Shown here one piece after another: positions 1-64,000 of a stretch of DNA of 64,000 nucleotides. The stretch comes from Dehalococcoidia bacterium. Its GTDB lineage: Bacteria > Chloroflexota > Dehalococcoidia > Lucifugimonadales > UBA3495. The notes under the pieces were generated by a model. That model worked only from the letters and a program-made list of their open reading frames with translations, was not told where the DNA came from and searched no databases. A program made the translations under genes and the position numbers. Within the stretch, counting starts at the first letter, position 1, and each line of letters begins with the position of its first letter. The DNA is taken from contig DAOUIF010000078.1 of assembly GCA_034423575.1 (NCBI GenBank), forward strand, positions 3,865 to 67,864. Direction: 5' to 3'.

Positions 1-68
1 GTCTGGAACTAGCCACCTGCCCCGATCCACGGCAATCGAGTAAAACCAGCGGCTAGTGCCATGTATGT

Positions 69-98
69 GAAGGGGCGGGTTTGAGAACCTGCCCCTTC
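69..98. terminator. GC-rich hairpin just beyond the 3' end of the minus-strand gene 102-458
   Basis: GAAGGGGCGGG (69-79) and CCTGCCCCTTC (88-98) are complementary at 10 of 11 positions with an 8-nt loop. GCTTTATT follows on the + side only, so direction is unclear. Confidence 0.3.
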
Positions 99-101
99 GC
101 T

Positions 102-458
102 TTATTGCTCGATCAATTCCAGCGCCCGATGAACGAACTGGTGGACGTAAGGTCGATCAACCGCGATTTCGAAATCTTCCATTTCGTCGTGGAAGAAGTT
201 CTTGTGGAACTTCTCCGCCGCCGTGAATCCTCCGATCAGCAATGGATCGTCGTACTCTTCAGCGAGCCTCTGACTGACATTTTTCATGTCCCGGTGAGTG
301 CGGTGTTTCCAGCCGCGCCGGACCGCGACTGCGGTCAATGCTTCGTTGGCCGCTCCGTATAGCTTCTCCGATGCCTGCTGCCGTTCGCCGGCGGCAAATT
401 CCCGGTCGGAATCGGCTAGGAACTTGCGGGCGCACTCCGCATACTCCTGTTCAGTCAT
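102..458 (-). CDS. PaREP1-like / HEPN-superfamily small helical protein
   Basis: ORF 102..878 trimmed to the ATG at 458 (GGGAG about 9 nt upstream); the longer N-terminus is R/H/G-rich and antisense to pyk. It is paralogous to 13867..14376, sharing QA[ST]EK[LI][YW]GA...RGW...EYD...H.NF[FY].[DN]EM..EI. Confidence 0.6.
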   Translation of the reverse strand: MTEQEYAECARKFLADSDREFAAGERQQASEKLYGAANEALTAVAVRRGWKHRTHRDMKNVSQRLAEEYDDPLLIGGFTAAEKFHKNFFHDEMEDFEIAVDRPYVHQFVHRALELIEQ

Positions 459-478
459 GCCACAGGCTCCCGCGTTCG

Positions 479-1933
479 TCATATAGCGTCGGGCGCGGCG
501 GAAGACACTGCGTTGCGACCTATGTGGTCCAGGTATTCCTGGATGTTCAGCACCTGGATGGTATTGGTGGTGCCGGTTACGCCGGTCATGAACCCGTGAA
601 CCAGTGTGACCACGTCCCGCTCCGAAACCATGCCGGTGGCCATGGCCGCGTCGACCAGCATGGTGACCAGCTTGGCGACGTCGGGTTCGGCCGGGATGAC
701 CCCTTTGGGATTGAGCCCCCAGGCCATGCACACGCGGCGCTGCACCGCCGCGTCGTGGGAGAACACGATGATGTCGTTTTCGGGCCGGAAGCGCGACATC
801 TCGTAGGCGGCGCGCCCGGTGCTCGTGATCACGATGGGCTTGGCGTTGAGTGACTTGGCCAACTGGGTCGCGCCCCACGTCACCGATTGCGTCTGGTCCC
901 GTTGCGGGAACTCGGAGTAGTAGTGGTACATCTTTTCAGCCTGGACGATGGCAGCGTCGGCGATTCGCACCGCCTCCACCGGATACGAGCCCACCGCGAT
1001 TTCGTCGGAGAGCAGGATGGAATCGCAGCCGTCCAGGACGGCGTTGGCGATGTCGGACACCTCGGCCCGTGTGGGAGTTGGCGAGTTGACCATGGACCGC
1101 AGCATTTGTGTGGCCACTGAGGAGATGCGCCCGGCCCGATTGGCCTTGGTCACCATGTCCTTCTGGATCACGGGGACCTCCTCCATGGGCATTTCCACGC
1201 CCAAGTCACCGCGCGCGACCATGATGCCGTCCACTTCTCCGAGGATGTCTTCCAGGTTGGCTATGCACTCGCGGCGTTCCAGCTTGGCCATCACCGGAGC
1301 GCGGCTGCCGAGCTGGTTGAGATATGCGCGAGCGTAGCGGACGTCTTCGCCGGTGCGCACAAAAGAGAGCGCTACCCAGTCCACTTCCTGGTCAACTCCA
1401 AACTGCAGGGCGATCTTGTCGCTTTCCGTGATTACCGGCATGTCGATAGGCACGTCGGGGAGATTGACGCCCTTGTACGACGAGAGATTTCCTCCGTTGC
1501 GGACATGGGTCTTGACTTCCAGCTCCGGGGTTACTTCCTGGACTTCCAGGCATACCGTTCCATCGGAAATGTAAACCAGGTTGCCGGGGCGCATGCTGCG
1601 CAGGATGTCAGGTTCCGGAAAAGGCAGGAGGAAAGGAGAAACGGAGGCCGGCTCGTTGACGATGGAAACCTCATCGCCAAAGTTCAACTGTGCCGGCTCG
1701 GCCATGGTGCCCAGCCGGAACTTATTGCCGCCCAGGTCCTGCAGCACTGCCACGGGCCGGTTGTGTCGGTCGGACGCCGCCCGTACATTCGCAATCACTT
1801 CAGCATGCTCTTCCAGCGTGCCGTGGGAGAAGTTTAGGCGGGCGACATCCATGCCGGCGCTGACGAGCCGGTCCAGGATTTCCGGAGACCGGGATGCTGG
1901 GCCTATGGTGGCGATGATCTTGGTCTTGCGCAT
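479..1933 (-). CDS. pyk: pyruvate kinase
   Basis: 484-aa ORF with MRKTKIIATIGPAS...ARLNFSHG...MVARGDLGVE motifs. GAGGT lies about 8 nt upstream of the ATG. Confidence 0.95.
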   Translation of the reverse strand: MRKTKIIATIGPASRSPEILDRLVSAGMDVARLNFSHGTLEEHAEVIANVRAASDRHNRPVAVLQDLGGNKFRLGTMAEPAQLNFGDEVSIVNEPASVSPFLLPFPEPDILRSMRPGNLVYISDGTVCLEVQEVTPELEVKTHVRNGGNLSSYKGVNLPDVPIDMPVITESDKIALQFGVDQEVDWVALSFVRTGEDVRYARAYLNQLGSRAPVMAKLERRECIANLEDILGEVDGIMVARGDLGVEMPMEEVPVIQKDMVTKANRAGRISSVATQMLRSMVNSPTPTRAEVSDIANAVLDGCDSILLSDEIAVGSYPVEAVRIADAAIVQAEKMYHYYSEFPQRDQTQSVTWGATQLAKSLNAKPIVITSTGRAAYEMSRFRPENDIIVFSHDAAVQRRVCMAWGLNPKGVIPAEPDVAKLVTMLVDAAMATGMVSERDVVTLVHGFMTGVTGTTNTIQVLNIQEYLDHIGRNAVSSAAPDAI

Positions 1934-1972
1934 GATATCTACCTCTGCTCCATCGTCCTCTCTCTTTGGCCC

Positions 1973-2002
1973 ATTATAACCCGGCCCCCGTTTAGGTCGT
2001 CA
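1973..2002 (-). promoter_or_regulatory. candidate sigma70-type promoter for pyk
   Basis: On the minus strand: TGACGA, 18 nt, TATAAT (the -10 is + strand ATTATA at 1973-1978), about 40 nt upstream of the pyk ATG. Confidence 0.35.
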
Positions 2003-2103
2003 TATTGATACGCGCGACGGTAGCGTCGCTTTTTATGGCGTAGCAGTAAATTTACGAGCGTATTTTCGCAGTCCCGCATCGGAAATACGATGACGGGCGA
2101 CTG

Positions 2104-2140
2104 CCGAAAACAGCAGGGGCGTCCCAAGCGGACGCCCCTG
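2104..2140 (-). terminator. rho-independent terminator downstream of the LLM oxidoreductase gene
   Basis: Perfect 11-bp stem CAGGGGCGTCC (2114-2124) / GGACGCCCCTG (2130-2140) with a 5-nt loop, followed on the minus strand by TGTTTTCGG. Confidence 0.7.
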
Positions 2141-2169
2141 CACTGTCTCTCAGTGATGCGGACAGACTA

Positions 2170-3336
2170 TCAACTGCGCTGGCGGCTTTCCTCGTAGGCC
2201 TGAGTGGCGCGGTCGAGACCGGCGCGGCGGTTGACCTGGAGGGTGTCACGCAGATTGGACGCCCATTGCTGGGAGGTCTGGATGCCGGACAGGCTGCCCT
2301 GGAATTGGGGCATGACGTACCGGGCCAACAGCTCGTACGACCGGTGCAGCTTGTCACGGGGCGCCCAGTCCTCCACCCGAACCAGCAGCCCACCGAAGCC
2401 GCCGGAAATTTCCTGCAGCTCGTTGATGCGCTGGATGCAGTCGTCGGGCGTACCTACGATCCATTGCTTGTTGTCGGTCATGAAATCAACGATCTGGTCG
2501 CGGGGGACGTCCGGCACTTCGTGGCCGAGAGTATTGCCGAAATACTCGGTGACGACACGGGCGGAGCCTTCGCGGATGTCCTCCTGGGCCTGCTTCTTGG
2601 AATCTGCCAGATGGACACCGACTGAAAGGCGCCATTCCTCGCGCTTTACGGTTTGACCGTGCTCGGCGGCGGTCTCCTCCGCGATAGCCCACTGGTCTTT
2701 CAGGCTGGTGGAGCGCACCATGTCCCGGGGGACGCTGAGCGAGATGACACCCGCGCCGTACTTGCCCGCCGTGGTCACGCCAGCCGGCGACTGCACCGAA
2801 GCGACAACCAGGGGGAAGGGCTGCTGGTAGGGGCGCAACTGCAAATGGGCGTCGTGCAGCTCGAACCAGTTGCTCTCGTAGGTGTAAGGCTCATCGCTGT
2901 CCATCAACCGCTTGATGACGCCAAGGGACTCGTCCATCATTTCCCTTTGTCGGGCCGGGTCGATGCCGAACATGTAGGCATCCGACGCCAGGGCGCCGGG
3001 GCCAACGCCCAGCATCACGCGCCCGCGGGTGAGGTGGTCCAGGAGGACCATGCGATTGGCGACCATATAGGGGTGGTGATAGGGGAGGCTCACGACGCCG
3101 GTGCCGAGGCGCAGGTTGCGAGTACGCTCGGCGGCGGTTGCCATGAAGACTTCCGGCGAGGCGATGGTTTCCCACCCGGCGCTGTGATGCTCGCCGACCC
3201 AGGCTTCGTCGTAGCCCAGTTGGTCCAGCCACTGGAGGAGTTCCAGGTCACGCTCAAGGGCCAGGGTTGGGTTCTCGCCGACCCGGTGGAACGGAGCCAT
3301 AAATACGCCAAATTTCATGCGGGCCGGAGCGTTCAT
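2170..3336 (-). CDS. LLM-class (luciferase-like) flavin-dependent oxidoreductase
   Basis: MKFGVFMAPFH...GYDEAWVGEHHS pattern. Start moved to the ATG at 3336 because GAGGAGG sits at 3343-3349. Confidence 0.85.
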   Translation of the reverse strand: MNAPARMKFGVFMAPFHRVGENPTLALERDLELLQWLDQLGYDEAWVGEHHSAGWETIASPEVFMATAAERTRNLRLGTGVVSLPYHHPYMVANRMVLLDHLTRGRVMLGVGPGALASDAYMFGIDPARQREMMDESLGVIKRLMDSDEPYTYESNWFELHDAHLQLRPYQQPFPLVVASVQSPAGVTTAGKYGAGVISLSVPRDMVRSTSLKDQWAIAEETAAEHGQTVKREEWRLSVGVHLADSKKQAQEDIREGSARVVTEYFGNTLGHEVPDVPRDQIVDFMTDNKQWIVGTPDDCIQRINELQEISGGFGGLLVRVEDWAPRDKLHRSYELLARYVMPQFQGSLSGIQTSQQWASNLRDTLQVNRRAGLDRATQAYEESRQRS

Positions 3337-3421
3337 CGATTGCCTCCTCATGTGGCTATGGGAAATTCAAGGTCGCTGGATGCGTCATTCTAACACGCAG
3401 GGTCGCAGCATCGGGCGACGG

Positions 3422-4096
3422 TCAGAAGGCGCGGGGTGGCAGTACCCGGCGGTAGACCCCAGGCGAGCCCGGTGCGTGGCCGTACGTTCCGCCAATGTAC
3501 TCATGCATCGTGTCCTGGCGACGCTGGTTCTCCCACGCCAGGGTTTCCGGCACTTTTTCGTGCTCGAATTCGTACATCGTCAGGTATTTGGGAGCGCCTT
3601 CCACGGCGTGATACCGGCGAACGTGGAGGCAGCCTGGAATCTGCAGGTTTGCCGGCGTGCGCACCGTGTCGTAGTACTCGTTATACTTGGCCTCGATGTC
3701 GGCCGGAACATCCATCCGGCCGATCTGCAAGGCGGGTGCCATCCCTCTCCCCAGGGTGTGTGGGTCGCTTTCGTCGGGATAGATCTGGGTGCAGGCGAGG
3801 CGCACGGTGCCCCGCCCCACCACGTTGGGGGACATGCGCCTGGTCCACTCCGTAGGATTCTGGCTCATGCGCAGGTATTCGTCCGTGTGCAGAGCGTCGA
3901 CAGTCTCCAACTCGTACACCGCCAGGTAGCGCGGGCCGCCGCGCAGCGCTTCGTAGCGGGCGGCGTCCAGGAACCCGGGAGCGCTGAGGCGTTCCGGTAC
4001 GTGTTCTTCGTTGTACCAGGCATTAAATTCGGCGTCGTTCTCAATGTCGACGTCGGTGAAGACGATCAACAGAGCGGAACCCTTTTTCTTGGCCAT
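3422..4096 (-). CDS. duplicated EthD-like / dimeric alpha-beta-barrel domain protein, function unknown
   Basis: 224 aa with two internal modules (FNAWYNEEHVPERL..PGFLDAARY and YNEYYDTVRTPANL..PGCLHVRRY). Confidence 0.6.
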   Translation of the reverse strand: MAKKKGSALLIVFTDVDIENDAEFNAWYNEEHVPERLSAPGFLDAARYEALRGGPRYLAVYELETVDALHTDEYLRMSQNPTEWTRRMSPNVVGRGTVRLACTQIYPDESDPHTLGRGMAPALQIGRMDVPADIEAKYNEYYDTVRTPANLQIPGCLHVRRYHAVEGAPKYLTMYEFEHEKVPETLAWENQRRQDTMHEYIGGTYGHAPGSPGVYRRVLPPRAF

Positions 4097-4175
4097 GACG
4101 CACCTCCCTTTCGCTCCGCATTAAACCACAACCGCGAGCGGGGCACCTGGGTTCCAGGGGTTGATCACGGCGCGG

Positions 4176-5013
4176 CTAAGGGCTGCGGGCGCGGTGAAGA
4201 AGATGATCGGGCATGAGATTGGGTTGGATTAGATTGAAGTCGATGGGGTTATCAGGGTATTCGGCGTTATGGCGCGCCAGGTAATCGGCGTAACGGGCGG
4301 TGAAGGCGTCCATTTCATCAAGGTCGTGGATGAAATGGGGTTCGGCGGGGGGCGTTCGGGCGGCTTTTTCGAGTTCCTGGTCGCTGAGGGGATTGCCGTT
4401 GCAGTCGTGTCGGCGGTCTTCGCAGGGAAAGGGGTAGTAATAGCTGGCGTAGTACACGGGGCCGTGCCGGGCTGAATTCGATATGCTCGGCAAGGCGGCG
4501 CTGGGCTTCTATCTCAGCGGGGTCCGGCTCGGCGGGGTCAGGTTCGGGGTCGGCTTGGGTTGCTTCGGAGGTGTCCTGGCTCTGATCTTCGGCGTCGTGG
4601 TTGAAACCGAGGCGGAGGAGTTCTTTGGCGGCGGAGAGCCGGTGGCAGGGTTTGAAGTCGGGGAGTGCGCCCTGCATGGCGTCGACGAGGAAGCGGACGG
4701 CGGCGCGGCCGTGATCGGTTTCATCGCGAACGATTTCGGCCAATGCGGAACGAATGCGGCGCGTTGCCTCGGTGGTTTCGGTTTCGGCTTGCGGCTGGGA
4801 GCGAGGATGGGGTAGAGGGGAGCGTCGAGGGGCGGCGCGGTCGACGACAGCTTGGGCGGGCTCGAAGCCGAGTTTGACGAGCAGACGGGCGGCGTCGAGG
4901 CGGTGGCAGGGCAGGGAGTCGGGGAGTTCGCCGTGCATGGTGGATATGAGGAAGCGGACGATGAGCCGGCCGTCCTGGGTTTCCTGGGCGATGATGTCGG
5001 CGATATCAGACAT
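4176..5013 (-). pseudogene. hypothetical protein with a tandem ~47-aa repeat; the reading frame switches near 4470
   Basis: ORF 4318..5013 turns into an R/P-rich tail after ...AEHIEFS. The overlapping ORF 4176..4493 continues with a normal-looking sequence (ARHGPVYYASYYYPFPCEDRRHDC...). Confidence 0.5.
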
Positions 5014-5194
5014 ATGTTCTGATTGTAGGTTGACGGGCGGAGGGTGTCAAAGGGAGATGCTCCTCACGCGTACCCGCTTTAGCGACGGGAGTAAATTTAC
5101 AGGGATAAACGGGATGAAGGGGATTATCAAGAGGAAGGTTTCGGTTGCCGCTTGCAGTGGTTTGAATTACGATAGACGATGATTTGCGATCAGC

Positions 5195-6244
5195 ATGATC
5201 GAACGCAACGGACGTAATGACTTGACACAACGAACCAAAGCGCTGGTGACCGGTGGGGCTGGGTTCATCGGCTCCCACCTGGTCGATGGGCTGCTGGATA
5301 GCGGATACGACGTGGCGGTGGTGGACAACCTGAGCAGCGGCCAGTTGCGCAACGTGAACCACCAGGCGACTTTTTATCATGCAGAGTTGAACGATGTTCG
5401 CTTGAATCAGATCGTCCAGCGGGAACGGCCGGAGATCGTGTTTCACCTGGCGGCGCAGAGCAGCGTCCGTCAGTCGGCCATCGATCCGGTGGCCGACGCC
5501 GACGCCAACGTGATGGGCACCATCCGTTTGATTGCGGCGGCGGCTTCCGAAGGCGTGGAGAAGTTCATCTTCTCGTCCACCGGAGGCGCGATCTACGGCG
5601 ACCCCGAGACGATACCCTGCGACGAAGATACGCCGATCAACCCGCTGACTCCTTACGCCCTTTCGAAGTATGTCGGCGAGCAATACCTGGAGCTTTTCAA
5701 CGAGACGTATGGACTGGATTACACGATCCTCCGGTACGCCAACGTTTACGGCCCCGGTCAAAATCCCGATGGGGAAGCCGGCGTGATCGCGATCTTTGCC
5801 GGGATGATGCTCAGCGAGCGCAGGCCGCAAATCTTCGGGGATGGTCTCCAGGAGCGTGATTTTGTCTATGTGTCCGACGTGGTCCGGGCCAACCTCGCCG
5901 CCGTCAATAAAGGCCACGGCAGGACGTACAACATCGGCACCGGGCAGCAGGTCAGCGTAGCGCGGATTTACGAGATGCTGCAGGAAATCGTCGAATTCGA
6001 TCCGGAGCCGGACTATCGACCTCGGCGAACCGGTGAGGTGCTCCATATCGCCCTCGACTCCACTCGCGCGGAGAGAGAGCTGAAGTGGACGCCAGAGGTG
6101 CCTCTCGAGGAAGGGCTGCGGCGTTCGGTCGAGTACGTTCGCGCTTCGTTTTCACAGCGGGCCAACCGTGTAGGGGCCACGGCAGATCGCAGACGCCATC
6201 ACGCCAATCCGGCGCAAGCAGTCGCCAACGGATCGAACAGATAA
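5195..6244 (+). CDS. NAD-dependent epimerase/dehydratase (UDP-glucose 4-epimerase-like, extended SDR)
   Basis: TGGAGFIGSHL Rossmann motif and YALSKYVGE (YxxxK). Confidence 0.85.
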   Translation: MIERNGRNDLTQRTKALVTGGAGFIGSHLVDGLLDSGYDVAVVDNLSSGQLRNVNHQATFYHAELNDVRLNQIVQRERPEIVFHLAAQSSVRQSAIDPVADADANVMGTIRLIAAAASEGVEKFIFSSTGGAIYGDPETIPCDEDTPINPLTPYALSKYVGEQYLELFNETYGLDYTILRYANVYGPGQNPDGEAGVIAIFAGMMLSERRPQIFGDGLQERDFVYVSDVVRANLAAVNKGHGRTYNIGTGQQVSVARIYEMLQEIVEFDPEPDYRPRRTGEVLHIALDSTRAERELKWTPEVPLEEGLRRSVEYVRASFSQRANRVGATADRRRHHANPAQAVANGSNR

Positions 6245-6260
6245 AGGAGGAATCCAACCG

Positions 6261-7181
6261 ATGTCCAACGACTACGACGTTGTGATCCTTGGAGCCGGCG
6301 CCGCCGGTATGTCGGCGGGGCTCTATTCGACCCGAGCCATGCTCAGCACGCTCATGATCGAAAGCATCGGTCCCGGCGGTCAACTGCTGATCACCGATGA
6401 TATCGAGAACTATCCCGGCTTCCGGGACGGCGTAAAGGGTCAGGCGCTGGCGGATGAGATGTATGTCCAAGCGGAGCGTTTCGGGGCCAGAATGGAGTTC
6501 GCCGAAGTCGAAGGTGTGGAAAACCTGTACCAAGACCGGAAATTGATCCGTACTTCCGAGGGCGACTTCACAGCGCGGGCCCTGATCATCGCCACCGGCG
6601 GTTCCCACAACAAGCTGGGGGTCCCCGGCGAGGACGAGTTTGGGGGACGCGGCGTTTCGTATTGCGCGGTCTGCGACGGGAATTTCTTTCGTGGGCAGGA
6701 CGTGGTGGTTGTCGGTGGGGGTGACTCCGCCATGGACGAGAGCTACTACCTGACCGGCATCTGCAACTCGGTTACGATCATCCACCGCCGCGACGAACTT
6801 CGCGCCACCAAGGTGCTGCAGGACCGCGCCTTTTCCAACCCGAAGTACAAATGGCTGTGGAGCCATGTCGTCGAGGAGTTCGTGGGCAACGACGTGTTGG
6901 AGGCCGCCCGGGTCAAGAACCTGAAAACCGATGAGGTGTACGACTATCCAACCGCAGCCGCGTTTGTCTACGTCGGTTTCCATCCCAACACGGAGGCCTT
7001 CAAAGAGCAGCTGGACATGGATGAACTGGGCCACATCCGCAGCGACCTGCACATGAGGACTAACATACCCAGGGTTTACGTCTGTGGCGATGCGCGGGCG
7101 GAATCCACCAGGCAACTGGGAGCCGCCGTGGGGGACGGGATCACAGCCGCGCTGGCGGCTTTCCATGATCTGTCGTCGTAA
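6261..7181 (+). CDS. trxB: thioredoxin-disulfide reductase
   Basis: GAGAAG FAD motif, redox-active CAVC (SYCAVCDG) and GGGDSAMDE NADPH motif, with AAGGAGG upstream. Confidence 0.93.
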   Translation: MSNDYDVVILGAGAAGMSAGLYSTRAMLSTLMIESIGPGGQLLITDDIENYPGFRDGVKGQALADEMYVQAERFGARMEFAEVEGVENLYQDRKLIRTSEGDFTARALIIATGGSHNKLGVPGEDEFGGRGVSYCAVCDGNFFRGQDVVVVGGGDSAMDESYYLTGICNSVTIIHRRDELRATKVLQDRAFSNPKYKWLWSHVVEEFVGNDVLEAARVKNLKTDEVYDYPTAAAFVYVGFHPNTEAFKEQLDMDELGHIRSDLHMRTNIPRVYVCGDARAESTRQLGAAVGDGITAALAAFHDLSS

Positions 7182-7210
7182 GCCGGCGACGGCATTGAGG
7201 ACAAAACGAG

Positions 7211-7243
7211 ATTTAGGGGCGGGTCCCATACCCGCCCCTAAAT
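7211..7243. terminator. bidirectional terminator-like palindrome between convergent trxB and the TauE-family gene
   Basis: Perfect 14-bp arms ATTTAGGGGCGGGT (7211-7224) / ACCCGCCCCTAAAT (7230-7243) with a 5-nt loop. The minus side continues CTCGTTTTGT. Confidence 0.55.
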
Positions 7244-7981
7244 CAATCTGGCCGTCTCCCGAATCAGCAACGACGCGCTGCCGCCAATGATTACGAACAG
7301 AACCGCGTAGCGAAAAATGCTTAGGCTCATGCGGCGGGCCAGCCAACCGCCCAGCGTGGAGCCGATCACGACCACCGGGATCCCGATCGCCATTTCCAGC
7401 TCGACGCCCTGGGGTATCAACCCGACCGCATAGTACAGCGCCAACCCCAACGCTCCGGCCAGCAGGAAATACACCGCAAGGGTCGCGCGCATGGTTTCCC
7501 GGGGCCAGTCCTGCTCAATGGCGTAGATGGCAGCCACCGGGCCGCCGATGCTCAGGGTCGTAGTCAACAAGGTGGTGGTAAAACCGAAGCCGACGGCGGC
7601 CCATCGGGTGCGGGAGGCGGGAACCCGCACGTTGAACAGGGTAAGCAAGGCGATCACCAGGATCAGGCTGACGATGGATAGTCGGAGCGCGACGGGCGCG
7701 GCGACGCTGAGCAGCAGCACCCCCAGGGGCACCGGCGGCAGGCCGGATACGATGAACAGCCAGGACTGCCGCCAGCGAAAGGCGCGCCAGGTCTGGAACA
7801 GAATCAGCACCGTGGCCACGACGATCATGGCGTTGGACAGCACCACCACTTGGCGTGGGGCCAGTATCAGCAGCAGGATCGGCGCCATGGCCAGCGCCAT
7901 ACCGAAACCAACGGCGCTGAAAACGAACGATCCCAGCAGCAGCGCCGCCAGGATGACAGCGAGCTCCCAGCCGAAGGGCAT
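7238..7981 (-). CDS. TauE/SafE-family anion exporter (polytopic membrane protein)
   Basis: 247 aa, hydrophobic throughout with many TM segments. Its ATG overlaps the upstream gene's TGA by 1 nt (TGATG). Confidence 0.75.
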   Translation of the reverse strand: MPFGWELAVILAALLLGSFVFSAVGFGMALAMAPILLLILAPRQVVVLSNAMIVVATVLILFQTWRAFRWRQSWLFIVSGLPPVPLGVLLLSVAAPVALRLSIVSLILVIALLTLFNVRVPASRTRWAAVGFGFTTTLLTTTLSIGGPVAAIYAIEQDWPRETMRATLAVYFLLAGALGLALYYAVGLIPQGVELEMAIGIPVVVIGSTLGGWLARRMSLSIFRYAVLFVIIGGSASLLIRETARLI

Positions 7982-8988
7982 CAGGCCAGGTTGAACAATC
8001 CGAGTTGGGCAGCGCGGCGCAGGGTACGCTGGACCAATACCACCGGCGGCCCGTTTCGAGCCAGCACAATTTCCGCCGAATCGTCGGGCGTCAGCGTGAG
8101 TGAACGCTCACCGTCCAGGGCGATCGTGCAATAACGGGGTTCCAGTGCGACCGGGACTCCCTCCTGGAGCAGTTCCCACGATGCAATCGAGGCCGTCTCC
8201 ACAATGCCCGGCGCCACCGGCGCTATGACGGTATCTGCCGGCGGCGGATCGGCGTCGGCTCCGCCGCGTGCCAGCACGTAGCGCAGGCCGCCGACATCGC
8301 CGATGGACAGGGGATGGAGACGTCCGCCCACCGACGACAATCCGATGCCACCGGGTTCGGCGCGGGTGAGAAAGACCTCATGAACGGTGTCCAAATCCCA
8401 GATCGCCCGGGTGGCCACATAGCGCTCCCGGGAGATGGCCACGTCCACCAGAGCGAGGTCGCGGAACTCGCCGTTGACGTTGATTTGCAGGGTCTTGCTG
8501 ACCACTGAGGTGTCGGTTGGTTCCATGCGGCCTGAGGAGATGAGGCCGGCAGCGATCCCGGCCAGCGTACCCTCCACCATCACCGGAAAGATATTGTTGG
8601 TCCCGGTGGAGATGGCAACCAGCGGGATCTGATTCGTACCCACTGCCACGGCCCGGTTAGTGCCGTCCCCGCCCAGCGTGATCAGGCAGCCCACGTTCAT
8701 TGACGCCATCATGGCGGCGGCCCGGGTGGTGTCTCCCTCGGTATAGAGAGGAGACATGGGCAGCATTTCCAGCGGCAGGGAGATATTGGAATCGTCAGCG
8801 GCCCGGCGACACAGATTGCCGCTGTCGGGCATCGCCACTACCCGTGTCACATCAGTGGATTGCAGGCCGATGAGGACACGTCGGACCGTGTTCACCTTTT
8901 CCCAATCGGGCACCACCCGGCCCTGGGCCACCAGGCGGCGGATGTCCTTACTGGCGGCGGGATTGGCGATGATTCCGACAGTGGTCAT
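7981..8988 (-). CDS. ATP-NAD kinase family protein (AcoX-like)
   Basis: GGDGT motif (ITLGGDGTNRAV). Start set at MTTVGIIANP (ATG 8988); the upstream part of the ORF is Pro-rich and unconserved-looking. Confidence 0.7.
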   Translation of the reverse strand: MTTVGIIANPAASKDIRRLVAQGRVVPDWEKVNTVRRVLIGLQSTDVTRVVAMPDSGNLCRRAADDSNISLPLEMLPMSPLYTEGDTTRAAAMMASMNVGCLITLGGDGTNRAVAVGTNQIPLVAISTGTNNIFPVMVEGTLAGIAAGLISSGRMEPTDTSVVSKTLQINVNGEFRDLALVDVAISRERYVATRAIWDLDTVHEVFLTRAEPGGIGLSSVGGRLHPLSIGDVGGLRYVLARGGADADPPPADTVIAPVAPGIVETASIASWELLQEGVPVALEPRYCTIALDGERSLTLTPDDSAEIVLARNGPPVVLVQRTLRRAAQLGLFNLA

Positions 8989-9198
8989 GGTGGCGGAGGC
9001 CGGCGGATTGGCGAGGGTTGGTGACGACGGCACACTATACACCATGGGGGTTTGCGGGCCACGCCTGGATCGCAACGCGCGGTTCCGCAATGCGTTGCAA
9101 ATGGAGCCGGCGAACGGTAGCGGTAAAGGCGGTGTGGTAATGTTGCCGACCAATGAGGTGATCGAGTAATCCCGGACTATTGCGGCAAGGATGGTAGA

Positions 9199-9609
9199 AT
9201 GCGGGACAACGAAATCAACCGACCAACGTGGCGCTTCTTTGACGGTTCAGTATCAATCAGTGTCAGCATGTTGCTTGCGGTTCTGCTGTCCGGTTGCCAG
9301 CGGTGTCAAAGCGCTCCGTTGCTGGAATACTTGGGTATACTGACCAACAAAGATGACGGGGTGATAATCGTAGCCACGCTTCTGTTGTTTCCGACATCAT
9401 TGGCGCTTTACGGAGTATTGATAATGTTTTTCGCCGCCAAAGAATTCGTAGAGAAAAGGGCCGCAAATCGAGGCCGTGAGGAAGGCCGCGAGGAAGGCCG
9501 CGAGGAGGGTCGCCTTGCGGAGCGACAGCGCATTAGACGCGCGTTGGAAGCGCGAGGGGTGACCGTCACCCCGGAACTGGCCGGCATTCTTGCCGGCGAA
9601 TCGGAGTAG
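9199..9609 (+). CDS. small membrane protein with a charged (EEGR)x3 tail
   Basis: 136 aa with two hydrophobic helices, then REEGREEGREEGRLAERQRIRRALEARG. It is encoded partly by a 12-nt x3 tandem repeat at 9478-9513. Confidence 0.55.
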   Translation: MRDNEINRPTWRFFDGSVSISVSMLLAVLLSGCQRCQSAPLLEYLGILTNKDDGVIIVATLLLFPTSLALYGVLIMFFAAKEFVEKRAANRGREEGREEGREEGRLAERQRIRRALEARGVTVTPELAGILAGESE

Positions 9610-9644
9610 CCGGGTCGGGGCGGCAACGCCAGTCCATTCAGCCT

Positions 9645-11075
9645 TTGGAGCATGTCATGGATTCCACTCTCGCTTTCACTCCCGCCACGGAAGTGCGGCG
9701 TATGATCGCCGCCAAGGAGGTATCCGCGGTCGAGCTCGCTGAGTTCTTCTTCCGGCGGATCGAAGAGCTGAACCCCAAATTGAGCGCTTACCTGACCGTG
9801 TGTCCCGATCAGGCTTTGGCGGATGCCAGGGCTGCTGACGAAGCGGTGCAACGGGGTGATGAGTTGGGACCGCTGCATGGTGTACCCATTTCGGTGAAAG
9901 ACCTTGAGCTGACCCAAGGAGTCCGGACCACCATGGGTTCCGCAATATTCCGGGACCGAGTGCCGGAGATCGACTCGATCGTAGTGGAACGGGTCAAGGC
10001 CGCCGGCGGGATCATCCTGGGCAAGACGAATACGCCCGAATTCGGCCAATCGGGAACCACCGAGAACCTGGTAAGTGAACCGTGCCGCAACCCCTGGAAT
10101 ACGGACTACACCCCCGGGGGCAGCAGCGGGGGCGCGGCGGCAGCGCTGATTGCCGGTCTGTGCACCCTGGCCACCGGCAGCGACGGAGGCGGCAGCATCC
10201 GCATTCCTTCCAGCTTCAGCGGGGTCACCGGGATCAAGCCGTCGCACGGTCGGGTGCCCCGGTACGGGGGTTACGGCGGTCCGGCCGTCAACCATTTTTC
10301 GCAAAGTGGACCCATGAGCAGGAACGTCGGGGACACTGCCATGCTGTTGCAGGTGCTGGCCGGTCCGGACTCGCGGGACCCCAACACGATGACCGACACG
10401 CCCCCGGATTACATGGCAGATCTGGAGGGCGGCGTCGAAGGTTGGCGCGTGGCGTGGAGCGACGACCTGGGTTACGCCGCGGTGGATCCCGAAGTGGTCC
10501 AGATCACGCGCGGAGCCGCACAGGTTTTCCAGGAATTGGGCGCCATCGTCGAGGAGGCCGCGCCAGAAATCGAGGGCGATCCGTTCCCAGCGTTTTCCAC
10601 CGTTTTCGGGACCGCGTCATACACATCCTACGCCGATCTCTATCCCGAGAGGCGGGATGAACTGACCCACTATGTGCAGAACACCTACGACGCTGCATCT
10701 CGACACACAGCCGCAGACCTGTCGAGGGCGTTGGCATATGTGGACCGCCACAAGCGTCGTTTCGCGGACTTCTTCAACACCTACGACCTGCTGCTCACGC
10801 CGGCAATGGCGGTGACCGCGTTTCCGATAGGACAGCATCCGATGAGCATCGGAGGTCGATCCGTGGACCCATGGTGGGGCTACCTGCCGTTCACTTTCCC
10901 CATCAACATGAGCGGGCAAACCGCCTCCAGCGTGCCATGTGGGTTCTCGGCGGCGGGTCTGCCGGTGGGTCTGCACATCGTCGGGCCAGCCGGAGCGGAA
11001 GCACGGGTACTGCGCGCCATGGCGGCCTTCGAAGAGGCGCGTCCGTGGGCGCACCACCGCCCCGCGGTTTGCTAG
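9645..11075 (+). CDS. amidase (amidase-signature family, GatA-like)
   Basis: GGSSGGAAAALIAG and GSDGGGSIRIPS signature motifs. Confidence 0.9.
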   Translation: MEHVMDSTLAFTPATEVRRMIAAKEVSAVELAEFFFRRIEELNPKLSAYLTVCPDQALADARAADEAVQRGDELGPLHGVPISVKDLELTQGVRTTMGSAIFRDRVPEIDSIVVERVKAAGGIILGKTNTPEFGQSGTTENLVSEPCRNPWNTDYTPGGSSGGAAAALIAGLCTLATGSDGGGSIRIPSSFSGVTGIKPSHGRVPRYGGYGGPAVNHFSQSGPMSRNVGDTAMLLQVLAGPDSRDPNTMTDTPPDYMADLEGGVEGWRVAWSDDLGYAAVDPEVVQITRGAAQVFQELGAIVEEAAPEIEGDPFPAFSTVFGTASYTSYADLYPERRDELTHYVQNTYDAASRHTAADLSRALAYVDRHKRRFADFFNTYDLLLTPAMAVTAFPIGQHPMSIGGRSVDPWWGYLPFTFPINMSGQTASSVPCGFSAAGLPVGLHIVGPAGAEARVLRAMAAFEEARPWAHHRPAVC

Positions 11076-11214
11076 AGGGCGGTCCACGGCAGCCCGCGAC
11101 GACCGCCGTCGTCGAGGAATCGCAGCTGCCTTGATCCGGTTCCCGACGGTGCTGCTGGCGCGCGAACGCGTTGCCCACAAATCTGGGCAGCGCTAGCAAA
11201 TCGTAGACCGGTAC

Positions 11215-13842
11215 ATGGTTTTCAGCGCATTTGAGATGGCGCGGTCGCGTGTCGACGCACTGCGACTCAAAGCCCGTCTGCCTGAGGTTCGCTTCGGCCC
11301 CGTCGAGTGGGTCTTTTTGCTGGTCGCGCTCGTGTCAGCCGCCATGCGGTTGTGGGAGCTTGACGGGCGGACGATGCACTACGACGAGGCCATCCACCTG
11401 CACTTCTCGTGGAAGCTTGCCCGGGGTGTCGAGTACATTCATTCGCCTTGGATGCACGGGCCCTTTCAGATCGAGCTGGTGGCGGTCGTCCTGAAATATC
11501 TGGGAGACACGGATTTCCTGGCCCGATTGCCCTACGCTCTCTTCGGGGTGAGCCTGACGGTCTTGCCCTACTTCATGCGCCGGCTCATTGGCGACAAGGG
11601 CGCGGTCTGCGCGGCGGTTGTCCTGGCGTTTTCCCCATCGCTGCTGTACTTCAGCCGGTTCGGCCGCAACGACATCCTGATGGCGGTGTGGGCCGTGCTG
11701 TTGTTGATCATGCTCTGGCAGTACGGGATCAACAGCCGCCGCCGCTACCTGTTCGGTGCCGCCGCGGTGACCGCGCTAATGTTGGCGACCAAGGAGACGG
11801 CCTACTTCGTCATCCTGTTCATGGGACTGGCAGCGTTGGCGTTAGGTTGGCGGGAGTTCTGGGAGTTCATCAAGACACGGCGCGGACTGGCGGGAATGAG
11901 GGGGGCGGCCGGGTTTTTCATCCTGGTGGCGACGTTGACGCTGCCCCAGGCGGCCGCGTTGATCGCGCTGGTTCAATCACCATTCGGTCTGACCATCGCG
12001 TCCCGCGACACGGGATCCACCGGGGACACGGGAGCGCCGGTATGGGAGGCGCCCTTCGTCACGTTGCCGGTGTGGGCAGCGCCCGTGTGGCTGCACGTAA
12101 TGGCGGCGGGCGTTCTGGTCGGCTTTGGATTGGCGCTGGCGATGTGGCTATGGCGTATCAGGGGCCCGATCGACCTCTTGTCAGTCGCCGTGGCGATACT
12201 GGCTACCGTTGCCGCGGTGTCGGTGGTGGTGGTCGGACCCATGCAAAACCTGCTCGCGGCGTTGGGGGAGACGGGAGGCGGATCCGCCGCCGCCTTTGCG
12301 GACTGTGGCGTAGGCGCGGTGATCTTGCTGCTGGGCATTGTGGCCCTGAGACTGAATCTCGCATCGACTGTCGGATGGCGGGGCGTCATGCTGTTGTTGG
12401 GGCCCGCCATCCTGCTGACATGGGCCTGGCTGACACTTCTGTGGGGTGGCGCCGATTTCATCAGCCAGATGCTGCCCGCAACTGTCCCTGCCGAAGATCT
12501 GGCCGCAGGTCGCCTTGCGGTGAACTACCTGGTCCCGGTGCTGGCGCTGTTGATTTTGCTGGTAGTGGGCGGTACGGTCGGCATCGCCTGGGGAGGAGGG
12601 CTCTGGTTGGGGTGCGCGGTGGTCTTCTATGCGATTTGGACGATGCTCTACACCACCGTGTTCACCAACTGGGCCGGCGTCTTCACGGGGTCATGGCAGA
12701 GCTTGGGTTACTGGCTGATGCAGCAGGACGTCGCCCGCGGCAACCAGCCCTGGTACTACTACTTCGTTGGGCTGACCGTGTACGAACTGGTGGCCTTTGC
12801 TTTCGGCGCGGTCGGCGTCGTATGGCTGGTCAGGAATCGGGCCACCTATGGTGGGATGGGCATTGTGCTGGCGGCGTGGGTGATCGCGACTTTGGCGTTG
12901 TACACCATTGCGGCCGAAAAAATGCCCTGGCTCCTGGTCAACATAACCGTACCCCTGGCGTTGGTGGCGGGGATGTTCCTGGGGCATCTTATGGATGTGA
13001 TCAACTGGGGGGCGCCGAGTCGCAGAGTGGCAATGACGCTGGTGCTCGGTCCCATGTGGTTGGGGATTGCGGTGTGGGTCGCTTGGCTGGCGGCACGAGG
13101 GAACGTCGACACTCTTCCCGTCTGGATGACGGCGCTGATCCTGCTGCCCCTGGCGGTCGCGATCGCCTGCCTGATTCGTCGCCATCGCCAGGCAGCAAAG
13201 GCGACGGTGGTGGGGATAGCGGCCTTGCTCCTGGTCTTTGACGCAGTGGGCGCGGTCAGAGCGGCTTACACCTACGATGATTCCAACGTCGAGATATTGG
13301 CCTATGCTCAGGGTTCTGCAGACCTGGAACACACCTACGCCGAGCTGCGCGAGACCGCCTTGGGCGAAGGCGCGGCCGATGCGTCGGTCAAGGTCGATTA
13401 CGACATGTGGTATCCCTTCCAGTGGTACGTGCGGCACGAGACGGAAGCGGGTAGCCTGCAGTTTGACCGTTTCTGCGCCGCCACCAGCGACGAAGACGAA
13501 GAGAAGCAGAGCGAGAAGAGAGACTGCCGTCCGGTGGGCGAAGACACCGGTCCCCAAATCTATCTGGCCGAGCATGGCCACGCGGTGGAGGAAGAGGACG
13601 CGCCGGAGTACCGCAAAGAAGGGCCCATGCGGAATCTGCTATGGTATCCTGAAACTTACCGTCGGCCCGGAGAGTCGCGAACCAGCACCGGATTATGGAA
13701 GCAAATGAAAGCCGACGTGTCCTTTTTCCGAAACGTGGGTTCCAACCCGGACAAACTGCGACAGGCGCTGGAATACATCCTCGCGCGACGCCAGGACAGT
13801 GATTGGTATTCCGCGAGCTATTACCAGTACGCCAAGGAATAG
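11215..13842 (+). CDS. GT-C fold glycosyltransferase-like polytopic membrane protein (PMT_2/ArnT-like, TIGR03663-type)
   Basis: 875 aa with N-terminal MHYDEAIH...SPWMHGPF...FSRFGRNDI and many TM helices. Confidence 0.75.
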   Translation: MVFSAFEMARSRVDALRLKARLPEVRFGPVEWVFLLVALVSAAMRLWELDGRTMHYDEAIHLHFSWKLARGVEYIHSPWMHGPFQIELVAVVLKYLGDTDFLARLPYALFGVSLTVLPYFMRRLIGDKGAVCAAVVLAFSPSLLYFSRFGRNDILMAVWAVLLLIMLWQYGINSRRRYLFGAAAVTALMLATKETAYFVILFMGLAALALGWREFWEFIKTRRGLAGMRGAAGFFILVATLTLPQAAALIALVQSPFGLTIASRDTGSTGDTGAPVWEAPFVTLPVWAAPVWLHVMAAGVLVGFGLALAMWLWRIRGPIDLLSVAVAILATVAAVSVVVVGPMQNLLAALGETGGGSAAAFADCGVGAVILLLGIVALRLNLASTVGWRGVMLLLGPAILLTWAWLTLLWGGADFISQMLPATVPAEDLAAGRLAVNYLVPVLALLILLVVGGTVGIAWGGGLWLGCAVVFYAIWTMLYTTVFTNWAGVFTGSWQSLGYWLMQQDVARGNQPWYYYFVGLTVYELVAFAFGAVGVVWLVRNRATYGGMGIVLAAWVIATLALYTIAAEKMPWLLVNITVPLALVAGMFLGHLMDVINWGAPSRRVAMTLVLGPMWLGIAVWVAWLAARGNVDTLPVWMTALILLPLAVAIACLIRRHRQAAKATVVGIAALLLVFDAVGAVRAAYTYDDSNVEILAYAQGSADLEHTYAELRETALGEGAADASVKVDYDMWYPFQWYVRHETEAGSLQFDRFCAATSDEDEEKQSEKRDCRPVGEDTGPQIYLAEHGHAVEEEDAPEYRKEGPMRNLLWYPETYRRPGESRTSTGLWKQMKADVSFFRNVGSNPDKLRQALEYILARRQDSDWYSASYYQYAKE

Positions 13843-13866
13843 AACCTTGATGACAGAGGCCGACAC

Positions 13867-14376
13867 ATGACTACGGCGCCAGCATTGCCGGAACCGGGAG
13901 CGGCCACAGTGGAAGACCGTGTGCAGATCAGCCGGCGGTTGATCCTGCAGGCTCCCGGGGAACTTGCACGGGGAGACCGTCTTCAAGCCACCGAAAAAAT
14001 TTGGGGCGCCTTGGCACAGATGCTCAAGGCCCACGGGCAGCAGCGAGGTTGGATGAATCTCGGAGGGCATCGCACCGTAGGCCACATCGCCAGGCAATTG
14101 CACCTTGAATACGACGAAATCGATGTTGTCAGTGCATACATGGCAGCTGACAACGGTCATCGGAATTTTTACGACAATGAGATGAGCCCTCCGGAGATCG
14201 CAGACATCATAACGGTCGTAGCGAACGTGCTGCCGGAGCTGGAAAACGCGTTGGGTGCACTGCCGCGGCCTTTCACCATTCGCGACGGTGATCTTTGGCG
14301 TGTGCGAACGCTTACCGGTAAGCAGGACCTGCAGGTTGGCGATGCGTCCCCGACGGGCTTCTCAAACACACACTAA
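13867..14376 (+). CDS. PaREP1-like / HEPN-superfamily protein (paralog of 102-458)
   Basis: Shares ...LQATEKIWGA...QRGW...EYDEID...HRNFYDNEM..EI with the gene at 102-458. Confidence 0.6.
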   Translation: MTTAPALPEPGAATVEDRVQISRRLILQAPGELARGDRLQATEKIWGALAQMLKAHGQQRGWMNLGGHRTVGHIARQLHLEYDEIDVVSAYMAADNGHRNFYDNEMSPPEIADIITVVANVLPELENALGALPRPFTIRDGDLWRVRTLTGKQDLQVGDASPTGFSNTH

Positions 14377-14387
14377 CCGCCTCTGCA

Positions 14388-15509
14388 GTGGGATATTTTT
14401 TCGGCAATTGGCGGTTCTGGGCGGGCGTGCTGGTCAGCGTGGTAGCGCTGGGCCTGTTGGTGTTGCTGGTAGACCGGAAGGAATTGGCCCACGCCCTTTT
14501 GACGGCGAACTACTGGTACCTGGCGCCGGCCATCGTGCTGTACTTTGTCGGGCAATGGTTCCGGGCGCTTCGGTGGCAATACCTGCTGGCGCCTGTGGCC
14601 CGCATATCGGCCCGTCGTTTGTATCCGGTGATCATCATCGGATATATGGCTAACAACGTCCTGCCGGCTCGTCTCGGTGAGTTGGTGCGCGCGGTTTACC
14701 TGTCGCAGCGCGAGAAGGAAGTTAGCGTACCAGCGTCAATCGCCACGCTGAGCGTCGAGCGGCTTTACGACGGACTGACCCTGTTGGCGATGGGGGCAGT
14801 GGCGGCGCCCATCCTGTTGGCCGCGGGTCTGTTCAGCGATGCGAGTCTCGCGTACCAATCCACGGCCGTGATCTTGATGATCGGGGTGATCTGCAGCTTC
14901 GCGGTGGCTTTGGTCGCGCTGACTGCCCTGGCGACCAGCCGCCGGGCCGTTGACTGGCTGATAGCAGTCACCGCAATCTTGCCGGCAAGGTTCCGCTCCA
15001 CGGCGGCAGAGGTGATCCACGGTTTCGTCGAGGGCCTGGCTGCGCTCAATTCGCCTCGAAAGCATGCCATCCTGTTCGCGGGTTCGCTGCCCGTATGGCT
15101 GGCGGAGGCCGGCGTCTACCTGATCGTGGCTTACTCGTTCAACCTGGAAGCCTGGTTCGATTCGTTCTGGCTGTTGGCAGCCGCCGTACTGCTGGTCACC
15201 GTTACTTCCAACCTGATCACGGCGGTACCGGCTTCGATAGGCGGTATCGGGCCGTTTGAGGTCGTAGCGCAGCAAACGCTGGTGGCGTTGGGGATTGGCG
15301 CGGCTGCGGCTGCGGCCTACACGGTGGCGGTGCACCTCGTCGCGCTGTGGTTGCCGGTCAATATCGCGGGTGTCTTGTTGCTGCTGTGGTACAACGTTTC
15401 GCTGCGACGCCTGACCGCGTTACCGGAAGCCGACGCCGAGCCCGAACCGAGTGACGCGGTAACCTCGGTGGCCGGGCAGCCTCGAGCCGGCACTGCGCAG
15501 GATGGCTAG
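14388..15509 (+). CDS. flippase-like / lysylphosphatidylglycerol-synthase-TM-domain (UPF0104) membrane protein
   Basis: GTG start, polytopic, with a YFVGQWFRALRWQYLL motif. Confidence 0.7.
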   Translation: MGYFFGNWRFWAGVLVSVVALGLLVLLVDRKELAHALLTANYWYLAPAIVLYFVGQWFRALRWQYLLAPVARISARRLYPVIIIGYMANNVLPARLGELVRAVYLSQREKEVSVPASIATLSVERLYDGLTLLAMGAVAAPILLAAGLFSDASLAYQSTAVILMIGVICSFAVALVALTALATSRRAVDWLIAVTAILPARFRSTAAEVIHGFVEGLAALNSPRKHAILFAGSLPVWLAEAGVYLIVAYSFNLEAWFDSFWLLAAAVLLVTVTSNLITAVPASIGGIGPFEVVAQQTLVALGIGAAAAAAYTVAVHLVALWLPVNIAGVLLLLWYNVSLRRLTALPEADAEPEPSDAVTSVAGQPRAGTAQDG

Positions 15510-15512
15510 TTA

Positions 15513-16841
15513 ATGAGGATAGGAATAATTGGCGGCGGGGCGGCCGGGCTGGCGGCGGCCCTGGAACTGACCTGGAAGGGACACTTCGCCGAGGTGTTTG
15601 AGGCGGCGCCATTTCTCGGCGGGCAGGCGTCGACTTTCGAGGTAGGCGGCGGGCAGTTGGAACGCGGATACCACCACCTGTTCGTCAGCGATACCGACAT
15701 GGTGGACCTGATCAACGAATTGGGTCTGGGTGATTCCTTGGAGTGGCTGGAGTCCAAAGTTGGGCTGTTCCACGGCGGCCGGATATGGGATTTCGCCACG
15801 CCGATGGATCTTCTGCGGTTTTCTCCGCTGCCTTTCACCCAGCGCATCAGGTTGGGTCTCTGGACGTTCCTGCTGCAGAAAACCCGGGACTGGCGCAAGT
15901 TCGAAGGCGTGACAGCCGCGGAATGGACGCGCGACCACATGGGAGAGGATGCGTTCCGGGTCATCTGGGAGCCGATGCTGCGGGGAAAGTTCGGCGATTA
16001 CTACGACCAGGTGAGCATGACGTGGTTGTGGGGCAAAATTTACCTGCGCGTGGCATCCCGTAAGCGTATGCAGAAGGAGCGGCTGGGATACCCGATGTGC
16101 AGTTTCGGCCGGGTATTCGACGCGTGCGGGGAGCGGATCGAGCAGCAGGGCGGGCAGGTGCACATCCGCGCGCCGGTGCAGCGGCTCAATGTGGTGGACA
16201 ACAGGGTTCAGGGATTTGTCGCCTCGGTGGATGGAGGCCGGGAAAGGGACTGCGAGTACGACGCGGTCATCGCTACCACCCCTTCGTACATATTCACGCG
16301 GCTGGCGCCCGACCTGCCGGATGATTACCGGTCGGTGCTGGAGTCCGCCCGTTACTTGTCCGCCGTGCTCGTGATACTGGTTTTGGATCGTCCGCTGACC
16401 TCCAAGTATTGGCTCAACGTGGCGGACCGGTCGCTGCCGTTTGTTGGGGTGATCGAGCATACAAACATGATTGACCGCGACCTGTACGGCGGCAACCATA
16501 TCGTGTACCTGACGAACTATCCCGACCGCAACAGCGAGCTATATCGCAAAGAACCCGAAGAGTTGCTGGAGGAATACGTTCCTCATCTCCGGAAGCTGAA
16601 CCCTGACTTTTCGCGGGACTGGATACTGGAATATCACCACCACCGGGTGGATGGCGCGCAACCAATTAACGGCGTGCACTACAGCGAGCGGAACATACCC
16701 GACCACCGAACGCCGATTACGTCGCTTTACCTGGCGAACACGACGCAGATCTATCCCGAAGATCGTGGGACGAACTATTCGGTGCGCATGGGCCGGCGGG
16801 TGGCACGGATGGTGTTGGAGGATGGCTCGGGCTCCGATTAG
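15513..16841 (+). CDS. NAD(P)/FAD-dependent oxidoreductase (phytoene-desaturase / amine-oxidase-like)
   Basis: MRIGIIGGGAAGLAAA dinucleotide-binding motif; 442 aa. Confidence 0.8.
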   Translation: MRIGIIGGGAAGLAAALELTWKGHFAEVFEAAPFLGGQASTFEVGGGQLERGYHHLFVSDTDMVDLINELGLGDSLEWLESKVGLFHGGRIWDFATPMDLLRFSPLPFTQRIRLGLWTFLLQKTRDWRKFEGVTAAEWTRDHMGEDAFRVIWEPMLRGKFGDYYDQVSMTWLWGKIYLRVASRKRMQKERLGYPMCSFGRVFDACGERIEQQGGQVHIRAPVQRLNVVDNRVQGFVASVDGGRERDCEYDAVIATTPSYIFTRLAPDLPDDYRSVLESARYLSAVLVILVLDRPLTSKYWLNVADRSLPFVGVIEHTNMIDRDLYGGNHIVYLTNYPDRNSELYRKEPEELLEEYVPHLRKLNPDFSRDWILEYHHHRVDGAQPINGVHYSERNIPDHRTPITSLYLANTTQIYPEDRGTNYSVRMGRRVARMVLEDGSGSD

Positions 16842-17304
16842 GTCCAGTACGTACCGACTCGAATAGGCATCGTCAGATGCACAATTTCATGATGACAGCG
16901 AAATTGGAAATTGTTGCGCACGGACTGCGACAACTATCAACGCTGAACTGTTCGCGCCAACACAACGCCTTACCGGCATTGACAGAGAGGCAACAATGGT
17001 GAGCCGAGGTCTCCGTGCTCCCGTCGAGGGTGAGAACACGCAACTGGCGTTGTTGGGTGGGAGCGGACCACAGATTGAGGGAGTCGCCGGTGAAGCACGA
17101 CTGAAAATTGATGTGGGCGAGCACGTCTTGGATCAAGACGCGGCCCTGGTTTGAAGCGAATTTACCAAGCCGAGAGGGGTTGCTAAACCACCAACGGTAT
17201 CAAACACGTTGAAAGCCGCACCCGTGCCATCATGCAATTTGGCTCTATTTTTAGTATAATGATTATAGATAATTCGAAGCGAATGTGCGTTCAGGCCATA
17301 CAAT

Positions 17305-17946
17305 TTGCCTACTATCGTCGTCCTGGCCGACAACCGCAATGGCCATAGTCCGGAACCTTCCATCCGCGCAGTAGAACAAGCCGGCGGTCAGGTCAAAGTC
17401 GTTGCATCAAATGCTTCCGATAGGGAAGCGCTAGACGGTTCTGGTGGGCTGTTGTTGCCCGATGTCCCATTGGACGCTGATCCGGCGGTTCTTAAGGCTG
17501 CGCTAGCAGTCAACATGCCAGTGCTGGCTACGGGCGGGGGGATGCACGCGCTTAACCGGCACTTCGGGGGAGGCGACCCCATTCCAGCGCTAGCTCATCA
17601 ATCGGATGACGACCCAGAACCGGTCCGACACCAGATCTATCTTTCTCCCGGATCCAAGGTAGCCGCAATCATCGGCAGCGCCGGCATGTTCCGGGTGAAC
17701 AGCCGGCACCACCGGGGCATCCGCGAGTCGCAACGAGCCGAGCGATTGATGACCATCGCGTATCAGCTGGACGACGGCATCATAGAAGGTCTGGAAAGCA
17801 AGGAACACAGCTGGGTGATCGGCGTGCAGTTTCAGCCGGAGCGCAGCGACGAAGTGCCCGCCAGTTTCAACAACCTGTTCCTGGGGTTGGTGGAACGCGC
17901 CCAGGAATTCATAGAAAATAACGACGCGAGGAGAACTTCACGATGA
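17305..17946 (+). CDS. class-I glutamine amidotransferase-like (peptidase C26/PuuD-like) protein lacking the catalytic Cys and His
   Basis: [14 protein letters not shown] aligns with the family's PVLGICRGMQLLN, and VNSRHHRG and GVQFQPE align with GVQWHPE. TTG start; the stop overlaps the gyrA start (ATGA at 17943-17946). Confidence 0.7.
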
Positions 17947-20675
17947 CCACGGCGCCTCCACAGCAGCCCGGCGGAGAATTTACGCTCCGACCCATCGAGG
18001 ACGAGATGCGCGAGTCGTATCTGTCCTACGCAATGTCGGTCATCGTGGCCAGGGCCCTGCCTGACGTTCGCGACGGGTTAAAGCCGGTGCAACGTCGGAT
18101 TCTGTACGCCATGCACGACATGGGAATCCGCCCGGGCAGCCAGTACCGCAAGAGTGCCCGCATCGTCGGCGAGGTGCTGGGCAAGTTCCACCCGCACGGC
18201 GACGGGTCGGTGTATGACGCGCTGGTACGCATGGCGCAGTTGTTCTCCATGCGGGCGCCACTCATCGATGGGCAAGGCAATTTCGGCAGCATCGACGGCG
18301 ACCCTCCCGCGGCCATGCGCTACACCGAGGCCCGGCTGGCCGCCATTGCCGACGAGATGCTGGCAGACATTGACCAGCAGACCGTGGACTTCTCCGATAA
18401 CTTCGACGATTCCCTGAAGGAACCCCAGGTGTTGCCGGGGCGAATGCCCAATCTGCTGGTCAACGGTTCCTCCGGCATCGCGGTGGGCATGGCAACTAAC
18501 ATGCCCCCGCACAACTTGGGCGAGATCTGCGACGCCATCAACTACGTTATTGACCACCCAACTTGCAACGTCGACCAATTGATGGAAATCGTCCCCGCGC
18601 CCGACTTTCCCACGGCAGGCAGGATCCGAGGCGTGGCCGGCGTGCGCGATATGTACGCCACCGGCCGTGGCCGTGTCGTCATGGAGGCGGTGACCGAGAT
18701 CGAGGACATGCCGGGCCGCAATTCCAACCGGCAGCGGATCATCATCAGCGAGTTGCCCTACCAGGTGAACAAGGCCACCTTGGTCGAAAAAATCGCGAGC
18801 CTGGTTCGGGATAAAACCCTGGTGGGCATCACCGAGATCCGCGACGAGTCGGACCGGCGGGGCATCCGTGTGGTGATCGAACTGGCCCGCAGCGCCCAGC
18901 CTACGGTGATCCTCAACAACCTGTACAAGCGCACGGCGCTGCGGTCATCTTTCAACGCCATCATGTTGGCGCTGGTGGACGGGCAGCCGCAGGAATTGCC
19001 GCTCAAGGACCTCATCAACCATTTCATCACCCACCGTGAAGACGTCATCCGGCGGCGGACCGAATACCAGTTGGGTCGTGCCCGGGACCGCGCCCACATC
19101 GTCGAAGGTTTGCTCAAGGCCCTGGACGCCATCGATGCGATCATCGAAACGATCCGCAACAGCCAGGACGTGGAAACCGCGCGCAACAACCTGGTGCAGC
19201 AGTTCGACCTGTCCGAAATCCAGGCCCAGGCCATTCTCGACATGCAGTTGCGCCGCCTGGCCGCCCTGGAGCGCCAACGCCTGGACGAGGAATACAACGA
19301 CCTGCTGGCGACCATATCCCGGCTGGAAGACCTGCTCCAGAATCCCCAGAAGATTCGCGCGGAGATCAAGCGGGAGACCCGGGAGGTCAAGCGGAAGCAC
19401 GCCGACCCGCGCCGCACCGAAATCATTCGGGAGGAACTGCAGGAGCAGTCCATCGAGCAGTTCATCGTGCAGGAAGACGTGGTCGTCACGCTGAGCCAGC
19501 GCGGGTACATCAAGCGCGTGCCCATCAACACCTACCGCAATCAGCGGCGAGGCGGCAAGGGAGTGCGCGGCGCGAACAACCGGGACGACGACGCGATCAT
19601 GCAGATTGCCGTCGTGAATACCCACGAACAACTGCTGTTCTTCACCAACAAGGGCCGGGTGTACCCGTTGAGCGTCTACGAAACGCCCAACGATACCGGC
19701 CGCACGGCCCGGGGCACCTTGCTGGTGAACCTCATTCCCCTACAGCCGAACGAGCATGTGCAGACCATGCTGCCGGCGAGCCGGGACGAATACAACCGGC
19801 TGTACGTTTTCGCCACACGAAACGGCAGGGTAAACGCTTTGCGCCCGGGTCAGCTGCAAAACCTGAGGAAATCCGGCCTCATCGCGATGAAGGTACTGGA
19901 CGGCGACGAGCTGGTCGCGGTGCGGCCGGCGCAGGCCGATGCGTCCATCGTGCTGGTGACCGAGCAGGGCCAGGCTCTGCTGTGTCCGGTCACCAGCATA
20001 CCCGAGCGCAACCGCAACGCCACCGGTGTCATCGGCATCAAATTCAAGGACGAATTCGGAGGCAAGGACCGGGTGGTCGCGCTGGACGTGGTCAACGATT
20101 CCGAGGACGAGTATTTGCTGGTGGTCAGCGATAAAGGCTACGGCAAGGCGACGCCTCTGTGCAACAGCAAGGGCGAACCCGTGTACCGCGAGACCAACCG
20201 CGGGGGGATGGGCGTGAAAACGTTTGCCGTTGACCAGGGCGACAAGCCCACCGGCCCGGTGGTGGACGCCAAGATCGTGACCTCCGCCGAAATGAACGAC
20301 GAAGAAGGACACGAGGTCTTCATCATCTCGGCGCGTGGTCAGGTGGTGCGCATCGACCTGGCCGAGATCAAGGTGGTGAACACCCGGCAGACCAAGGGGG
20401 TCATTGTCTGGCGCGAGCGGGGCGGCGACGACAGCGTGGTGTCCATCTACTGCTTCCGGGCAACCGATTACAGCCAGGAGGATCCGGCAGTCCAGGACGG
20501 CGCGGCGAGTACGGCCCTTGAGCAGGCCGAGGAGGTCGCTGCCCAGGCGGACAGCCAGTACGAGGACGATGATGCCGGAGACGAAGTAACCGCCAAGGAC
20601 ACCCCGGATGACGACATCGACGATGATGACGATGATGCAGACACGCATATCAACGGGCAGGCTCCGTTGCTGTAA
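17943..20675 (+). CDS. gyrA: DNA gyrase subunit A
   Basis: [26 protein letters not shown], active-site region [10 protein letters not shown] and beta-pinwheel repeats. There is a long acidic tail ending [12 protein letters not shown]. Confidence 0.97.
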
Positions 20676-20687
20676 GGGACTGATGCA

Positions 20688-21377
20688 ATGCAACTGGTGA
20701 TGGTTCATGGCTCCGGCCAGAACGAGTTGACCTACCACTACCAGACGGCAAGGTTCGACGACGCCGACGCCGTCAACCTGCCCGGCCATCCGGATGGGGA
20801 ACCCCGGGACAGCATCGGCGGATACGTGGACTGGGTGCGGGATTATGCGCACGGAAAGGGGTATCCGCCCTTCGTGCTGTCCGGGCACTCCATGGGAGGA
20901 GCGATAGCGCTGGACTACGCGCTGCGGTTCCCGGAGGACCTGGCCGGCTTGGTGCTGATTGGCACCGGGGCGCGGCTGCGCGTGCACCCCGACTATCTGA
21001 ACCGCTGTTTGGACGATGCCCAGTGGCGTTCCGAGGCGCCGGGGTACTACGAGGCCATCAACCGGGAACTGGCGCCGCAACTGGCCGCCCGTGCGCTGCA
21101 ATCGGGCCCCATGGTCGAGCACAACGACCTCTCCTGCTGCGACAAGTTCGACGTTATGGAGCGGGTCAAGGAAATCGCGCTGCCGTCCCTGGTGGTCGTG
21201 GGCGCAGACGACATCATGACCCCGGTGCGTTATGCGGAATACCTGGGCCGGGAGATGCAGGACGCCGAGGTAGTGGTAGTTCCCAACTCGGGGCACTTCG
21301 TCACCCTGGAACAACCGGAAGCGGTAAACGATGCCATCGCGCGCTTCCTGGACCGGTTAGTAGCCTCGGCAGGCTAG
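20688..21377 (+). CDS. alpha/beta hydrolase
   Basis: GHSMGG nucleophile elbow; 229 aa. Confidence 0.8.
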   Translation: MQLVMVHGSGQNELTYHYQTARFDDADAVNLPGHPDGEPRDSIGGYVDWVRDYAHGKGYPPFVLSGHSMGGAIALDYALRFPEDLAGLVLIGTGARLRVHPDYLNRCLDDAQWRSEAPGYYEAINRELAPQLAARALQSGPMVEHNDLSCCDKFDVMERVKEIALPSLVVVGADDIMTPVRYAEYLGREMQDAEVVVVPNSGHFVTLEQPEAVNDAIARFLDRLVASAG

Positions 21378-21414
21378 ACGAAGATTTCGGACTACCATTG
21401 TTTCCGCCCGGCCA

Positions 21415-23733
21415 TTGGCCGGGCTTCCTCGTTATCGAGGATTTGGGCAGCCGACGATGCTGGTATCATGGGGCCAACCTCACCCGGACCCAGTTTCACC
21501 AGCCATGGCAACGGCGCATACTTACACGCCTGAAGGGCACCGCCTGGACGCGTTCCTGGTGGGAATGTACGCCGGCCATCCCGATGCCCAGGGATTGCCC
21601 TCAGCCCGAAGAGTGGCGGCGATTGCTGCTGAACTTCTCGAGTCTTGCGACTTGGATCTCGATGCGACGGTGGTGAACACTGCGGCTCTACTGCATCTGG
21701 TGGGCCGTCCGAATGATCCGGACCGTGCGGACGGGTCGGTTGGACTGGGTGTTGCATGGCTGCGTGGTGCGGGGGCGCCAGAACCATACGTGGCGGCGGT
21801 AGCGAGGGCGATCGCGGGAGCTTTGTCGGAAGCTCCTGTGCTCGATCTCGATTTTCGGCAAGACGACAACGGCAAGTTGCTGCGGGACGCCGCGCTGCTG
21901 GACTTGGCGAGCGTTGAAAGGCATTCCGATTACTTGCGAGACGTGCCGCCGCCCGGACGGCTTCGGGAGACATACCTGGCGGAATATCGCCGCGAGTGCT
22001 TGACGCCGGCGTTGCAGTTGCGCGGCATGTTGACTCTGCCGGCGGCGTTGGAAATGTATTCCCAGCGCATACCCAAATTGTCGGCGTGGCTGGATGAACA
22101 GCCGGCCAATTTGGTCCCATCGGATTGGCGGCGCCTGGTGGAAGTGGCGGAGATCGAGAGCGGGGTGGACAGGTTGCTGGCCGGCGAAGATCCGGCGGCG
22201 GTTCGGGCCGAAATGCCCGCCGGGGGGCTGCCCTACGCGGAGTATCGGGGGCGGCAGCGGGCCATCATTGCCGGGAGTCACGACCGGATCCTGGGACTGA
22301 CCCATGCTCGCATTGAGGCGTCGCGCAACGTGGCCGCGGAAAAATACCTGGAAAGCGACACGATTCACAAGCCGGCGGTGGAGGAAAACCTGTTCGTCGG
22401 CGCGCGTCGTCGGGCCCGGCAATTGGGCTTGTCTGCGGAGACGGCGGAGGACATCGCCAGGCTGTTGCTTTCCAACGCCCGCGAGGCGCAGGAGCGGACC
22501 CTCAACGACATTGCCCAGCGTTTGAGCCGGTTGCACGGCCAGATCCTGGATGCGGAATCGCCGGAATCTCGCACCGACGAGGCTGACATAGCGATCCCTT
22601 CCCTGGTGGTTCGCACCGGGGACCAGCCGCTGGCCCGCGAGAACGAACTGATCAAGGAGCTGCGCGTCACCGGGCTGAATGAGGCCTACCCGGAACAGAG
22701 ACGCCGGTTCATGGAGTGGTTCGACCCGCCGCATCCCTACATGGAAACCGGGATGACGGTGGGCAGCAGGGACGCTGACATCTTCATGCAGTCGCTGATT
22801 GACGGCCAGCGGTGCAAGGTCGTGACGACGGTCGCCATCGACGGGCCGCCGCACTTGGGCCATGGGACTATCGCCAGCATGCTGGCGCATTTTCAGACAA
22901 TGGGCGCGGAGGTGACCATCGGTTTTCGCGACGAACTTGGCGATCTCGAAGAGGCGCGGCAATTGATGCACGACCACCTGTCAGCTATGGCAGCCAGCGA
23001 CCTGAATCTGGAGCGTGTCGACGCCTACCTGCAGCAGGACAGTCCCTCGATCGTAAGGACGGCGTTTGAACTGGGCGAGGCCATCCCGCTGAGCGTGTTG
23101 AACTCGGCGCTCGGACTCCGGTTGCGGGACAGCGCAACCGACACCTTCCGGCCGCTCCTGCGGCTGGCCGACATTCTGCACTTACAGCAACAGGAATGTG
23201 GCGGCCCTTGTAGGACACTGGTCCTCGACGGCATCGGCGGCGATGTGTACGTGCGCATGGCGCGCAACGTGGCCGATCGGTTCGGGTTCCTCAAGTCGTC
23301 TGCTTTGTATCTGCGCCCGTTGCGAAATCTGACCACCTACGAAGACCCGCGGACCGGCGACGCGGTGGAGGTCATGACCAATCGGGTCCCGCCCGGCCGC
23401 ATCACGTATAACGACGATCCGGCCGAGATCCGGCGACGCATCGGCCGGGCATACACCGGTGGCCGCGGCACGCTGGAAGAGCAGCGGGAGAAAGGTGGCA
23501 ACCCCGATCCGAGGGTCTGCTCAGTGTCCAGTCTGCACGCCTTTTACACCACGCCGGACCCGAAGGAGTACGGAGAGTTGCAAACGCGGTGCCGTGCGGG
23601 CGAGTTGCTGTGTGGGGATTGCAAGGCGTACGCGGCAGACCGCCTGCTAGAATATTTCGACCGGCATCGGCGCGAACGGGAGGGGATCTCCGACGAGAGG
23701 GACGCCCGGCCCGGTTTCCTAGCCGGCGCGTAA
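21415..23733 (+). CDS. three-module fusion: degenerate HD-like + chorismate-mutase-like + TrpRS-like (HLGH present, KMSKS replaced by VMTNR)
   Basis: See findings. The start is uncertain (TTG 21415, ATG 21457 or ATG 21505). The gene is 24 nt upstream of trpS on the same strand. Confidence 0.6.
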   Translation: MAGLPRYRGFGQPTMLVSWGQPHPDPVSPAMATAHTYTPEGHRLDAFLVGMYAGHPDAQGLPSARRVAAIAAELLESCDLDLDATVVNTAALLHLVGRPNDPDRADGSVGLGVAWLRGAGAPEPYVAAVARAIAGALSEAPVLDLDFRQDDNGKLLRDAALLDLASVERHSDYLRDVPPPGRLRETYLAEYRRECLTPALQLRGMLTLPAALEMYSQRIPKLSAWLDEQPANLVPSDWRRLVEVAEIESGVDRLLAGEDPAAVRAEMPAGGLPYAEYRGRQRAIIAGSHDRILGLTHARIEASRNVAAEKYLESDTIHKPAVEENLFVGARRRARQLGLSAETAEDIARLLLSNAREAQERTLNDIAQRLSRLHGQILDAESPESRTDEADIAIPSLVVRTGDQPLARENELIKELRVTGLNEAYPEQRRRFMEWFDPPHPYMETGMTVGSRDADIFMQSLIDGQRCKVVTTVAIDGPPHLGHGTIASMLAHFQTMGAEVTIGFRDELGDLEEARQLMHDHLSAMAASDLNLERVDAYLQQDSPSIVRTAFELGEAIPLSVLNSALGLRLRDSATDTFRPLLRLADILHLQQQECGGPCRTLVLDGIGGDVYVRMARNVADRFGFLKSSALYLRPLRNLTTYEDPRTGDAVEVMTNRVPPGRITYNDDPAEIRRRIGRAYTGGRGTLEEQREKGGNPDPRVCSVSSLHAFYTTPDPKEYGELQTRCRAGELLCGDCKAYAADRLLEYFDRHRREREGISDERDARPGFLAGA

Positions 23734-23757
23734 ACGTCCAGGGAGGCTGTCTCCGAA

Positions 23758-24774
23758 ATGGCAAACCAGCAACGAATTTTGACCGGCATGCGACCCACCG
23801 GGCAGTTGCATTTGGGGCACTACCTGGGTGCCCTGGAAAACTGGATACAGATGCAGCACGAGTACGAGTGCTTTTTCCTCATTGCCGACTACCAGGCGAT
23901 GGGGGATCACCTGGACGACATCGGTCTGATCCAGCGTTCCGTACTCGAGGTCGCCACCGACTGGCTGGCCGTGGGCCTGGACCCCGAGAAGTCGGCCTTC
24001 GTGATTCAGAGCTATGTGCCGGAGCACGCCGAACTGACCATGTTTTTCTCCATGCTCATGCCGTTGAACCAGCACCAGCGGAACCCGACACTGCGGGCCG
24101 AGACGGCGCAACTGGAAGCGGAAAACCAGTCCATCACCCTGGGGTTTTTCAACTATCCCATCAGCCAGGCCGCCGACATCCTGCTGCCCAAGGCCCACCT
24201 GGTGCCGGTAGGGGAGGACCAGGTGGCGCACATCGAGTACACGCGCGACGTTGCCCGGCGGTTCAACCGTCTGTACGGCGAGGTGTTCCCGATCCCCCGA
24301 GCCAGGGTGGGGCGCGTGCCCCGATTGGTCGGTACCGACGGCCAGGCCAAAATGAGCAAGAGCCTGAATAACGCCATCTACCTGGCCGACGGCCCGGAAG
24401 CAGTGGAGGACCGGGTGCGACGGATGGTCACCGACGTAACCGGCGAAAATCCCCGATTGCGGGCCACGGATCCGGGCGTTGTGGAATACAATCCTGCGTT
24501 TCTGTACCACGACGCGTTCAACGATAACGCCGACGAGGTGGCGGAGCTCAAGGAGCGGTACACCGCCGGAACGGTGAGCGACCGCGAGGTAAAGGAACGC
24601 CTCACGGCCGCGCTCAACCAGTTCCTGGAGCCGATCCGCGAGAAGCGGTCTTGGTATGAGGAACATCCGGATTTCGTGCGCGACGTACTGAAGGAGGGTA
24701 CAGAGCGGGAACGGGCAATCGCGCAGCAGACCATCGAGGACGTTCGCCAGGCGATGCAGGTGGTTTACACCTGA
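23758..24774 (+). CDS. trpS: tryptophan--tRNA ligase
   Basis: 338 aa with TGQLHLGH (HIGH) and KMSKS both present; GGGAGG upstream. Confidence 0.95.
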   Translation: MANQQRILTGMRPTGQLHLGHYLGALENWIQMQHEYECFFLIADYQAMGDHLDDIGLIQRSVLEVATDWLAVGLDPEKSAFVIQSYVPEHAELTMFFSMLMPLNQHQRNPTLRAETAQLEAENQSITLGFFNYPISQAADILLPKAHLVPVGEDQVAHIEYTRDVARRFNRLYGEVFPIPRARVGRVPRLVGTDGQAKMSKSLNNAIYLADGPEAVEDRVRRMVTDVTGENPRLRATDPGVVEYNPAFLYHDAFNDNADEVAELKERYTAGTVSDREVKERLTAALNQFLEPIREKRSWYEEHPDFVRDVLKEGTERERAIAQQTIEDVRQAMQVVYT

Positions 24775-24823
24775 CCACAGGCTATGGGGCGGCGCTGACT
24801 CGAAAGGACTACCGACCTAAAAC

Positions 24824-24853
24824 GGGGCAACCGCAGGGTTGCCCCTTGTTTTG
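24824..24853 (+). terminator. rho-independent terminator of trpS
   Basis: GGGGCAACC, GCAG loop, GGTTGCCCC (perfect 9-bp stem) followed by TTGTTTTG. Confidence 0.85.
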
Positions 24854-24932
24854 TCACCGTGTTAGCGTAACTCGACTGCGCCAGGCGCTCCGCCTAGCGC
24901 TTTCTTACTCGTTGCCAAACCGGAGGGATGAC

Positions 24933-24960
24933 ATGGCAGGCAATCCGCGAGACAAATATT
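24933..24960 (+). pseudogene. severed 5' end (SD, ATG and 9 codons) of the thiolase gene whose body resumes at 27843
   Basis: GGAGGG (24922-24927), 5 nt, then ATG GCA GGC AAT CCG CGA GAC AAA TAT T. Joined to 27843 onward it reads MAGNPRDKYCIVGVGETEY in frame with ORF 27854..29044. Confidence 0.75.
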
Positions 24961-24987
24961 GGGGAATTACCGGGATAAGTTGACAAA
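24953..24987. repeat. left target duplication (CAAATATT) plus left terminal inverted repeat of the transposon
   Basis: 24955-24987 AATATTGGGGAATTACCGGGATAAGTTGACAAA matches the reverse complement of 27810-27842 at 30 of 33 positions (hand count). Confidence 0.8.
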
Positions 24988-25008
24988 GTAGCGTTCCGCC
25001 GGTAGCAT
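24980..25008 (+). promoter_or_regulatory. inward-facing promoter in the left IR driving the MTase-HNH gene (leaderless geometry)
   Basis: TTGACA (24980-24985), 17 nt, TAGCAT (25003-25008), then 6 nt to the ATG at 25015. Confidence 0.55.
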
Positions 25009-25014
25009 CGCCGC

Positions 25015-26587
25015 ATGGCTGCCGCTACCCGAAATTTCGCCAATCGTACCCTTTTTCACGGCGATAATCTACCCTTCCTGCGGGGCATGAACTCCGGGAC
25101 GGTCAACCTCATCGCCACCGATCCGCCGTTCAACAAGAACAAGGACTTCCATTCCACCCCGAACAGCCTGGCCAGCGGCGCCCGCTTCGTTGACCGCTGG
25201 GCATGGGAGCGCGACGTTCACCAGGATTGGGTTGACGCCATCAAAGACGACTGGCCCGGCGTCTGGCAGGCCATTGAGAACGGGCGGGTCAACCACTCGG
25301 AGGGCATGGCTGCGTTCCTGTGCTGGCTCGGCATCCGGCTGATTGAGTGCCGGCGCGTGCTGGCCGACGACGGCAGCCTGTACCTGCACATCGACCACAC
25401 CGCCCACGCCTACGCGAAGTGCCTGCTTGACGCCATCTTTGGCCGACGCAACTTTCGGAACGCGATTGCATGGCAGCGCAATGATGGCCGGGGCAAGGGC
25501 AGTCAGCACAACCCGAAATCATGGGGGTCGAATACTGACATCCTACTGTTTTATGCCAAGTCTGAGCGGGGGGGTAAAACCGTTCCGGGAACTCACCGCC
25601 GAAGAAGTGGAGGCGAAATTTCCGCGCACTGATGAAAACGGCCAGCGTTTCTATGCAGGGATCCCCGTGTTTTGTTCGCAGTCAATGGGGGCACGCCCCA
25701 ACCTCTGCTTTGAGTGGCGCGGGTTCCGCAATCCGCATCCGAGCGGTTGGCGGTTGAGCAAGGAGCGTCTGGAAGAGGAGTACCAGAAAGGCAACGTCGT
25801 AATCCGACCTGACGGCAAGTTGGAACGGCGCAAGTATCTTGACGACTATGAGGGCATCCCTGTTGATGATTTTTGGGGAGACATCCCGCGCTTGACGGAT
25901 GGCAACGAGCGTTCCGGCTACCCAACGCAGAAACCCCTTGCGTTGTACGAGCGGGTCATCGCGGCCAGCAGTAACCCCGGCGATCTGGTGCTGGACCCGT
26001 TCGCGGGCTGCGCCACCACGCCGGTAGCGGCGGAGCGGCTGGGCCGGCAGTGGGTCGGCATGGACATTTGGGACGGGGCGATTGACGAGGTGCGCCGCCG
26101 CATGGCGGATAGCCGCCAGTTGCTCACCGACGCCAACCCCCAGATCATCTATGCCACCATCCCGCCGGAGCGCACCGACGGCGACGACGGCGACGACGAC
26201 GGCCCCGAGGTTCCCGACCTGGTGCTGCGCCCGCAACGTCAGCCGGAACGCTGGGAACGGCTGTCCCACGCCGAAATGCGGGATATTCTGGCGACTGCCC
26301 AGGCCAACGGAGATAGCGTCGTTTGCGCCGGTTGCGGGATACAGCTGCCCGTGCGCTACATGGAGCTGGACCATATCACGCCGCGCAAGGACGGCGGCGA
26401 GAACGTCATCACCAACCGGATACTGCTGTGCGGGCCGTGCAATGGGGCGAAGTCCGCCAACCTCACGCTGTCGGGGCTGGTGCGGCACAACCGGCGGTTG
26501 GGATTTGAAGTAGATAGGGGCTTGGCGGAACTGGCCGCCAGCCGAGCGCGGGACGCTGCCCAGCGTTGCCGGGATACGATACGCTGA
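25015..26587 (+). pseudogene. beta-class N6-adenine/N4-cytosine DNA methyltransferase fused to a C-terminal HNH endonuclease domain; frameshifted at a G7 run
   Basis: DPPF (motif IV) precedes VLDPFAGCATT (motif I). YPTQKP is present, and the HNH signature reads CAGCG...DHITPRKDGGE...NRILLCGPCNGAKS. ORFs 25015..25632 and 25343..26587 meet at GGGGGGG (25568-25574). Confidence 0.85.
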
Positions 26588-26791
26588 CTACTCTTTGATC
26601 TTCTCCACCCACCAAGCGGCGATGTAGGTGTCGCCGCCAATCTTGCCGACGATTTCGCCGTCGGCCATTTTCAGGGTAAAGGCGCTGCCCTCCTGCTCCA
26701 TATCATCGGCCCTGATACGGATGACGGAAGGCCACTGCCCGGATGATTTTGCGTCCATCTGGAAGCAGTAGAACTTGTTGACGATGGTCAT
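26588..26791 (-). CDS. 67-aa hypothetical protein (transposon passenger)
   Basis: ATG ORF starting 4 nt after the transposase stop. Its stop abuts the MTase stop with a 0-nt gap. No motif recognised. Confidence 0.45.
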   Translation of the reverse strand: MTIVNKFYCFQMDAKSSGQWPSVIRIRADDMEQEGSAFTLKMADGEIVGKIGGDTYIAAWWVEKIKE

Positions 26792-26795
26792 ATCC

Positions 26796-27758
26796 CTACA
26801 CCCAACCGAATTGCCCGGTGCGGCTCATGCCATTATCGGCGGTGAGGTCGGCGTAGGTCAACCTCTTGCCGATGCAACCGCGCACCAACGCAGCCATTTG
26901 GTCGAGCGTGTCGCTGGGCCGTTTGTTGAACCGGCCCTCGAACTCGGCTACGTAGCGGTCAAGATGCTTGACCGACATCCAGTGATAAATCCCGGTGTAG
27001 CCGCGCTTGAGCAATGCCCAGAACGATTCCATCCCGTTGGTGTGCGCCATGCCCTTGACGAACTCGCCCACGGAGTGCGTAACCGTTTCGTGCCGGCGGT
27101 TGAGCCGGTTAAACACCCGCGCTTCATCGGTGAATACCAGGGTAGTCGGCTCCGTGCGCTGGTGAACGAACTGCCGCATGGTGGGGCCGTCTTCGTGCTC
27201 AATGACTTTGGCGTCCACCTTGCCAGTTTCGCGGTCTTTGACGCCGGCCACCGGGGTTTTGCCGACTGCGCCGCGCCCCTGGTGCTTGCGCTTGGATTCG
27301 TGCTTGTTCTTCTCAACGCCACCGATGAACGTCGTATCGGATTCCACCGGGCCGGAGAAGACCGGATCGTCGCCAGCCATCGCCGCGCGGATACGATGTC
27401 CCATGTGCCAGGCCGAACCCTGGTGTATGCCCAGGTCGCGGGCCAGTTTGGTAGAGCTGACGCCCTTCAGGTTGGTGCAAATCTGATAGAACGCGATAGC
27501 CCACTTGCGGAGCGGGATTTTCGAGGATTGCATCACGGTTCCGAACTTCACGGAGAAATACTTGCGGCAATCGGAGCACCAGTAGGGCATCGGCTCGGCG
27601 TTGGGAACTTCGCTGGTGTTTTCGCCGTCGCAGCGGGCGCAGACGCGGCCATTGGGCCAGCGGATGGACTCAAACCACGTCTGGGCAGCATCATCGTCCG
27701 GGAACATCTCGAACAGGTCAATCAGGGTAATGCCCTTGCGAAAACTCTTACCGGCCAT
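26796..27758 (-). CDS. IS1595-family (ISXO2-like DDE) transposase
   Basis: N-terminal zinc ribbon CARCDG...CSDCRKYF, then VESDTTFIGG, VFTDEARVFNRL and HTNGMESFWALLKRG...HLDRYVAEFEGRFNKR. Confidence 0.92.
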   Translation of the reverse strand: MAGKSFRKGITLIDLFEMFPDDDAAQTWFESIRWPNGRVCARCDGENTSEVPNAEPMPYWCSDCRKYFSVKFGTVMQSSKIPLRKWAIAFYQICTNLKGVSSTKLARDLGIHQGSAWHMGHRIRAAMAGDDPVFSGPVESDTTFIGGVEKNKHESKRKHQGRGAVGKTPVAGVKDRETGKVDAKVIEHEDGPTMRQFVHQRTEPTTLVFTDEARVFNRLNRRHETVTHSVGEFVKGMAHTNGMESFWALLKRGYTGIYHWMSVKHLDRYVAEFEGRFNKRPSDTLDQMAALVRGCIGKRLTYADLTADNGMSRTGQFGWV

Positions 27759-27788
27759 AGCGATTCACCATCCTTGATTGCTGGGATG

Positions 27789-27817
27789 ATGATAGCAGGC
27801 TAGGGCGGGTTTGTCAA
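27789..27817 (-). promoter_or_regulatory. inward-facing promoter in the right IR driving the transposase
   Basis: Minus strand: TTGACA (27817-27812), 17 nt, TATCAT (27794-27789), about 30 nt upstream of the ATG at 27758. Confidence 0.55.
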
Positions 27818-27842
27818 GTTATCGCGGTAATTCCCAAATATT
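27810..27842. repeat. right terminal inverted repeat plus right target duplication (CAAATATT)
   Basis: Reverse complement AATATTTGGGAATTACCGCGATAACTTGACAAA. See 24953-24987. Confidence 0.8.
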
Positions 27843-29044
27843 GCATCGTTGGGGTGGGCGAAACCGAGTACAGCCGGGCCTCGGGACGCACCACCCGCGC
27901 CCTGGGCGCCGAGGCGATCCGCAACGCCATGAACGACGCCGGCCTGACGCCCGACCAGGTGGACGGGATGCTCAGCTACCACGGCGGCGACTCCACGCCG
28001 TCGACGTCGATACAGTACGACCTGGGCATCCGGCCGAATTTCTACATGGACTGCTCCGGCGGCGGGTCTTCCACGGAGGCGCTGGTGGGTTTGGCCATCG
28101 GTGCGATCGAGGCGGGGATGTGCGACGTGGTGGCGATTTTCCGATCGATGAACGGCTACTCCAACGTGCGCATCGGAGGCACCGGCGCGCGGGCGTCGGC
28201 TCCCATCGGCGGGCTGGACCTGATGAAGCGGCCCTACGGCCTGATCAGCGCCGTGCAGCAATTCGCCTACACCTTCACGCGCCACATGGCCGAGTACGGG
28301 GTCAAGAGCGAAGATCTGGCGGCCATCAAGGTGGCTCACTCCATTCACGCCTCCAATAACCCCAAAGCGCTGATGAAGCACCGGGTGACCGTGGACGACG
28401 TGATTAACTCCCGGTGGATCATCCGGCCGGTGGCCCACCTGTTGGACTGCTGCCTGGAAACCGATAACGCCACCTGCGTCATCGTCACTTCCGCCGAGCG
28501 GGCCCAAGACCTGAAGCACAATCCGATCTACATCAAAGGAGTGCAGGGTCGCGGCACCAAGCCCGGCGGCGACTTCCACTACCAACACGGGCCGATCTCG
28601 CGGGTGGCCGGCCACTATATCGCGCCGCGCATTTTCGATCTGGCCGGCGTAAAGCATGAGGACGTTGACATCACCGGCTGCTATGACGCCTTCACCTACA
28701 CCGTGTTGCTGCAGTTCGAGGACTACGGCTGGTGCGAGAAGGGCGAGGGCAAGGACTACGTGACCAGCGGCATCATCAACCTGGGTGGCAAGCGGCCCAA
28801 CAACCTCAGCGGCGGGCACCTCTGCGAGGGGTACACGCACGGGATGAACATGGTGATCGAGAACGTGCGACAGCTACGGGGCACTGTCGATGACTACTGC
28901 CCGGGCGCTTTGGAAGGCGACCACACCTACGAGTACGCCGAGGGAGGCTGCCGCCAGGTGAAGGATGCCAAGATCAGCATGAACATGGGTTGGGGGACGC
29001 CGGCCGTCGGCAGCGCGCTCATCATGGGCAACGTGCTCAGCTGA
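27843..29044 (+). pseudogene. thiolase-like protein (SCP-x / DUF35-associated type), body of a gene decapitated by the transposon
   Basis: ...IVGVGETEYSRASGRTTRALGAEAIRNAMNDAGL...; followed by its usual DUF35 partner. There is no SD or canonical start upstream of GTG 27854. Confidence 0.75.
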
Positions 29045-29072
29045 ACTCTGGACGATTACTAAGACTATTAGG

Positions 29073-29145
29073 CCCGCTCACGGTGAGCCTGCCGAACCAT
29101 AGTCGGCGCAAAAGGAACGTCCTTCGACGGGCTCAGGACGAGCGG
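29073..29145. repeat. ~70-bp imperfect palindromic intergenic element, copy 1
   Basis: CCCGCTCACGGTGAGCCTGCCGAACCATA...CCTTCGACGGGCTCAGGACGAGCGG. The arms match copy 2 at 39394-39464 and are inverted relative to each other. Confidence 0.8.
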
Positions 29146-29163
29146 ACATGATGGAGTAACACA

Positions 29164-29676
29164 ATGCCGAACTACACCTACCGGGGCATCACGCTGAGCA
29201 TCCCCGAGAACGATTCTGAGTACAAGGGCTATTTTGGAGCCGCTGCTGAAGGCCGCCTCGTGGTCAAGAAGTGCGCCGACTGCGGGTTGCTGCGCGGCGA
29301 ACCGGGGCCGGGGTGCCCATGGTGCACGTCATTGAACTGGGAGTGGCAACAGGTGTCAGGGAAAGGCACCATCTACTCGTATCAGGTGGTGGCGCACACG
29401 GTAATTCCCAGCTTCCGGGACCTGACCCCCTTCGCCATCGTCCTGGTGGAACTGGACGAGCAGAAGGGACAGCCTGCGGAGTTCGATGGCCTGCGCATGA
29501 CCGGCAATCTGGTGGACGCAGACTTCAACATGGAGAAGGAAGAGAACGTCGGTATCGGCAAGCGGGTGGAAGCGGTCTTCCAGCCGGTGGAAGATGGGTT
29601 CATGCTGCCACAGTGGCGTCTCATCGACGAGCCGGACCAGGGATTCACCTGGGCCCACCAGGTTCCGGAAGGATAA
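29164..29676 (+). CDS. Zn-ribbon/OB-fold protein (DUF35), thiolase partner
   Basis: CADCG...CPWC zinc ribbon followed by an OB-fold region; adjacent to the thiolase. Confidence 0.85.
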   Translation: MPNYTYRGITLSIPENDSEYKGYFGAAAEGRLVVKKCADCGLLRGEPGPGCPWCTSLNWEWQQVSGKGTIYSYQVVAHTVIPSFRDLTPFAIVLVELDEQKGQPAEFDGLRMTGNLVDADFNMEKEENVGIGKRVEAVFQPVEDGFMLPQWRLIDEPDQGFTWAHQVPEG

Positions 29677-29696
29677 AACGGCGCATTCGGCCAAAC

Positions 29697-30653
29697 GTGT
29701 CCACCATCCGCGACTACACCGACGATGACCTGCCGGCGCTGCTGGATTTCGCGCTTCGTCAGTTGGAAAGCCGGGACGACTCCGTTGCCACGGTCTGGCG
29801 CGGCATATTCGCGGACACATTGCGCTTGCCCGGCCGAGATCCCCGCCGCGACTGCATCCTGCTGTTTGAGAGGTCAACACTACGAGGGTTCTGCCTGATA
29901 TTCCCGGAGACATCCGGCCACCGCAGTGTGTTGAATATAGACACGGAGGACTCCGCAGGCGCCGCGGAGGAATACCGGGCGCTGGTGCGGGCCGGTGTCG
30001 GGCGGGCGGGCGCGGCAGGTGCCGCCGTGGCCCATATCATGCTGGCGCCGCCGCACACCCGCGCCGCAGTCCTGGATGCGGAAGGCTTTGTCATGGCGCG
30101 GTCCTACTGGGATATGACGTGGAGCGGGGAGCCATTGCCGGATGCTGATCTGCCATGCGGATACCATATCCGCCCTTTCAGTGAGCGCGATGTATCCGCC
30201 TTAACCGCAACACATAACGCCACCTTTGCCGACTCCTGGCAGTTTTCGCCGGATACGGAAGCGATGGTCGCGCACCGCTCACAGATGGCGAATACCGCCA
30301 ACGAGGGCATACGGCTGTTGTTTTATGGCGGTGAGCTGGCCGGATATTGCTGGACACTGCTGGTTTCCGACGGACGAAGCCGGCATGGCGTCATTGGTTC
30401 CATGGGGCTGACGCCCGGGTTCCGGGGCCACGGCCTTAGCAAACCGCTTCTGAGGTCGGGGATAGCCTACCTGGTGTCCGCAGGAGCCGACCGGATTCGT
30501 CTGGAAGTTGACGCCGAAAACACGCCGGCGGTGCGGCTGTATCGGTCAATGGGATTTGCCAAAACCGGCGAACTGCGCTGGTACGAGAAACGAACCGAGC
30601 CCAGCTCGTCGGCGGCATCGGCGTCAACGACCAACCTCGAGAGCGGTCATTGA
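29697..30653 (+). CDS. tandem GNAT-domain N-acetyltransferase (MshD-like architecture)
   Basis: GTG start at 29697 (VSTIRDYTDDDLPALL). The second domain reads ...GFRGHGLSKPLL...VDAENTPAVRLYRSMGF. The upstream part of the 460-aa ORF overlaps DUF35 out of frame. Confidence 0.8.
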   Translation: MSTIRDYTDDDLPALLDFALRQLESRDDSVATVWRGIFADTLRLPGRDPRRDCILLFERSTLRGFCLIFPETSGHRSVLNIDTEDSAGAAEEYRALVRAGVGRAGAAGAAVAHIMLAPPHTRAAVLDAEGFVMARSYWDMTWSGEPLPDADLPCGYHIRPFSERDVSALTATHNATFADSWQFSPDTEAMVAHRSQMANTANEGIRLLFYGGELAGYCWTLLVSDGRSRHGVIGSMGLTPGFRGHGLSKPLLRSGIAYLVSAGADRIRLEVDAENTPAVRLYRSMGFAKTGELRWYEKRTEPSSSAASASTTNLESGH

Positions 30654-31322
30654 CGCGCTGGCCGGTTGGAAAAGCCATACTTCCGTTTGGGCCGGCGATT
30701 TCCTGGTGGTGAAATTCGAAACGGTCGGTTTCCAGGCGGCGGACCCTGGATTGGCGGACGAGCCATCCTTCGGGAGGCAGCAGCTCGCACTCCGCCGCGT
30801 GCAACCCAGGGATAGCGTAGAGCATGGGTACGACCACGCGAGGCTGTAGCCGCTGGACCAGGGAGGCCACCTGTTCGTAGGTGAGCAGATGGTTTGAGTC
30901 GTCTACGGTCACCAGCAGAACGTCAACGTCGCCAACGGACGAGGCAACTCCAGACGGCCGTTCGGCGCGTTTGTCGCCGATGTGCAGGAAGCTGACGCCG
31001 CCCGCGTGGAGCCGGAACATGACGTTGGGGAAGTCGCGCAGCCGCGATGCGCCGGAATGCAAATCGTGGATGCCGCGAACGCGCAGATCACCAGTGCGGA
31101 ACTCCCCGGGCATTCTCACGACCGACGCGGTCTCCGGCAGGCGATCAACAGCATCATGGTCGAAGTGGGCGTGGGTGATCAGCCCAGGTCGCAACGAACT
31201 TCCGGGAAGAGCCGAGCGAACCAGTAGCGGTCGGCCTGGTTGCGGTACGGGTCAGCCAGTACCGCGACGCCGCCCGGCGTTTCCCAGCGAAAGGCGCAGT
31301 GGCCGAAGTAGGTCAGTCTCAT
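30436..31322 (-). pseudogene. MBL-fold metallo-hydrolase with a frame break near 31180-31194 and a long 3' read-through antisense to the GNAT gene
   Basis: A 47-codon ORF 31322-31179 (MRLTYFGHCAFRWETPGGVAVLADPY...PEVRCDLG*) is followed in the next frame by ...LITHAHFDHD... (ORF 30436..31194). Confidence 0.6.
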
Positions 31323-31378
31323 CGCAGTGGCCGCTGGCCTGGAACCGACACCTGCATCTGAGAACCGTCAGGCTGGCG

Positions 31379-31795
31379 TCAGCTTGTCGCGCTCCACATC
31401 TCGTAGCCGATCTCCTTGCTGATCAGGCCATCGCGCATCTCGAAGATGTGCACCAGTCGCATCTGCACCTGCGTGCCCGGTGACAAGGGCAGGTAACCCT
31501 CTCCCGTTAGTCGGAAGCGAACGACGCTGTCATCCACCACCCGATCCTCGGTGGCGAAGCGCTGGAGGTTCTCGAACTCCACGTTTTCCATCTTGGCGAA
31601 CATGGTGGTGTAGTTGTCGGCCACCGCGCGCTTGCCTTCGAACCGCAGGCCGCGGGCAGGCGCTTCCCACACCACGTCGTCGGTGTAGAGATCCAGGGCG
31701 GCCTCCACCTCATTGGTGGCTTCCGAATGGAAGTGGGCTTCGACGGCGGCCAGGTTAGCGGCGATGAGGTCTGGGTTCCGGTTGGACGAGGACAT
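31379..31795 (-). CDS. SnoaL-like / NTF2-superfamily protein
   Basis: 138 aa; N-terminal ...VEAHFHSE...LDLYTDDVVWE pattern. Confidence 0.65.
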   Translation of the reverse strand: MSSSNRNPDLIAANLAAVEAHFHSEATNEVEAALDLYTDDVVWEAPARGLRFEGKRAVADNYTTMFAKMENVEFENLQRFATEDRVVDDSVVRFRLTGEGYLPLSPGTQVQMRLVHIFEMRDGLISKEIGYEMWSATS

Positions 31796-31898
31796 GGCGG
31801 CTCCTCCTCTCGTAGATTTCTTGACACCCTACGGGGCTGTAGATAGCATCCCGGCAGGCGGCTACGGTCAGAACGCACGGCCGCGGAGGGACTATCTA

Positions 31899-33008
31899 AT
31901 GCAGAGCATCACGATTGATCGCAGCAGGCCGCTGCGCGAGGAGTCTAACACGGGCCATAATCGCTGGCACCCGGACATATCGCCAGTGATCGAGGTGGAC
32001 GAGGGTGAGGAGGTGGTTCTGGAAACGCGGGACGCCTTCGACGGCCAGATGCAGCCGGGCGTCACGGAAGCGGATTTCGCCGGAATGGACGCGGGCGTCA
32101 TCCATCCGCTCACCGGACCCGTGGGGGTGAAAGGCGCGGCGCCGGGCGACCTGCTGGAGGTGGAGTTCGTGGACATCCAGCCACAACCCTACGCTTTCAG
32201 CGTGATCTTCCCCGGCTTTGGCTTCCTGCGAGATGTATTCACCGACCCGTTCATGGTGCACTGGAACATCGCGGATGGATACGCCACGTCCGACCAGATA
32301 CCGGGGGTCCGCGTGCCCGGCGCGTCATTCATGGGTGTTTCGGGCGTGGCGCCGTCCCACGCGCAGCTCGAGGAATGGACCCGGCGGGAAGCAGAGTTGG
32401 CATCGCGCGGCGGCGTGGCTCTGCCGCCTGACGTGGCCGGAGCCGTGCCGATCAGCGGCGCCGGCGCGACCCACGGGATTCGGACGCTGCCGCCCCGTGA
32501 GAATGGCGGCAATTTTGACGTGAAGCAGCTTTCCACCGGAGCGAAACTGCTGCTGCCGGTGGCAGTCGAAGGCGCGCTGTTCTCGACCGGGGACGGCCAT
32601 TTCGCCCAGGGGGACGGCGAGGTCTGCGTTACTGCGGTGGAAATGGGCGCGACCTGCACCGTCCAGTTCAGGGTGCTGAAGGGCGAGGCGGAACGGCACA
32701 ACATACGCTGGCCCCGTTTCAGCCGAGAGGACTACTACATCGCGCCGGAATGGGCCGCACCGCGCCGGTTCATCGCCACCATGGGCATGCCAGTTCGGGA
32801 CGACGGGGTGAACGAAGGCGAGAACCTGACGCTGGCCTGCCGCAACGCGATCCTGAATATGATCGACCTGCTGGAGGAGCGCGGGTTCACGCGCAACCAG
32901 GCCTACGTCATCTGCAGCGTGGCTGTGGACCTGAAGGTTAGCAACGTGGTGGACGTGCCGAACTACACAGTGTCGGCATTTCTGCCGGAGGACCTGTTTG
33001 TGGGGTAA
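31899..33008 (+). CDS. acetamidase/formamidase family protein
   Basis: MQSITIDRSRPL...GHNRWHPDI...; start set at ATG 31899 with GGAGGG at 31885-31890. Confidence 0.85.
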   Translation: MQSITIDRSRPLREESNTGHNRWHPDISPVIEVDEGEEVVLETRDAFDGQMQPGVTEADFAGMDAGVIHPLTGPVGVKGAAPGDLLEVEFVDIQPQPYAFSVIFPGFGFLRDVFTDPFMVHWNIADGYATSDQIPGVRVPGASFMGVSGVAPSHAQLEEWTRREAELASRGGVALPPDVAGAVPISGAGATHGIRTLPPRENGGNFDVKQLSTGAKLLLPVAVEGALFSTGDGHFAQGDGEVCVTAVEMGATCTVQFRVLKGEAERHNIRWPRFSREDYYIAPEWAAPRRFIATMGMPVRDDGVNEGENLTLACRNAILNMIDLLEERGFTRNQAYVICSVAVDLKVSNVVDVPNYTVSAFLPEDLFVG

Positions 33009-33031
33009 GACGCATTCATCGGCAACTCTAG

Positions 33032-33460
33032 TCACTGGGTCCAGTTGTCGTGACTCAACCAAGTCGTGATACGACTGCGATACATCCGGGCGATGAATGG
33101 GGCGTTGTTCTCGGCCAAGAACGCGAGCAGCCGGTTTCGGGATGCCAAGAATATCTGGGCCATTTCCGCTCTCGCGTCGCCGCCGCGGATTACTAGCATT
33201 CGCGATCCTGAACGCATGACCGTGTCTCTCTCGAGTCGGTTGTAGCGAATGCGCAGGTCGTGTGTCAGCACTACCCAATTTCGCCGCGCAACCTCCGGGA
33301 TCCATTCAGCGTCGGGTGTTCCACTGGGGAAGTTGTCGAGCAAGATCTCGACATTCACCCCATCAGCCCGTAACGCGTCCGGAAATTCGTGAGTACCGAG
33401 GTCTTCGTCGCAAAAGAAAGTAATGTCAAGCGGCCAGTGCGTAACGAACAGCCTCTTCAA
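33032..33460 (-). CDS. PIN-like (DUF5615 / Mut7-C-type) putative toxin
   Basis: 142 aa immediately downstream of a DUF433 gene, overlapping it by 35 nt. Has the ...FFCDEDLG...VLTHDLRI... pattern. Start uncertain. Confidence 0.6.
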   Translation of the reverse strand: MKRLFVTHWPLDITFFCDEDLGTHEFPDALRADGVNVEILLDNFPSGTPDAEWIPEVARRNWVVLTHDLRIRYNRLERDTVMRSGSRMLVIRGGDARAEMAQIFLASRNRLLAFLAENNAPFIARMYRSRITTWLSHDNWTQ

Positions 33461-34085
33461 TCTGGAAAGGTTGCAGACGATACTCGTCTGCCAAATCCGC
33501 TATGGTTTCTCCAGCGTTGAAGAAATCGACGATCACCTCTGCGCTCACCCCAGAACCCGACACGACTGGTCTGCCGAACGAAACTGACGGATCGATGACG
33601 ATCAGAGTAGGGGCACTTTGGTGGTCACCCCTAGTGAAGGGGAACAATCTCACGGCGAGGCCGATCTCGTCATCGTGTTCGACCCGCTGTAAGTAAGCTT
33701 GCACGACTTCCCGCATTTCCAATTGCCCACGAGCTGACAAGTTCAGCAGCCGATCCAAATGTTCGGTAAAGATACTGAAACCGTCCGTCAACAATTCTCG
33801 TCGTGCCAACGGGTGTTCCACCTGAAGCTCGTTTTCCAGGTAGCGTAGGGCGGTTCTAACCCGTTGCATGGGAACCCCATGATGGCGGCGTAGAGCCGCC
33901 ATAACATGCAGTTCTACCAAATTAATGAAGGATAAAGCAGCTGGCTCGGAGCTGGCGGGTTGGATCAGCCGCGCGCCGTCGTCGCCTACGCCGGCCACCC
34001 AACTCCTCACCGTAGGCACAGGCAACCCCAAATACCGGGCGGATTCTGGTATCGAGTACAGCGGGACGTGGCGAGGGTCGTCCAC
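33426..34085 (-). CDS. DUF433-domain protein with an N-terminal HTH (putative antitoxin)
   Basis: The C-terminus IVIDPSVSFGRPVVSGSGVSAEVIVDFFNAGETIADLADEYRL is DUF433-like. GTG start at 34085 chosen; the longer ORF overlaps the CoA-transferase gene. Confidence 0.65.
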   Translation of the reverse strand: MDDPRHVPLYSIPESARYLGLPVPTVRSWVAGVGDDGARLIQPASSEPAALSFINLVELHVMAALRRHHGVPMQRVRTALRYLENELQVEHPLARRELLTDGFSIFTEHLDRLLNLSARGQLEMREVVQAYLQRVEHDDEIGLAVRLFPFTRGDHQSAPTLIVIDPSVSFGRPVVSGSGVSAEVIVDFFNAGETIADLADEYRLQPFQIEEAVRYALAA

Positions 34086-35398
34086 TAGATCACCCCGCCT
34101 TCCGCCAGCAACAGCATCCGCGAATTGGTGACGCCCAGTTCGCCCTGGAGGATCTCCGAGTTGTGCTCGCCGATTAGGGGTGCGCGGCGGCTGATGCGCC
34201 ACGGCGATCCGTTGAAGAGCATGGCCGGCCCGGGGTAGGTGAAGGTGCGGCCCAACTCCGGGTGTTCCACTTCCTTGAAGAACTCGCGGTCGGTGAGGTG
34301 TTCGTCGCCGACGAGCTCGTCCATGGTACGGATGGCGCCCCACGGGAAGTCCCGCTGCTGTCCGCCGTGGAAGGCATCCATCAGTGTGGAGTTCATGAAG
34401 AAGTTTTTCATCACGGATACGATGTGGTCGTTCTCCTCCGCGATGACCTCGGGGTTCTGATAGCGCTCATCGGTCAGGTCCTCGGCCATGCCCGACTGGT
34501 CGAACCAATCGGCCAGCAACTTGAGCCGCGCCGGAGTCAGGTTGGTGCCGGAGCGCGTGGTGTTCAGCCAGCCGCCGTCTCCGGTGGGGAACTGTATGGC
34601 CGGCGACATGTCAGGCGCGGCGTGACGGCCGGTGTGACGCTGGACCACTTCTCCGGTGGACAGGTAGATGGCTATGGCTCCCTCGGTGGTGAGGGCACAG
34701 GCCTCATGGATGGAGGCGTCGACGTACTGACCCTCGCCCGTGAGGAACCGATAATATAGGGCAGCCATGAGTCCGATGTAGGCGTAGTGGGCGCCGATGT
34801 GCCAGGAGTTGCCTCCGCCCGGAGCAATGGGCGGCGCGTTGGACACGTCAATCTCGTCGTACCCCGATGAGGCCATCTGCCCGCCGCCGGCCATCTGCGT
34901 GATGTCGCTGGTGATGTAGTCTCGCCACGGGCCGGTCTGTCCGTATGGCGTAAGCGAGCACATGATGAGCCCGGGGTTGTCGGCGGACAATACATCGTAG
35001 CCCAATCCCAGGGATTCCAGGTAGCCGGGCTTTCGGCTTTCCAGCACTATGTCGGCGGTGGCTGCCAATTGCTTGAAGAGTTCCTGCCCCTGCTGGGTTT
35101 CCAGGTTCAGGGTGATGCCCCGCTTGGACGTGTTGTAGTGCCAGAAGGACAGGCTGCGTTCCCGATGGGGGATGTCATCGAGGAACGGGCCGAAGCTGCG
35201 GCAGGCCTCGCCGCCGGGCGGCTCGATCTTGATGAGATCGGCGCCGTTGTCGGCCATGAGCTTGCCACAGAACTGGCCCTTTTCGTCGCAGATCTCGAGG
35301 ACCCGCAGGCCGTCCAGGGACCCCGGCAGGTTCAGGTCGGCGGGACGCGCCCCACCGATGTCCACTCCGTCCTGTGGATTTCCGTTGGCGGAAGTCAT
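34085..35398 (-). CDS. family III CoA-transferase (CaiB/BaiF-like)
   Basis: LDGLRVLEICDEKGQFCGKLMADNGADLIKIEPPGG pattern. Confidence 0.85.
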   Translation of the reverse strand: MTSANGNPQDGVDIGGARPADLNLPGSLDGLRVLEICDEKGQFCGKLMADNGADLIKIEPPGGEACRSFGPFLDDIPHRERSLSFWHYNTSKRGITLNLETQQGQELFKQLAATADIVLESRKPGYLESLGLGYDVLSADNPGLIMCSLTPYGQTGPWRDYITSDITQMAGGGQMASSGYDEIDVSNAPPIAPGGGNSWHIGAHYAYIGLMAALYYRFLTGEGQYVDASIHEACALTTEGAIAIYLSTGEVVQRHTGRHAAPDMSPAIQFPTGDGGWLNTTRSGTNLTPARLKLLADWFDQSGMAEDLTDERYQNPEVIAEENDHIVSVMKNFFMNSTLMDAFHGGQQRDFPWGAIRTMDELVGDEHLTDREFFKEVEHPELGRTFTYPGPAMLFNGSPWRISRRAPLIGEHNSEILQGELGVTNSRMLLLAEGGVI

Positions 35399-36720
35399 CG
35401 CAGAGCCTCCTCAATATATGGGTACCGGTCCATTGTTGTGGGCCAGAAGACGCCGTTTTCGTACCCATCCAGCAAGTCCTGGTGGTTCACGCCCAGCAGG
35501 TCTTCCAGCACCTCACGGTTGTGTTGGCCGATCATCGGTGGAGGATTGGCAATGCGGGCCGGCGACTTCGACATCTTGAAAGGAGCGTTCTGGAACTTCC
35601 AAGGGCCGAGCATCGGGTGGTCCATGGGAACGTACATGTCCCGGTGCCGCAGTTGAGGGTCGTTGTCGACCCGGTCCTGGCTGCTCTGCACAGCCATGGC
35701 GCGGACGCCGGCGGCCTGACACTTCTCGGTCAGCTCGTACTTGCCCATGGTCTCGGTCCACTTTTCGATGTGGCCGTCCATCTCCTCCTGGTGCTCGAGC
35801 CGGCCCTCGATGGTGTCGAAGCGGTCGTCGGCCCAGTCGGGACTGCCCATCAGCTTGACCAGCTCATGCCATTCGTCATCGGACAGGCAGGCAATGGTCG
35901 CCCAGTCGTTATAGCCGCCGGGCGAAGTGCGGTAGGCGTTGTGCGGGGCGGCGATGGGGCCGCGGTAGTTGTTGACCACCTCGGCGCCGGGCCACACGGT
36001 CCGGTTACCCGGCGGGAACCCCTCGCGGCGTGCCTTGCGCCCGTTGACCGTCTTGTCCAGGAAAGCGGGGCCCGTCAGCGTGATGCCGGTGATCATCTGG
36101 GATAGATCGACGTGCTGGCCCTTGCCGGTGGCAGAACGGTGGCGCAGGGCGGTCAGCGCGCTGATCGCGCCGTACATGCCGCCGGTGTCGTCAAGATAGG
36201 ACCAGCCCCAGCCGGCGGGAGGGGCTCCGGGCAGACCGGACAAATGAGTCAAACCGCTCAACGCCTGGGCGGCTGGGCCCATCGTGCCGTACCAGTGGTA
36301 CCGGCCCGTGTGTCCGAAGCCGGCCATGGAGACATATATGATGTCCGGCCGGATTTTCTTGAGTTGTTCGTAACCCAGGCCCCAGCGCTGCATGATCCGG
36401 CTGCTGAAGTTCTCGATCACGATGTCCGAAACCGAGATCAGGCGTTTGACCAGTTCCAGACCTTCTTCCGTTCGAGTGTTGACGCTGATGCCGCGCTTGT
36501 TGGCGTTGGTGTCGGCGAATTGGCCCGTGGAGTTGGGTCCCGGCTCAACGCCGGGAGGGACGGTGAACCGGTTCTGGCGCAGCGTGTCCAGGTTGAGGGG
36601 CCATTCCACCTTGATGACTTCGGCGCCCAGGGTGCCCATCCATCGGGCTGCCCAGGGGCCGGCGCGGACCCAGGTGAAATCGACCACGCGAATGCCTTGC
36701 AAGGGAGTCGGCAGGGGCAT
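35395..36720 (-). CDS. family III CoA-transferase (CaiB/BaiF-like), second copy
   Basis: LQGIRVVDFTWVRAGPWAARWMGTLGAEVIKVEWP; ATGA overlap with the downstream paralog. Confidence 0.85.
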   Translation of the reverse strand: MPLPTPLQGIRVVDFTWVRAGPWAARWMGTLGAEVIKVEWPLNLDTLRQNRFTVPPGVEPGPNSTGQFADTNANKRGISVNTRTEEGLELVKRLISVSDIVIENFSSRIMQRWGLGYEQLKKIRPDIIYVSMAGFGHTGRYHWYGTMGPAAQALSGLTHLSGLPGAPPAGWGWSYLDDTGGMYGAISALTALRHRSATGKGQHVDLSQMITGITLTGPAFLDKTVNGRKARREGFPPGNRTVWPGAEVVNNYRGPIAAPHNAYRTSPGGYNDWATIACLSDDEWHELVKLMGSPDWADDRFDTIEGRLEHQEEMDGHIEKWTETMGKYELTEKCQAAGVRAMAVQSSQDRVDNDPQLRHRDMYVPMDHPMLGPWKFQNAPFKMSKSPARIANPPPMIGQHNREVLEDLLGVNHQDLLDGYENGVFWPTTMDRYPYIEEALR

Positions 36721-36864
36721 ATTCGAGCCTCCCGTGTTGAGTGTAGATGAAAAGGGTCGTGAATTGGGCGCAAGTTTAGGGCAACACGGGGCAAGCGGGC
36801 AACCTTGGCAGTGTTGCGCTCGGGGCGCATTGGGCGTCGCGTCGCTGCACTCTGGCGTCGAGCT

Positions 36865-37212
36865 TCAGTCTCCTACAAAGCGGGCCAACTGGATTTCACC
36901 GTCCTGTCGCTCGTACCACACCGTGACGGTGGTCCCCTGTATCTGGTGATCCTTCAGGTGGCCGACGGAAACCCCGACCCAGCCCTCGGACCGGAATCGC
37001 CATTTGCGGCCCTCGGCATCGGTAAGGTGGAGAACCCGAAAATGGCGAGGATCGTCGGGGTCGGCGTCGACGAGGTCAATGTGACCGGTGACCCTGGGCA
37101 GCCTTGGAAACAGGGAATCGCCGTCCCCGTGGCCCCCGCTGCGGTTGGGTTGCTCTCCCACGCACGCAAGGACAAATGCCAGCAAGGCGGCGAGCCCCAA
37201 TGCCGCTGCCAA
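36865..37212 (-). CDS. small secreted/lipoprotein-like hypothetical protein
   Basis: N-terminal hydrophobic segment ending in a lipobox-like VLAC; 115 aa. Confidence 0.5.
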   Translation of the reverse strand: MAAALGLAALLAFVLACVGEQPNRSGGHGDGDSLFPRLPRVTGHIDLVDADPDDPRHFRVLHLTDAEGRKWRFRSEGWVGVSVGHLKDHQIQGTTVTVWYERQDGEIQLARFVGD

Positions 37213-37408
37213 TTGATATGCGGAGGTTGTCCGGTTTCCCAGGGAGTAGCCTCGAGATCAGTCCCCATCGCGGAAGCCCCGGTCGTTCGACTGAATGAGC
37301 GCCCCGCGACAGCGATTGTAGCAAATCCGAGGGTCGTGCTTTATCATTAATGCTGCGGTCGAACGCGGAGACGGTCGTTCGTTCCTCCGGTATTCGTCGC
37401 GCGTTGCA

Positions 37409-38398
37409 ATGGCTTCCATAAGCATCAGCACACCATCGGACGCCGAACGCCGGCGTGGTCCAACCTGGTTGCAGGGATTGGCAACGGCAACCGTAATCTC
37501 GGTGTTTGTGCTGGTCATCATAGGTGGGGTGGTAAGGGTTACCGGATCCGGTCTGGGGTGCCCCGATTGGCCGTTGTGCTACGGCAAATTGTTGCCGCCG
37601 CTGGAGTACACCGCGATCGTTGAATACACCCACCGCTTCGTGGCCTCGGTAATCGTTGGCCCGCTCGTTTTGGCCACGGCGATAGTCGGGATTGCCCGCT
37701 ACCGGTCCGACCGCTGGGTATGGATTCCGGCCGCGGTGTCGGTGCCGTTGTTGATTGTCCAGGGTCTGCTGGGCGGGGTCACCGTACTGACCCACCTGCC
37801 GGGCGGAATCGTCGCGCTGCACTTGGCCACGGCGGAAGTCCTGTTGGCTACGTGCGTATTCATCATGGTGGCGTCATACCGGACGCCGATTCTTACGACT
37901 TCGGCGCGAGCCTCCGGTGACGGTTACCATCGCTGGGCGATCGCCGGCGCGGTGAGCGTCTACGCGGTCATCGTGAGCGGAGCGCTGGTCACGGCCATGG
38001 GAGCCACCGGCGCGTGCGTCACCTGGCCGCTGTGCCAGGGACAGGCCTTCCCGATGAATCACCTGACAGGGGTGCACATGTTCCACCGCTACGTGGTGCT
38101 GGTTCTCGGCTTGTTGCTGCTATACGCGACCTGGCGCTGCTGGAACGGCCCCACGGATCGGACAGCCACTCTCAGGTGGCTGGCTATCGTGACCGTTGCG
38201 ACGTTCGTCGTTCAGGTCATTGTCGGAGCCGCGACCATCTGGCTGGACTTCCAGGCACATTGGCGGGCCCTGCACCTGACCGCGGCCACGGCCATGTGGA
38301 CAGCGGCAGCCGGCATGGCCATTGTTGCCTATCTCGACGTGCGCACGACCAATGCCGGCTTTGAAGCGAACCGGCAAGCGGGGCAGGATGGCCGGTAG
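37409..38398 (+). CDS. ctaA: haem A synthase (COX15/CtaA)
   Basis: VRVTGSGLGCPDWPLCYG...EYTHR motifs; polytopic. Confidence 0.9.
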   Translation: MASISISTPSDAERRRGPTWLQGLATATVISVFVLVIIGGVVRVTGSGLGCPDWPLCYGKLLPPLEYTAIVEYTHRFVASVIVGPLVLATAIVGIARYRSDRWVWIPAAVSVPLLIVQGLLGGVTVLTHLPGGIVALHLATAEVLLATCVFIMVASYRTPILTTSARASGDGYHRWAIAGAVSVYAVIVSGALVTAMGATGACVTWPLCQGQAFPMNHLTGVHMFHRYVVLVLGLLLLYATWRCWNGPTDRTATLRWLAIVTVATFVVQVIVGAATIWLDFQAHWRALHLTAATAMWTAAAGMAIVAYLDVRTTNAGFEANRQAGQDGR

Positions 38399-39350
38399 CG
38401 CGCCCGGGTTCCGGCCCGAGAGTGAAGCGGCCGACTCGAGCGTTTCGGTGTTGGCCGCCGACGCGCCTGGGAACACGTCGGTCCTGACCGTGGCGCGGGA
38501 CTTCCTGGCGCTGACTAAGCCCAAGATCATCTCGCTGCTGCTGGTGACCGCGGCGGGAGGGATGTTCCTGGCGGAGCAGGGAGTGCCTTCGCTGGCTCTG
38601 CTGGGCCTGGTCTGGGCGGGTGGCGCGCTGGCGTCCGGCGGCGCCAACGCGGTGAACCATTTTCTGGACCGGGACATCGACCGCGACATGCGCAGAACGC
38701 AAGGACGGCCAGTTGCAGGGTTGCGCGTCGCTCCTCGCTATGCGCTGGCCTTCGGGGTTGCGCTCAACATCGCGGCCTTTGCGCTGCTGGCCACGCAGGT
38801 CAACCTGCTTTCGGCAGCGCTGACCCTGTGCGCCAGCCTGTTCTATGTGTTCATCTACACGCTGTGGCTGAAACGCACCACGCCCAACAACATAGTCATC
38901 GGCGGAGCGGCCGGCGCGATCCCTCCGATGGTGGGCTGGGCTGCGGTCACCGGCAGCCTGGACCTGCCGGCCGTCTATCTGTTCGCCATCGTCTTTTTCT
39001 GGACACCGCCCCATTTCTGGGCTCTGAGCCTGCTGATCCAAAGCGATTACGAGCGGGCGGGCGTGCCCATGCTGCCCGTGGTGTCATCGCGTCAACAGAC
39101 GGCGTTGCATATCTTCCTTTATTCCATCGCCTTGACTGGCCTGACGCTGATGTTCGGATTGCTGCCGCAGGTGGGCTTGATCTACGTGGCGGCGGCCGCT
39201 GCCCTGGGCGCTCCTTTTATCTGGTTGGCCTGGCGGCTTTGGCGTCGGGACGACAGGGCAAGGGCGAAGGCCGCCTACCTCTATTCGCTGGCCTACCTGG
39301 CCCTGCTGTTCGTCGCCGTCATGGTGGACAGCGCGGCAGGGATTGTGTAG
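38388..39350 (+). CDS. ctaB: protohaem IX farnesyltransferase (haem O synthase)
   Basis: UbiA-type NHFLDRDIDRDMRRTQGRP motif. Start set at ATG 38388, which overlaps the ctaA end by 11 nt. Confidence 0.9.
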   Translation: MAGSAPGFRPESEAADSSVSVLAADAPGNTSVLTVARDFLALTKPKIISLLLVTAAGGMFLAEQGVPSLALLGLVWAGGALASGGANAVNHFLDRDIDRDMRRTQGRPVAGLRVAPRYALAFGVALNIAAFALLATQVNLLSAALTLCASLFYVFIYTLWLKRTTPNNIVIGGAAGAIPPMVGWAAVTGSLDLPAVYLFAIVFFWTPPHFWALSLLIQSDYERAGVPMLPVVSSRQQTALHIFLYSIALTGLTLMFGLLPQVGLIYVAAAAALGAPFIWLAWRLWRRDDRARAKAAYLYSLAYLALLFVAVMVDSAAGIV

Positions 39351-39393
39351 CCGTTAGCCCGTGGCAGTGAGAGCCTTTCCAAAGCCCCTTTCG

Positions 39394-39464
39394 CCCGCTC
39401 ATGGTGAGCCTGTCGAACCATAACCGCACCGGTGGGCATCCTTCGACAAGCTCAGGATGAGCGG
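39394..39464. repeat. ~70-bp imperfect palindromic intergenic element, copy 2
   Basis: CCCGCTCATGGTGAGCCTGTCGAACCATA...CCTTCGACAAGCTCAGGATGAGCGG. The left arm is the near-perfect inverse of the right arm. Confidence 0.8.
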
Positions 39465-39470
39465 AATCCA

Positions 39471-39547
39471 ATGGCGGTCAAATACCTTGGAAAGACCCTG
39501 CCGGCGATGGCGGTCAAATTGACAGCCATAATCGCGTATGCTATGGT
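39471..39547 (+). promoter_or_regulatory. candidate oxidase-operon promoter with a 13-nt direct repeat overlapping the -35
   Basis: ATGGCGGTCAAAT occurs at 39471-39483 and 39507-39519. The promoter is TTGACA (39519-39524), 17 nt, TATGGT (39542-39547). Confidence 0.45.
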
Positions 39548-39613
39548 TACCGCCGCTAGTGAAATTTTGCACATACTGGGGCTGGCCGCTGCCGCAGTAT
39601 CCGGGGGTTCACG

Positions 39614-40999
39614 ATGGGGCAGTTGCCCTTTGCAGAGGAAGATTCACCCAACGAGCGCCGCGCCAAATCCAGGCCCAGAGCACTAAGTGATATTCCCGTG
39701 AGCCCCGCCTCCGACACTTCTCCCCGCCGCATTGGACGGCGTTCTCTGCTTACGCTGGCCCTGCTGGGCGGCGTCCTCATGCTCGCGGCGTTGGGTTGCG
39801 ACGCCGACGCGCACCAGTCCATCCTGAGTTCGACGCCCTGGACCCTGGACGGCGTCGGGGGACCGGTAGCGCGGGAGCAATTGCTCCTTTTCAACGTGCT
39901 GCTGTGGACAATGGTGGTGGTGTTCGTGCTGGTAGAGGGCGCGTTGCTGTACGCAGCGATCCGATTTCGCCGGAGGCCAGGCGACCCGCTGCCCCCGCAG
40001 ACCCACGGGCATACTCCGCTGGAGATTGCCTGGACCATTGTGCCCACCATCCTGATACTGGGGCTGGGGGTGTGGTCGGTGATTGTCCTGTTCAAGCTGG
40101 AGCCGGGCGAGGCAATCGCCCTGGCGCGAGCCGAAGGAAAGGAGCCACTGCGCGTCGAAGCAGTGGGCCACCAGTGGTGGTGGGAGTTCCGCTACGAAGA
40201 CCCGCTCCCCGGAGACGAGGCCAGCAAGCTCGTTACCACGGCCAACGAGATGCGCGTGCCGGTGAACACGCCCGTCATCATGGACCTCAAGAGCGACGAC
40301 GTGATCCACAGTTTCTGGATCCCCAAGCTCGCCGGCAAGCAGGACGTGGTGCCCACCAAGACCAACTCCATGTGGTTCCTGGCAGAAGAAACCGGGATGT
40401 ATTACGGCCAGTGCGCCGAATTCTGCGGGACCGCCCACGCGCAGATGAAGTTCCGCGTCCACGTAATGGAAGACGCGGAGTACAAGGCGTGGGTTGCCGG
40501 TTTCGCGGTACCTAAAGCGTTCGATCCGCAAAGCGCGGAAGGAAAAGGCTCACAGGTATTCTTGGGAGCGGGCCAGTGTGTTACGTGCCACACCGTCGGG
40601 GCCTCCGACCCCGTGGATCCCGAAACCGGAGAGGGCGTGCAGCACGCTCGGATGCAGAGCTACATCGAGTACACCGAGTGGCTGGCCAAGCGTCCCCAAG
40701 AACGACTGGCAGACGTCCGAACCGGAAACGAACCGGTGCACCTTAAGACTTTCGCTGCGCCAAATCTGACCGACCTGGGTTGTCGCGTCACCCTGGGAGC
40801 CGGTCTCGTTGACCGCAACCGTGAGACCCTGCGGCAATGGGTTCGGGATCCCGACAGCATCAAGCCGGGCAACCGGATGTCGGAACTGGCCGCCATCTAC
40901 CAAACTCGCCTTGACCATCGCGCTGACCTCACAGAGGCGCAGCTGGGAGACCTGGTCGAATACCTGTCGGCGCAGGGACCTGCCGTGTGCCTGCAGTAA
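39614..40999 (+). CDS. ctaC: cytochrome c oxidase subunit II with a fused C-terminal cytochrome c domain (caa3-type)
   Basis: CuA site HSFWIPKLAGKQD...CAEFCGTAHAQM and C-terminal CVTCH. The start is uncertain; the signal/lipobox-like LAALGC suggests a later start is possible. Confidence 0.9.
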   Translation: MGQLPFAEEDSPNERRAKSRPRALSDIPVSPASDTSPRRIGRRSLLTLALLGGVLMLAALGCDADAHQSILSSTPWTLDGVGGPVAREQLLLFNVLLWTMVVVFVLVEGALLYAAIRFRRRPGDPLPPQTHGHTPLEIAWTIVPTILILGLGVWSVIVLFKLEPGEAIALARAEGKEPLRVEAVGHQWWWEFRYEDPLPGDEASKLVTTANEMRVPVNTPVIMDLKSDDVIHSFWIPKLAGKQDVVPTKTNSMWFLAEETGMYYGQCAEFCGTAHAQMKFRVHVMEDAEYKAWVAGFAVPKAFDPQSAEGKGSQVFLGAGQCVTCHTVGASDPVDPETGEGVQHARMQSYIEYTEWLAKRPQERLADVRTGNEPVHLKTFAAPNLTDLGCRVTLGAGLVDRNRETLRQWVRDPDSIKPGNRMSELAAIYQTRLDHRADLTEAQLGDLVEYLSAQGPAVCLQ

Positions 41000-41101
41000 C
41001 GGCCTGAATCCGCGCTATCATATACCTGTAGACCGCAATTCATCACCGCTAAAGCATCGATGAAACAGTTGTTGACCGAGCCGAAGCGGAGGACCTGAGT
41101 C

Positions 41102-42973
41102 ATGGTAACCATAACCGGCGTCATACCCCGCCCCAGCACCTATACAGGCTTGTGGAGCTGGCTGACCACTGTCGACCACAAGCGTATCGGCGCGCTGTAC
41201 GGCGTCTCCGCGTTCTTTTTCTTTATCGTCGGCGGCATCGAAGCCGGCATCATGCGTTTGCAGCTGGCTAACTCCGACAGCACGCTGGTATCGGCGGACT
41301 GGTTCAACGCCATGTTCACCATGCATGGCACCACCATGATTTTCATGGTTATCATGCCGTTCGGAGCCACGTTCTTCAATATCCTGATACCACTTATGAT
41401 TGGCGCCAGGGACGTTGCCTTCCCGCGCTTGAACGCCTTCTCCTACTGGACATTCCTCTTTGGCGCGCTGCTGATGCACGCCGGCTTCCTGATCGGGCAG
41501 GTTCCCGACGCCGGCTGGTTCTCCTACGCCAACCTGACCGCCGCCCCGTTCAGCGAGGGCAAGGGTCTGGATTTCTGGGCGCTGAGCCTCCAGGTTCTGG
41601 GAGTTGCGTCGCTTGCCGCGGGCTTCAACTTCGTAGTCACCATCATCAACATGCGGGCGCCGGGGATGTCGTTGATGCGCATGCCCGTGTTCGTGTGGAT
41701 GACGCTGGTGACCAGCATCCTGCTGGTGCTGGCGTTCCCGATCATCACCGTCGCGCTCATCGAACTGACCGCGGACCGGCAGTTCGGCGCCAACTTCTTC
41801 AACACCGCCGCCGGCGGCGACCCGATCCTGTGGCAGCACCTGTTCTGGCTGTTCGGACATCCCGAGGTCTACATCCTCATCCTGCCAGCCATGGGCGTGG
41901 TGTCGGAAATCATACCGACCTTCAGCCGCAAGCCGCTGTTCGGTTATCCCGTGGTCGTGTTCTCCGGCATCGTCATCGCCATCATGAGCTGGGCGGTATG
42001 GAGCCACCACATGTTCACGGTGGGGCTGGGCGCCATCGCCAACTCGGTGTTCACCATAACCACGATGCTCATCGCGGTTCCCACCGGCGTGAAGATCTTC
42101 AACTGGATTGGGACCATGTGGAACGGGTCCATCGACTTGAGGACTCCGATGCTGATGGCCATCGGCTTCGTGGCGCTGTTCATCGTGGGTGGACTGTCGG
42201 GCGTGTCTCATGCCGTGTCCCCGTCGGACTTCCAGCAGCAGGACACCTACTACATCGTCGCGCACATCCATTACGTGCTGTTTGGCGGCGCGATATTCGG
42301 GATCTTCGCGGGCATCTACTATTGGTACCCGAAGATCACCGGGAAGATGTACGACGAATTGCTGGGCAAGATTCACTTCTGGCTGATGTTCATTGGCATG
42401 AACCTGACGTTCTTCCCCATGCACTATGCCGGGCTGAACGGAATGCCGCGCCGGATCTACACCTATGCCGAAGGCTTCGGCTGGGAAGGCATGAACCTGC
42501 TCGCGACCATCGGATATTTCGTGATCGTCATCTCGCTGCTGGTTTTCATACACAATTTCTTCCGCAGCATCAAGAAGGGTGAGGAAGCTGGCCACGATCC
42601 GTGGGACGCTCCGACCCTCGAATGGAGCATCTCGTCTCCCCCGCCGGTGTACAACTTCGCCGAGATTCCGGTGGTGCGTGGACAGGATGCCTACTGGATC
42701 ACCAAGCGCGAGGCCGCGGCGCGTGGCGAAGCCGTGCCGGCCGAGGCCCACGTTGACGTCAGCACCATTCACATGCCGAGCCCGTCCTACTGGCCGCTGG
42801 TCACGTCCTTCGGCGTGGTGTGGATCGCGGGAGGCTTGCTGATCGACGTGGGCTGGGACTACATCCGGTTCCCGGTCGCTTTCGTCGGCGGAATCATAAC
42901 CATCATCGGCGTCATCGGCTGGTCAAACGAGCCTGCCGCCGAAGAACATCACGAAGCGGCCGGCCAGCACTAA
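41102..42973 (+). CDS. ctaD: cytochrome c oxidase subunit I
   Basis: WLFGHPEVYILILP and the 12+ TM haem-copper oxidase pattern; GGAGGA upstream. Confidence 0.97.
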   Translation: MVTITGVIPRPSTYTGLWSWLTTVDHKRIGALYGVSAFFFFIVGGIEAGIMRLQLANSDSTLVSADWFNAMFTMHGTTMIFMVIMPFGATFFNILIPLMIGARDVAFPRLNAFSYWTFLFGALLMHAGFLIGQVPDAGWFSYANLTAAPFSEGKGLDFWALSLQVLGVASLAAGFNFVVTIINMRAPGMSLMRMPVFVWMTLVTSILLVLAFPIITVALIELTADRQFGANFFNTAAGGDPILWQHLFWLFGHPEVYILILPAMGVVSEIIPTFSRKPLFGYPVVVFSGIVIAIMSWAVWSHHMFTVGLGAIANSVFTITTMLIAVPTGVKIFNWIGTMWNGSIDLRTPMLMAIGFVALFIVGGLSGVSHAVSPSDFQQQDTYYIVAHIHYVLFGGAIFGIFAGIYYWYPKITGKMYDELLGKIHFWLMFIGMNLTFFPMHYAGLNGMPRRIYTYAEGFGWEGMNLLATIGYFVIVISLLVFIHNFFRSIKKGEEAGHDPWDAPTLEWSISSPPPVYNFAEIPVVRGQDAYWITKREAAARGEAVPAEAHVDVSTIHMPSPSYWPLVTSFGVVWIAGGLLIDVGWDYIRFPVAFVGGIITIIGVIGWSNEPAAEEHHEAAGQH

Positions 42974-43027
42974 GCCGCTCCGTACGAACCCGGCTTACCC
43001 AGATTAGAACCAGGCAGGAGGAGCGCG

Positions 43028-43732
43028 TTGGCTCACGCAGACACCACTCATGCCCCGCCGGCGCATGCGCCGGCCGATCATCCACCGGCTCACGAGGAAG
43101 AGACCACCACCGGAATAAATCACCGGAAACTCCTCATGTGGGTGTTTCTCGGTTCGGACTGTCTCTTCTTCGGCTCGCTGATCGCCACCTACATGGTGTA
43201 CCGGGGCCAGAGCATCGTTGGCCCGTATCCCAAGGACATCATCGACGTCCCCATCACCACCGTCAGCACCTTCGTGCTCCTCATGAGTTCGTTCGCTATG
43301 GTGATGGGCGTGGCTGCGGCCCGCAATGGAAACCAGAAGCGCCTGGTCCAGTGGCTGGTGCTGACCATCATTCTGGGAAGCATCTTCATCGGCTTCCAAG
43401 TCTATGAATTCAACCTGTTCCGTGTTGAAGGCCTGCGTTACGAAACCAACCTGTTCAGCAGCACTTTCTTCACGCTGACCGGATTCCACGGCGCCCACGT
43501 TACATTGGGAATCTTTTGGTTGATTTGCCTGGCCATCATTTCGGCACGCAACCCGGCCGGTCGTCCCTCCCACCTTGACGTGGATATCGCCGGTCTGTAC
43601 TGGCACTTCGTTGACATTGTCTGGATCGTGATTTTCACGCTGCTGTACCTGATCGGCGGGTTCGACGGGCCGGCCGAAGCCGGGCACGCGGCGGTGCAGG
43701 GATGGAACTGGGTCATCGGACTGGTCGGCTAG
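43028..43732 (+). CDS. ctaE: cytochrome c oxidase subunit III
   Basis: TTG start; FTLTGFHGAHVTLG...WHFVDIVW motifs. Confidence 0.9.
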   Translation: MAHADTTHAPPAHAPADHPPAHEEETTTGINHRKLLMWVFLGSDCLFFGSLIATYMVYRGQSIVGPYPKDIIDVPITTVSTFVLLMSSFAMVMGVAAARNGNQKRLVQWLVLTIILGSIFIGFQVYEFNLFRVEGLRYETNLFSSTFFTLTGFHGAHVTLGIFWLICLAIISARNPAGRPSHLDVDIAGLYWHFVDIVWIVIFTLLYLIGGFDGPAEAGHAAVQGWNWVIGLVG

Positions 43733-43754
43733 GTTTCGAGGAGGCAACCACCAG

Positions 43755-44630
43755 ATGAGCACCAACCCCGGTCAGGAGGCTGCATTGGCCCAACAGGAGC
43801 ACGCGGCCCACGACGAACATGCGGCTCACGAGGATGCCGGAATAAATCGGTTCTTCTTCGGCCGCGTCCCGGAGGGCGTGCACGGTGGACTGAAGCAGTA
43901 CGGCCTGCTGGCGATTTTCCTGGCCATCATCACGCTGATTGAATTCCTGATCATCGTCCCGGAGGGTCTCCAGGGCAGCGGTGTGGTAATCGCTCCGCTG
44001 GTGATCCTCTCGGTCATCAAGTTCTTCTGCGTGGTTGCGTTCTTCATGCACCTGAAGTTCGAGAACCCGCTGTTGTGGCAGATATTCGTAGCCGGCCTGG
44101 CATTGGGCCTCGTCGTAGCCCTGTCCCTGGTGCTGCTGTTCGGCGTGTTCCGGCCGACGCCACGAGCATTCTCCGAACCGCGTATTGAGCCCTTTGTGCA
44201 TCATGCCGAGGATCATCACGCTGAGGTGGCGCGTCCGTTGCCGGACGAATTGCCTCCGCCGGCTGACCCTAGGGACCTGGCGCCATCCCCGCCGGAAGGT
44301 GGCGCTGCGGCGGGAGCCTCGCCAGGCCAGACCCTGTTTGTGGGTACGGCGGCCTGCGCGTCGTGCCACGCCATCCAGGGAGTTGCCCAGGGCGTGTTGG
44401 GGCCACCGCTGGATGGCATAGGCACGGCCGCGGCCAACCGAATTCCGGGTCACTCTGCTGAAGAATACATCAGGGAGTCCATCATTGAACCCGATGCTTA
44501 CACCGCAGGTACCGCCGATGGCCTGAGTCAGGATTATCAAGCCGGTCTGATGGCGGCAACCATGGCGGGTATCACATTGAGTCACGAGGATGTCGATGCC
44601 TTGGTGGAGTACCTGTTGCAGTTGAAATGA
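43755..44630 (+). CDS. ctaF: oxidase subunit IV-like membrane domain fused to a C-terminal mono-haem cytochrome c domain
   Basis: N-terminal COX4_pro-like LKQYGLLAIFLAIITLIEFLII...FFCVVAFFMHLKF, a Pro/Ala-rich linker, then CASCH with a downstream Met-rich segment. Confidence 0.75.
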   Translation: MSTNPGQEAALAQQEHAAHDEHAAHEDAGINRFFFGRVPEGVHGGLKQYGLLAIFLAIITLIEFLIIVPEGLQGSGVVIAPLVILSVIKFFCVVAFFMHLKFENPLLWQIFVAGLALGLVVALSLVLLFGVFRPTPRAFSEPRIEPFVHHAEDHHAEVARPLPDELPPPADPRDLAPSPPEGGAAAGASPGQTLFVGTAACASCHAIQGVAQGVLGPPLDGIGTAAANRIPGHSAEEYIRESIIEPDAYTAGTADGLSQDYQAGLMAATMAGITLSHEDVDALVEYLLQLK

Positions 44631-44655
44631 CACCGGCAGTTAATCGGCATTTCTG

Positions 44656-44686
44656 CGGGCAGCCGATACGGTTGCCCGTTGTTTTG
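44656..44686 (+). terminator. rho-independent terminator of the oxidase operon
   Basis: CGGGCAGCCG, ATA loop, CGGTTGCCCG (10-bp stem with one G-U pair) followed by TTGTTTTG. Confidence 0.7.
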
Positions 44687-44791
44687 CGTTATGAGCGTGC
44701 GGGATGAACGCGGCTTCGATTGCGTGTAAACTGTGCCCAGCATTCAAGAACGCCGCGCTGCGCTGGCCGGCACACCCAGGAGGAAGCAGCC

Positions 44792-45676
44792 ATGCTGGTT
44801 GACCTGATTCGGATCACCGCCGCGGACGGCATGGAACTGGATGCGGCATTTTTCGCCCCGGCTGCTGACGCATCTCCGGCCGGACCCATCGACGCCGCAA
44901 TGGTTATCCACGGGTCGGGCCGCAACTTTTACACCCCGGCGACGGCCAACATGGCCAATGACCTGCGGAACGCCGGGTACGCGGCGTTGACCCTGAACAC
45001 CCGGGGCCACGACACCGTGTGGGTGGATCGGCAAACCGGCGTGGCCGAGGGCAACGCCTATGAGATCCTGGACAACAGCCGGCAGGACCTACGGGCGGGC
45101 ATTGATTACCTGGAGGCGCAGGGATACCGGCGCATCGCCATCCTAGGCCAGAGCATGGGCGCCGTAAAGGTCGCCTACTACGGCGCGGTGGAGAACGACC
45201 CGCGCGTGGCGGCGGTCGTGCCCATTTCGCCGGTGCGGCTGTCGTGTTCATACTATATGGAATCACCCGACGCCGAGGAATTTCGCGGGAACCTGGAGAC
45301 CGCGGACCGCATGGAGGCCGAAGGTCGCGCCCTGGACCTGTTCTACGTGGACTTTCCGATCAAGGAAATGTTCTCGGCCATGGCCTATATCGACAAGCAT
45401 GGCCCGCTGGAACGGTACAACGTCGTCATGCACGCTGCCAGGATCACGACGCCGCTCTTCGTGCTGTCCGGCTCGGAAGAAACACACACCAGGCTGCTGG
45501 ACGTTCCGCAGGACATGATCACCGCCGCGGTGAACAGCCCCAGGGCCGAATACCTGATGCTGGAAGGTGGGAATCACTCGCTGACCAACATGATGCCTGC
45601 GGCCGGTGAAGCGGTGGTCAACTGGCTGGCGTCGCTGTCCGCGGACGTCGGCGCGGCTGCGGCCGCCGCCAACTGA
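44792..45676 (+). CDS. alpha/beta hydrolase
   Basis: GQSMGA nucleophile elbow. Start set at ATG 44792 with AGGAGGAAG upstream. Confidence 0.75.
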   Translation: MLVDLIRITAADGMELDAAFFAPAADASPAGPIDAAMVIHGSGRNFYTPATANMANDLRNAGYAALTLNTRGHDTVWVDRQTGVAEGNAYEILDNSRQDLRAGIDYLEAQGYRRIAILGQSMGAVKVAYYGAVENDPRVAAVVPISPVRLSCSYYMESPDAEEFRGNLETADRMEAEGRALDLFYVDFPIKEMFSAMAYIDKHGPLERYNVVMHAARITTPLFVLSGSEETHTRLLDVPQDMITAAVNSPRAEYLMLEGGNHSLTNMMPAAGEAVVNWLASLSADVGAAAAAAN

Positions 45677-45695
45677 GCGTCGCTCCCGTCGATCC

Positions 45696-46139
45696 ATGGG
45701 TACAGATCCCGACGTCATCCAGCTCACGCCCATCGGGTACGTTCGGAGTCGGTTCGCTGGTTACGCGCCCTCCGACGAGATGCGGGAGCACCCGTCTGAG
45801 ATCGTCGTGCATCCCGACTTTGCCGACGGCGTCATGGGCCTGGAGCCGGGCGACCGGATCCTGACACTGTTCGTCCTGCACCGAGCCCGAGCCCGCGGCT
45901 ACGAGTTGCGCCTGCATCCGGGACACAATCCGGCGAACCCCATCCGGGGCGTGTTTGCCACCCGCAGCCAGTACCGGCCCAACTTCATCGGCGCGACGGT
46001 AGCGCTGGTTGGGTCCGTTGGCATCGACGAGGGCATCGGTGAGGCGATCATTTCAGTGACGGAACTCGATGCCCAGGACGGCTCGCCGGTAATCGATATC
46101 AAGCGCCACAGCGCCGGGTTCGACGGGACGATCGGGTAG
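45696..46139 (+). CDS. TsaA/TrmO-like tRNA methyltransferase family protein
   Basis: ...SQYRPNFIG...LDAQDGSPVIDIK pattern. Start set at ATG 45696. Confidence 0.7.
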   Translation: MGTDPDVIQLTPIGYVRSRFAGYAPSDEMREHPSEIVVHPDFADGVMGLEPGDRILTLFVLHRARARGYELRLHPGHNPANPIRGVFATRSQYRPNFIGATVALVGSVGIDEGIGEAIISVTELDAQDGSPVIDIKRHSAGFDGTIG

Positions 46140-46264
46140 TGGGCCGTTTTGACACCGCCGGCGCGTTCCTATACCATCGCTTGCGGAATCCTACGGGGTC
46201 AGATGCCCGGTCCTCTCCAATGCCGTTTGGCAGACTGCACCGGGGTCCGCGAGGTGATTCACCC

Positions 46265-46573
46265 ATGCCGATCTACGAGTATCGCTGCCAGTCCTGCTCC
46301 CGAGTGAGCAGTTATTTTTTCAAGGTTGCATCCGCGGCTACCGACGTGAACTGCGAACATTGCGGTGACTACGGGATGGAACGCATCATGTCTTCCTTCT
46401 CGCGGGGCAGGACCGAAGCCGATACCTACCGGGATCTCGACCCGCGCTACTACAAAATGGTTGACGACGCTTTGGGCAAGGCGCCGCCCACCACGCATCC
46501 GGACCATTACCTGCGCAAAATGGCCCCGTTTTCGTCTACGGACAAGACGGGAGATCCCTACTTCCACGAATAG
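46265..46573 (+). CDS. FmdB-family zinc-ribbon protein
   Basis: MPIYEYRCQSCSRV...CEHCG. Start set at ATG 46265. Confidence 0.75.
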   Translation: MPIYEYRCQSCSRVSSYFFKVASAATDVNCEHCGDYGMERIMSSFSRGRTEADTYRDLDPRYYKMVDDALGKAPPTTHPDHYLRKMAPFSSTDKTGDPYFHE

Positions 46574-46581
46574 CGTGATCG

Positions 46582-46611
46582 CCGGTCCCTAATCGTTGGG
46601 ACCGGTGTTTG
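46582..46611 (+). terminator. candidate rho-independent terminator
   Basis: CCGGTCCC, 8-nt loop, GGGACCGG followed by TGTTTG. Confidence 0.5.
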
Positions 46612-46634
46612 CCGCTCCCGGAGGCAACCCCTGA

Positions 46635-47072
46635 ATGACTGCTGAACCGATCGTGTTCCCGTCGGTCGCCTGGTTCGAAGAACTGCGGCGACTGGTGAAC
46701 GACGACCCCGGCTACCGCCAGATCGGCACCGTCGACGCGTCCATGGGCGTCAAAGTAGGCGATGAGGTCTTTGTGGTTGCCTTTGAGGCGTTCGAGTGCA
46801 GCTCGGTACGTTCCGGGAACGAGTACGACCTGATCAACGTGGACTTCTTTATCGAGATGGATTCCGACGCCTGGAAGGCCATGCTCGAAAATATCAAGGC
46901 CAACGGCGGCGCCGAAGCCGGCCAGACGCTGGTCAGCCTGGACATGCTGAACGAGATTTCCAACAACGCCACGGGAGATCAGCTTCGGGCGGACATGTTC
47001 TTCCGGTACAACCAGAGCCTGCAGCACTTTTTTGACCTGTCGGCGAACCTGAACACCGTTTTCTCCGACTGA
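46635..47072 (+). CDS. SCP2/sterol-carrier-like domain protein
   Basis: 145 aa with GGAGG upstream. The pattern resemblance is weak. Confidence 0.5.
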   Translation: MTAEPIVFPSVAWFEELRRLVNDDPGYRQIGTVDASMGVKVGDEVFVVAFEAFECSSVRSGNEYDLINVDFFIEMDSDAWKAMLENIKANGGAEAGQTLVSLDMLNEISNNATGDQLRADMFFRYNQSLQHFFDLSANLNTVFSD

Positions 47073-47128
47073 TTCGTCGCATCGACTCGGGATCGATTTG
47101 GTCGACCGGCAACCACAAAGGACTATTG

Positions 47129-48241
47129 ATGACCACGACTACAGTTTTGGAAGAGGTAGGGATGGATCCGGCGGCGGTACAGGAACTGGAAAACCTGTTC
47201 CGCCGGCAAATTGACCAGGGGTTGCACCCGGGCGCCGGCCTTGCCGTCTACCGGCACGGACGCCTCGCGGTCGATCTGTGGGGCGGATTGGCCGACGATG
47301 CCGCCGGCACGCCGGTGGCCGTCGACACGATGTTCATTCTCTATTCTTCGACCAAGCCGCTGGCCGCCGCATGCCTGCATGTGCTTTGGGAGCGGGGCCA
47401 ATTGGACTGGGACGACACGGTAGCACAGCATTGGCCGGAATTCGCCAAGCACGGCAAGGACTCCGTTACGATCCGCCACGTCCTGACCCACCGCGGCGGA
47501 TTCCCGGAGACTCCCCCGGAGCTATCCTGGGACCGCTGGCAGGACTGGGACTACGTGGTTGAGTGCATGGAGGACATCATTCCCGATTATCCCGCCGGGC
47601 AGATCATGGCGTACCACCCGCGGAATTTCGGCTGGGTGATCGGCGAGCTGGTGCGCCGGATCGACGGGAGACACATCGGCGTGTTTCTCCGCGAGGAAAT
47701 CCTGGATCCACTGGAGCTGCACGACGGCTACGTCGGCCTGCCCCCGGAGCTCGAGTCCAGGGTTTCTCGCATCCACGCCATGGAAGACTGCGACCGCCCG
47801 GGGATGATACGCCCGTATAACCGGCCGGAGGTGCACCAGGCGGTGCATCCAGCCGGCGGGGGTATCTTCACCGCCCGCGACCTGGCTCGCTTCTACGCCA
47901 TGATGTGCAACGGGGGAGAGTTGGACGGCGTGCGCATCCTCAAACCCGAGACCGTGGCTGAGGTTACTCGCCTTCAATCTGAAGCCAACGACTTTTCCCT
48001 GGGCATGCGGATGCGTCGGTCGCTGGGCCTGGTCCTGGACGACAGCCGTATGGGAGCCACCACCAACGCTGGCGATGGCCTGGGTACCTTTGGACACGGT
48101 GGGGCCGGCACGTCGGTGGGGTGGGCCGATCCCGGCACGGGTCTGGCGGTGGCCTACATTACCAACGGGTTCCGCGCCAGCGCCACCAACAATCCCCGGC
48201 TGTCCGCCATTTCGCGGGCGGTGCGGGCAACCTGCCGGTAA
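47129..48241 (+). CDS. serine hydrolase (beta-lactamase / class C esterase family)
   Basis: SxxK as YSSTKPLAA; ATG 47129 preferred over the adjacent TTG 47126. Confidence 0.8.
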   Translation: MTTTTVLEEVGMDPAAVQELENLFRRQIDQGLHPGAGLAVYRHGRLAVDLWGGLADDAAGTPVAVDTMFILYSSTKPLAAACLHVLWERGQLDWDDTVAQHWPEFAKHGKDSVTIRHVLTHRGGFPETPPELSWDRWQDWDYVVECMEDIIPDYPAGQIMAYHPRNFGWVIGELVRRIDGRHIGVFLREEILDPLELHDGYVGLPPELESRVSRIHAMEDCDRPGMIRPYNRPEVHQAVHPAGGGIFTARDLARFYAMMCNGGELDGVRILKPETVAEVTRLQSEANDFSLGMRMRRSLGLVLDDSRMGATTNAGDGLGTFGHGGAGTSVGWADPGTGLAVAYITNGFRASATNNPRLSAISRAVRATCR

Positions 48242-48256
48242 TCGGGCCCCGCTCGC

Positions 48257-48613
48257 ATGGCGTCATTCATCTATCACCTGGCGTTCCGGTCCGATTGGGA
48301 GGCCGCCGTCACCGAAGGTCAATACCGCGCTCCTTCCCTGGCAGAAGAGGGCTTTATCCACGCCAGCGGGGATGAAGCGCAAATGCTGGGAGTCGCTTCG
48401 CGTCTTTTTGCGGGTCGAACCGATTTGCTGGCGTTGGACGTGGATACCGAGCGACTGCCCGAAAGCTCGCCGCTGGTGTGGGAGCCGGCTCGATCCGGCG
48501 AAATCTACCCGCACGTTTACGGCCCGATTAACCTGCGTGCGGTGGTGCGTATCCGCGCGTTAGCGCCAGACCCGACGAAACCCAGCGGATTCGCGCTGGG
48601 CGGGGAAGGGTGA
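48257..48613 (+). CDS. DUF952 family protein
   Basis: IYHLAFRSDWEAA...EGFIHAS...YPHVYGPINL pattern. Confidence 0.75.
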   Translation: MASFIYHLAFRSDWEAAVTEGQYRAPSLAEEGFIHASGDEAQMLGVASRLFAGRTDLLALDVDTERLPESSPLVWEPARSGEIYPHVYGPINLRAVVRIRALAPDPTKPSGFALGGEG

Positions 48614-48676
48614 CCGGAGCACGACATACGGTACTCCGAGGAGCAACTTTCGTCCATCCGACAGGTCATCGCCGGC

Positions 48677-49588
48677 TTGGTGCGGCTGACCGATGAGGAT
48701 ATCGCGGAGAGGGATGCCGCGGTCCGGGCCGGCAAGTGTCCGCGGCCTCTGTGGCCGCTGTGGCCCCTGGCTAATCAGGGTAGTCAACTGTGGGAACTGC
48801 TGAAGGCGGACCCGCAAATTGGCCGATTTTCGGTGTACGGCCTGTTCCCGTCGTCCTACGACCTGGTGTACGGGTCAGACACGGCGAATGTCGACATTCG
48901 GTACGACGGTCGCACCAGGGGTCGCGTGGCCATAATCAGCGGTCACATTCGCGGTGAAGCCGTCAATGTGGTCATCAAGCCGTGCCAGAGCCCGGGCGAA
49001 GCCGATATCGCAGAAATAGCCGGCCAGCTCGAATTGGGCCCGCGGCAATTGCTGAGCATCGATGGGTTCCTTACTGAGGAGTTCGTATCCGGGCCATTCC
49101 TGACTGATCTGAGGCCCGAGGAAGCCACCGCAGATCGGATGCACGGCATCGGCCGCGAACTCGGGATGGCTCTGTCGGGATTGCACGCGTTGGGCGTTTG
49201 CTACAACGATGCCACGGTATCCGATCCGGATGGGAGGTCACATATTATTCTCTCGCCCAGCGGCATTCGGCTCATCGACTTCGGCGTGGCGCTATTGCTA
49301 AGGGACCATCCAGCAAACCTGACCTACCACGACGCCTACAACGCGGCTCGTACTGATCCCATGTTCCGCCTGTTCCGGCGAATGGCATCGGGCCCCGATC
49401 CGGACGCTTGGGTCAGGTTTGTCACTGACTATGGCAGGCGTCTCGCGCATCAATCAATAGGGGAGATCCAGTCCCGCGACTGGCGAATAGCCGAAGAGGG
49501 GATCTCGGTTATCACAGGCAAGTATGGATCGTTGGCGGCCGACGCATTGCGGGCGGGGATATCCGCCGGGAAGTCGGAGAACACGTAG
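48677..49588 (+). CDS. protein-kinase-like fold protein (RIO/Bud32/Kdo-like), atypical catalytic loop
   Basis: VNVVIKP (Lys) and LIDFGVA (DFG) are present, but the catalytic loop reads CYNDATVSD rather than HxDxxxxN. TTG/GTG start uncertain. Confidence 0.5.
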   Translation: MVRLTDEDIAERDAAVRAGKCPRPLWPLWPLANQGSQLWELLKADPQIGRFSVYGLFPSSYDLVYGSDTANVDIRYDGRTRGRVAIISGHIRGEAVNVVIKPCQSPGEADIAEIAGQLELGPRQLLSIDGFLTEEFVSGPFLTDLRPEEATADRMHGIGRELGMALSGLHALGVCYNDATVSDPDGRSHIILSPSGIRLIDFGVALLLRDHPANLTYHDAYNAARTDPMFRLFRRMASGPDPDAWVRFVTDYGRRLAHQSIGEIQSRDWRIAEEGISVITGKYGSLAADALRAGISAGKSENT

Positions 49589-49698
49589 ATCTTCCATAGG
49601 CGTTGCGCACAGATTGGACTACAATAAATGCACAAAAAAAGAAAAATCTCGCAACCTGAATACAGGTTTTTTGTTAACGTAACCTAGTTAAATGGAGC

Positions 49699-50481
49699 TT
49701 GGCCGGCAGCGAGGCTTTGAGGATGTCAGGTGGGGTTGGCGTGACGCGTCGCGGCCGGCTTTTGCTGCGCGCTATCCGGATGGACACCGACTTGGCATCA
49801 TCAGGAACGAAAAGGTTGATCGCGGTCGTGATTTCGGGAGCGGTGGCTTTGTCGTTGCTGTGCGTTGCGGCGTGGATGGTCTTAGGCGGGGACCACGAGC
49901 GCGAGCCCGACGGGATACAGATAATCGCACCGGCTGAACCCCCCGAGCGCGACGCAGTGGGATCGACCTCAGCTACATCGTCGGTTGACGTTCAGTCGGA
50001 AGCGAAACCTCCGGAGCAGATAACGGTGTACCTCACCGGTGAGGTGGTCGATCCCGGTGTGTACACGGTCTCGAAAGGCGAACGGCTGGACGCGGTGCTG
50101 CGCCTGGCTGGTGGAGCCACTGAAAACGCTGACCTGAGCCGGATCAATCTGGCGGCGTACGCCACCGACGCGGCTCATTACCACATCGCCGACATGGGCG
50201 TAACCGTCGGACCTGGTGAAACTTCAGGCGATGCGCCAACATCGGACGCCGCGCCAACCGCTGACACCGAAAGTTGCCAACCGCCGGTGAACATTAACAC
50301 CGCTAGGGTCCAGTGCCTCGAAACCCTCCCGGGCATCGGCGGCGTGCGTGCGGGGTCGATCGTTGCGCACCGGGAGCAAGCGGGGCCGTTCGCCAGTACC
50401 GAGTCGATTACCGAGGTTTCCGGCATCGGCGACGGCATATACCGGCGCATTGCTGACCTGATTACGGTTGCCCCGCGTTGA
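49699..50481 (+). CDS. comEA: ComEA-family DNA-binding competence protein
   Basis: SLBB-like ITVYLTGEVVDPGVYTV plus a C-terminal double helix-hairpin-helix LETLPGIGGVRA...VSGIGDGIYRRI. Start uncertain. Confidence 0.85.
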   Translation: MAGSEALRMSGGVGVTRRGRLLLRAIRMDTDLASSGTKRLIAVVISGAVALSLLCVAAWMVLGGDHEREPDGIQIIAPAEPPERDAVGSTSATSSVDVQSEAKPPEQITVYLTGEVVDPGVYTVSKGERLDAVLRLAGGATENADLSRINLAAYATDAAHYHIADMGVTVGPGETSGDAPTSDAAPTADTESCQPPVNINTARVQCLETLPGIGGVRAGSIVAHREQAGPFASTESITEVSGIGDGIYRRIADLITVAPR

Positions 50482-50570
50482 CCCGGATCGCCCCTTGGTG
50501 ACGAGGCTGCGCGTCGGTCCGGGTCGGGTAGACGAGCGCGGCAACCTGGCGACGGCGACCCTGGCGGGCG

Positions 50571-53036
50571 ATGCGCATATTCCCTGAACTGGCGGTTGCA
50601 GCAGTTGTTGCCGGCGCGGGTCTGGCGCTCTGGTTCCATACTTCCCTGAGCACACCGTGGCCGCTGCTGATGCTGGGACTGGGCGCGGTGGCATTGGCAG
50701 TCGCCCTGAAAGTGACCGGGCTGCCTGCCGCCCCTGTGGTTCTGGCCGCCGCTTTGGTATTGGGGGCCTGGCGAGGTGAGTTGGCTGCCGATTCCTCGAT
50801 ACCCTTGGTGCTTGACGGCCCAACCGAGGTCACGGTGATGGTGACCGATGCGCCGAATGTTTCGGGTAGCCGGGTGCGTTTTCGCGGTCAAGTTGTCGCC
50901 AATCAATCTCATGCGCCAGGCAGCGTTCCCGCCGGAACCGGCTTGCTGGTGTACACCCTGCCTACGCCCGACCTGGCGGCAAGGCGCCCTCCGCCGCATC
51001 TGCGCTACGGTGATACGCTTCGCCTCTACGGCAGTTTGGAGCGGCCCGAGCCCATTGGAGATTTCGATTACGCAGCGTGGCTGGAATCCCAAGGGATTGC
51101 CGGGGTGCTATGGGCGCGGCAAGCGGAAACCGTGGCTACAGGGGGCGGCCAATGGTGGATGGCTGCTCTGCACCAGGTCCGAGGCAGACTTGCGGCGGCT
51201 TTGCAAAGGGCCATGCCCGCGCCGGAGTCCGGCCTGGCGCAGGCCCTCCTCTTGGGGATCCGCTCGGAAATTCCCCGACCGGTGAAGGACAAGTTTCGTA
51301 CGGCTGGCATGTCCCATCTGCTGGCAATATCCGGTCTGCACGTTGGGATAGTGCTCGCGCTGGCGCTGGGGATTGGCGCAGCGACGCTGGGCAGCGGAAA
51401 TCCGCTGGTCGTCTTCGGCGCCATGGCCACCGTTTGGGCCTATGCGGTGATGTCCGGGCTGGACCCACCGGTAGTGCGGGCGGCAATTATGGGTAGCCTG
51501 GCGCTGGTCCAGGTTCTGACCGGTCGTGGGATGCGCGGTCTGACTGCCTTGACCCTAGCGGCCGGCATCATGATCTGCGTTGATCCCAACCTGCTGGGCA
51601 GCCTCTCGTTTCAGCTCAGCTTCACGGCGATGGCCGGCGTGATGGTCGGTCTGCCTTTGATCACGCTGGTTTCAGGCGCCATTGGGGCGATATCGCGCGA
51701 CTCGAGCCCCCCGGCTTCGCGATGGCTGCAATACGGCCTGACGTTGCTCATCGCATCCGTCATCATTTCCACTACCACCACGCTGGCCACGATTCCGCTG
51801 ATTGCATTGCACTTCGGCGAGATCCCGCTCATGAGCGTACCAGCGACGATCCTGGCCATGCCCGCGATGCCTCTGGCCCTCGTGGCGGCTGCGGCGACCG
51901 CTGCATCGGGAGTGGTGGCTCCGTGGTTATCCCAGGCGTTCGGCGTGCTGGCCTGGGCTCCCGTTGCCTGGATCATCCTGGTGGCAGAGGCGATGCCGCC
52001 GGTGATGGCTCCCTACGACTGGGTAACGTCCTGGGTCGCGATGGCATGGTACGGTGGCCTGACGCTATTGACGCTGCTGATGTCATCCCGTGGGGCGCGA
52101 CGGATCGCTTCCGTGTGGAGACGTGGGCCCAGATGGCGTCCCACCGGAGTCGTCGGCTTGATCGCGGGGTTGGCGCCGGTTGCAGTTCTGGGCGCGATTC
52201 TGCTGTTCGGCCAACTGTCGGATACGCGGGCGGACGGCCTGCTTCACGTACATGTGCTGGACGTGGGGCAGGGTGACGCCATCCTCCTGGTGACCCCACA
52301 GGGTCGTCAGGTGCTGGTCGACGGGGGACCCGACCCTCGGGCCGCGTTGCTGGCGTTAGGCGAACGATTGCCTCCAGGGGACCGCGACCTGGACGCGGTG
52401 GTGGTGACGCATCTGGACAGCGACCACGCGGGTGGTTTGATCGGCGTGTTGGACCGCTATGACGCCGACATTGTGATGCAGGGACCGACCTCTTCTGCAT
52501 CTCCGCTGTTTCCACAGTGGCAGTCGGTTCTCGATCAACGCGACCATCCAACGGTCGCGATACGGGCCGGGCACCGTATCAAATTGGACCCGAGCGTGGT
52601 GATCGAGGTTCTGCATCCCCCCTCAGGGAAGGTCCCGTCGCGCATCGATGCCAACGCCAACAACCTGAGCGTCGTGATGCGGGTCATATATGGCGACGTT
52701 TCGTTTCTGCTTACCGGCGATGTCGAACAGGATGTCGAGCGATTCCTTGTCGAATCCCAGGGTGACGCATTGCGCTCGGACGTGCTCAAAGTGGCCCATC
52801 ACGGAAGTCGCTCTTCTACGTCCGCCACGTTCCTGAGGGCCGTCGACCCCGAGTCCGCCGTCGTTTCCGCCGGGGCGGACAACCGCTATGGACACCCGCA
52901 CCCGGATGTCATGGAACGGCTCGGATCAGCGGTGGGTGATTCAAGCCTGTTTGTCACTGCGCGCGACGGTACGGTCGAATATGTTACCGACGGCGTGGGG
53001 TTGTGGGTACGGACGCGCTCGGACTCCGCGCCGTGA
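50571..53036 (+). CDS. comEC: ComEC/Rec2 DNA internalisation channel with a C-terminal MBL domain
   Basis: 821 aa, polytopic, with HVLDVGQGDAILL...HLDSDHAGG...VAHHGS. Confidence 0.92.
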   Translation: MRIFPELAVAAVVAGAGLALWFHTSLSTPWPLLMLGLGAVALAVALKVTGLPAAPVVLAAALVLGAWRGELAADSSIPLVLDGPTEVTVMVTDAPNVSGSRVRFRGQVVANQSHAPGSVPAGTGLLVYTLPTPDLAARRPPPHLRYGDTLRLYGSLERPEPIGDFDYAAWLESQGIAGVLWARQAETVATGGGQWWMAALHQVRGRLAAALQRAMPAPESGLAQALLLGIRSEIPRPVKDKFRTAGMSHLLAISGLHVGIVLALALGIGAATLGSGNPLVVFGAMATVWAYAVMSGLDPPVVRAAIMGSLALVQVLTGRGMRGLTALTLAAGIMICVDPNLLGSLSFQLSFTAMAGVMVGLPLITLVSGAIGAISRDSSPPASRWLQYGLTLLIASVIISTTTTLATIPLIALHFGEIPLMSVPATILAMPAMPLALVAAAATAASGVVAPWLSQAFGVLAWAPVAWIILVAEAMPPVMAPYDWVTSWVAMAWYGGLTLLTLLMSSRGARRIASVWRRGPRWRPTGVVGLIAGLAPVAVLGAILLFGQLSDTRADGLLHVHVLDVGQGDAILLVTPQGRQVLVDGGPDPRAALLALGERLPPGDRDLDAVVVTHLDSDHAGGLIGVLDRYDADIVMQGPTSSASPLFPQWQSVLDQRDHPTVAIRAGHRIKLDPSVVIEVLHPPSGKVPSRIDANANNLSVVMRVIYGDVSFLLTGDVEQDVERFLVESQGDALRSDVLKVAHHGSRSSTSATFLRAVDPESAVVSAGADNRYGHPHPDVMERLGSAVGDSSLFVTARDGTVEYVTDGVGLWVRTRSDSAP

Positions 53037-53074
53037 ATCATCGACAGGTTACCGCTATGGTGATTTGGGTGCGA

Positions 53075-53083
53075 TGCTATAAT
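53075..53083 (+). promoter_or_regulatory. extended -10 (TGcTATAAT) placed for a leaderless cmk transcript
   Basis: TG at 53075-53076 and TATAAT at 53078-53083, then 7 nt to the ATG at 53091. No SD. Confidence 0.45.
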
Positions 53084-53090
53084 CTCGCCC

Positions 53091-53819
53091 ATGGAGCGGG
53101 TTGACGCGTCACCTTCATGCGGAGCCCTTGTGGTGGCTATTGATGGACCGGTGGCGTCCGGCAAGAGCTCGGTGGGGAAAGCTGCCGCGCGCATCGTCGG
53201 TTTGCGATTCCTGGACACCGGCATCATGTACCGCGCCGTGACCTGGCTGGCCATCAATAGCGGAATCGCCGCCGCTGACACCGGCGCTGTCGCGCAATTG
53301 GCGACGCGTTGCCGTATGGCAGTAGCGCCGGAAGACGGAAGCGATACGACAATCATGGTCGACGGGAAGCCATTGGGACCCGAGTTGGTTACGGCCGAGG
53401 TGGACAGAGGAGTGTCGGCGGTCTCGGCAGTGCCCGCGGTTCGCGTGGAGCTGGTCAAACAACAACGAGAAATAGCCAGATGCGGAGGTATCGTCATGGC
53501 CGGCAGGGATATCGGGTCGGTGGTGTTGCCTGCAGCCGACCTGAAGCTCTACATCGATGCCGCGCCGGAGGAACGGGCTCGACGTCGTCACGGGCAAATC
53601 GTCCTGTCCGAACCAGGGTTCCCGTACGAACGGGTGTTATCCGATACCCGGCGGCGGGATCGGATGGATATGGAACGCGCTGACTCGCCCCTGGTTGCGG
53701 CTGCTGATGCCGTAATCATTCGGACCGACGAAATGGACTTCGACCAGACGGTGTCGGCTGTGGTTACGGCCATCCGGTCTGCGCTCAGCGCCGGCCCAGA
53801 GTTTGACCAGCACGGGTAA
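53091..53819 (+). CDS. cmk: cytidylate kinase
   Basis: IDGPVASGKSS P-loop, then ...LDTGIMYRAVT. Confidence 0.92.
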   Translation: MERVDASPSCGALVVAIDGPVASGKSSVGKAAARIVGLRFLDTGIMYRAVTWLAINSGIAAADTGAVAQLATRCRMAVAPEDGSDTTIMVDGKPLGPELVTAEVDRGVSAVSAVPAVRVELVKQQREIARCGGIVMAGRDIGSVVLPAADLKLYIDAAPEERARRRHGQIVLSEPGFPYERVLSDTRRRDRMDMERADSPLVAAADAVIIRTDEMDFDQTVSAVVTAIRSALSAGPEFDQHG

Positions 53820-53824
53820 TCGCC

Positions 53825-54496
53825 ATGGCGTGGCTCTATCAACCCAGCAAACGCTTCGGGCAAATCATTTGGAGCGTCACCGGCCGGTTGACGATCACTG
53901 GCCAGGAAGCGATGCCTCCCTACGGGCCGCTGTTGGTCGCGAGTAACCATCTTTCCCTGAACGACGCGGGAACGCTGGTCGTGGCGCTGCCCCGGCAGAT
54001 CATCTTCCTTGCCAAGAAGGAACTGTGGGAAAAGCCAATCGGCCGTTTCTACTGCAACGCGGTGGGAGCGGTGCCGCTGGACCGGCAGCGGGGCGGAGGC
54101 GGGGCTCTGCGCTATGCGCTGGGGGCGCTGCAGGAGGACAAGGCTATCCTCATGTTCCCCGAGGGAAGCATCAGCCCCACGGGTCAACTACAGCGGGCCA
54201 AAACCGGTCTGGCCTGGCTGGCGTTGAAGACGCAAGCTCCCATCCTGCCGGTGGGCATCGCCGGCTCCGAGAAGTTTGCGTCCTGGCACATGCCGGTGCC
54301 CCTGGCGAGCTGGCAGGTAAACATCGGAACCCCGTTCACGCCGCCGCATGTGGAGGGCCCGATCACGGATGCTCTCCTGCACTCGGTGACGGACATGGTG
54401 ATGGAGAGAATTGCCGCGCTCGTCCCCGAATCTTATCGCGGCGTTTACGCCGACAGTCTCCGTCCGCGGGAAGTCGAAACCCCCCTGAGCCGTTAG
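53825..54496 (+). CDS. plsC: 1-acyl-sn-glycerol-3-phosphate acyltransferase
   Basis: NHLSLND (HX4D) and FPEGS motifs. Confidence 0.85.
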   Translation: MAWLYQPSKRFGQIIWSVTGRLTITGQEAMPPYGPLLVASNHLSLNDAGTLVVALPRQIIFLAKKELWEKPIGRFYCNAVGAVPLDRQRGGGGALRYALGALQEDKAILMFPEGSISPTGQLQRAKTGLAWLALKTQAPILPVGIAGSEKFASWHMPVPLASWQVNIGTPFTPPHVEGPITDALLHSVTDMVMERIAALVPESYRGVYADSLRPREVETPLSR

Positions 54497-54518
54497 CCGG
54501 CTGGTTCGAGCCCAACGA

Positions 54519-55430
54519 CTAGCGGCGTTGTATCATCGCAGCATCGCGCTCTCGCGGATGCTCGTAGTCCATCGACTCGTCATCTAGGATCCGTTCCAAT
54601 TCTGCGGCCCGCATGTTGATGGTATCCATGATCGCAGGCGGGATACCGGCATGCTCGTTCACGTAATTGGTCAGGAGCTCAAGCTCGTCAAAGCCCTGGA
54701 AGCAGTCGACCACGCCACGCAATGAAGATGAGAAATACTGTGTGTCGTGTCCGACGCCGCGGCCGACTGAGAAGTGGTAAACGTACTTGAGGTTGTCTTT
54801 CAGGAACTTAACCACCGGAAAGAAATCGCTGTCGCCGGACACGAGGATTGCGGCGTCAAAGCTGTCCATCTTGGAGATCATATCCACCGCGATGCCGATG
54901 TCTACCCCTTTTTCACCGACCTGGGTACCCTGGAAATTTATGTTTCCGTCGTAATCGTATTCCAGACGATACGGGCGGAACGGCTGGACCACATATTGCC
55001 CAACATACCGGAATTCCAGGAAGTTGGTGTTTTGTTGGATTTCTTCGAAGACCGACTTTCGCAACTGGTGGAACCGCCGGAATTCGTGCTCGTACCAGTC
55101 CTGCGCCTTCTGAATGACCAAGTCGGTGGTCAGTTCCGGTATCCGCATACCGTAGTCGTCGACAATGCGCTGGGCGCGCCACAGGTTGGGGGACCATGGG
55201 GTGATATTTTCCGCGTAGTACCAATATACCCTGGCCAATTGATGCTGCCACCCGGTGACATAATCGAATTTCGCAAGGGCGTCCTGAAAAAACTCCTGCC
55301 ACCGGAAGTGTTTCTCATCGAGACGGTATTCGGGATTGTTCGGATGCGGCGGGTCAGACCGGAAATGGAAGTCCCTCAGGTTGTGCCGGAAGTTCTGCCC
55401 ATCCACGAAAACCACTGTCTTCAAAGCCAT
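54519..55430 (-). CDS. NYN-domain (LabA/DUF88-like) putative ribonuclease
   Basis: VVFVDGQNF...ILVSGDSDFFPVVKFLKD. Start set at the second ATG (55430), which is 7 nt after AAGGAG. The gene is visibly lower in G+C than its neighbours. Confidence 0.75.
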   Translation of the reverse strand: MALKTVVFVDGQNFRHNLRDFHFRSDPPHPNNPEYRLDEKHFRWQEFFQDALAKFDYVTGWQHQLARVYWYYAENITPWSPNLWRAQRIVDDYGMRIPELTTDLVIQKAQDWYEHEFRRFHQLRKSVFEEIQQNTNFLEFRYVGQYVVQPFRPYRLEYDYDGNINFQGTQVGEKGVDIGIAVDMISKMDSFDAAILVSGDSDFFPVVKFLKDNLKYVYHFSVGRGVGHDTQYFSSSLRGVVDCFQGFDELELLTNYVNEHAGIPPAIMDTINMRAAELERILDDESMDYEHPRERDAAMIQRR

Positions 55431-55572
55431 TTTGGTACTCCTTGTCATAACAAGGCTAGAAACAAAAGGTGGAGATGACGGCCTATGGTCAAACCAAGAT
55501 ATTACAGGTCAAAATCGGGCGGCGTGTATGAGAAACGGATGTGTTGGGGGCGAATTCAGCGCGCCGGCCTGT

Positions 55573-56475
55573 TTAGTCGGCCGGCGCGGTGATGTCGATC
55601 TCGTATCGTTCCAGCAGTTCGTCCAATTGTCCTGCCGTGCGGTCGTCGGGTGGCACCAGTGGCAAACGCGGGTCACCCACGTCGAACCCGACTTTGTTCA
55701 GTCCGTATTTGACTGGTATCGGGTTGGAGACGATGAACAGCCCTTTGAACATATCCAAGAGGCGCAAATGCTCGGCGCCGGCCGTTTCCACATCGCCTTC
55801 CAGGACGAGACCCATCATCTGCTTGATTTGTGAGCCCACGAGGTGGGCGGCGACGCTGACGACGCCGTATCCTCCCATCGACATGATCGGGAAGGTTTCG
55901 TCGTCGTTGCCGGACCATACGCGGAAATCGTCGGGCGTATCCCGTATTACTTTCGCGATCTGAACCGGGTCGCTACTGGCTTCCTTGATGCCAATAATAT
56001 TTTCGATTTGAGACAGCCGCACGGTGGTGTCGTTGGTCATGTTCAGACTGGTGCGGCTGGGCACGTTGTAAAGCATGCCAGGGAGGTTGGTACACTCCGC
56101 CAGCGCCCGAAAGTGCTGGAACAGTCCTTCCTGAGGCGGCTTGTTGTACGCAGGCACGGTTAGCAACAAGGCATCAGCGCCAACTTGTTCCGCCTCCCGG
56201 CTGAGTTCGATGGAAGCTGCGGTATTGTTGTCGCTGGTGCCGGCTATCACGGCACCCCGCGGACCGATCGCATCTTTAACTTCGCCATAGAGGCGAGCCT
56301 TTTCTTCCATGGACAACGCCGGGCCCTCGCCCGTGGTGCCCGTAACCACCAAGCCGTCAGAGCCCGAATCCAACAACGCCACTGCCAGCTTCTTGGCCTG
56401 TTCGTAGTCGACCTGCCCGTCAGAGTCAAACGGCGTTACCATGGCGGTAATCAGCCGGCCAATTTCAGTCGGCAT
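55573..56475 (-). CDS. dapA: 4-hydroxy-tetrahydrodipicolinate synthase
   Basis: VTPF...GTTGEGPALS pattern, with GGAGGAGGG upstream. Confidence 0.93.
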   Translation of the reverse strand: MPTEIGRLITAMVTPFDSDGQVDYEQAKKLAVALLDSGSDGLVVTGTTGEGPALSMEEKARLYGEVKDAIGPRGAVIAGTSDNNTAASIELSREAEQVGADALLLTVPAYNKPPQEGLFQHFRALAECTNLPGMLYNVPSRTSLNMTNDTTVRLSQIENIIGIKEASSDPVQIAKVIRDTPDDFRVWSGNDDETFPIMSMGGYGVVSVAAHLVGSQIKQMMGLVLEGDVETAGAEHLRLLDMFKGLFIVSNPIPVKYGLNKVGFDVGDPRLPLVPPDDRTAGQLDELLERYEIDITAPAD

Positions 56476-56616
56476 AATTTGTCCCTCCTCCGTTGCTATT
56501 GTTAGGCAGTATACACCATTGCCCCATCATGTTTGATGGCAAGCCATTCGGATATTGCGCACATTATACACACCTAGTGTGCTATGGCAAATGTTGGCTG
56601 TACATCTGAACGTGCG

Positions 56617-57651
56617 CTAGATTTTCCTTCCGTGAACCGTTCCGCGCGCCACGGCTTCCTCGGCGATCTGCAGGGCGTTGAGAGCCGCTCCCTTGACCAG
56701 ATTGTCGGTGACTATCCACATGGCCAGGCCGTTGGGGTGGGATGCATCCTTGCGAATCCGTCCCACGAAAACGTCTCCGGATCCCGCTGCGTCGACGGGC
56801 ATCGGATAGACGGACGCCTCCGGATCATCGAGAACAGTTACGCCGTGCATTACACTCAAAATCTCCCGGGCTTCTCCTGGAGACACTGGCGCATCAAACT
56901 CCAGGTGGGCAGCGACGCAATGGGAAACAAACACGGGTACGCGCACGCAGGTCGCAGACACCGCGATGTCTGGAGCGTGCAATATCTTCCGGCTTTCATC
57001 GATCATCTTCTGTTCTTCACGCGTATATCCCGATTCGTTAAAGCTGTCGATTTGTGGAATGACGTTGAAGGCGATCTGCTGGGGCTGGGCGTCCGGCTCC
57101 GCGGGGCCCCCGTGCATCACCGTGCGCGTCTGGTCTCGCAGCTCGTTCATGGCCGCTCCGCCGGCGCCGGAAACCGACTGATAGGTGTCGGCCACGATGC
57201 GGCGGATGGCGCTGGCCTGACGGAGCGGGTGCACCACCATCACCAGCGGGGTGGTTGAGCAGTTCGGTATCGACACGATGCCGTCGTGCCAATCCAGGTC
57301 TTCGCCATTCACTTCCGGAACCACCAACGGCACGGATGGGTCCATGCGGAACGCGCTGGAGTCGTCGATAACCAGGGCCCCGGCGTCCGCCGCCACCGGC
57401 CCGAATCGGCGCGAGTCCTCCGTGCGCGCAGAGATGAACGCGATATCGACGTCGCCGAAACTGTCGTCCGTCGTCTCTTCCACAGTGAACGTTTTGCCGT
57501 TGACCTCGAGTTTGCGACCTTCCGAACGCTTGGATGCCAGGAGCTTCAGGTTATCGTGTTTCGCGTAACGTTCCTCGATCAGGCGCAGTGTTTCCTGGCC
57601 CACCGCGCCCGTGGCTCCTACGATCGCCAGTTTCATACCCTGAAGGTCCAT
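56617..57651 (-). CDS. asd: aspartate-semialdehyde dehydrogenase
   Basis: KLAIVGATGAVGQ and the active-site IPNCSTT. Start set at MDLQGMKLAIVG (57651); the alternative is 57636. Confidence 0.92.
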   Translation of the reverse strand: MDLQGMKLAIVGATGAVGQETLRLIEERYAKHDNLKLLASKRSEGRKLEVNGKTFTVEETTDDSFGDVDIAFISARTEDSRRFGPVAADAGALVIDDSSAFRMDPSVPLVVPEVNGEDLDWHDGIVSIPNCSTTPLVMVVHPLRQASAIRRIVADTYQSVSGAGGAAMNELRDQTRTVMHGGPAEPDAQPQQIAFNVIPQIDSFNESGYTREEQKMIDESRKILHAPDIAVSATCVRVPVFVSHCVAAHLEFDAPVSPGEAREILSVMHGVTVLDDPEASVYPMPVDAAGSGDVFVGRIRKDASHPNGLAMWIVTDNLVKGAALNALQIAEEAVARGTVHGRKI

Positions 57652-57785
57652 GTCGTTCCTGCCATAATGAGAGTTGGGAATTGCGGAATAATGCCGCAGA
57701 GCGATCCGCTTCAGCATTTCCCTTGCAATCAGGGTACAACCGGCAGCCCAGTCCGTCCACAAAAGCGCTGCAGACGCGCAGCGGG

Positions 57786-58595
57786 TTACAAACCCAACAC
57801 GGCTTCCAGACCCACGGTCAAACCGGGCCGGCGAACGACTTCACGCACGCACCGGAGCACGCCTGGCATGTAGCAGTCTCTGCCCAGCGTATCGTGCCGG
57901 ATGCTGAGGGTCTGTCCCGCGGCCCCGAAGATCACCTCGTGGTGGGCGCTGCGGCCTGGCAGCCGCAGACTGTGGATGCCGACCCCTCCCACGTCGCCGC
58001 CGCGAGTTTCCGGCAGGTGGTGGACGGTAGTCTCGTTGCGCTGGAAGTCGGCGCCGCGCGAATCTCGGACCCCCCGGGCGATGGCCAGGGAGAACCCGGA
58101 GGGCGCGTCGATCTTCATCTCATGGTGAGCTTCAACGACGTCCACATAGTCAAAAAATGCGGCCGCCTGCTCCGCCAGTTTCTTCAGCACAACCGCGCCC
58201 AGGGCAAAATTAGGGGCAACGATCACGCCGATGCCGTGCTCCCGGCTCATGGTGTCCAATGTCTGGAGTTGGTCGGCGTTGAGTCCGCTGGCGCCCAGCA
58301 CCATGTGGACGCCCCGGCTGGCGGCCAGCGGAGCCGCCTCCATGCAGGCCTCCGCATGGGTGAACTCGACCATGACCTGCGGCTGCGTGGCGTCCAGCAC
58401 GGAGGCCAGGTCGGTGGACAGCGGGACTTCGCCGGCAGGGGTGGGAAGCGCATCGCCCCGTGGGGTATGGCAGGTGGCGCCCACCAGCGTCATGTCGTCC
58501 GCCGCTGCCACGGCACGCACGGTTTCCGCTCCCATTCTGCCCGTGGCGCCGTGTACGACGACCGAGATTACGCCGTTGTTGCTTGAAACCGTCAT
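57786..58595 (-). CDS. dapB: 4-hydroxy-tetrahydrodipicolinate reductase
   Basis: VVVHGATGRMG...EAHHEMKIDAPSG pattern. Confidence 0.92.
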   Translation of the reverse strand: MTVSSNNGVISVVVHGATGRMGAETVRAVAAADDMTLVGATCHTPRGDALPTPAGEVPLSTDLASVLDATQPQVMVEFTHAEACMEAAPLAASRGVHMVLGASGLNADQLQTLDTMSREHGIGVIVAPNFALGAVVLKKLAEQAAAFFDYVDVVEAHHEMKIDAPSGFSLAIARGVRDSRGADFQRNETTVHHLPETRGGDVGGVGIHSLRLPGRSAHHEVIFGAAGQTLSIRHDTLGRDCYMPGVLRCVREVVRRPGLTVGLEAVLGL

Positions 58596-58674
58596 AGCTC
58601 TACGTTGCCTCCGATTCCAGGAGTTGGGTCAGTCAACGTGCTGCATATTCATCGGATACCAGCCCTGACTTGGC

Positions 58675-60618
58675 CTAGACTTCGGCGCCTACCGCGCAGT
58701 CGTACCGTTCGAGGCTCGAGTTGACCACGAGGTCGATATCCTCCTCAAGCAGATATCCTTCCTCGGCCAGTTTGGCTGCCGCCTGCCGGACCATGGCGGC
58801 GTAGTCCTCCCGGTTGGCGTAACGCTTTTCTAGGGACGGCCTCGGGTCGGAATTGGCGCTACGCTGAGCCTCCGTGGCCGGGAACCAATGCGTGGAGCCC
58901 TGCATTGAGATGAGTTGTTCGGGCGCGCCGGTGTCCGGATGTCGCAGATTCCAGCCGGTGTGTGTGCCCACGGGAACCGTGAGGTCGGGCAAGCGTATCC
59001 CGCCCAGATCGTTTCCGTCGGCATCCGCCGCCGGGACCATCTGAGGATACTCCCGCCCTTCCTTGACCGGATAAGCGGCGATGCCGCGCTTTGCGTTGGG
59101 CCCCACATCGATTTCGCGGATGCGCCACAGGCGGTCGAGATCCGGAAGGCTGCGTCCCGGAACATCGACCGAACCGGAAAGATACTCGACCTCGGTTGTT
59201 GCAGTCCCGTCGTGAAGCTTCGGGTGCATGCTCGGCGGCGGCTCGATCCCTTCGGAAACCCAACGATCCAGGTTGAACAACGCCGCCCGAAGCAAGGGGA
59301 TATAGTCCACGGCATTATACGGGTGCATGCCGGTGGAGCCATCCGGTCCTTGCCCGATCATCAACTCAGGCGCGCCGGGGAGATGCTGCGTGCCCGCGAA
59401 AAGGTATCGCCGGGTCTCCGGCGCCGGTTCCAGGTCCTGCAACCCGTTGCTGTCGATGTGCGTCAAGGCGGCATCGCCGCGCCAGTATTCCGCGGCGGAG
59501 TCGGTGTAGATGATCCTGGGGACGGCGTCCAGTTCGCGCAACCGCCGGAGCAGGCCGTCAGTCTGTTCGGTCAGCGGGTCGCTAAGCGTATTGTCGGCGA
59601 ACGGAAACTGGTGTCCGAAACCCGGGTTGGACTGGCATGACGGTTGGGCAAAACGATGGTTGAATTCGCCCATCCGTCCGCCGGCCACGTGCGGCAGCAA
59701 GCCGTCGAACACGGGGCGGCCATCCTGGTCAAGATTGAGGCCCAGGTAAAGCATGTGACGGAGCAGCCGGCCGCACTGCGATACGCCGTGTCCATAAACG
59801 CGCTGGTACCCGTTATGCACCGGGTTGTCTTTGGAACTGCCGCGCAGCCAGGTGGCGGCCTCGCGAATGGCGAGCATGCCGCACCCCACCACCACCGGGT
59901 TCGCGGCGGTGTAGATGCAATAATAGATTTTGCCCGGTTGGAAACCGGACTCCAGCGTGACGTGCTCCGGATCAGGGAAATGCCATTGGGCATGTGGAAT
60001 CACGGTGTCGGGGCCGTCCTCCCAATCTCGCACCAGCAGCAAGGCGTTGGCGTCGTCCTGGTCGGCCACCGGGTAAGGTTGGTGTTCCCGATTGGCCAGC
60101 AGGCGGGTTCGCTCTTCCAGGTTGGGCCGCATCTCCACGCAGGCCTGCCCGGTCACCGGCTGGCCGCCGATCCTGATCCCGGGAGCGTCCAGGCCCAGCA
60201 GCGCGTCGCTGCGGTACACGTCCCACTGCCATCCGATGGACAGCACGGAGTATCCGTGGCGGATCAGGAACCCATCGCCTTCGGGAATGGCGTCGGAGTC
60301 GATGGGCGGCGTCGGCCCGCGGTTGAAAAACGCCACGGTACGCCGGCGGCCGCGATTGACCACCTCCACTATCACGCGGCCGTTGCCCTTAGACGGGTCT
60401 GCTGGAGCCACCAGAGTGAAGTCAGACTCGAAGCGAACGCATCCGGCCTCGTCCACGGGAGCGTGTTCCAGATCGACAATGGATGCATTGGCGGCGTTGC
60501 CGGGGTCGACCGCAAAACCGAGTACGCCGTCGATGCGTTCGTAGTCGCCGGTTGCGCCGAACGGAGTACCGCCGGCGTACGGCTGGCGGCGTTTGATGTC
60601 TACAGATACGACGGGCAT
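58675..60618 (-). CDS. large conserved hypothetical protein (possibly alpha/beta-hydrolase-fold)
   Basis: 647 aa. Start set at ATG 60618, 5 nt after GGAGGAG. No catalytic motif confidently recognised. Confidence 0.6.
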   Translation of the reverse strand: MPVVSVDIKRRQPYAGGTPFGATGDYERIDGVLGFAVDPGNAANASIVDLEHAPVDEAGCVRFESDFTLVAPADPSKGNGRVIVEVVNRGRRRTVAFFNRGPTPPIDSDAIPEGDGFLIRHGYSVLSIGWQWDVYRSDALLGLDAPGIRIGGQPVTGQACVEMRPNLEERTRLLANREHQPYPVADQDDANALLLVRDWEDGPDTVIPHAQWHFPDPEHVTLESGFQPGKIYYCIYTAANPVVVGCGMLAIREAATWLRGSSKDNPVHNGYQRVYGHGVSQCGRLLRHMLYLGLNLDQDGRPVFDGLLPHVAGGRMGEFNHRFAQPSCQSNPGFGHQFPFADNTLSDPLTEQTDGLLRRLRELDAVPRIIYTDSAAEYWRGDAALTHIDSNGLQDLEPAPETRRYLFAGTQHLPGAPELMIGQGPDGSTGMHPYNAVDYIPLLRAALFNLDRWVSEGIEPPPSMHPKLHDGTATTEVEYLSGSVDVPGRSLPDLDRLWRIREIDVGPNAKRGIAAYPVKEGREYPQMVPAADADGNDLGGIRLPDLTVPVGTHTGWNLRHPDTGAPEQLISMQGSTHWFPATEAQRSANSDPRPSLEKRYANREDYAAMVRQAAAKLAEEGYLLEEDIDLVVNSSLERYDCAVGAEV

Positions 60619-60762
60619 GAGGCTCCTCCGGGACACGGATCCATTGCTGGGATGTTAGCAATGCACGGGTGGAGGGTCAAACTGGTTATAGTCCATATTC
60701 CATATAATCTCCAACCCGATGTGTAACCTACATGTAAATCAAGTGTGTCTCAACGATAAGGC

Positions 60763-60771
60763 TGATATAAT
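60763..60771 (+). promoter_or_regulatory. extended -10 (TGaTATAAT) placed for a leaderless nuoE-like transcript
   Basis: TG at 60763-60764 and TATAAT at 60766-60771, then 6 nt to the ATG at 60778. Confidence 0.45.
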
Positions 60772-60777
60772 CCCGCA

Positions 60778-61308
60778 ATGGTGGGAGGACCGGAAATTCG
60801 GCGGCGACGCCGGCGCGGCGATGAAGCCGACCCCGCCAGCGACGGAACGGCGGACGCCGAGCGCCGGGAACGCCAATCGGGCCTGCGTCGAGAACTGCGG
60901 GACCGATTCCCCGACCGCAACCGTGACAACCTTTTACCGGTCTTGCACCTGTTGCAACACAATAACGGCTACTTGCCGGAGTGGGCGTTGCAGGTTGTAG
61001 GTTGGCATTTGCGGGTGCCGGCTTCCGAGGTTTACGGGGCGGCCACTTCGTATTCGGAATTGCGCCTTGACCCGCCAAAGCCGCGCAACGTTGTGGTATG
61101 CACGGGCCTGGGCTGTTGGCAGTCGGGAGGAGAGGAGCTACTGAACGCGGCCTTGCAACACCCGTATCTCGAAGATACCGCCGGTGTGCACACCACAGCC
61201 TGCGCGTTCATGTGTGGATTGGCGCCGGCTGTTAGCATCAACGGAAGTTGGCGCGGCCGCGTGGACGCGGAGCGACTTGCCGCCCTCCTAGAGAACGGAG
61301 CGGCATGA
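60778..61308 (+). CDS. NuoE-like [2Fe-2S] thioredoxin-fold subunit (diaphorase module)
   Basis: VVCTGLGC...ACAFMCGLAP four-Cys pattern and an Arg-rich N-terminus. Confidence 0.8.
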   Translation: MVGGPEIRRRRRRGDEADPASDGTADAERRERQSGLRRELRDRFPDRNRDNLLPVLHLLQHNNGYLPEWALQVVGWHLRVPASEVYGAATSYSELRLDPPKPRNVVVCTGLGCWQSGGEELLNAALQHPYLEDTAGVHTTACAFMCGLAPAVSINGSWRGRVDAERLAALLENGAA

Positions 61309-62921
61309 CCGCACCCGATTGCCGGTCCGCCTGGCTGGCGTTGCGCGACACGGCGATGGAGCGCCGCGCGGAACAGGCGGGCGCAACGCGCGTGGTGGTC
61401 CAATGGGGCCACTGCAGCCAGGCGGTGGGCGCGGGCGATGTGCACGAACGGGTGTCCCAACTGTTTAAGGGCCGCGACGATGTGGTCGTGGTTGCGGCCG
61501 GATGCGACGGAGCATGTTTCGCGGCGACGCAGTTGACGGTGGAACTTCCCGATGGGACCATGAGATTCTTCGACAGAGTGGCGGGCGATGGGGATTTTTC
61601 GGAGATCGTCGCAGCGACAGATGGCGACGCGCTGGAACGTTTGCGCCCGCAGGCCGAGCTGGAAGCCTTTTTCTCGGCCCAGCACGTGGCGCTGATGGAG
61701 GGCATCGGAAGCGTTGACCCCATCTCGCTGAATGAGTACCTCGCCGATTCGGGCTACCTGGGGCTGGCTGGCGCCCTGGCCATGGGGCCCGATGCGGTCA
61801 TCGGTCTGACGCTTGACGCCGGCCTGCTGGGTCGCGGCGGAGCCTATTTTCCGGCGGCCCGAAAATGGCAGGCGGCACGGCGGGTCGATGCGACGCGGCG
61901 ACACCTGGTGGTCAACGCGGAGGAAGGTGAGCCCGGAGTATTTAAGGATCGGCACCTGATGGAGGGCAATCCTCACCGCATCATCGAAGGCGCCATCATC
62001 GCCGCCTATGCCACCGGAGCCGCGAACGTGGTGATCTACATCAATGCCGAGGCGGATCTTTCGGCAGAGCGCATGACGTCGGCCCTCGCGGCAGCACAGG
62101 CGGCCGGTCTGGTGGGCGACGATATATTGGGCAGCGGCTTTGGCTGCTCGGTCACGGTCCGCCGGGGCGCCGGAGGCTACGTGTGCGGCGAGGAAACAAC
62201 GCTGCTCAACACGGTGGAGGGTCGCCGGCGTGAACCCCGCTTGCGACCGCCGTTCCCCACGGATGCGGGACTTTACGGCGAGCCGACCGTCATCAACAAC
62301 GCGGAGACTCTGGCCAACCTGCCGGCTATTTTGCAGGGGGGTGTGCGCCGGTTCGCGTCGATCGGACTCAACGAGGCCCGAGGCACTCGCCTGGTGTCAT
62401 TGAGCGGCGCGGTGCGACGGCCCGGTCTGGCCGAGGTTCCCATGGGAACCTCGGTGCGCCAGGTAATCGATCTCGTTGGTGGAGGTGTTCCCGGGGGCCG
62501 GCATCTGGGGTTTGCGGTAGTGGGCGGACCGTCCAGCGGCCTGCTTCCGGCCAGCGAGTTGGACGTGCCGTTGCGACCCGGGATGCTGCACTCCAGCGGC
62601 GTGGTCATGGGAGCCGGGGGCATAACCGTGTTCGACGACCAAGCGTCTCCCGTGCAGGTGGCCGCCCGACTGAGCCGGTACAACGCCGCCGAATCTTGCG
62701 GCAAGTGCACGCCCTGCCGGGAGGGGACTCCCCGCATCGCGGAGGCATTGGACCGACTGGCCGCCGGCGAGCCCGGCGAGTCGGATCTGCGGGACCTCCA
62801 AGACCTGGCCGAAATCGTTGGCGCGGCTTCCCTGTGCGGCCTGGGGCAGATGGCGGGCAATCCCGTGACCAGTCTGATGCACTTTTACGGAGGTACCCTG
62901 CGCGGTCAAACCGGCGAGTAG
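61305..62921 (+). CDS. NuoF-like NAD(H)/FMN/[4Fe-4S] subunit with an N-terminal extension
   Basis: GRGGAYFP, GYVCGEETTLLN and ESCGKCTPCREG motifs. ATGA overlap with the upstream gene. Confidence 0.88.
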   Translation: MTAPDCRSAWLALRDTAMERRAEQAGATRVVVQWGHCSQAVGAGDVHERVSQLFKGRDDVVVVAAGCDGACFAATQLTVELPDGTMRFFDRVAGDGDFSEIVAATDGDALERLRPQAELEAFFSAQHVALMEGIGSVDPISLNEYLADSGYLGLAGALAMGPDAVIGLTLDAGLLGRGGAYFPAARKWQAARRVDATRRHLVVNAEEGEPGVFKDRHLMEGNPHRIIEGAIIAAYATGAANVVIYINAEADLSAERMTSALAAAQAAGLVGDDILGSGFGCSVTVRRGAGGYVCGEETTLLNTVEGRRREPRLRPPFPTDAGLYGEPTVINNAETLANLPAILQGGVRRFASIGLNEARGTRLVSLSGAVRRPGLAEVPMGTSVRQVIDLVGGGVPGGRHLGFAVVGGPSSGLLPASELDVPLRPGMLHSSGVVMGAGGITVFDDQASPVQVAARLSRYNAAESCGKCTPCREGTPRIAEALDRLAAGEPGESDLRDLQDLAEIVGAASLCGLGQMAGNPVTSLMHFYGGTLRGQTGE

Positions 62922-63048
62922 TCGGACCCGCGCTTCCGGTCAGCCCTGGTGGGTTCCCGTTGCCGTCGCTTCAAGCGAGCGACCGCTGACAGGGCTGATT
63001 GCCGGAAACGGCGATCCGTATTTATCCTGTAATTCAGACGATTCGACA

Positions 63049-63753
63049 ATGGGGCCCGCGGTTAACATGGCAAGCGACATATTGGTGATCGAGGACGATC
63101 CGGGTATCGCGCGGATTATCCGATTGTACCTTGAGCGCGACGGCCACACCGTGACCAACGCCGGCGACGGCATGTCCGGCCTCAACGCTGCCCGCTCCGG
63201 CAAGCCCGACCTTATCGTTCTTGACCTGATGCTGCCCAGGCTCGATGGCATGAGCGTCTGCCGAGCCCTGCGCGAGGAGTCCGACGTGCCCATCATTATG
63301 GCTACTGCCCGCGTGGATGAGCATTACCGTCTGGCTGGGCTGGATTCGGGCGCCGACGATTACATCGTGAAGCCATTCAGTCCCCGGGAACTGGCAGCCC
63401 GCGTCCGTGCGGTTCTGCGCCGTGCCGCGCGCCAATCTCCGGCCGAGCCGGCCCCGATGGAATTCGACGGCATCACCATAGATTTCAAGACGCAGACGGT
63501 GGTCCAGGGAGACGAGAAACCGTCGTTGACTCCTACCGAGTTCCGGTTGCTCGCCATGCTGGCGTCGCAGCCCGGGCGCCCGTTCTCCCGCGACCAGATC
63601 ATCGACGACGTGTTCGGCTACGACTTTGATGGATACGACAGGACGATAGACGTTCACATCGCTAACCTGCGTCGAAAGATCGAGCCGGACGTGCGCCGCC
63701 CCCGATACGTCCAAACCGTCCACGGTGTCGGGTACCGGTTTGGCAATGCGTAG
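63049..63753 (+). CDS. OmpR-family response regulator
   Basis: ILVIEDD...DLIVLDLMLPRLDG receiver domain plus a winged-helix C-terminus (...VHGVGYRFG). The start is either ATG 63049 or ATG 63067. Confidence 0.9.
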   Translation: MGPAVNMASDILVIEDDPGIARIIRLYLERDGHTVTNAGDGMSGLNAARSGKPDLIVLDLMLPRLDGMSVCRALREESDVPIIMATARVDEHYRLAGLDSGADDYIVKPFSPRELAARVRAVLRRAARQSPAEPAPMEFDGITIDFKTQTVVQGDEKPSLTPTEFRLLAMLASQPGRPFSRDQIIDDVFGYDFDGYDRTIDVHIANLRRKIEPDVRRPRYVQTVHGVGYRFGNA

Positions 63754-64000
63754 TTGGCGATTCGGACTGCGCTGGCGCCTGGCGCTGGGGTTCGCGGTCA
63801 TCCTGGCGCTGGCCCTGGGGTCGGTGGCGTTGCTCACCGGAAAGGCGGCGGAGCGGGAAGTAAACCGGGTCCAGACCGAACAGGATCGGGTGCGGGCCGG
63901 CCGGGTGGTGGTTGCGCTGGCGGAATACCACGAGACCAACGACGATTGGGACGGTGTGCAGGAATTCGTACGCCGCACGAGCTTCCAAACCGAACGCGAC
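63746..64000 (+). CDS. probable sensor histidine kinase, N-terminal fragment (runs off the window)
   Basis: ATG 63746 overlaps the regulator's stop by 8 nt. Open frame to the window end with an N-terminal TM helix LALGFAVILALALGSVALL. Function is inferred from position only. Confidence 0.5.
   Translation, partial: MRSWRFGLRWRLALGFAVILALALGSVALLTGKAAEREVNRVQTEQDRVRAGRVVVALAEYHETNDDWDGVQEFVRRTSFQTERD

Follow-up and report, generated by a model that had tools for sequence, protein, structure and literature searches.

What kind of protein is encoded directly upstream of trpS in this Dehalococcoidia genome, and what might it do? Within the window, a 64,000-nt stretch of one contig, a preliminary description had noticed a gene for a fusion protein with HD-like, chorismate mutase (CM)-like, and tryptophanyl-tRNA synthetase (TrpRS)-like modules and knew of no characterized counterpart. 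None with an HD-CM-TrpRS architecture was found in the literature or databases, and the literature search retrieved no papers on the fusion protein or on a CM-TrpRS architecture. Database entries name the protein "hypothetical protein" or "tryptophanyl-tRNA synthetase," and the table of a 2022 review includes no TrpRS-like non-synthetase paralog (PMC9437257).

Gene boundaries and the two-gene unit

The 772-aa open reading frame first reported is present at 21415..23733 (+ strand), and its stop codon lies 24 nt before the start of trpS (338 aa; 23758..24774, + strand). Its proposed TTG start at 21415 is 30 codons too early, falling inside a conserved upstream hairpin. The true start is the ATG at 21505, giving 742 aa, in agreement with the family consensus and with a database protein of the same length (742 aa) that is 100% identical. 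The features of the unit are as follows.

21406..21424, + strand: GC-rich hairpin GCCCGGCC-ATT-GGCCGGGC plus T-rich tail, in terminator form, containing TTG 21415
21441..21469, + strand: promoter-like element with -35-like ATTTGG (21441-46), 17-nt spacer, and extended -10 TGgTATCAT (21461-69)
21505..23733, + strand: fusion coding sequence, 742 aa, stop codon included
23740..23746, + strand: trpS ribosome binding site (RBS) AGGGAGG in the 24-nt spacer, read directly from the sequence
23758..24774, + strand: bacterial-type trpS with intact HLGH and KMSKS
24824..24845, + strand: terminator-like hairpin of 9 bp (7 G-C) followed by TTGTTTTG, called by consensus match only

An alignment of upstream regions from 39 loci shows that the hairpin at 21406-21424 is conserved; its T-rich tail is TTCCTCGT in the window, whereas relatives have TTTTGCGT. 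It has the form of a terminator-like end of the upstream alpha/beta-hydrolase gene. In 49 of 52 loci, the 12-mer TGCTGGTATNAT occurs, with at most one mismatch, 43 to 49 nt 5' of the ATG, and these include nine of the 10 loci with a different upstream gene. Consensus and conservation suggest a promoter function for the element at 21441-21469. A terminator had also been placed after trpS, and the sole strong terminator-like site on the + strand past the pair is indeed that at 24824-24845. The fusion gene and the true trpS apparently form a two-gene unit with its own promoter-like element and terminator-like hairpins at both ends, and spacing, RBS, and terminators suggest cotranscription.

The neighboring trpS is of genuine bacterial type (TIGR00233, 303.8 bits against a cutoff of 176.75). 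The fusion evolves faster than trpS (mean identity, 73% versus 89%), with an overall dN/dS of 0.15. Full-length, intact reading frames are found in 51 of 53 fusion orthologues, and dN/dS lies between 0.04 and 0.21 in every domain of the fusion (dS, ∼1.2 to 1.5).

Domains of the fusion protein

All three proposed modules were recovered by profile searches (CM_2, tRNA-synt_1b, and HDIG). In 742-aa numbering, the domains and motifs are as follows.

21505..22218, + strand: HD-fold domain, residues 1-238, all helical, without a metal site
22219..22551, + strand: AroQ (CM_2) chorismate mutase domain, residues 239-349, three helices
22552..22629, + strand: linker, residues 350-375, strongly conserved, unresolved in the structure model
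22630..23730, + strand: archaeal-type TrpRS-like domain, residues 376-742, comprising N-terminal extension, Rossmann core, and anticodon-binding domain
22852..22863, + strand: HLGH, the kept HIGH motif (H450 in 120/120, G452 in 108/120, H453 in 102/120 members)
23164..23178, + strand: LADIL, counterpart of the prokaryotic "AADIL" (D556 in 108/120)
23230..23244, + strand: GIGGD, replacing G-x-D-Q-D (G578 in 118/120, G579 in 120/120)
23371..23385, + strand: VMTNR, replacing KMSKS (V in 114/120, M and T in 120/120, N in 118/120)
23518..23622, + strand: C-x23-C-x6-C-x2-C in the anticodon-binding domain (C672, C696, C703, and C706, each in at least 119/120)

The N-terminal domain (AF2 pLDDT, 87.5; dN/dS, 0.21) matches the HDIG profile at an E value of 5.9e-4 in the window protein, and the family profile matches the HD hydrolase 2pq7 at 1.1e-3. 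Foldseek lists nothing but HD proteins among its 10 best matches, which include YpgQ (5dqw), 2pq7, and YedJ (3gw7), each with a probability of 1.0 and TM scores of 0.55 to 0.71. The suggestion that the site is dead was correct: in the profile alignment to 2pq7, the first His is replaced by Pro or Ala and the HD pair reads His64-Leu65. The domain is a later-acquired, catalytically dead HD fold. Its helical fold is common to YpgQ/YedJ-type phosphohydrolases, but it lacks the HD Asp as well as the first and later His ligands of those enzymes, and metal-dependent hydrolysis is therefore not expected.

The CM module of the window protein scores just under the Pfam CM_2 cutoff of 27 (23.6 bits; E, 6e-5), which relatives pass (36.6, 34.9, and 27.2 bits). 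The family profile matches the CM structures 5ts9 (2.1e-6) and 1ECM (2.6e-5), and a weak NCBIfam match falls on the CM region of T-protein. The helices span residues 242-283, 286-307, and 311-349. The residue correspondence proposed earlier proved exact in the profile alignment to 1ECM, with Arg282, Arg299, Lys310, and Glu323 (772-aa numbering) at the positions of Escherichia coli CM (EcCM) Arg11, Arg28, Lys39, and Glu52, and with Val322 in place of Arg51. In 742-aa numbering, R252, R269, K280, E293, and Q329, equivalent to EcCM R11, R28, K39, E52, and Q88, are invariant in 120/120 members. The dN/dS of this domain is 0.043, compared with 0.058 for the adjoining, essential trpS and 0.16 to 0.21 for the other fusion domains. 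The view that each module has altered catalytic residues thus holds for the HD and TrpRS-like modules but is an overstatement for the CM module, whose catalytic core is invariant and which is the most constrained part. Three pocket differences from EcCM (D48 to K, R51 to V, and S84 to A) mean that the domain could be weak or ligand binding only; as judged from its conservation, the module is probably catalytic. AF2 models the CM helices with low confidence and leaves the domain arrangement uncertain (pTM, 0.53). The linker that follows has a mean identity of 91% and a dN/dS of 0.05; pLDDT is <50 over residues 336-373.

The C-terminal half exceeds the Pfam tRNA-synt_1b cutoff (25.0 against 21.1 bits; E, 1.4e-5) and matches the NCBIfam archaeal-type TrpRS model PRK12285 (E, 2.7e-48) and PDB 3a04 (E, 6e-32; Foldseek E, 1.3e-20; TM, 0.84). 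NCBIfam TrpRS models score well under their cutoffs (164.8 versus 451 and 79.4 versus 176.75). The strings GPPHLGHG, RLADILHL, GIGGD, ARNVADRF, and VMTNR, previously set beside the adjoining TrpS, are all present, and the resemblance stands as far as the class I fold is concerned; it does not extend to closer kinship. By its sequence affinities and its C-x23-C-x6-C-x2-C motif, the module is a paralog of the archaeal-type, Fe-S-motif TrpRS rather than a copy of the adjoining bacterial trpS. The four cysteines fit the [4Fe-4S] motif of Thermotoga maritima TrpRS, C-x(21-24)-C-x6-C-x2-C (PMC2954223). In the same enzyme, Asp136, conserved in prokaryotes, touches the indole N1 of Trp (PMC2954223); D556 of LADIL, which is Gly in 10/120 members, is its probable equivalent.

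The family was compared with 68 stand-alone archaeal-type TrpRSs, in which 43 positions are conserved at ≥80%. It differs at 17 of these 43, in clusters at TGxxPSG, D-x-E, GxDQDP, and KMSSS. At the GIGGD site the stand-alone enzymes have D (94%) and Q (93%), and at the VMTNR site, which aligns with "KMSSS" of Aeropyrum pernix, they have K (94%), M (99%), and S (96%); the loss of KMSKS had been recognized correctly. The KMSKS lysine, the GxDQ Asp-Gln, the PSG before HIGH, and the D-x-E Glu after strand 2 (shifted or lost) are replaced in nearly every member, and the substitutes G579, V581, M624, and T625 are fixed in 120/120. In the human enzyme, the D-x-E Glu and GxDQ Gln are alpha-amino contacts, and their loss argues against Trp binding in the canonical pose. 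The synthetase-derived domain has a dN/dS of 0.16 to 0.17 (0.08 in its N-terminal extension), which rules out decay. From these residue patterns we infer that synthetase chemistry has probably been lost and the domain retained.

Relatives and their tryptophan context

The family was found in 53 Dehalococcoidia/SAR202 species genomes, and the linkage to trpS first seen in the window is general: in 52 of these 53 the next gene downstream is trpS, as it is in relatives that share 48% and 36% identity. Short relatives without the HD domain are rare, and some have intact synthetase motifs. One (P0295) is the first gene of a trpB-trpA-trpS row, the stop codon of another (P0159) overlaps a TrpY-family (HTH+ACT) gene, and P0128 lies tail to tail with MqnA and a chorismate-pyruvate-lyase-family gene. 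The tie to tryptophan spans three independent contexts. Erosion of the synthetase motifs tracks a quick neighbor-joining tree: from P0128 (HLGH, DQDP, and RMSSS) to P0127 (DHD and KMSSG), to P0122 and P0124 (ERD and xMTxx), and to the window protein (GGD and VMTNR). The fusion and trpS could be neighbors as a legacy of in situ gene displacement, in which case their adjacency need not imply present-day coupling.

Proposed role and comparison with known systems

We tentatively favor, as a possibility rather than an expectation, a chorismate mutase under the control of tryptophan status, exerted via its ex-synthetase domain, by analogy with HisZ or GCN2. The synthetase-derived half would no longer form Trp-AMP or charge tRNA. 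It would dimerize like TrpRS and so assemble the obligately dimeric AroQ domain, and it would sense tryptophan sufficiency, the signal being the indole/Trp moiety, free or on tRNA-Trp. This sensor would gate CM activity such that chorismate passes to Phe/Tyr only with an adequate Trp supply, and the HD-like domain would be a noncatalytic accessory. A Trp or tRNA-Trp sensor at the chorismate branch point, as hypothesized in the preliminary description, would fit the trpBA-trpS and TrpY-like neighbors of relatives.

An ordinary housekeeping CM, with the ex-synthetase and HD-like parts as a dimerization or solubility scaffold and no sensing, is unlikely. AroQ requires a dimer and TrpRS is one, constraint is much the strongest in the CM domain, and the synthetase has lost its canonical ligand contacts; yet ∼600 scaffold residues are under purifying selection over 53 species, the invariant GGD and VMTN and the kept HIGH motif, ADIL Asp, and four Cys exceed the needs of folding, the linker is highly conserved, and trp gene linkage holds in distant relatives. 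A lower probability still is given to a nonenzymatic regulator, in which the CM-like domain would sense chorismate or prephenate and the TrpRS-like half would bind tRNA-Trp, TrpRS, or mRNA, tuning tRNA-Trp charging or trpS expression. The close, ancient pairing with trpS, the retained anticodon-binding domain and Fe-S ligands, and the constrained N-terminal extension favor it, as does the fact that no T-box or other known leader RNA able to regulate trpS was found; in some DAHP synthases, moreover, a CM-like domain binds prephenate and has a regulatory role. Against this, all catalytic CM residues are kept, transition-state stabilizers included, where a binding module needs fewer, and a heterodimer of archaeal-type and bacterial-type TrpRS would be unlikely.

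It is improbable that the protein is a second functional TrpRS fused to CM, e.g., an isoform that tolerates stress or resists antibiotics. The protein preserves HIGH, the general fold, and the anticodon-binding domain, the short relatives P0128 and P0159 have almost all of the motifs and may themselves be genuine CM-TrpRS enzymes, and duplicate genes (TrpRS II and an indolmycin-resistant copy) are known (PMC9437257), but the catalytic motifs are replaced in nearly all window-family members, the TrpRS model scores are low, and a complete bacterial trpS adjoins. Very improbable, and purely speculative, is a tRNA-dependent transferase that would take Trp-tRNA-Trp from the adjoining TrpRS and hand Trp to a chorismate-derived acceptor on the CM-like domain. 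The putative indole-contacting Asp and the tRNA-binding half are kept and the adenylate-forming residues lost, cotranscription with the substrate-making enzyme is suggested, and class-Ic-like cyclodipeptide synthases use aminoacyl-tRNAs (PMC9437257); no product of this kind is known, though, no tailoring or export genes were found near the fusion, and the AF2 model does not confidently juxtapose the two pockets. Finally, two adjoining TrpRS-type genes of different origin and the faster evolution of the fusion would fit an archaeal-type trpS that the bacterial one displaced in situ and whose remnant is now decaying toward a pseudogene. This hardly credible reading is effectively refuted by the dN/dS and intact-reading-frame analysis, and the substitutions are fixed rather than drifting and the promoter-like element is conserved.

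Among known systems, P-protein (CM-prephenate dehydratase), T-protein (CM-prephenate dehydrogenase), and CM-DAHP synthase likewise join an N-terminal AroQ domain to a protein of aromatic amino acid metabolism, but their partner is a pathway enzyme and that of the fusion is a synthetase paralog. Archaeal-type/Fe-S TrpRSs (A. pernix 3a04 and T. maritima 2g36) share the fold and the Cys4 pattern; the fusion lacks their KMSKS, GxDQ, PSG, and D-x-E Glu and has ∼375 extra N-terminal residues. The GCN2 HisRS-like domain, which keeps tRNA binding and reports amino acid starvation via uncharged tRNA, is likewise synthetase-like, catalytically inactive, and joined to an effector enzyme. GCN2 is eukaryotic, has a kinase effector, and senses many tRNAs, whereas tRNA binding by the fusion is only putative. 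The tryptophan-activated CMs of yeast and plants have their regulatory site inside a duplicated AroQ fold, where the two subunits of the dimer meet, whereas the candidate sensor of the fusion is a whole ex-synthetase domain. These enzymes, including yeast Aro7, which is activated by tryptophan, share the AroQ class and the branch point with the fusion (PMC4458059). Deinococcus radiodurans TrpRS II and indolmycin-resistant TrpRS are second TrpRS-type genes beside a standard one in the genome (PMC9437257) and are active with intact motifs, whereas the fusion is predicted to be inactive as a synthetase. HisZ is a separate class II subunit that governs the initial step in the synthesis of its own amino acid. 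It has no anticodon-binding domain, whereas the fusion is a class I TrpRS paralog that keeps this domain and is covalently joined to a partner heading the competing Phe/Tyr branch. The likeness lies in the recruitment of a synthetase paralog without adenylation activity to control an amino acid biosynthesis enzyme, as HisZ, a HisRS paralog, mediates histidine inhibition of HisG (PMC9437257).

Gene structure and predicted transcription signals

The 772-aa ORF placed by the preliminary description at 21415..23733 (+) is present in the window, and 24 nt separate its end from canonical trpS, a 338-aa ORF at 23758..24774. This downstream gene is, as proposed, a real trpS, bacterial-type and complete (TIGR00233, 303.8 bits versus a cut-off of 176.75; Pfam tRNA-synt_1b, 231.9 bits), and the terminator reported after it corresponds to a strong terminator-like hairpin. 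The intergenic region 5' of the fusion gene was aligned across 39 related loci, and promoters and terminators were called by consensus plus conservation.

21406-21424 (+): conserved hairpin, GCCCGGCC-ATT-GGCCGGGC, with a T-rich tail (39-locus alignment)
Within the 24-nt fusion-trpS spacer (+): ribosome-binding site for trpS, AGGGAGG, read in the sequence
24824-24845 (+): terminator-like hairpin of 9 bp, 7 of them G-C, followed by TTGTTTTG (consensus match)

The hairpin at 21406-21424 has the form of a putative terminator for the upstream alpha/beta-hydrolase gene. The block GGATTTGG-(17 nt)-TGGTATYAT, conserved 5' of the fusion gene in the 39-locus alignment, looks like a candidate −35 element plus an extended −10. 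The start codon of the preliminary description, TTG 21415, was rejected. Because TTG 21415 sits inside the hairpin, the real start is ATG 21505, giving a protein of 742 aa, whose numbering is used here (residue numbers are 30 lower than in the preliminary description); a database protein of 742 aa that is 100% identical begins at this start, which the N terminus of the family consensus also supports.

A 12-mer, TGCTGGTATNAT, lies 43 to 49 nt 5' of the ATG in 49 of 52 loci, among them 9 of the 10 loci that have a different upstream gene. A second copy (≤1 mismatch) occurs at 27779-27790 (+), 75 nt 5' of a thiolase-like ORF (27854..29044), and the motif may be a general −10 promoter region of the lineage rather than specific to fusion-trpS. 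At Rfam gathering thresholds, a search of the window and of 10 related loci gave no T-box or other known leader RNA. The predicted order of the unit is promoter-like element, fusion gene, trpS and terminator-like hairpin, and the spacing, the ribosome-binding site and the flanking terminators suggest that the fusion gene and trpS are co-transcribed, with a 5' end expected near 21476.

In ∼20 related genomes (including loci L003, L007, L009, L020, L022, L027, L033, L038, and L044), the fusion-trpS spacer is ∼385 to 440 nt long and, on the same strand, contains coding sequences for small, conserved peptides that are predicted membrane proteins. The first (∼55 aa) starts MKEFFLNxCITPxQTAAYCExQYQTL and continues into a hydrophobic helix; the second (∼65 to 70 aa, ...GSVCYEWTERTExFWPKALLRTLxWFWIG...) has two hydrophobic stretches. 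Some spacers encode both peptides and others one; the first occurs in L021, L032, and L037, whose spacers measure 248, 632, and 900 nt. The window, with a spacer of 24 nt, has neither.

Downstream of trpS, a DNA methylase is split over two overlapping frames at 25015-26587 (+): ORF 25015..25632 covers positions 1 to 109 of the N6_N4_Mtase profile, and ORF 25343..26587 covers positions 115 to 217 and adds a domain of the HNH nuclease type. Either the methylase-HNH gene is frameshifted or the sequence contains an error. The split methylase is immediately preceded, at 24980-25008, by a match to a sigma-70-like promoter (TTGACA-17-TAGCAT) and is adjoined by an IS1595-family transposase (DDE_Tnp_IS1595 plus zinc ribbon; 26796-27758, −). 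No methylase counterpart was found downstream of trpS in 53 related loci; the one match (41% identity, at L024) is located 5' of the fusion gene. The adjoining transposase and the lack of a counterpart 3' of trpS suggest a lineage-specific mobile insertion directly after the trpS terminator. Elsewhere in the window, an 875-aa ORF (11215-13842, +) had no Pfam match at an E value of 1e-5 or better.

Domain composition of the fusion protein

Residues 1 to 238 are all-helical and confidently modeled (AF2 pLDDT of ∼90 within the model of the whole protein and of 87.5 when modeled separately). Their top 10 Foldseek matches in the PDB all belong to the HD superfamily, including YpgQ (5dqw), 2pq7, YedJ (3gw7), SE1688, and 2pjq (probability, 1.0; E, 2e-3 to 3e-2; TM, 0.50 to 0.71), and the sequence profile of the domain independently matches the HD hydrolase 2pq7 (E, 1.1e-3). 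Scores against the NCBIfam HDIG model TIGR00277 (E, 5.9e-4; 19.6 bits) and Pfam HD PF01966 (E, 0.021; 15.5 bits) lie under the respective cut-offs of 27.6 and 22 bits. The preliminary description had read the first metal-binding His as Pro and the HD Asp as Leu; both readings hold in the alignment to 2pq7, where the former position is Pro32/Ala33 and the HD doublet is His64-Leu65. The later His metal ligands are also missing from this alignment, and the sole metal ligand kept is the Asp of the C-terminal “DAxxLD” (D133, in 119 of 120 cluster representatives). The region is predicted to be a dead HD domain, i.e., an HD fold without a metal site.

Residues 239 to 349 match structures of chorismate mutase (CM) by profile (5ts9, 2.1e-6; 1ECM, 2.6e-5; 6al9, 1.1e-4). 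The Pfam CM_2 (PF01817) score is 23.6 bits (E, 6e-5) against a cut-off of 27 bits, while three distant relatives of the fusion, P0132, P0130, and P0122, score 36.6, 34.9, and 27.2 bits. The residue mapping to Escherichia coli CM (EcCM) in the preliminary description (Arg11, Arg28, Lys39, and Glu52, with Val at the Arg51 position) was reproduced in the profile alignment to 1ECM. In this alignment, R252, R269, K280, E293, and Q329 match Arg11', Arg28, Lys39, Glu52, and Gln88, and each is invariant in the 120 cluster representatives. Three pocket positions are changed relative to EcCM and are likewise invariant (Asp48 to Lys289, Arg51 to Val292, and Ser84 to Ala325); the Arg at the Arg51 position is kept in the distant relatives P0124, P0132, P0130, and P0159. 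The predicted catalytic constellation of the CM domain is intact. Three long helices are predicted (242 to 283, 286 to 307, and 311 to 349), and this modeled arrangement is the AroQ topology; their pLDDT in the monomer model is low (42 to 69), as expected for an intertwined dimer modeled as a monomer. The linker that follows (residues 350 to 375; 22552-22629) has a mean identity of 91% across orthologues and lies at a pLDDT of <50 in the structure model, where it has no resolved fold. Its conservation makes a role at a domain interface possible.

The remainder of the protein (residues 376 to 742) scores 25.0 bits against Pfam tRNA-synt_1b, above the cut-off of 21.1, and its model superposes on 3a04 in Foldseek (TM, 0.84; E, 1.3e-20). 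It matches archaeal-type TrpRS (PRK12285, 2.7e-48) far better than bacterial-type TrpRS (TIGR00233, 2.8e-22), its closest solved relatives are those of A. pernix (6e-32) and P. horikoshii (2e-21), and its top structures are archaeal and eukaryotic. Duplication of the neighboring trpS was considered as its source and is ruled out by these structures and by the far stronger archaeal-type match; the domain is therefore no copy of the adjacent gene. Scores against the NCBIfam TrpRS equivalogs fall well below their cut-offs (PRK12285.1-2, 164.8 versus 451; TIGR00233, 79.4 versus 176.75). Residues 376 to 742 are best described as a predicted archaeal-type TrpRS paralog.

The motif strings quoted in the preliminary description were all found in the window protein. 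To place the losses, the fusion family was compared with 68 stand-alone archaeal-type TrpRSs, and conservation among these relatives was used instead of the Trp contacts of human TrpRS (Tyr159 and Gln194), because the A. pernix-type subgroup lacks the latter too. Of 43 positions that are ≥80% conserved in stand-alone TrpRS, 17 differ in the fusion family, and these cluster at the active site.

Active-site motifs in stand-alone TrpRS and their state in the fusion family
TGxxPSG before HIGH: T..IDG
D-x-E Glu after strand 2: shifted, D476-E477-L478
Q-x-ADIL: R-L-ADIL
VPxGxDQDP: V(L/I)DGIGGDV (D578G, Q579G)
R-D after VPxGxDQDP: R-N
KMSSS: VMTN(R/A)

The reading of KMSKS as VMTNR was borne out, with Lys replaced by Val (V623) in 114 of 120 representatives and Ser by Thr (T625) in all 120, as is M624. 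G578 is found in 118, N588 in 119, and G579, D580, and V581 in all 120. The active-site replacements are fixed, not drifting. A class I synthetase deprived of the KMSKS lysine and the GxDQ pair should be unable, or barely able, to form the adenylate. The predicted catalytic residues of the synthetase have been lost specifically, while HIGH is retained as HLGH at residues 450 to 453 (H450 in 120/120, H453 in 102/120), as are R584 and R587 (120/120 each), the TGG and GG-x-P motifs, and four Cys residues. D556 of “LADIL” is present in 108 of the 120; we tentatively take the Asp of the equivalent “AADIL” motif (Asp132 in B. stearothermophilus TrpRS) to be the indole-contacting one. An Asp contacts indole N1 of tryptophan in prokaryotic TrpRS (Asp136 in the T. 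maritima enzyme; PMC2954223). The four Cys residues form C672-x23-C696-x6-C703-x2-C706, each present in at least 119 of 120 representatives. This candidate cluster site fits the pattern C-x(21-24)-C-x6-C-x2-C, through which T. maritima TrpRS binds a [4Fe-4S] cluster in its anticodon-binding region (PMC2954223).

Distribution, selection and erosion of the synthetase motifs

A word-indexed protein search returned 147 proteins at an E value of ≤1e-3; the best 120 of these are all 64 to 100% identical and 645 to 789 aa long, and source names among the matches listed are “hypothetical protein [Chloroflexi/Chloroflexota bacterium]” or “tryptophanyl-tRNA synthetase.” When one genome per species was scanned across 185,579 species with a CM-plus-linker signature built from a five-sequence alignment, the signature was found in 53 genomes, all Dehalococcoidia/Chloroflexota metagenome-assembled genomes, among them one SAR202 bin and several bins named in the style of sponge studies. 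A same-strand trpS follows the fusion gene in 52 of the 53, across spacers of 2 to 900 nt, and ∼10 of the 52 lack the upstream gyrA-hydrolase synteny. The single species without trpS within 6 kb 3' of the fusion gene is represented by L048 (OZ241860.1, downstream of 7677), where the next long ORFs (≥120 aa) are mostly on the opposite strand and suggest a local rearrangement; the promoter-like 12-mer is also absent from it. Complete metagenome-assembled chromosomes with the fusion gene include OZ220731.1, OY760687.1, and OX638345.1.

Full-length, intact ORFs were found for 51 of the 53 orthologues. Selection was estimated by pairwise NG86 over 250 pairs; since dS is near saturation (1.0 to 1.5), the ratios are approximate.

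Pairwise dN/dS by region (approximate; dS near saturation)
HD-like domain: 0.21
CM domain: 0.043
Linker: 0.05
TrpRS N-terminal extension: 0.08
TrpRS catalytic core: 0.17
Anticodon-binding domain: 0.16
Neighboring trpS: 0.058

The ranking across domains is clear despite the approximate ratios: the CM domain is under constraint at least as strong as that on an essential gene, purifying selection acts on all parts, and none of the domains is decaying. The possibility that the fusion gene is a pseudogene is ruled out by these values.

Distant relatives were sought by an exhaustive HMMER search of 1.84 billion cluster representatives. Three long forms, P0122 (54%), P0124 (48%), and P0132 (36%), have a homologous N-terminal domain, and a bacterial-type trpS follows the last two (TIGR00233, 282 and 251 bits, respectively). 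Four short forms of 524 to 547 aa (P0127, P0128, P0130, and P0159), each from single short contigs, consist of CM and TrpRS only. A member of the P0127 cluster, P0295, lies on a 26-kb contig in the order fusion gene, trpB, trpA, and trpS on one strand, the last three scoring above NCBIfam cut-offs (566, 147, and 251 bits). At its stop codon, the P0159 gene overlaps the beginning of an HTH-plus-ACT gene with a TrpY-family match (E, 9e-35, under the cut-off of the model); TrpY is an archaeal tryptophan-responsive repressor. This TrpY-like neighbor and the low G+C content of the contig (0.36) suggest that it may be archaeal in origin. P0128 (L054, a JGI 3300000227 contig; 2114-3459, −) lies tail to tail with, and 2 nt from, genes of chorismate-enzyme families, identified by precomputed Pfam matches as Rv2949c-like (chorismate pyruvate-lyase) and VitK2_biosynth/MqnA (chorismate dehydratase). 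The trpS, trpBA, TrpY-like, and MqnA contexts therefore tie the family to tryptophan/chorismate genes in several independent settings, and its linkage with trpS and trp genes is conserved. Short forms are rare, since a homologue search with P0128 returned only stand-alone archaeal TrpRS. A metagenome scan with P0159 found no further short forms, and one with a P0127/P0124/P0122 alignment gave just two loci, neither informative.

Synthetase motifs in fusion relatives (HIGH; GxDQ region; KMSKS region)
P0128: HLGH; GIDQDPYMR; RMSSS
P0159: HLGY; GVDQVP; KMGNK
P0127: HLGH; GLDHDV; KMSSG
P0122/P0124: retained; G(L/I)ERD; (V/T)MT(A/G)
Window family: HLGH; GIGGD; VMTN

A rough neighbor-joining tree places the short forms basally, followed by P0127, P0124, P0122, and the SAR202 family, i.e., in the same order as the motif erosion; in this tree, which separates fusions cleanly from stand-alone enzymes, the placements of P0159 and P0132 are unstable. 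Another subsample, run without bootstrap, nested 15 stand-alone TrpRSs inside the fusion clade, so the subsamples disagree on a single origin of the fusion TrpRS-like domains, one lacking monophyly. A plausible history is that a CM-TrpRS fusion with a working synthetase entered bacteria and came to sit in a row of trp genes beside a bacterial trpS, which would have taken over charging; an HD-like domain may then have been gained and the synthetase chemistry lost, with the fusion kept for another role. Since the family forms a natural series, with CM-TrpRS fusions that seem intact at one end and fully disabled ones at the other, the conversion of enzyme to pseudoenzyme is directly testable.

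Possible function and comparison with known systems

We propose that the CM domain is the catalytic output and that the former synthetase half dimerizes, would thereby assemble the AroQ dimer, and reports tryptophan sufficiency to gate the mutase. In such an assembly, the AroQ dimer would sit on a TrpRS-like dimer, and the conserved linker would lie where the two meet. Chorismate would then pass to Phe and Tyr only if Trp were adequate, a restriction that would matter more if the mutase were expressed with trp genes. As a whole, this gated model is given a little under an even chance. With regard to the signal, the indole-contacting Asp and HIGH favor a small ligand in the former active site. 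The canonical tryptophan pose is made less likely by the absence of the Glu and Gln whose equivalents hold the α-amino group of tryptophan in human TrpRS. In favor of tRNA as the signal are the anticodon-binding domain, which is complete and carries the Cys4 motif, and the N-terminal extension, which is well conserved. The narrower proposal, in which a dead Fe-S-bearing TrpRS domain lets Trp or the charging of tRNA-Trp switch the CM directly, is a tentative one that we consider less likely than not; the predicted Fe-S cluster could be an added redox input.

The protein might instead be an unregulated mutase for which the other domains are scaffold, a reading we think rather unlikely, since the active-site substitutions are fixed, the ligand and tRNA elements are retained, and the linker is conserved. 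A nonenzymatic role in regulating trpS or tRNA-Trp, in which the CM domain would sense chorismate or prephenate, is improbable, since the catalytic CM residues are retained in full. An active second TrpRS is very unlikely given the lost motifs and the subthreshold equivalog scores, and slightly more so is a tRNA-dependent transferase using Trp-tRNA-Trp, for which the residue pattern is the sole support. Persistence as a decaying relic, refuted by dN/dS, has a negligible probability.

All three domains belong to known superfamilies, and two of them lack features that define functional membership: KMSKS, GxDQ, and equivalog-level scores in the TrpRS-like domain and metal ligands and a Pfam-level score in the HD-like domain. 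No curated NCBIfam model names the family, and a literature search for the CM-TrpRS architecture or for a TrpRS-derived nonsynthetase protein returned co-mentions but no description. Classical CM_2 fusions to pathway enzymes are the P-protein, the T-protein, and CM-DAHP synthase. Nonaminoacylating synthetase paralogs form a small, well-studied set (HisZ, AsnA, PoxA/EpmA, GluQRS, MshC, cyclodipeptide synthases, and the GCN2 domain), and none of those in a 2022 review is derived from TrpRS (PMC9437257). The fusion family would add a TrpRS-derived member of unusual form: the enzyme to which it is covalently joined draws chorismate in competition with the tryptophan branch, and its gene is apparently co-transcribed with that of a working TrpRS. 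It also provides a new setting for the question of the role of the [4Fe-4S] cluster in some TrpRSs. Both the deep ocean and sponges harbor the host organisms in abundance.

If gating is true, it would be a direct protein-level link from translation (tRNA-Trp/Trp status) to the partition of aromatic amino acid flux. A tRNA-Trp/Trp switch, if real, would be the first TrpRS-derived pseudoenzyme with a nontranslational role. It would also be a counterpart of GCN2 in bacterial metabolism, with a pseudosynthetase that senses the demand of translation and adjusts flux at the aromatic branch point. GCN2 carries a dead HisRS-like domain and senses uncharged tRNA. The gated model shares its physiological logic with yeast Aro7, which is tryptophan activated (PMC4458059). 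HisZ, a HisRS paralog without adenylation activity, gives HisG histidine control (PMC9437257). Synthetase paralogs are thus already known as regulators, and the fusion is a synthetase-derived pseudoenzyme coupled to a biosynthetic enzyme. As in HisZ and GCN2, which it resembles in the way it may work and not by homology, the synthetase fold is kept, the adenylation residues are lost, and an effector enzyme is physically coupled; in the window protein, this coupling is a covalent fusion to the CM domain.

Follow-up and report, generated by a model that had tools for sequence, protein, structure and literature searches.

We found that a gene for an SCP2-type thiolase in the window (the whole stretch of DNA analysed, 64 kb, from an uncultured, Dehalococcoidia-like Chloroflexota bacterium) has very probably been interrupted at its 5' end by insertion of an IS1595-family transporter IS at 24962-27835, a reading to which we give a probability of roughly 0.92. 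Between its inverted repeats, the element has genes for an IS1595-family transposase, a protein of 67 aa and a DNA methyltransferase-HNH fusion (Table 1). The initial annotation had also noticed three genes rather than a transposase alone; it had not mentioned the frameshift that breaks the methyltransferase-HNH gene into two ORFs. Knockout of a gene by an IS is routine biology, and the value of the present case is that of an exceptionally clean worked example, with the ends, the target duplication, a near-isogenic empty site and a second copy all obtainable from public data. The element can therefore be named and added to the IS catalogues of Chloroflexota, a phylum that to our knowledge is poorly covered in them.

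Boundaries of the inserted element

No inverted pair in this region is longer than one of 33 nt (24955-24987 and 27810-27842; 30 of 33 positions complementary, 91%), which was recovered at the very coordinates of the initial annotation. Within it, terminal repeats of 26 nt, starting with GGGAATTACC..., match at 24 positions. Their core, GGGAATTACCG[G/C]GATAA[G/C]TTGACAAA, has just two occurrences in the 64-kb window, at 24962-24987 (+) and 27810-27835 (-), against zero expected by chance (100 shuffles).

The direct repeat CAAATATT at 24953-24960 and 27835-27842, which had been proposed as the 8-nt target duplication, is present and can be extended to 9 nt (CAAATATTG). The proposed length of 8 nt stands, but the register was 1 nt off. 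Because the second copy and the sister elements described below share their termini with this element, the register of the ends and the duplication could be settled: the element starts with GGGAATTA... and ends with ...TAATTCCC, and the duplicated target is AAATATTG, with its copies at 24954-24961 and 27836-27843. Note that the product of excision is the same in the original and the shifted register. The DDE transposase presumably cut the two strands of AAATATTG in a staggered way, at a point nine codons into the thiolase gene, and repair of the gaps would have doubled the 8 bp. The transposase gene, the 67-aa ORF and the methyltransferase-HNH gene travel as a unit, framed by the two GGGAATTACC... 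ends.

Since the window is a metagenome contig, a repeat mis-assembly might have put the element into the thiolase locus of a genome in which the real gene is intact. The second copy is found at contig ends in all its assemblies, indicating that the element acts as an assembly-breaking repeat elsewhere. However, the same junctions recur in L003, which was assembled independently from another sequencing run (99.98% identical, with 1 mismatch in 6,118 bp), an 82-kb NCBI contig encodes the identical truncated product of 396 aa, and the ends of the element occur as a single copy within the 64-kb window. Moreover, a perfect 8-bp target duplication lies exactly at the termini, which a chimera would not produce. 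We consider such an artefact extremely improbable.

Table 1. Features of the element and of the interrupted locus (positions in the window)
Feature	Position	Strand	Remarks
Orphaned 5' end of the thiolase gene	24922..24961	+	SD-like GGAGGG 24922-24927; ATG 24933; 9 codons, MAGNPRDKY; N-terminus as in intact orthologues
Left target-site duplication, AAATATTG	24954..24961	.	Register from sister elements and second copy; single in the empty site of L107
Complete IS1595-family transporter IS	24962..27835	.	2,874 bp; inverted ends, second copy, sister elements
Left terminal inverted repeat, GGGAATTACCGGGATAAGTTGACAAA	24962..24987	+	Includes -35-like TTGACA of an inward promoter-like site
Methyltransferase-HNH cargo gene (beta-class N6/N4 DNA methyltransferase with C-terminal HNH nuclease)	25015..26587	+	Pfam, PADLOC, intact relatives
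Poly-G tract, G7	25568..25574	+	Breaks the methyltransferase-HNH frame; in-frame lengths G6, G9, G12
67-aa ORF	26588..26791	-	Start 4 nt past the transposase stop
IS1595-family DDE transposase, 320 aa, N-terminal zinc ribbon	26796..27758	-	Domain and family profile matches
Transposase promoter, sigma-70-like	27789..27817	-	TTGACA, 17 nt, TATCAT; 11/12 matches
Right terminal inverted repeat, GGGAATTACCGCGATAACTTGACAAA	27810..27835	-	Homology with the second copy ends exactly at 27835
Right target-site duplication, AAATATTG	27836..27843	.	Sequence; register from sister elements
Decapitated SCP2-type thiolase body	27844..29044	+	Earliest possible start GTG 27854 (396 aa)
DUF35/ChsH2-type OB-fold partner gene	29164..29676	+	Own GGAG upstream; PF01796 and PF12172

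The interrupted thiolase gene

When the element and one copy of the duplication were removed, the sequence read MAGNPRDKYCIVGVGETEYSR... and encoded a thiolase of 409 aa, with the SD, the start codon and the N-terminal strand restored in frame with the ORF ending at 29044, as the initial annotation had claimed. The N-termini of homologous thiolases conform to the rebuilt start: almost all of the best 120 homologues start with M-x(2-5)-[DG]KY[CA]IVG[VI]GETEYSR, and the first 25 rebuilt residues (MAGNPRDKYCIVGVGETEYSRASGR) are identical in 9 of the 12 listed 409-aa members of its 90%-identity cluster. Uninterrupted alleles were also found in relatives. The syntenic relative L107, in which the genes for a hydrolase, a 731-aa protein, TrpRS, a 240-aa protein (missing from the window), the thiolase, the DUF35 protein and an acetyltransferase follow each other, has the empty site GAGACAAATATTGCATCGT with only one AAATATTG, and L001 could be aligned without gaps through the rebuilt junction. 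The pairing of the thiolase and DUF35 genes is kept in both, and comparison of the rebuilt thiolase with that of L107 gave a dN/dS of 0.021 and zero disruptions.

Both features looked for in an SCP2-type thiolase with a DUF35 partner are present, namely the Thiolase_C_1 fold (PF22691, E = 1e-27) and a ChsH2-type zinc-ribbon/OB-fold protein encoded by the next gene. Among solved structures, the thiolase matched 6OK1_A (E = 7e-63) and 4U4E (E = 4e-61) from residue 8-10 on, and also 7PXP, and the rebuilt residues 10-14 pair with the first residues of the thiolase-fold structures 6OK1 and 4U4E. Solved DUF35-partnered proteins of this fold include 6OK1 ('lipid-transfer protein'), 7PXP (benzoylsuccinyl-CoA thiolase) and 6ESQ/6ET9 (acetoacetyl-CoA thiolase); their identity to the window thiolase is modest. 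The window thiolase has a Cys in its MDCSGGG segment, whereas 6OK1 has no Cys there in the alignment, and on account of this residue the enzyme could be a genuine thiolase and not an aldolase.

The insertion parts the thiolase body from its promoter, ribosome-binding site, ATG and first nine codons. The orphaned 5' end runs into the element, where a TGA stop at 24981-24983 limits it to a peptide of 16 aa (MAGNPRDKYWGITGIS). A repeated scan agreed with the earlier claim that the stretch from the stop at 27758-27760 to GTG 27854 is free of in-frame ATG, GTG and TTG codons and that this GTG has no SD; the GGGG directly ahead of it is too near to serve as a normal SD. GTG 27854 is the sole codon at which translation of the remnant could begin; it has no ribosome-binding site, and its product would lack the first beta-strand, CIVGV. 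Because both are gone from the remnant, the enzyme in all likelihood is either not produced or fails to fold. The DUF35 partner, which is probably co-transcribed with the thiolase, may be under-transcribed. The insertion is recent: the remnant has no internal stops or frameshifts, and an intact orthologue, that of the syntenic relative L107, is 98.3% identical in protein sequence overall.

We also considered continued synthesis of the thiolase from GTG 27854 as a 396-aa protein, through read-through or a cryptic outward promoter, so that the insertion would be neutral or regulatory. The remnant ORF is intact and undecayed, the methyltransferase gene and the native thiolase promoter are aimed at it, and no terminator-like site was found on the + strand within the element. 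Transcripts could reach the remnant by read-through from the thiolase promoter or the left-end promoter, and low-level translation from the GTG may occur. However, such read-through must traverse the convergently transcribed transposase and 67-aa genes, a promoter-site scan of the element gave no outward-facing site, and the GGGG is misplaced as described above. In addition, the lost residues hold the CIVGV strand, which is conserved in almost all of the best 120 homologues and aligns with the solved structures. Continued production of the thiolase is therefore unlikely in our judgement, and loss of function remains the preferred reading.

Family and relatives of the element

The transposase matched the Pfam profiles DDE_Tnp_IS1595 (PF12762, E = 1.6e-34, 119.6 bits; cut-off 27) and Zn_ribbon_IS1595 (PF12760, 31.2 bits; cut-off 25.4; residues 20-66) and the NCBIfam profile NF033547, transpos_IS1595 (172 bits; cut-off 75). 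In the IS1595 family, duplications measure 8 bp, the transposase combines a zinc finger with a DDE domain, the termini have GG, and every group but IS1016 has the zinc ribbon at the N-terminus (PMC8101967); the 8-bp target repeats are AT-rich (PMC12561309). The zinc ribbon, the 8-bp duplication and ends starting with GG are all present here, and these together with the profile matches bear out the IS1595 assignment of the initial annotation. For the transporter IS (tIS) of this family, with passenger genes in elements of the ISNwi1/ISPna2/ISNha5 type (Siguier, Gagnevin & Chandler 2009), both concept and examples are cited in PMC11891212.

The present element has the methyltransferase-HNH gene and the 67-aa ORF inside its ends, and the identical trio of genes with the same ends occurs at another genomic location; it is a further member of this established class. 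The likeness extends to the DDE_Tnp_IS1595 domain and zinc ribbon, the short inverted repeats starting with GG, the AT-rich 8-bp duplication and the internal passengers. It differs in its transposase, which shares no more than 42% identity with any annotated plasmid-borne IS1595 transposase, in its uncultured Chloroflexota host and in its passengers, a poly-G methyltransferase-HNH fusion and an orphan 67-aa ORF. The ISNwi1-type subgroup is defined in ISfinder by the terminal consensus 'ggnnatTAT' together with transposase similarity; both the ends here (GGGAATTAC) and those of the sister elements (GGGAATTAT) fit this consensus, and placement in the subgroup is tentative.

Further copies share the exact termini, as would be expected if the ends had been placed correctly. 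All refuting conditions named by the initial annotation were checked, and none of them went against its claim. The second copy (L004, L099-L104) is 93% identical, has all three genes and identical GGGAATTACC termini, and lies at a different locus in another Chloroflexota genome. It is without a target duplication (flanks GTTCTCAA versus CAATTATT) and therefore does not independently confirm the length of 8 bp. The sister elements (L006-L014, L110-L115), from Chloroflexota metagenome genomes, have transposases 75-78% identical to that of the window and the same GGGAATTA termini, and six of nine sister copies are flanked by perfect AT-rich 8-bp duplications (AAAACTAA, TATTATAA, AAATATTA, CAAGATAA, TTTCGTAA and TTAGTATA). 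More distant relatives have GGG(G/A)ATTAT ends and 8-bp duplications.

The sister elements also share the GGGAATTA...TTGACA ends with a built-in transposase promoter, whose -35 lies within the right inverted repeat, and a small ORF directly after the transposase gene. They differ in that they carry their own cargo (a standalone HNH protein of 129-138 aa, an 802-aa PF02384 methyltransferase or nothing but an 87-aa ORF), and none of their small ORFs is a homologue of the 67-aa ORF of the window. The latter gave zero family matches in protein-family profile searches, and its AlphaFold model is of low confidence (pLDDT 58); its protein is identical to that of the second copy and its DNA nearly so. 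At the left end, an inward promoter-like site was found at 24980-25008.

The poly-G tract of the methyltransferase-HNH gene

The methyltransferase-HNH product matched PF01555, PF01844 and PF14279, and MTase_II in PADLOC (E = 7e-55). In the window, a +1 frameshift at G7 divides the gene into ORFs 25015-25632 and 25343-26587; the repaired length is 523 aa. The tract of this copy is OFF in both assemblies. The second copy has G12 (ON), G13 and G14 (both OFF), as read from consensus assemblies, and with the in-frame G12 an intact protein of 522 aa is encoded in L099 and L102. In five of the six second-copy assemblies, the G-run is the sole variable site over 2.87 kb. The run of Gly residues is lineage-specific and situated in a variable loop, and homologues are without it.

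From these sequences, the G-run looks like a phase-variable tract, with homopolymer assembly error as the alternative. Between the window and the second copy, dN/dS was 0.058 and 0.081 for the two halves of the gene (dS about 0.3) and 0.053 for the transposase; since the constraint equals that on the transposase, a gene dead for most of the divergence is not expected. The methyltransferase-HNH gene would thus have been kept functional across evolutionary time despite its slippery G-run, and be out of frame here at G7. It is possible, though somewhat doubtful, that the gene is merely a dead pseudogene or that the differences in the G-run are sequencing noise, with no phase variation. Short-read assembly is prone to errors in long homopolymers of G, the sequences used were all consensus sequences, and the G7 of the window is shorter and more stable and OFF in both assemblies. 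The constraint on both halves, the two assemblies with the intact protein, the confinement of variation to the G-run and the lineage-specific position of the Gly run in a variable loop argue against this explanation.

In phasevarions, phase-variable methyltransferases have simple-sequence repeats in Type III mod and Type I hsd genes (PMC5909438, PMC7383803). The present gene may be similar: a homopolymer lies within a methyltransferase ORF, and in the consensus assemblies its length differs and shifts the frame among otherwise identical sequences. Here, however, HNH is joined to a Type II-like beta-class methyltransferase, the gene is carried by an IS in a non-pathogen, and switching, methylation and a regulon are putative. 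The cargo of sister elements includes HNH, N6/N4 methyltransferase-HNH and PF02384 methyltransferase genes. We tentatively suggest that this IS1595 clade of Chloroflexota might be specialised in carrying solitary genes for DNA modification and nucleases. In the window's element, the methyltransferase-HNH would be a true contingency gene, turned ON and OFF by its poly-G tract, and thereby a mobile and phase-variable module for epigenetics or restriction whose host is an uncultured symbiont-type bacterium and not a pathogen. If the G-run does switch, a methyltransferase-nuclease would be spreading by transposition while being stochastically toggled; this would extend phase-variable methylation past host-adapted pathogens and link methylation to IS mobility.

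In automatic annotation, the thiolase is entered at 396 aa and the methylase appears as a pair of genes; either entry misleads inventories of metabolism or of restriction-modification in these MAGs.

Ends, copies and family of the inserted element

The initial annotation had placed an inverted repeat of 33 nt at 24955-24987 and 27810-27842, and this repeat (91% complementary) was recovered at these coordinates as the longest inverted pair of the region. Its 26-nt core, GGGAATTACCG[G/C]GATAA[G/C]TTGACAAA, is found at just two places in the 64-kb window (0 expected by chance). The direct repeat CAAATATT noticed earlier is likewise found in the window and lengthens to 9 nt (CAAATATTG). The termini were set with the help of sister elements, whose transposases are 75-78% identical and which are present in 4 to 5 copies apiece in two assembled Chloroflexota genomes. 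In every sister copy with an intact transposase-side end, GGGAATTA is the start point upstream of the transposase, and the flanks beyond it are unrelated to one another; the lone exception is the copy L008, the transposase-side end of which has been replaced by another IS. With the termini at GGGAATTA, perfect 8-bp AT-rich duplications border six of the nine sister copies (AAAACTAA, TATTATAA, AAATATTA, CAAGATAA, TTTCGTAA and TTAGTATA). By this rule the 8-bp duplication first proposed for the window element stands, but its register was 1 nt off; the excision product is unchanged. An exact scan of metagenome contigs with the 26-nt end gave no match and missed the source contig itself, and an Rfam scan of 24000-30000 (E <= 1) was empty, with no known RNA element at either the element ends or the junctions. 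At 3460-7927 of L008, the sister IS1595-HNH element is interrupted by an IS630-like (DDE_3) insertion, giving 4,468 bp.

Features of the window element and its surroundings, with two distant relatives that carry cargo inside their ends
Feature	Position	Size	Strand or orientation	Remark
Element	24962-27835	2,874 bp		termini set by sister-element rule
Target duplication AAATATTG	24954-61 and 27836-43	8 bp		sister-element rule
Sigma-70-like site, methyltransferase	24980-25008		inward-facing	left end of element
N6/N4 DNA methyltransferase with C-terminal HNH nuclease	25015-25632, 25343-26587		+	overlapping ORFs
67-aa ORF	26588-26791	67 aa	-	between element ends
Transposase	26796-27758	320 aa	-	
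Sigma-70-like site, transposase	27817-27789		inward-facing	right end of element
DUF35-type partner gene	29164-29676			own GGAG kept
Distant relative L025		2,670 bp		duplication AACGTGCC
Distant relative L050		3,013 bp		duplication AATGTTTT

The search for further copies, recommended in the initial annotation to fix the ends, gave a second copy in a GTDB Chloroflexota MAG (JAPPCX010000001.1) and five other assemblies, where it adjoins the gene of a 1,255-aa fn3 protein. This copy is 92.9% identical, shares the termini and all three genes, and homology with the window halts exactly at 27835; the element moves as a unit. The second copy is without a target duplication (GTTCTCAA versus CAATTATT), which is likely the result of a later rearrangement. 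All six contigs (L004/L099-L104) break 40-141 nt from the transposase end, and the flank on this side resembles the 3' end of another transposase gene; the contig breaks and the flank suggest a nested or rearranged IS cluster.

The transposase matches Pfam DDE_Tnp_IS1595 (E = 1.6e-34) and Zn_ribbon_IS1595, and scores 172 bits against NCBIfam transpos_IS1595 (cut-off 75). More distant relatives on metagenome contigs (42-58% identical) have the ends GGG(G/A)ATTAT, measure 1.3-4.9 kb and are flanked by duplications of 8 bp. These features of the window element and its relatives agree with the published descriptions of the IS1595 family, namely a duplication of 8 bp, a DDE domain accompanied by a zinc finger, and GG at the termini (PMC8101967), and AT-rich repeats of 8 bp (PMC12561309). 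The element belongs to the IS1595 family, with which it agrees in every family feature tested here. Among annotated plasmid-borne IS1595 transposases, identity to that of the window reaches 42% at most. We take its ends to be ISNwi1-like, which would give its placement in a subgroup. Its kind, an IS1595 transporter IS, is already known. The 'transporter IS' is an established category of IS with passenger genes, defined by Siguier et al. 2009 in their paper on the IS1595 family (summarised in PMC11891212), a work cited among examples of IS-associated restriction-modification genes (PMC3467074).

The interrupted thiolase gene and its empty site

The window lies on contig Ga0131736_1000022 of JGI metagenome 3300009935. 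An assembly artefact is made very unlikely by an independent assembly from another run (L003), which has the same thiolase insertion with 1 mismatch in 6,118 bp, and by an 82-kb NCBI contig that likewise encodes the 396-aa truncated thiolase product. Excision of 24962-27843 yields a 1,230-nt ORF (MAGNPRDKYCIVGVGETEYSR..., 409 aa). Nearly all of the best 120 thiolase homologues are 405-409 aa long and, consistent with the N-terminus rebuilt in the initial annotation, in almost all of them a short variable stretch at the N-terminus precedes KY[CA]IVG[VI]GETEYSR. Of the 12 full-length proteins listed for the same 90%-identity cluster, 9 are identical to it in the first 25 residues, and one of these, P0371, is 98.3% identical overall. 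An exact-match query of the protein collection with the rebuilt 409-aa sequence gave no identical uninterrupted allele, this 98.3% being the closest. The uninterrupted allele anticipated from the sequence was found at the locus encoding P0371 (L107), which is syntenic with the window and carries the unbroken GAGACAAATATTGCATCGT; in this empty site AAATATTG is present once. For L001, a more distant relative, the alignment likewise crosses the junction free of gaps. Between the rebuilt thiolase and L107, dN/dS is 0.021 with no disruption, so the insertion is recent relative to the divergence of the window and L107. No second copy of the thiolase, DUF35 or transposase gene was found in the window by tblastn.

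In the present state, the 5' stub of the thiolase gene encodes a 16-aa peptide which stops within the left repeat. The initial claim that the stretch from the stop at 27758-60 to GTG 27854 contains no in-frame ATG, GTG or TTG was borne out, and the GGGG directly 5' of this GTG is too close to be a normal ribosome-binding site. No outward-facing promoter-like site was found at the element ends. Also lost is the conserved CIVGV segment, which in alignments matches the beginning of the solved thiolase-fold structures 6OK1 and 4U4E. Because a usable start with a ribosome-binding site, an outward promoter and the CIVGV segment are all missing, the sequence indicates that thiolase function has likely been lost, and the DUF35-type partner gene is probably without its promoter after the insertion. 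The disruption of the thiolase is in itself an ordinary event.

Compared with 24774-24933 of the window, the region 4126-5000 of L107, the closest syntenic relative, has an extra 240-aa gene between TrpRS and the thiolase. This gene is missing from the window, where the spacer of 158 nt contains a terminator-like hairpin at 24824-24845. Directly upstream of TrpRS, a 772-aa ORF (21415-23733) has only a faint tRNA-synt_1b match, and its L107 orthologue has a weak chorismate-mutase match; the ORF possibly encodes a fusion protein related to TrpRS.

The methyltransferase-HNH cargo and the small ORF

The three genes first described between the ends are indeed those of a methyltransferase-HNH protein, a 67-aa ORF and the transposase. 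What deserves further study here is the methyltransferase-HNH cargo, which is possibly phase-variable. The removal of one G from a G7 run (25568-25574) restores a frame of 523 aa, the methyltransferase part of which is grouped by PADLOC with Type II/III beta-class enzymes. Between the element copies, dN/dS is 0.058 and 0.081 for the two halves (dS about 0.3), comparable to that of the transposase (0.053); the methyltransferase-HNH has therefore been under strong purifying selection. Within 25003-25017, the methyltransferase ATG (25015) lies only 6 nt past the -10-like TAGCAT of the left-end promoter-like site, and for this reason the cargo mRNA may be leaderless.

Apart from the G-run, the second copy is identical over 2.87 kb in its six assemblies save two substitutions in one of them (L102), and the run is G12, G13 or G14 depending on the assembly (consensus sequences). 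G12 gives an intact 522-aa methyltransferase-HNH (...SERGGGVKPF...), whereas the window copy with G7 is out of frame. The Gly run, which falls in a variable loop, is lineage-specific and is missing from homologous methyltransferase-HNH proteins. Homopolymer assembly noise may lie behind the length differences. The pattern is that of the phase-variable tracts known from methyltransferases of Type III and Type I (PMC5909438, PMC7383803), and judging from these sequences the G-run looks like a contingency locus, that is, a phase-variable tract. Programmed recoding, considered because G7 and G13 are both of the 3n+1 phase, was dropped given G12, which is in frame, and G14.

Intact methyltransferase-HNH fusions are very common, and none of the three closest ones examined lies within an IS element. 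Several distant IS relatives have methyltransferase-HNH or methyltransferase genes inside their ends (e.g. L025, L057 and L050), and the sister elements (L006-L014, L110-L115), all multi-copy inside single genomes, carry a standalone HNH of 129-138 aa, a PF02384 methyltransferase of 802 aa or nothing but an 87-aa ORF. Genes for DNA modification and nucleases thus turn up repeatedly as passengers in this IS clade.

Pfam, NCBIfam, PADLOC and PHROGs gave no match for the 67-aa ORF, and no homologue of it was found beside standalone methyltransferase-HNH genes; a single-sequence AlphaFold model was all-beta with low confidence (pLDDT 58). A conserved module of methyltransferase-HNH and small convergent ORF outside IS elements was rejected, as the small ORFs at P0241 and P0245 are unrelated in sequence. 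The convergent genes have directly adjoining stop codons (TGA/CTA, 26585-26590). These codons lie in a stretch of about 273 nt (26541-26813) that spans the entire 67-aa ORF together with the 3' ends of the methyltransferase-HNH and transposase genes, and that has one difference between the element copies versus about 7% elsewhere (dS 0.026 versus about 0.3); this low divergence reflects either gene conversion or constraint at the nucleotide level.

What the first reader, a model, noticed from the sequence alone, without database searches (positions are those of the whole stretch)
25015..26587. DNA methyltransferase covalently fused to an HNH nuclease, switched off by a +1 slip in a G7 run
ORFs 25015..25632 and 25343..26587 are two frames of one gene. 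Motif IV DPPF (IATDPPFNKN) and ...ILLFYAKSE lie before the break. YPTQKPLALYERVI and the AdoMet motif VLDPFAGCATT lie after it. The order IV before I indicates a beta-class amino-methyltransferase. The last ~110 aa carry an HNH signature (CAGCG...ELDHITPRKDGGE...NRILLCGPCNGAKS). The frames meet at seven consecutive G (25568-25574); with six G the product reads ...YAKSERGVKPFRELTAEEVEAKF... without interruption. A single-polypeptide MTase-HNH carried by an IS could be a compact selfish modification/nuclease module with homopolymer on/off switching. It could also be a decaying gene, or simply a base-calling error.
Basis: partly seen in the sequence, partly recalled or inferred. Interest (0 to 1): 0.7.

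Follow-up and report, generated by a model that had tools for sequence, protein, structure and literature searches.

The report
Switchable methylase-nuclease gene on a transposon
A small jumping-gene element in a sponge-associated bacterium carries one gene that fuses a DNA methylase to a DNA-cutting domain; a run of G bases that changes length between closely related copies turns the gene on or off, and the copy here is off.

Summary
Seven G at 25568-25574 split one gene into ORFs 25015..25632 and 25343..26587. With six G it reads as a 523-aa protein: a beta-class DNA methyltransferase (Pfam 3e-38) plus a C-terminal HNH nuclease (5e-10).

The gene lies inside a 2874-bp IS1595-family transporter IS (24962-27835). 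The element has 26-bp inverted repeats, a perfect 8-bp target duplication (AAATATTG) and inward-facing promoters inside both repeats.

The switch reading is supported by comparison. A 93%-identical sister element, recovered from several sponge metagenome samples, is 99.7-100% identical between contigs except for this tract. The tract there is G10, G12 (intact 522-aa allele), G13 or G14.

Other family members carry separate long G/C tracts at at least three other positions (G9/G11, G18, C15). dN/dS between the window copy and the intact sister copy is 0.07 on both sides of the tract, so this is not an old pseudogene.

Caveats:
- All three assemblies of the window lineage have G7 (off). No on-allele of this lineage was found.
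- The fusion is not unique. It is a sizeable, uncharacterised family spread across phyla.
- Nuclease and methylase activities are inferred, not shown.

Verdict: real; a new variant of known kinds.

The parts
24954..24961 (.). Left copy of the 8-bp target-site duplication, AAATATTG
   Evidence: Identical 8-mer directly outside both inverted repeats
24962..24987 (+). Left terminal inverted repeat (IRL), GGGAATTACCGGGATAAGTTGACAAA
   Evidence: 24 of 26 positions match the reverse complement of 27810-27835. The same GGGAATTA...TTGAC repeat type occurs in L052, L071, L072 and L073.
24980..25008 (+). Promoter-like site TTGACA-17-TAGCAT. The -35 hexamer lies inside IRL and the site ends 6 nt before the ATG, so the mRNA would be leaderless or nearly so.
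   Evidence: Consensus scan, 10 of 12 matches. Function is inferred.
25015..25632 (+). Frame 1 of the methyltransferase-HNH gene: N-terminal 184 residues (motif IV DPPF at 25120-25131), then 21 out-of-frame codons and a stop
25568..25574 (+). Poly-G tract, G7, the off state. G6 or G9 would be in frame. It encodes the Gly of a variable surface loop (...KSERG-V...).
   Evidence: loop 182-189 in the model. The orthologous tract is G10/G12/G13/G14 in the sister element.
25575..26587 (+). Frame 2 of the same gene: target-recognition region, motif I VLDPFAGCATT (25988-26020), a conserved linker containing PPxRTD, and the HNH domain (26324-26458)
26588..26791 (-). orf67, a 67-aa ORF with no family match. 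It sits in a roughly 300-bp patch (26534-26833) that is almost invariant between the two element lineages.
26832..26861 (-). Promoter-like site TTGACC-18-GATAAT upstream of orf67
   Evidence: consensus match only
26796..27758 (-). IS1595-family transposase (N-terminal zinc ribbon plus DDE domain), 320 aa
   Evidence: PF12762 at 1.6e-34 and PF12760 at 2.1e-7. dN/dS against the sister copy is 0.053.
27789..27817 (-). Promoter-like site TTGACA-17-TATCAT (extended -10) for the transposase. The -35 hexamer lies inside IRR.
   Evidence: 11 of 12 matches
27810..27835 (-). Right terminal inverted repeat (IRR)
27836..27843 (.). Right copy of the 8-bp target-site duplication, AAATATTG

Best explanation
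Positions 24962-27835 are a 2874-bp IS1595-family 'transporter IS'. It inserted, with an 8-bp duplication, between a Trp/Tyr-tRNA-synthetase gene and a thiolase-like gene of a chromosome that is probably from a sponge-associated Chloroflexota bacterium.

Besides its transposase, the element carries one integral gene, apparently transcribed from a promoter embedded in the left inverted repeat. That gene encodes a single-chain enzyme. It has a beta-class amino-methyltransferase resembling Type III Mod, with a central exchangeable target-recognition region. A conserved linker of about 60 residues joins it to a zinc-ribbon HNH (beta-beta-alpha-metal) nuclease.

Expression is governed by a poly-G tract that encodes glycines in a tolerant surface loop. 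Slipped-strand mispairing changes the tract length and moves the gene in and out of frame, as in a simple-sequence contingency locus. In this window the tract is G7, one base too many. Translation therefore stops after 205 residues, and the target-recognition region, the AdoMet-binding motif and the nuclease are not made. The gene is off.

Shown: the anatomy, the domain identities, the insertion, tract-length polymorphism with on and off alleles in the sister element, recurrent tracts in the family, and purifying selection.

Inferred: the protein acts as a self-contained restriction-modification-like unit, methylating its target and nicking or cutting unmodified DNA. Switching would then limit self-damage or vary the defence and epigenetic state.
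For: Anatomy of the element.

Ancestral frame and loop position of the tract.

Sister element:
- It shares 93% nucleotide identity with the window element and sits at a different chromosomal site.
- It was recovered in seven contigs from different samples and assemblers. These are 99.7-100% identical over 2872 bp with 0-2 mismatches.
- The tract differs: G12 in L082 and L083 (intact 522-aa P0123), G13 in L001, G14 in L084 and L085, G10 in L086 and L087.
- ENA and Logan assemblies of the same sample agree on the length.

Independent tracts in other family members:
- G9 versus G11 at the AYRGGGVP site, where G10 would be in frame.
- G18 in the linker of a gammaproteobacterial copy.
- C15 and C9 directly after the start codon.
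- C7, C8 and C13 at the PPxRTD codons.

Purifying selection: dN/dS between the window copy and the intact sister copy is 0.073 at dS 0.31. It is 0.058 before the tract and 0.081 after it, and there is no other lesion.

Self-contained unit: among 80 related loci the only recurrent neighbours are tandem paralogues and IS1595 transposases.

Specificity exchange: P0001 is 89-92% identical outside residues 153-297 but 14% identical inside them.

The same element layout with the same type of inverted repeat occurs in Alpha- and Gammaproteobacteria.
Against: - All three assemblies of the window lineage have G7, and no in-frame allele of this lineage exists in the protein collection. G7 is at the low end of tract lengths regarded as hypermutable, so this copy could be stuck off.
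- Consensus assemblies cannot show minor length variants. Lengths of long G tracts from short-read assemblies carry some error.
- Of about ten distinct tract states seen in the family, only one (G12) is in frame. This is compatible with chance (P about 0.1) but also with widespread inactivation.
- No biochemical datum exists for methylation, target sequence or cleavage. No paper describing this fusion was found.
Confidence: 0.65

Rival explanations
1. This copy is a recently inactivated pseudogene. In the window lineage the +1 insertion is fixed and the gene is simply dead. Tract variability in relatives reflects a mutational hotspot through which copies decay, not a selected switch.
For: G7 appears in all three assemblies of this lineage and no on-allele was found. 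Most tract-bearing relatives are out of frame. Some relatives carry frameshifts that are not at homopolymers (L062, L064). MTase-only relatives lacking HNH exist (P0087, L049, L070, L077).
Against: There is no second lesion in 1.57 kb. dN/dS is 0.07 on both sides of the tract, equal to that of the transposase. An intact allele persists at the same locus in the sister lineage. Tracts of 10-18 bases at four or more different positions of one gene family are hard to explain without selection for mutability. They sit in loops where extra Gly or Pro residues are tolerated.
Confidence: 0.25
2. Programmed recoding. The full-length protein is made from the G7 template by transcriptional slippage or +1 ribosomal frameshifting on the G run, so the gene is not really off.
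For: A tRNA-Gly reading GGG could re-pair one base downstream (GGG to GGG) and continue with GUA AAA CCG, which is the in-frame product (from the sequence). The window G7, sister G10 and G13, and the L071 G18 tract are all one base longer than an in-frame length. Polymerase slippage increases with run length (established knowledge; review PMC5009743 listed).
Against: Sister alleles occupy all three frames (G12 in frame, G13 +1, G14 +2), so no fixed frameshift requirement is conserved. No stimulatory stop codon, rare codon or downstream structure was identified. G7 is short for efficient polymerase slippage. Gene callers and homologues show in-frame genes as the norm: about 73 of the 80 loci sit in a single frame.
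Confidence: 0.07
3. Sequencing or assembly artefact. The true sequence is G6 and the gene is intact.
For: Homopolymers are error-prone. The window comes from a metagenome assembly.
Against: The same G7 is found in a JGI contig and in an independent Logan assembly of SRR10406098, with the element 100% identical in both. Seven bases is short for systematic error.
Confidence: 0.03

Closest known systems
Phase-variable Type IIG restriction-modification enzyme Cj0031 of Campylobacter jejuni (PMC4889913)
   Same: One polypeptide carries both a methyltransferase and a nuclease. It is switched on and off by an intragenic poly-G tract, and both on and off alleles occur in populations.
   Different: From established knowledge, Cj0031 and MmeI-type enzymes have an N-terminal PD-(D/E)XK nuclease and a gamma-class methyltransferase, and Cj0031 is not IS-borne. 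Here the methyltransferase is beta-class and the nuclease is a C-terminal HNH. The gene lies inside an IS1595-family element, and the hosts are uncultured sponge-associated lineages.
Phase-variable Type III mod genes ('phasevarions'; EcoP15I Mod is the structural prototype, PDB 4zcf)
   Same: The methyltransferase is beta-class with a central, exchangeable target-recognition region. EcoP15I Mod is the best structural match (Foldseek E 2.7e-17). Simple-sequence repeats inside the ORF cause on/off switching.
   Different: No res (helicase-nuclease) gene is adjacent in any of the 80 loci. The nuclease is instead a fused HNH domain. There is no ATPase.
IS1595-family transporter IS (Siguier, Gagnevin and Chandler 2009, as cited in PMC3129680, PMC8496243 and PMC2853133)
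   Same: A zinc-ribbon plus DDE IS1595 transposase, short terminal inverted repeats, an 8-bp target duplication, and a passenger gene inside the inverted repeats.
   Different: The passenger is a methyltransferase-HNH gene whose promoter -35 hexamer lies inside the inverted repeat. It recurs with diverged transposases (36-60% identity) in three phyla, so it looks like an integral gene rather than accidental cargo. I could not read the 2009 paper to check whether such a passenger is already listed.
Stand-alone beta-class N6-adenine/N4-cytosine methyltransferases of phages and plasmids (for example Streptomyces phage Hippo gp48, Rhizobium plasmid NZ_CP099398.1)
   Same: The same methyltransferase core and the same target-recognition type, 41-43% identical over residues 13-365.
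   Different: They lack the linker and the HNH domain. None of 72,556 plasmids or 50,697 phage records holds a match covering 80% or more of the fused protein.

Membership tests
Beta-class N6/N4 amino-DNA-methyltransferase (Pfam PF01555) | Profile match above the curated threshold | tested here: met
   132.4 bits against a cut-off of 26.7, residues 30-357
Beta-class N6/N4 amino-DNA-methyltransferase (Pfam PF01555) | Circular permutation: catalytic motif IV (D/S)PP(Y/F) lies N-terminal to AdoMet motif I, with the target-recognition region between them | tested here: met
   DPPF at residues 36-39 and VLDPFAGCATT at 325-335. Both are invariant in the alignment. Fold matches are EcoP15I Mod, CcrM, MboIIA and RsrI.
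Beta-class N6/N4 amino-DNA-methyltransferase (Pfam PF01555) | Methyl transfer to DNA; which base (N6-A or N4-C) and which target sequence | not testable with these tools
   DPPF favours N6-adenine by analogy only
HNH (beta-beta-alpha-metal) nuclease, Pfam PF01844 | Profile match above the curated threshold | tested here: met
   39.8 bits against 21.4, residues 437-481. There are also matches to the IscB/Cas9d HNH regions and to PHROG HNH families.
HNH (beta-beta-alpha-metal) nuclease, Pfam PF01844 | Catalytic D-H...N...N/H residues and two CxxC zinc ligand pairs are conserved; beta-beta-alpha topology | tested here: met
   C437, C440, D452, H453, N467, C472, C475 and N476 are conserved in 90% or more of 23 sequences. 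The model has strands 449-453 and 468-472 followed by helix 473-479, with pLDDT 84-96.
HNH (beta-beta-alpha-metal) nuclease, Pfam PF01844 | Metal-dependent DNA nicking or cleavage | not testable with these tools
   No experiment possible
IS1595-family insertion sequence (transporter IS) | Transposase with an N-terminal zinc ribbon and an IS1595-type DDE domain | tested here: met
   PF12760 at 2.1e-7 and PF12762 at 1.6e-34
IS1595-family insertion sequence (transporter IS) | Terminal inverted repeats flanked by an 8-bp target duplication | tested here: met
   26-bp inverted repeats with 24 of 26 matching, and AAATATTG on both sides. The sister copy lacks a duplication.
IS1595-family insertion sequence (transporter IS) | The whole unit, including the passenger gene, has moved | tested here: met
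   The 2.87-kb unit is 93% identical in the window and in L001/L082 but sits between unrelated flanks
Simple-sequence (homopolymer) phase-variable contingency locus | Repeat tract inside the reading frame whose length sets the frame | tested here: met
Simple-sequence (homopolymer) phase-variable contingency locus | Tract length differs among otherwise near-identical copies, with both on and off alleles | tested here: met
   Sister element: G10, G12 (on), G13 and G14 with 0-2 mismatches in 2872 bp. In the window lineage itself only G7 was seen, so this feature is not met for that lineage alone.
Simple-sequence (homopolymer) phase-variable contingency locus | Within-population heterogeneity and a high reversible switching rate | not testable with these tools
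   Raw reads are needed. One hint only: two contigs break about 55-80 bp upstream of the tract.
Type IIG / MmeI-like single-chain restriction-modification enzyme | Nuclease and methyltransferase in one polypeptide | tested here: met
Type IIG / MmeI-like single-chain restriction-modification enzyme | N-terminal PD-(D/E)XK nuclease followed by a gamma-class methyltransferase and a C-terminal target-recognition domain (definition from established knowledge) | tested here: not met
   Here the methyltransferase is beta-class with an internal recognition region, and the nuclease is a C-terminal HNH. It may work like a Type IIG enzyme but is not a member of that family.
Type III restriction-modification system | mod gene paired with a res (helicase-nuclease) gene | tested here: not met
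   No conserved neighbour in 80 loci apart from paralogues and transposases. PADLOC matches only the methyltransferase models.

The most novel reading that the evidence does not exclude
The methyltransferase-HNH proteins could be an uncharacterised class of self-contained, mobile restriction-modification enzyme: a beta-class methylase with a C-terminal HNH and no partner gene. On this reading they travel on IS1595-type elements and on transposase-less cassettes bounded by inverted repeats. They would be passed between bacterial and archaeal phyla inside sponge microbiomes, change specificity by swapping the recognition region, and be kept tolerable for the host by hypermutable G/C tracts that evolved independently at several positions of the gene.
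Probability: 0.35. Interest if true: 0.75.

Novelty: new variant of a known kind. Interest (0 to 1): 0.6.

Why it matters
Phase-variable methyltransferases and restriction enzymes are known almost only from host-adapted pathogens such as Neisseria, Haemophilus, Helicobacter and Campylobacter. Here the same logic appears in uncultured sponge-associated Chloroflexota and other phyla, on a gene that is itself carried by an insertion sequence.

If the fused HNH cuts unmethylated DNA, this is a very compact mobile restriction-modification unit: about 1.6 kb, with no partner gene. Its nuclease type and domain order match none of the characterised single-chain enzymes I know of.

The family offers natural on and off alleles in public sponge metagenomes. 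Methylome comparison between samples could therefore read out the enzyme's target directly. It also gives a concrete route by which defence or epigenetic specificities are shared across phyla within one host-associated community.

Tried and rejected
- Metagenome DNA-pattern scan for further tract variants: no hits. The JGI contig that does carry the sequence is evidently not in that collection.
- Scan for an empty target site: no hits.
- Literature searches for the fusion under several wordings and for phase variation in sponge symbionts: nothing relevant. The hit PMC9674854 concerns unrelated proteins. Siguier et al. 2014 (PMC7190074) is not held, and the 2009 IS1595 paper could not be read.
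- PADLOC and PHROGs: only generic methyltransferase and HNH families, so no known defence system claims this protein.
- Rfam on the element: nothing.
- Terminal inverted repeats around the five loci where the transposase lies directly upstream on the same strand (L021, L037, L039, L059, L081): not found with my search windows, so their boundaries are unresolved.
- The idea that the HNH serves transposition: rejected, because about 70 of the 80 relatives have no transposase nearby.
- 'Type III Mod with a lost Res': considered and rejected as a family assignment, because no locus has a res gene.
- Statistical rarity of G7 as an argument: rejected, because a Markov model expects a few such runs per window.
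Full report
**1. The observation**

Removing one G joins them into a 523-aa protein reading ...FYAKSERGVKPFRELTAEEVEAKF....

Pfam places N6_N4_Mtase at residues 30-357 (3e-38) and HNH at 437-481 (5e-10). Both are well above the curated cut-offs. NCBIfam and PDB sequence searches agree. CcrM, MboIIA, DpnA, RsrI and Type III Mod proteins match the methylase part. Cas9/IscB-type HNH regions match the C-terminus.

Motif IV (DPPF, 25120-25131) precedes motif I (VLDPFAGCATT, 25988-26020), which is the beta-class order.

An AlphaFold model (mean pLDDT 80) finds EcoP15I Mod as its best PDB neighbour, followed by other beta-class enzymes. No solved structure among the matches has the fused architecture. 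In the model the HNH region forms two strands and a helix at high confidence. The four zinc cysteines and D452, H453, N467 and N476 are conserved in 90% or more of 23 aligned homologues.

**2. One gene, and where the break sits**

Intact homologues of 450-570 aa with both Pfam domains fill the top of a protein search (E down to 2e-220). In the alignment the G6 frame continues across the break. The break lies in a 5-6-residue variable loop between the conserved FYxKS strand and the PYRxLT segment. In the model this is a coil at residues 182-189. A run of G there only adds or removes glycines when it changes by three bases.

**3. Is G7 real, and is it unusual?**

It is the only G/C run of 7 or more in the 64 kb, but an order-3 Markov model expects 3.6 +/- 1.6. 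The run is therefore not improbable in itself.

It is reproducible. The window's own proteins are on record from an 82-kb contig. A JGI contig is 100% identical over 8981 bp. A Logan assembly of SRR10406098 differs by one base at 28985, outside the element. Both of these have G7.

**4. The carrier**

The gene lies inside a 2874-bp element, 24962-27835.
- It has 26-bp terminal inverted repeats (GGGAATTACCGGGATAAGTTGACAAA, 24 of 26 matching).
- It has a perfect 8-bp direct duplication, AAATATTG, on both sides.
- On the minus strand it encodes a 320-aa IS1595-type transposase (zinc ribbon plus DDE) and a 67-aa ORF with no family match.
- Each inverted repeat contains a TTGACA hexamer that forms an inward-facing promoter-like site. 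TTGACA-17-TAGCAT ends 6 nt before the methylase ATG. TTGACA-17-TATCAT lies before the transposase gene.

The element sits between a Trp/Tyr-tRNA-synthetase gene and a thiolase-like gene, in a chromosomal neighbourhood that also includes gyrA.

IS1595-family elements with passenger genes ('transporter IS') are an established category (Siguier et al. 2009, as cited in PMC3129680, PMC8496243 and PMC2853133).

**5. The decisive comparison**

A Chloroflexota metagenome-assembled genome contig (L001) carries the same unit at 93% nucleotide identity, between completely different flanking genes. The gene is split there too, but the tract is G13.

The 90%-identity protein cluster contains an intact 522-aa allele (P0123...KSERGGGVKPF...) and many fragments. 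Reading the DNA of this sister element at the same chromosomal site gave seven contigs.

| Contigs | Tract | State |
|---|---|---|
| L082, L083 | G12 | in frame, 522 aa |
| L001 | G13 | out of frame |
| L084, L085 | G14 | out of frame |
| L086, L087 | G10 | out of frame |

Apart from the tract, the copies are 99.7-100% identical over 2872 bp, with 0-2 mismatches. ENA and Logan assemblies that appear to come from the same samples agree on the length (G10 in L086 and L087; G11 in L094 and L095). This argues against assembler noise.

The tract is thus the one hypervariable position of the element, and it occupies all three frames. That is what a simple-sequence contingency locus looks like. It also argues against an obligatory programmed frameshift.

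**6. The gene has been under selection**

Between the window copy (read as G6) and the intact sister copy, dS is 0.31 and dN/dS is 0.073. The ratio is 0.058 upstream and 0.081 downstream of the tract. That is the same as for the transposase (0.053), and there is no other lesion. The gene is therefore not an old pseudogene. A very recent, permanent inactivation cannot be excluded.

**7. The family**

A scan of one genome per species found 593 relatives. The best 80 are almost all metagenome-assembled genomes of lineages typical of sponge microbiomes:
- many Chloroflexota;
- Poribacteria and Nitrospira;
- Alpha- and Gammaproteobacteria;
- Bacteroidota, Spirochaetia and Acidimicrobiales;
- a Nitrosopumilus archaeon.

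Several record names say 'sponge metagenome' or belong to sponge studies.

The linker-plus-HNH module alone retrieves 204 representative clusters at E <= 1e-10.

The fusion is absent from 72,556 plasmid and 50,697 phage records. Those hold only methylase-only relatives, at up to 43% identity.

No paper describing the fusion was found. Sponge symbionts are known to be rich in transposases and restriction-modification genes (PMC4850255).

In the 80 loci the only recurrent neighbours are further methyltransferase-HNH paralogues in tandem (about 14 loci) and IS1595 transposases (10-11 loci). No res, helicase or separate nuclease gene recurs.

Three proteobacterial loci (L052, L072, L073) have the same layout as the window, with inverted repeats of the same type (GGGAATTA...TTGAC). 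One locus (L071) has such repeats around the methyltransferase-HNH gene alone.

Specificity regions are exchanged. P0001 is 91%, 92% and 89% identical to the window protein in the N-terminal, catalytic and HNH parts, but 14% identical in residues 153-297.

**8. Recurrent tracts**

Other members carry long G/C runs at other positions, nearly all out of frame.

| Locus | Tract | Position |
|---|---|---|
| L091-L093 vs L094-L095 | G9 vs G11 | AYRGGGVP site (G10 would be in frame) |
| L071 | G18 | inter-domain linker, which would leave a methylase without HNH |
| L068 | C15 | directly after the start codon |
| L027 | C9 | directly after the start codon |
| L075 | C7 | PPxRTD codons |
| L081 | C8 | PPxRTD codons |
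| second copy in L053 | C13 | PPxRTD codons |

Independent origin of long tracts in tolerant Gly/Pro loops of one family is the strongest argument that mutability is selected rather than accidental.

**9. Mechanism**

Shown: an IS-borne, single-chain methylase-HNH gene whose frame is set by a hypervariable poly-G tract. In this window it is off and yields a 205-aa fragment that lacks the recognition region, the AdoMet motif and the nuclease.

Inferred, from domain content, the lack of partner genes and the swapping of recognition regions:
- The protein works like a single-chain restriction-modification enzyme, methylating its site and nicking or cutting unmodified DNA.
- Switching relieves self-damage or varies the defence and epigenetic state.

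It works like the phase-variable Type IIG enzyme Cj0031 (PMC4889913) and like Type III mod phasevarions. It is not a member of either family: the methylase class, nuclease type and domain order differ from Type IIG, and there is no res gene.

**10. Rivals**

| Rival | Confidence | Why |
|---|---|---|
| Recently dead copy | 0.25 | Only G7 was seen in this lineage. |
| Programmed slippage | 0.07 | Several off alleles are +1, but all three frames occur and G12 is in frame. |
| Sequencing artefact | 0.03 | G7 is reproduced in independent assemblies. |

**11. Verdict**

The architecture is not unique to this window, but the family appears uncharacterised. It combines known principles (transporter IS, single-chain restriction-modification, homopolymer phase variation) in a new arrangement and in an unexpected ecological setting. 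I rate it a new variant of a known kind, interest 0.6.

Noticed in passing
window 26534-26833: A patch of about 300 bp is almost invariant between the window element and its 93%-identical sister: 4 mismatches in 300 nt against about 8% elsewhere. It covers the 3' end of the methylase-HNH gene, all of orf67 (minus strand) and the 3' end of the transposase gene. orf67 has dS 0.026 against 0.27-0.31 for its neighbours. It has no Pfam, PADLOC or PHROG match and there is no Rfam hit. The RNA fold z-score is -2.55 on the minus strand and -0.72 on the plus strand. This could be nucleotide-level constraint or a recent recombination patch; it is unexplained.
   Followed up: partly
L002 4518-5951 and about 13 other loci of L002-L081: Methyltransferase-HNH genes often occur as tandem paralogues with different recognition regions (9 upstream and 5 downstream on the same strand).
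   Followed up: partly
L071 5840-7750 (Gammaproteobacteria, OZ241853.1): IS1595-type inverted repeats (GGGATTATATACA.AACTTGAC) flank a methyltransferase-HNH gene with no transposase. It looks like a non-autonomous cassette. The gene carries a G18 tract in the linker, which would truncate only the HNH part.
   Followed up: partly
L068 8801; L053 1497; L021 4531; L002 12163; L012 9191; L042 11046; L064 8126: The flanks of related loci hold further long G/C runs (9 to 28 bases). One is a 13-mer that splits a gene of about 1000 aa in L068. One is a 28-mer at the 5' end of a 325-aa ORF in L053. One is a G9 at the 5' end of another beta-class methylase in L021. These genomes may have many contingency loci.
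   Followed up: partly
L091 5782-6637 and L094 1780-2445: The relatives that carry the second tract site (G9/G11 at AYRGGGVP) lie next to an IS6/IS240-type (rve) transposase rather than IS1595, so the gene associates with more than one IS family.
   Followed up: no
L082 5947-8817 (sister element): The sister copy has intact inverted repeats but no target-site duplication (AATAATTG on the left, TTGAGAAC on the right). This suggests a rearrangement after insertion or recombination between copies.
   Followed up: no
L026 5794 and L023 5926: C15 and C9 runs lie 70-200 bp upstream of methyltransferase-HNH genes in similar sequence contexts (GATT..-Cn-GAAT). They may be promoter-region tracts.
   Followed up: no
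window 21415-23733 and 23758-24774: A 772-aa ORF with weak chorismate-mutase and class-I Trp/Tyr-tRNA-synthetase-like matches lies directly upstream of a canonical 338-aa Trp/Tyr-tRNA synthetase. This is an unusual pair of paralogues.
   Followed up: no
window 24824-24845: A strong bidirectional terminator-like hairpin (9 pairs, 7 of them G-C) follows the tRNA-synthetase gene, just outside the left end of the element.
   Followed up: no
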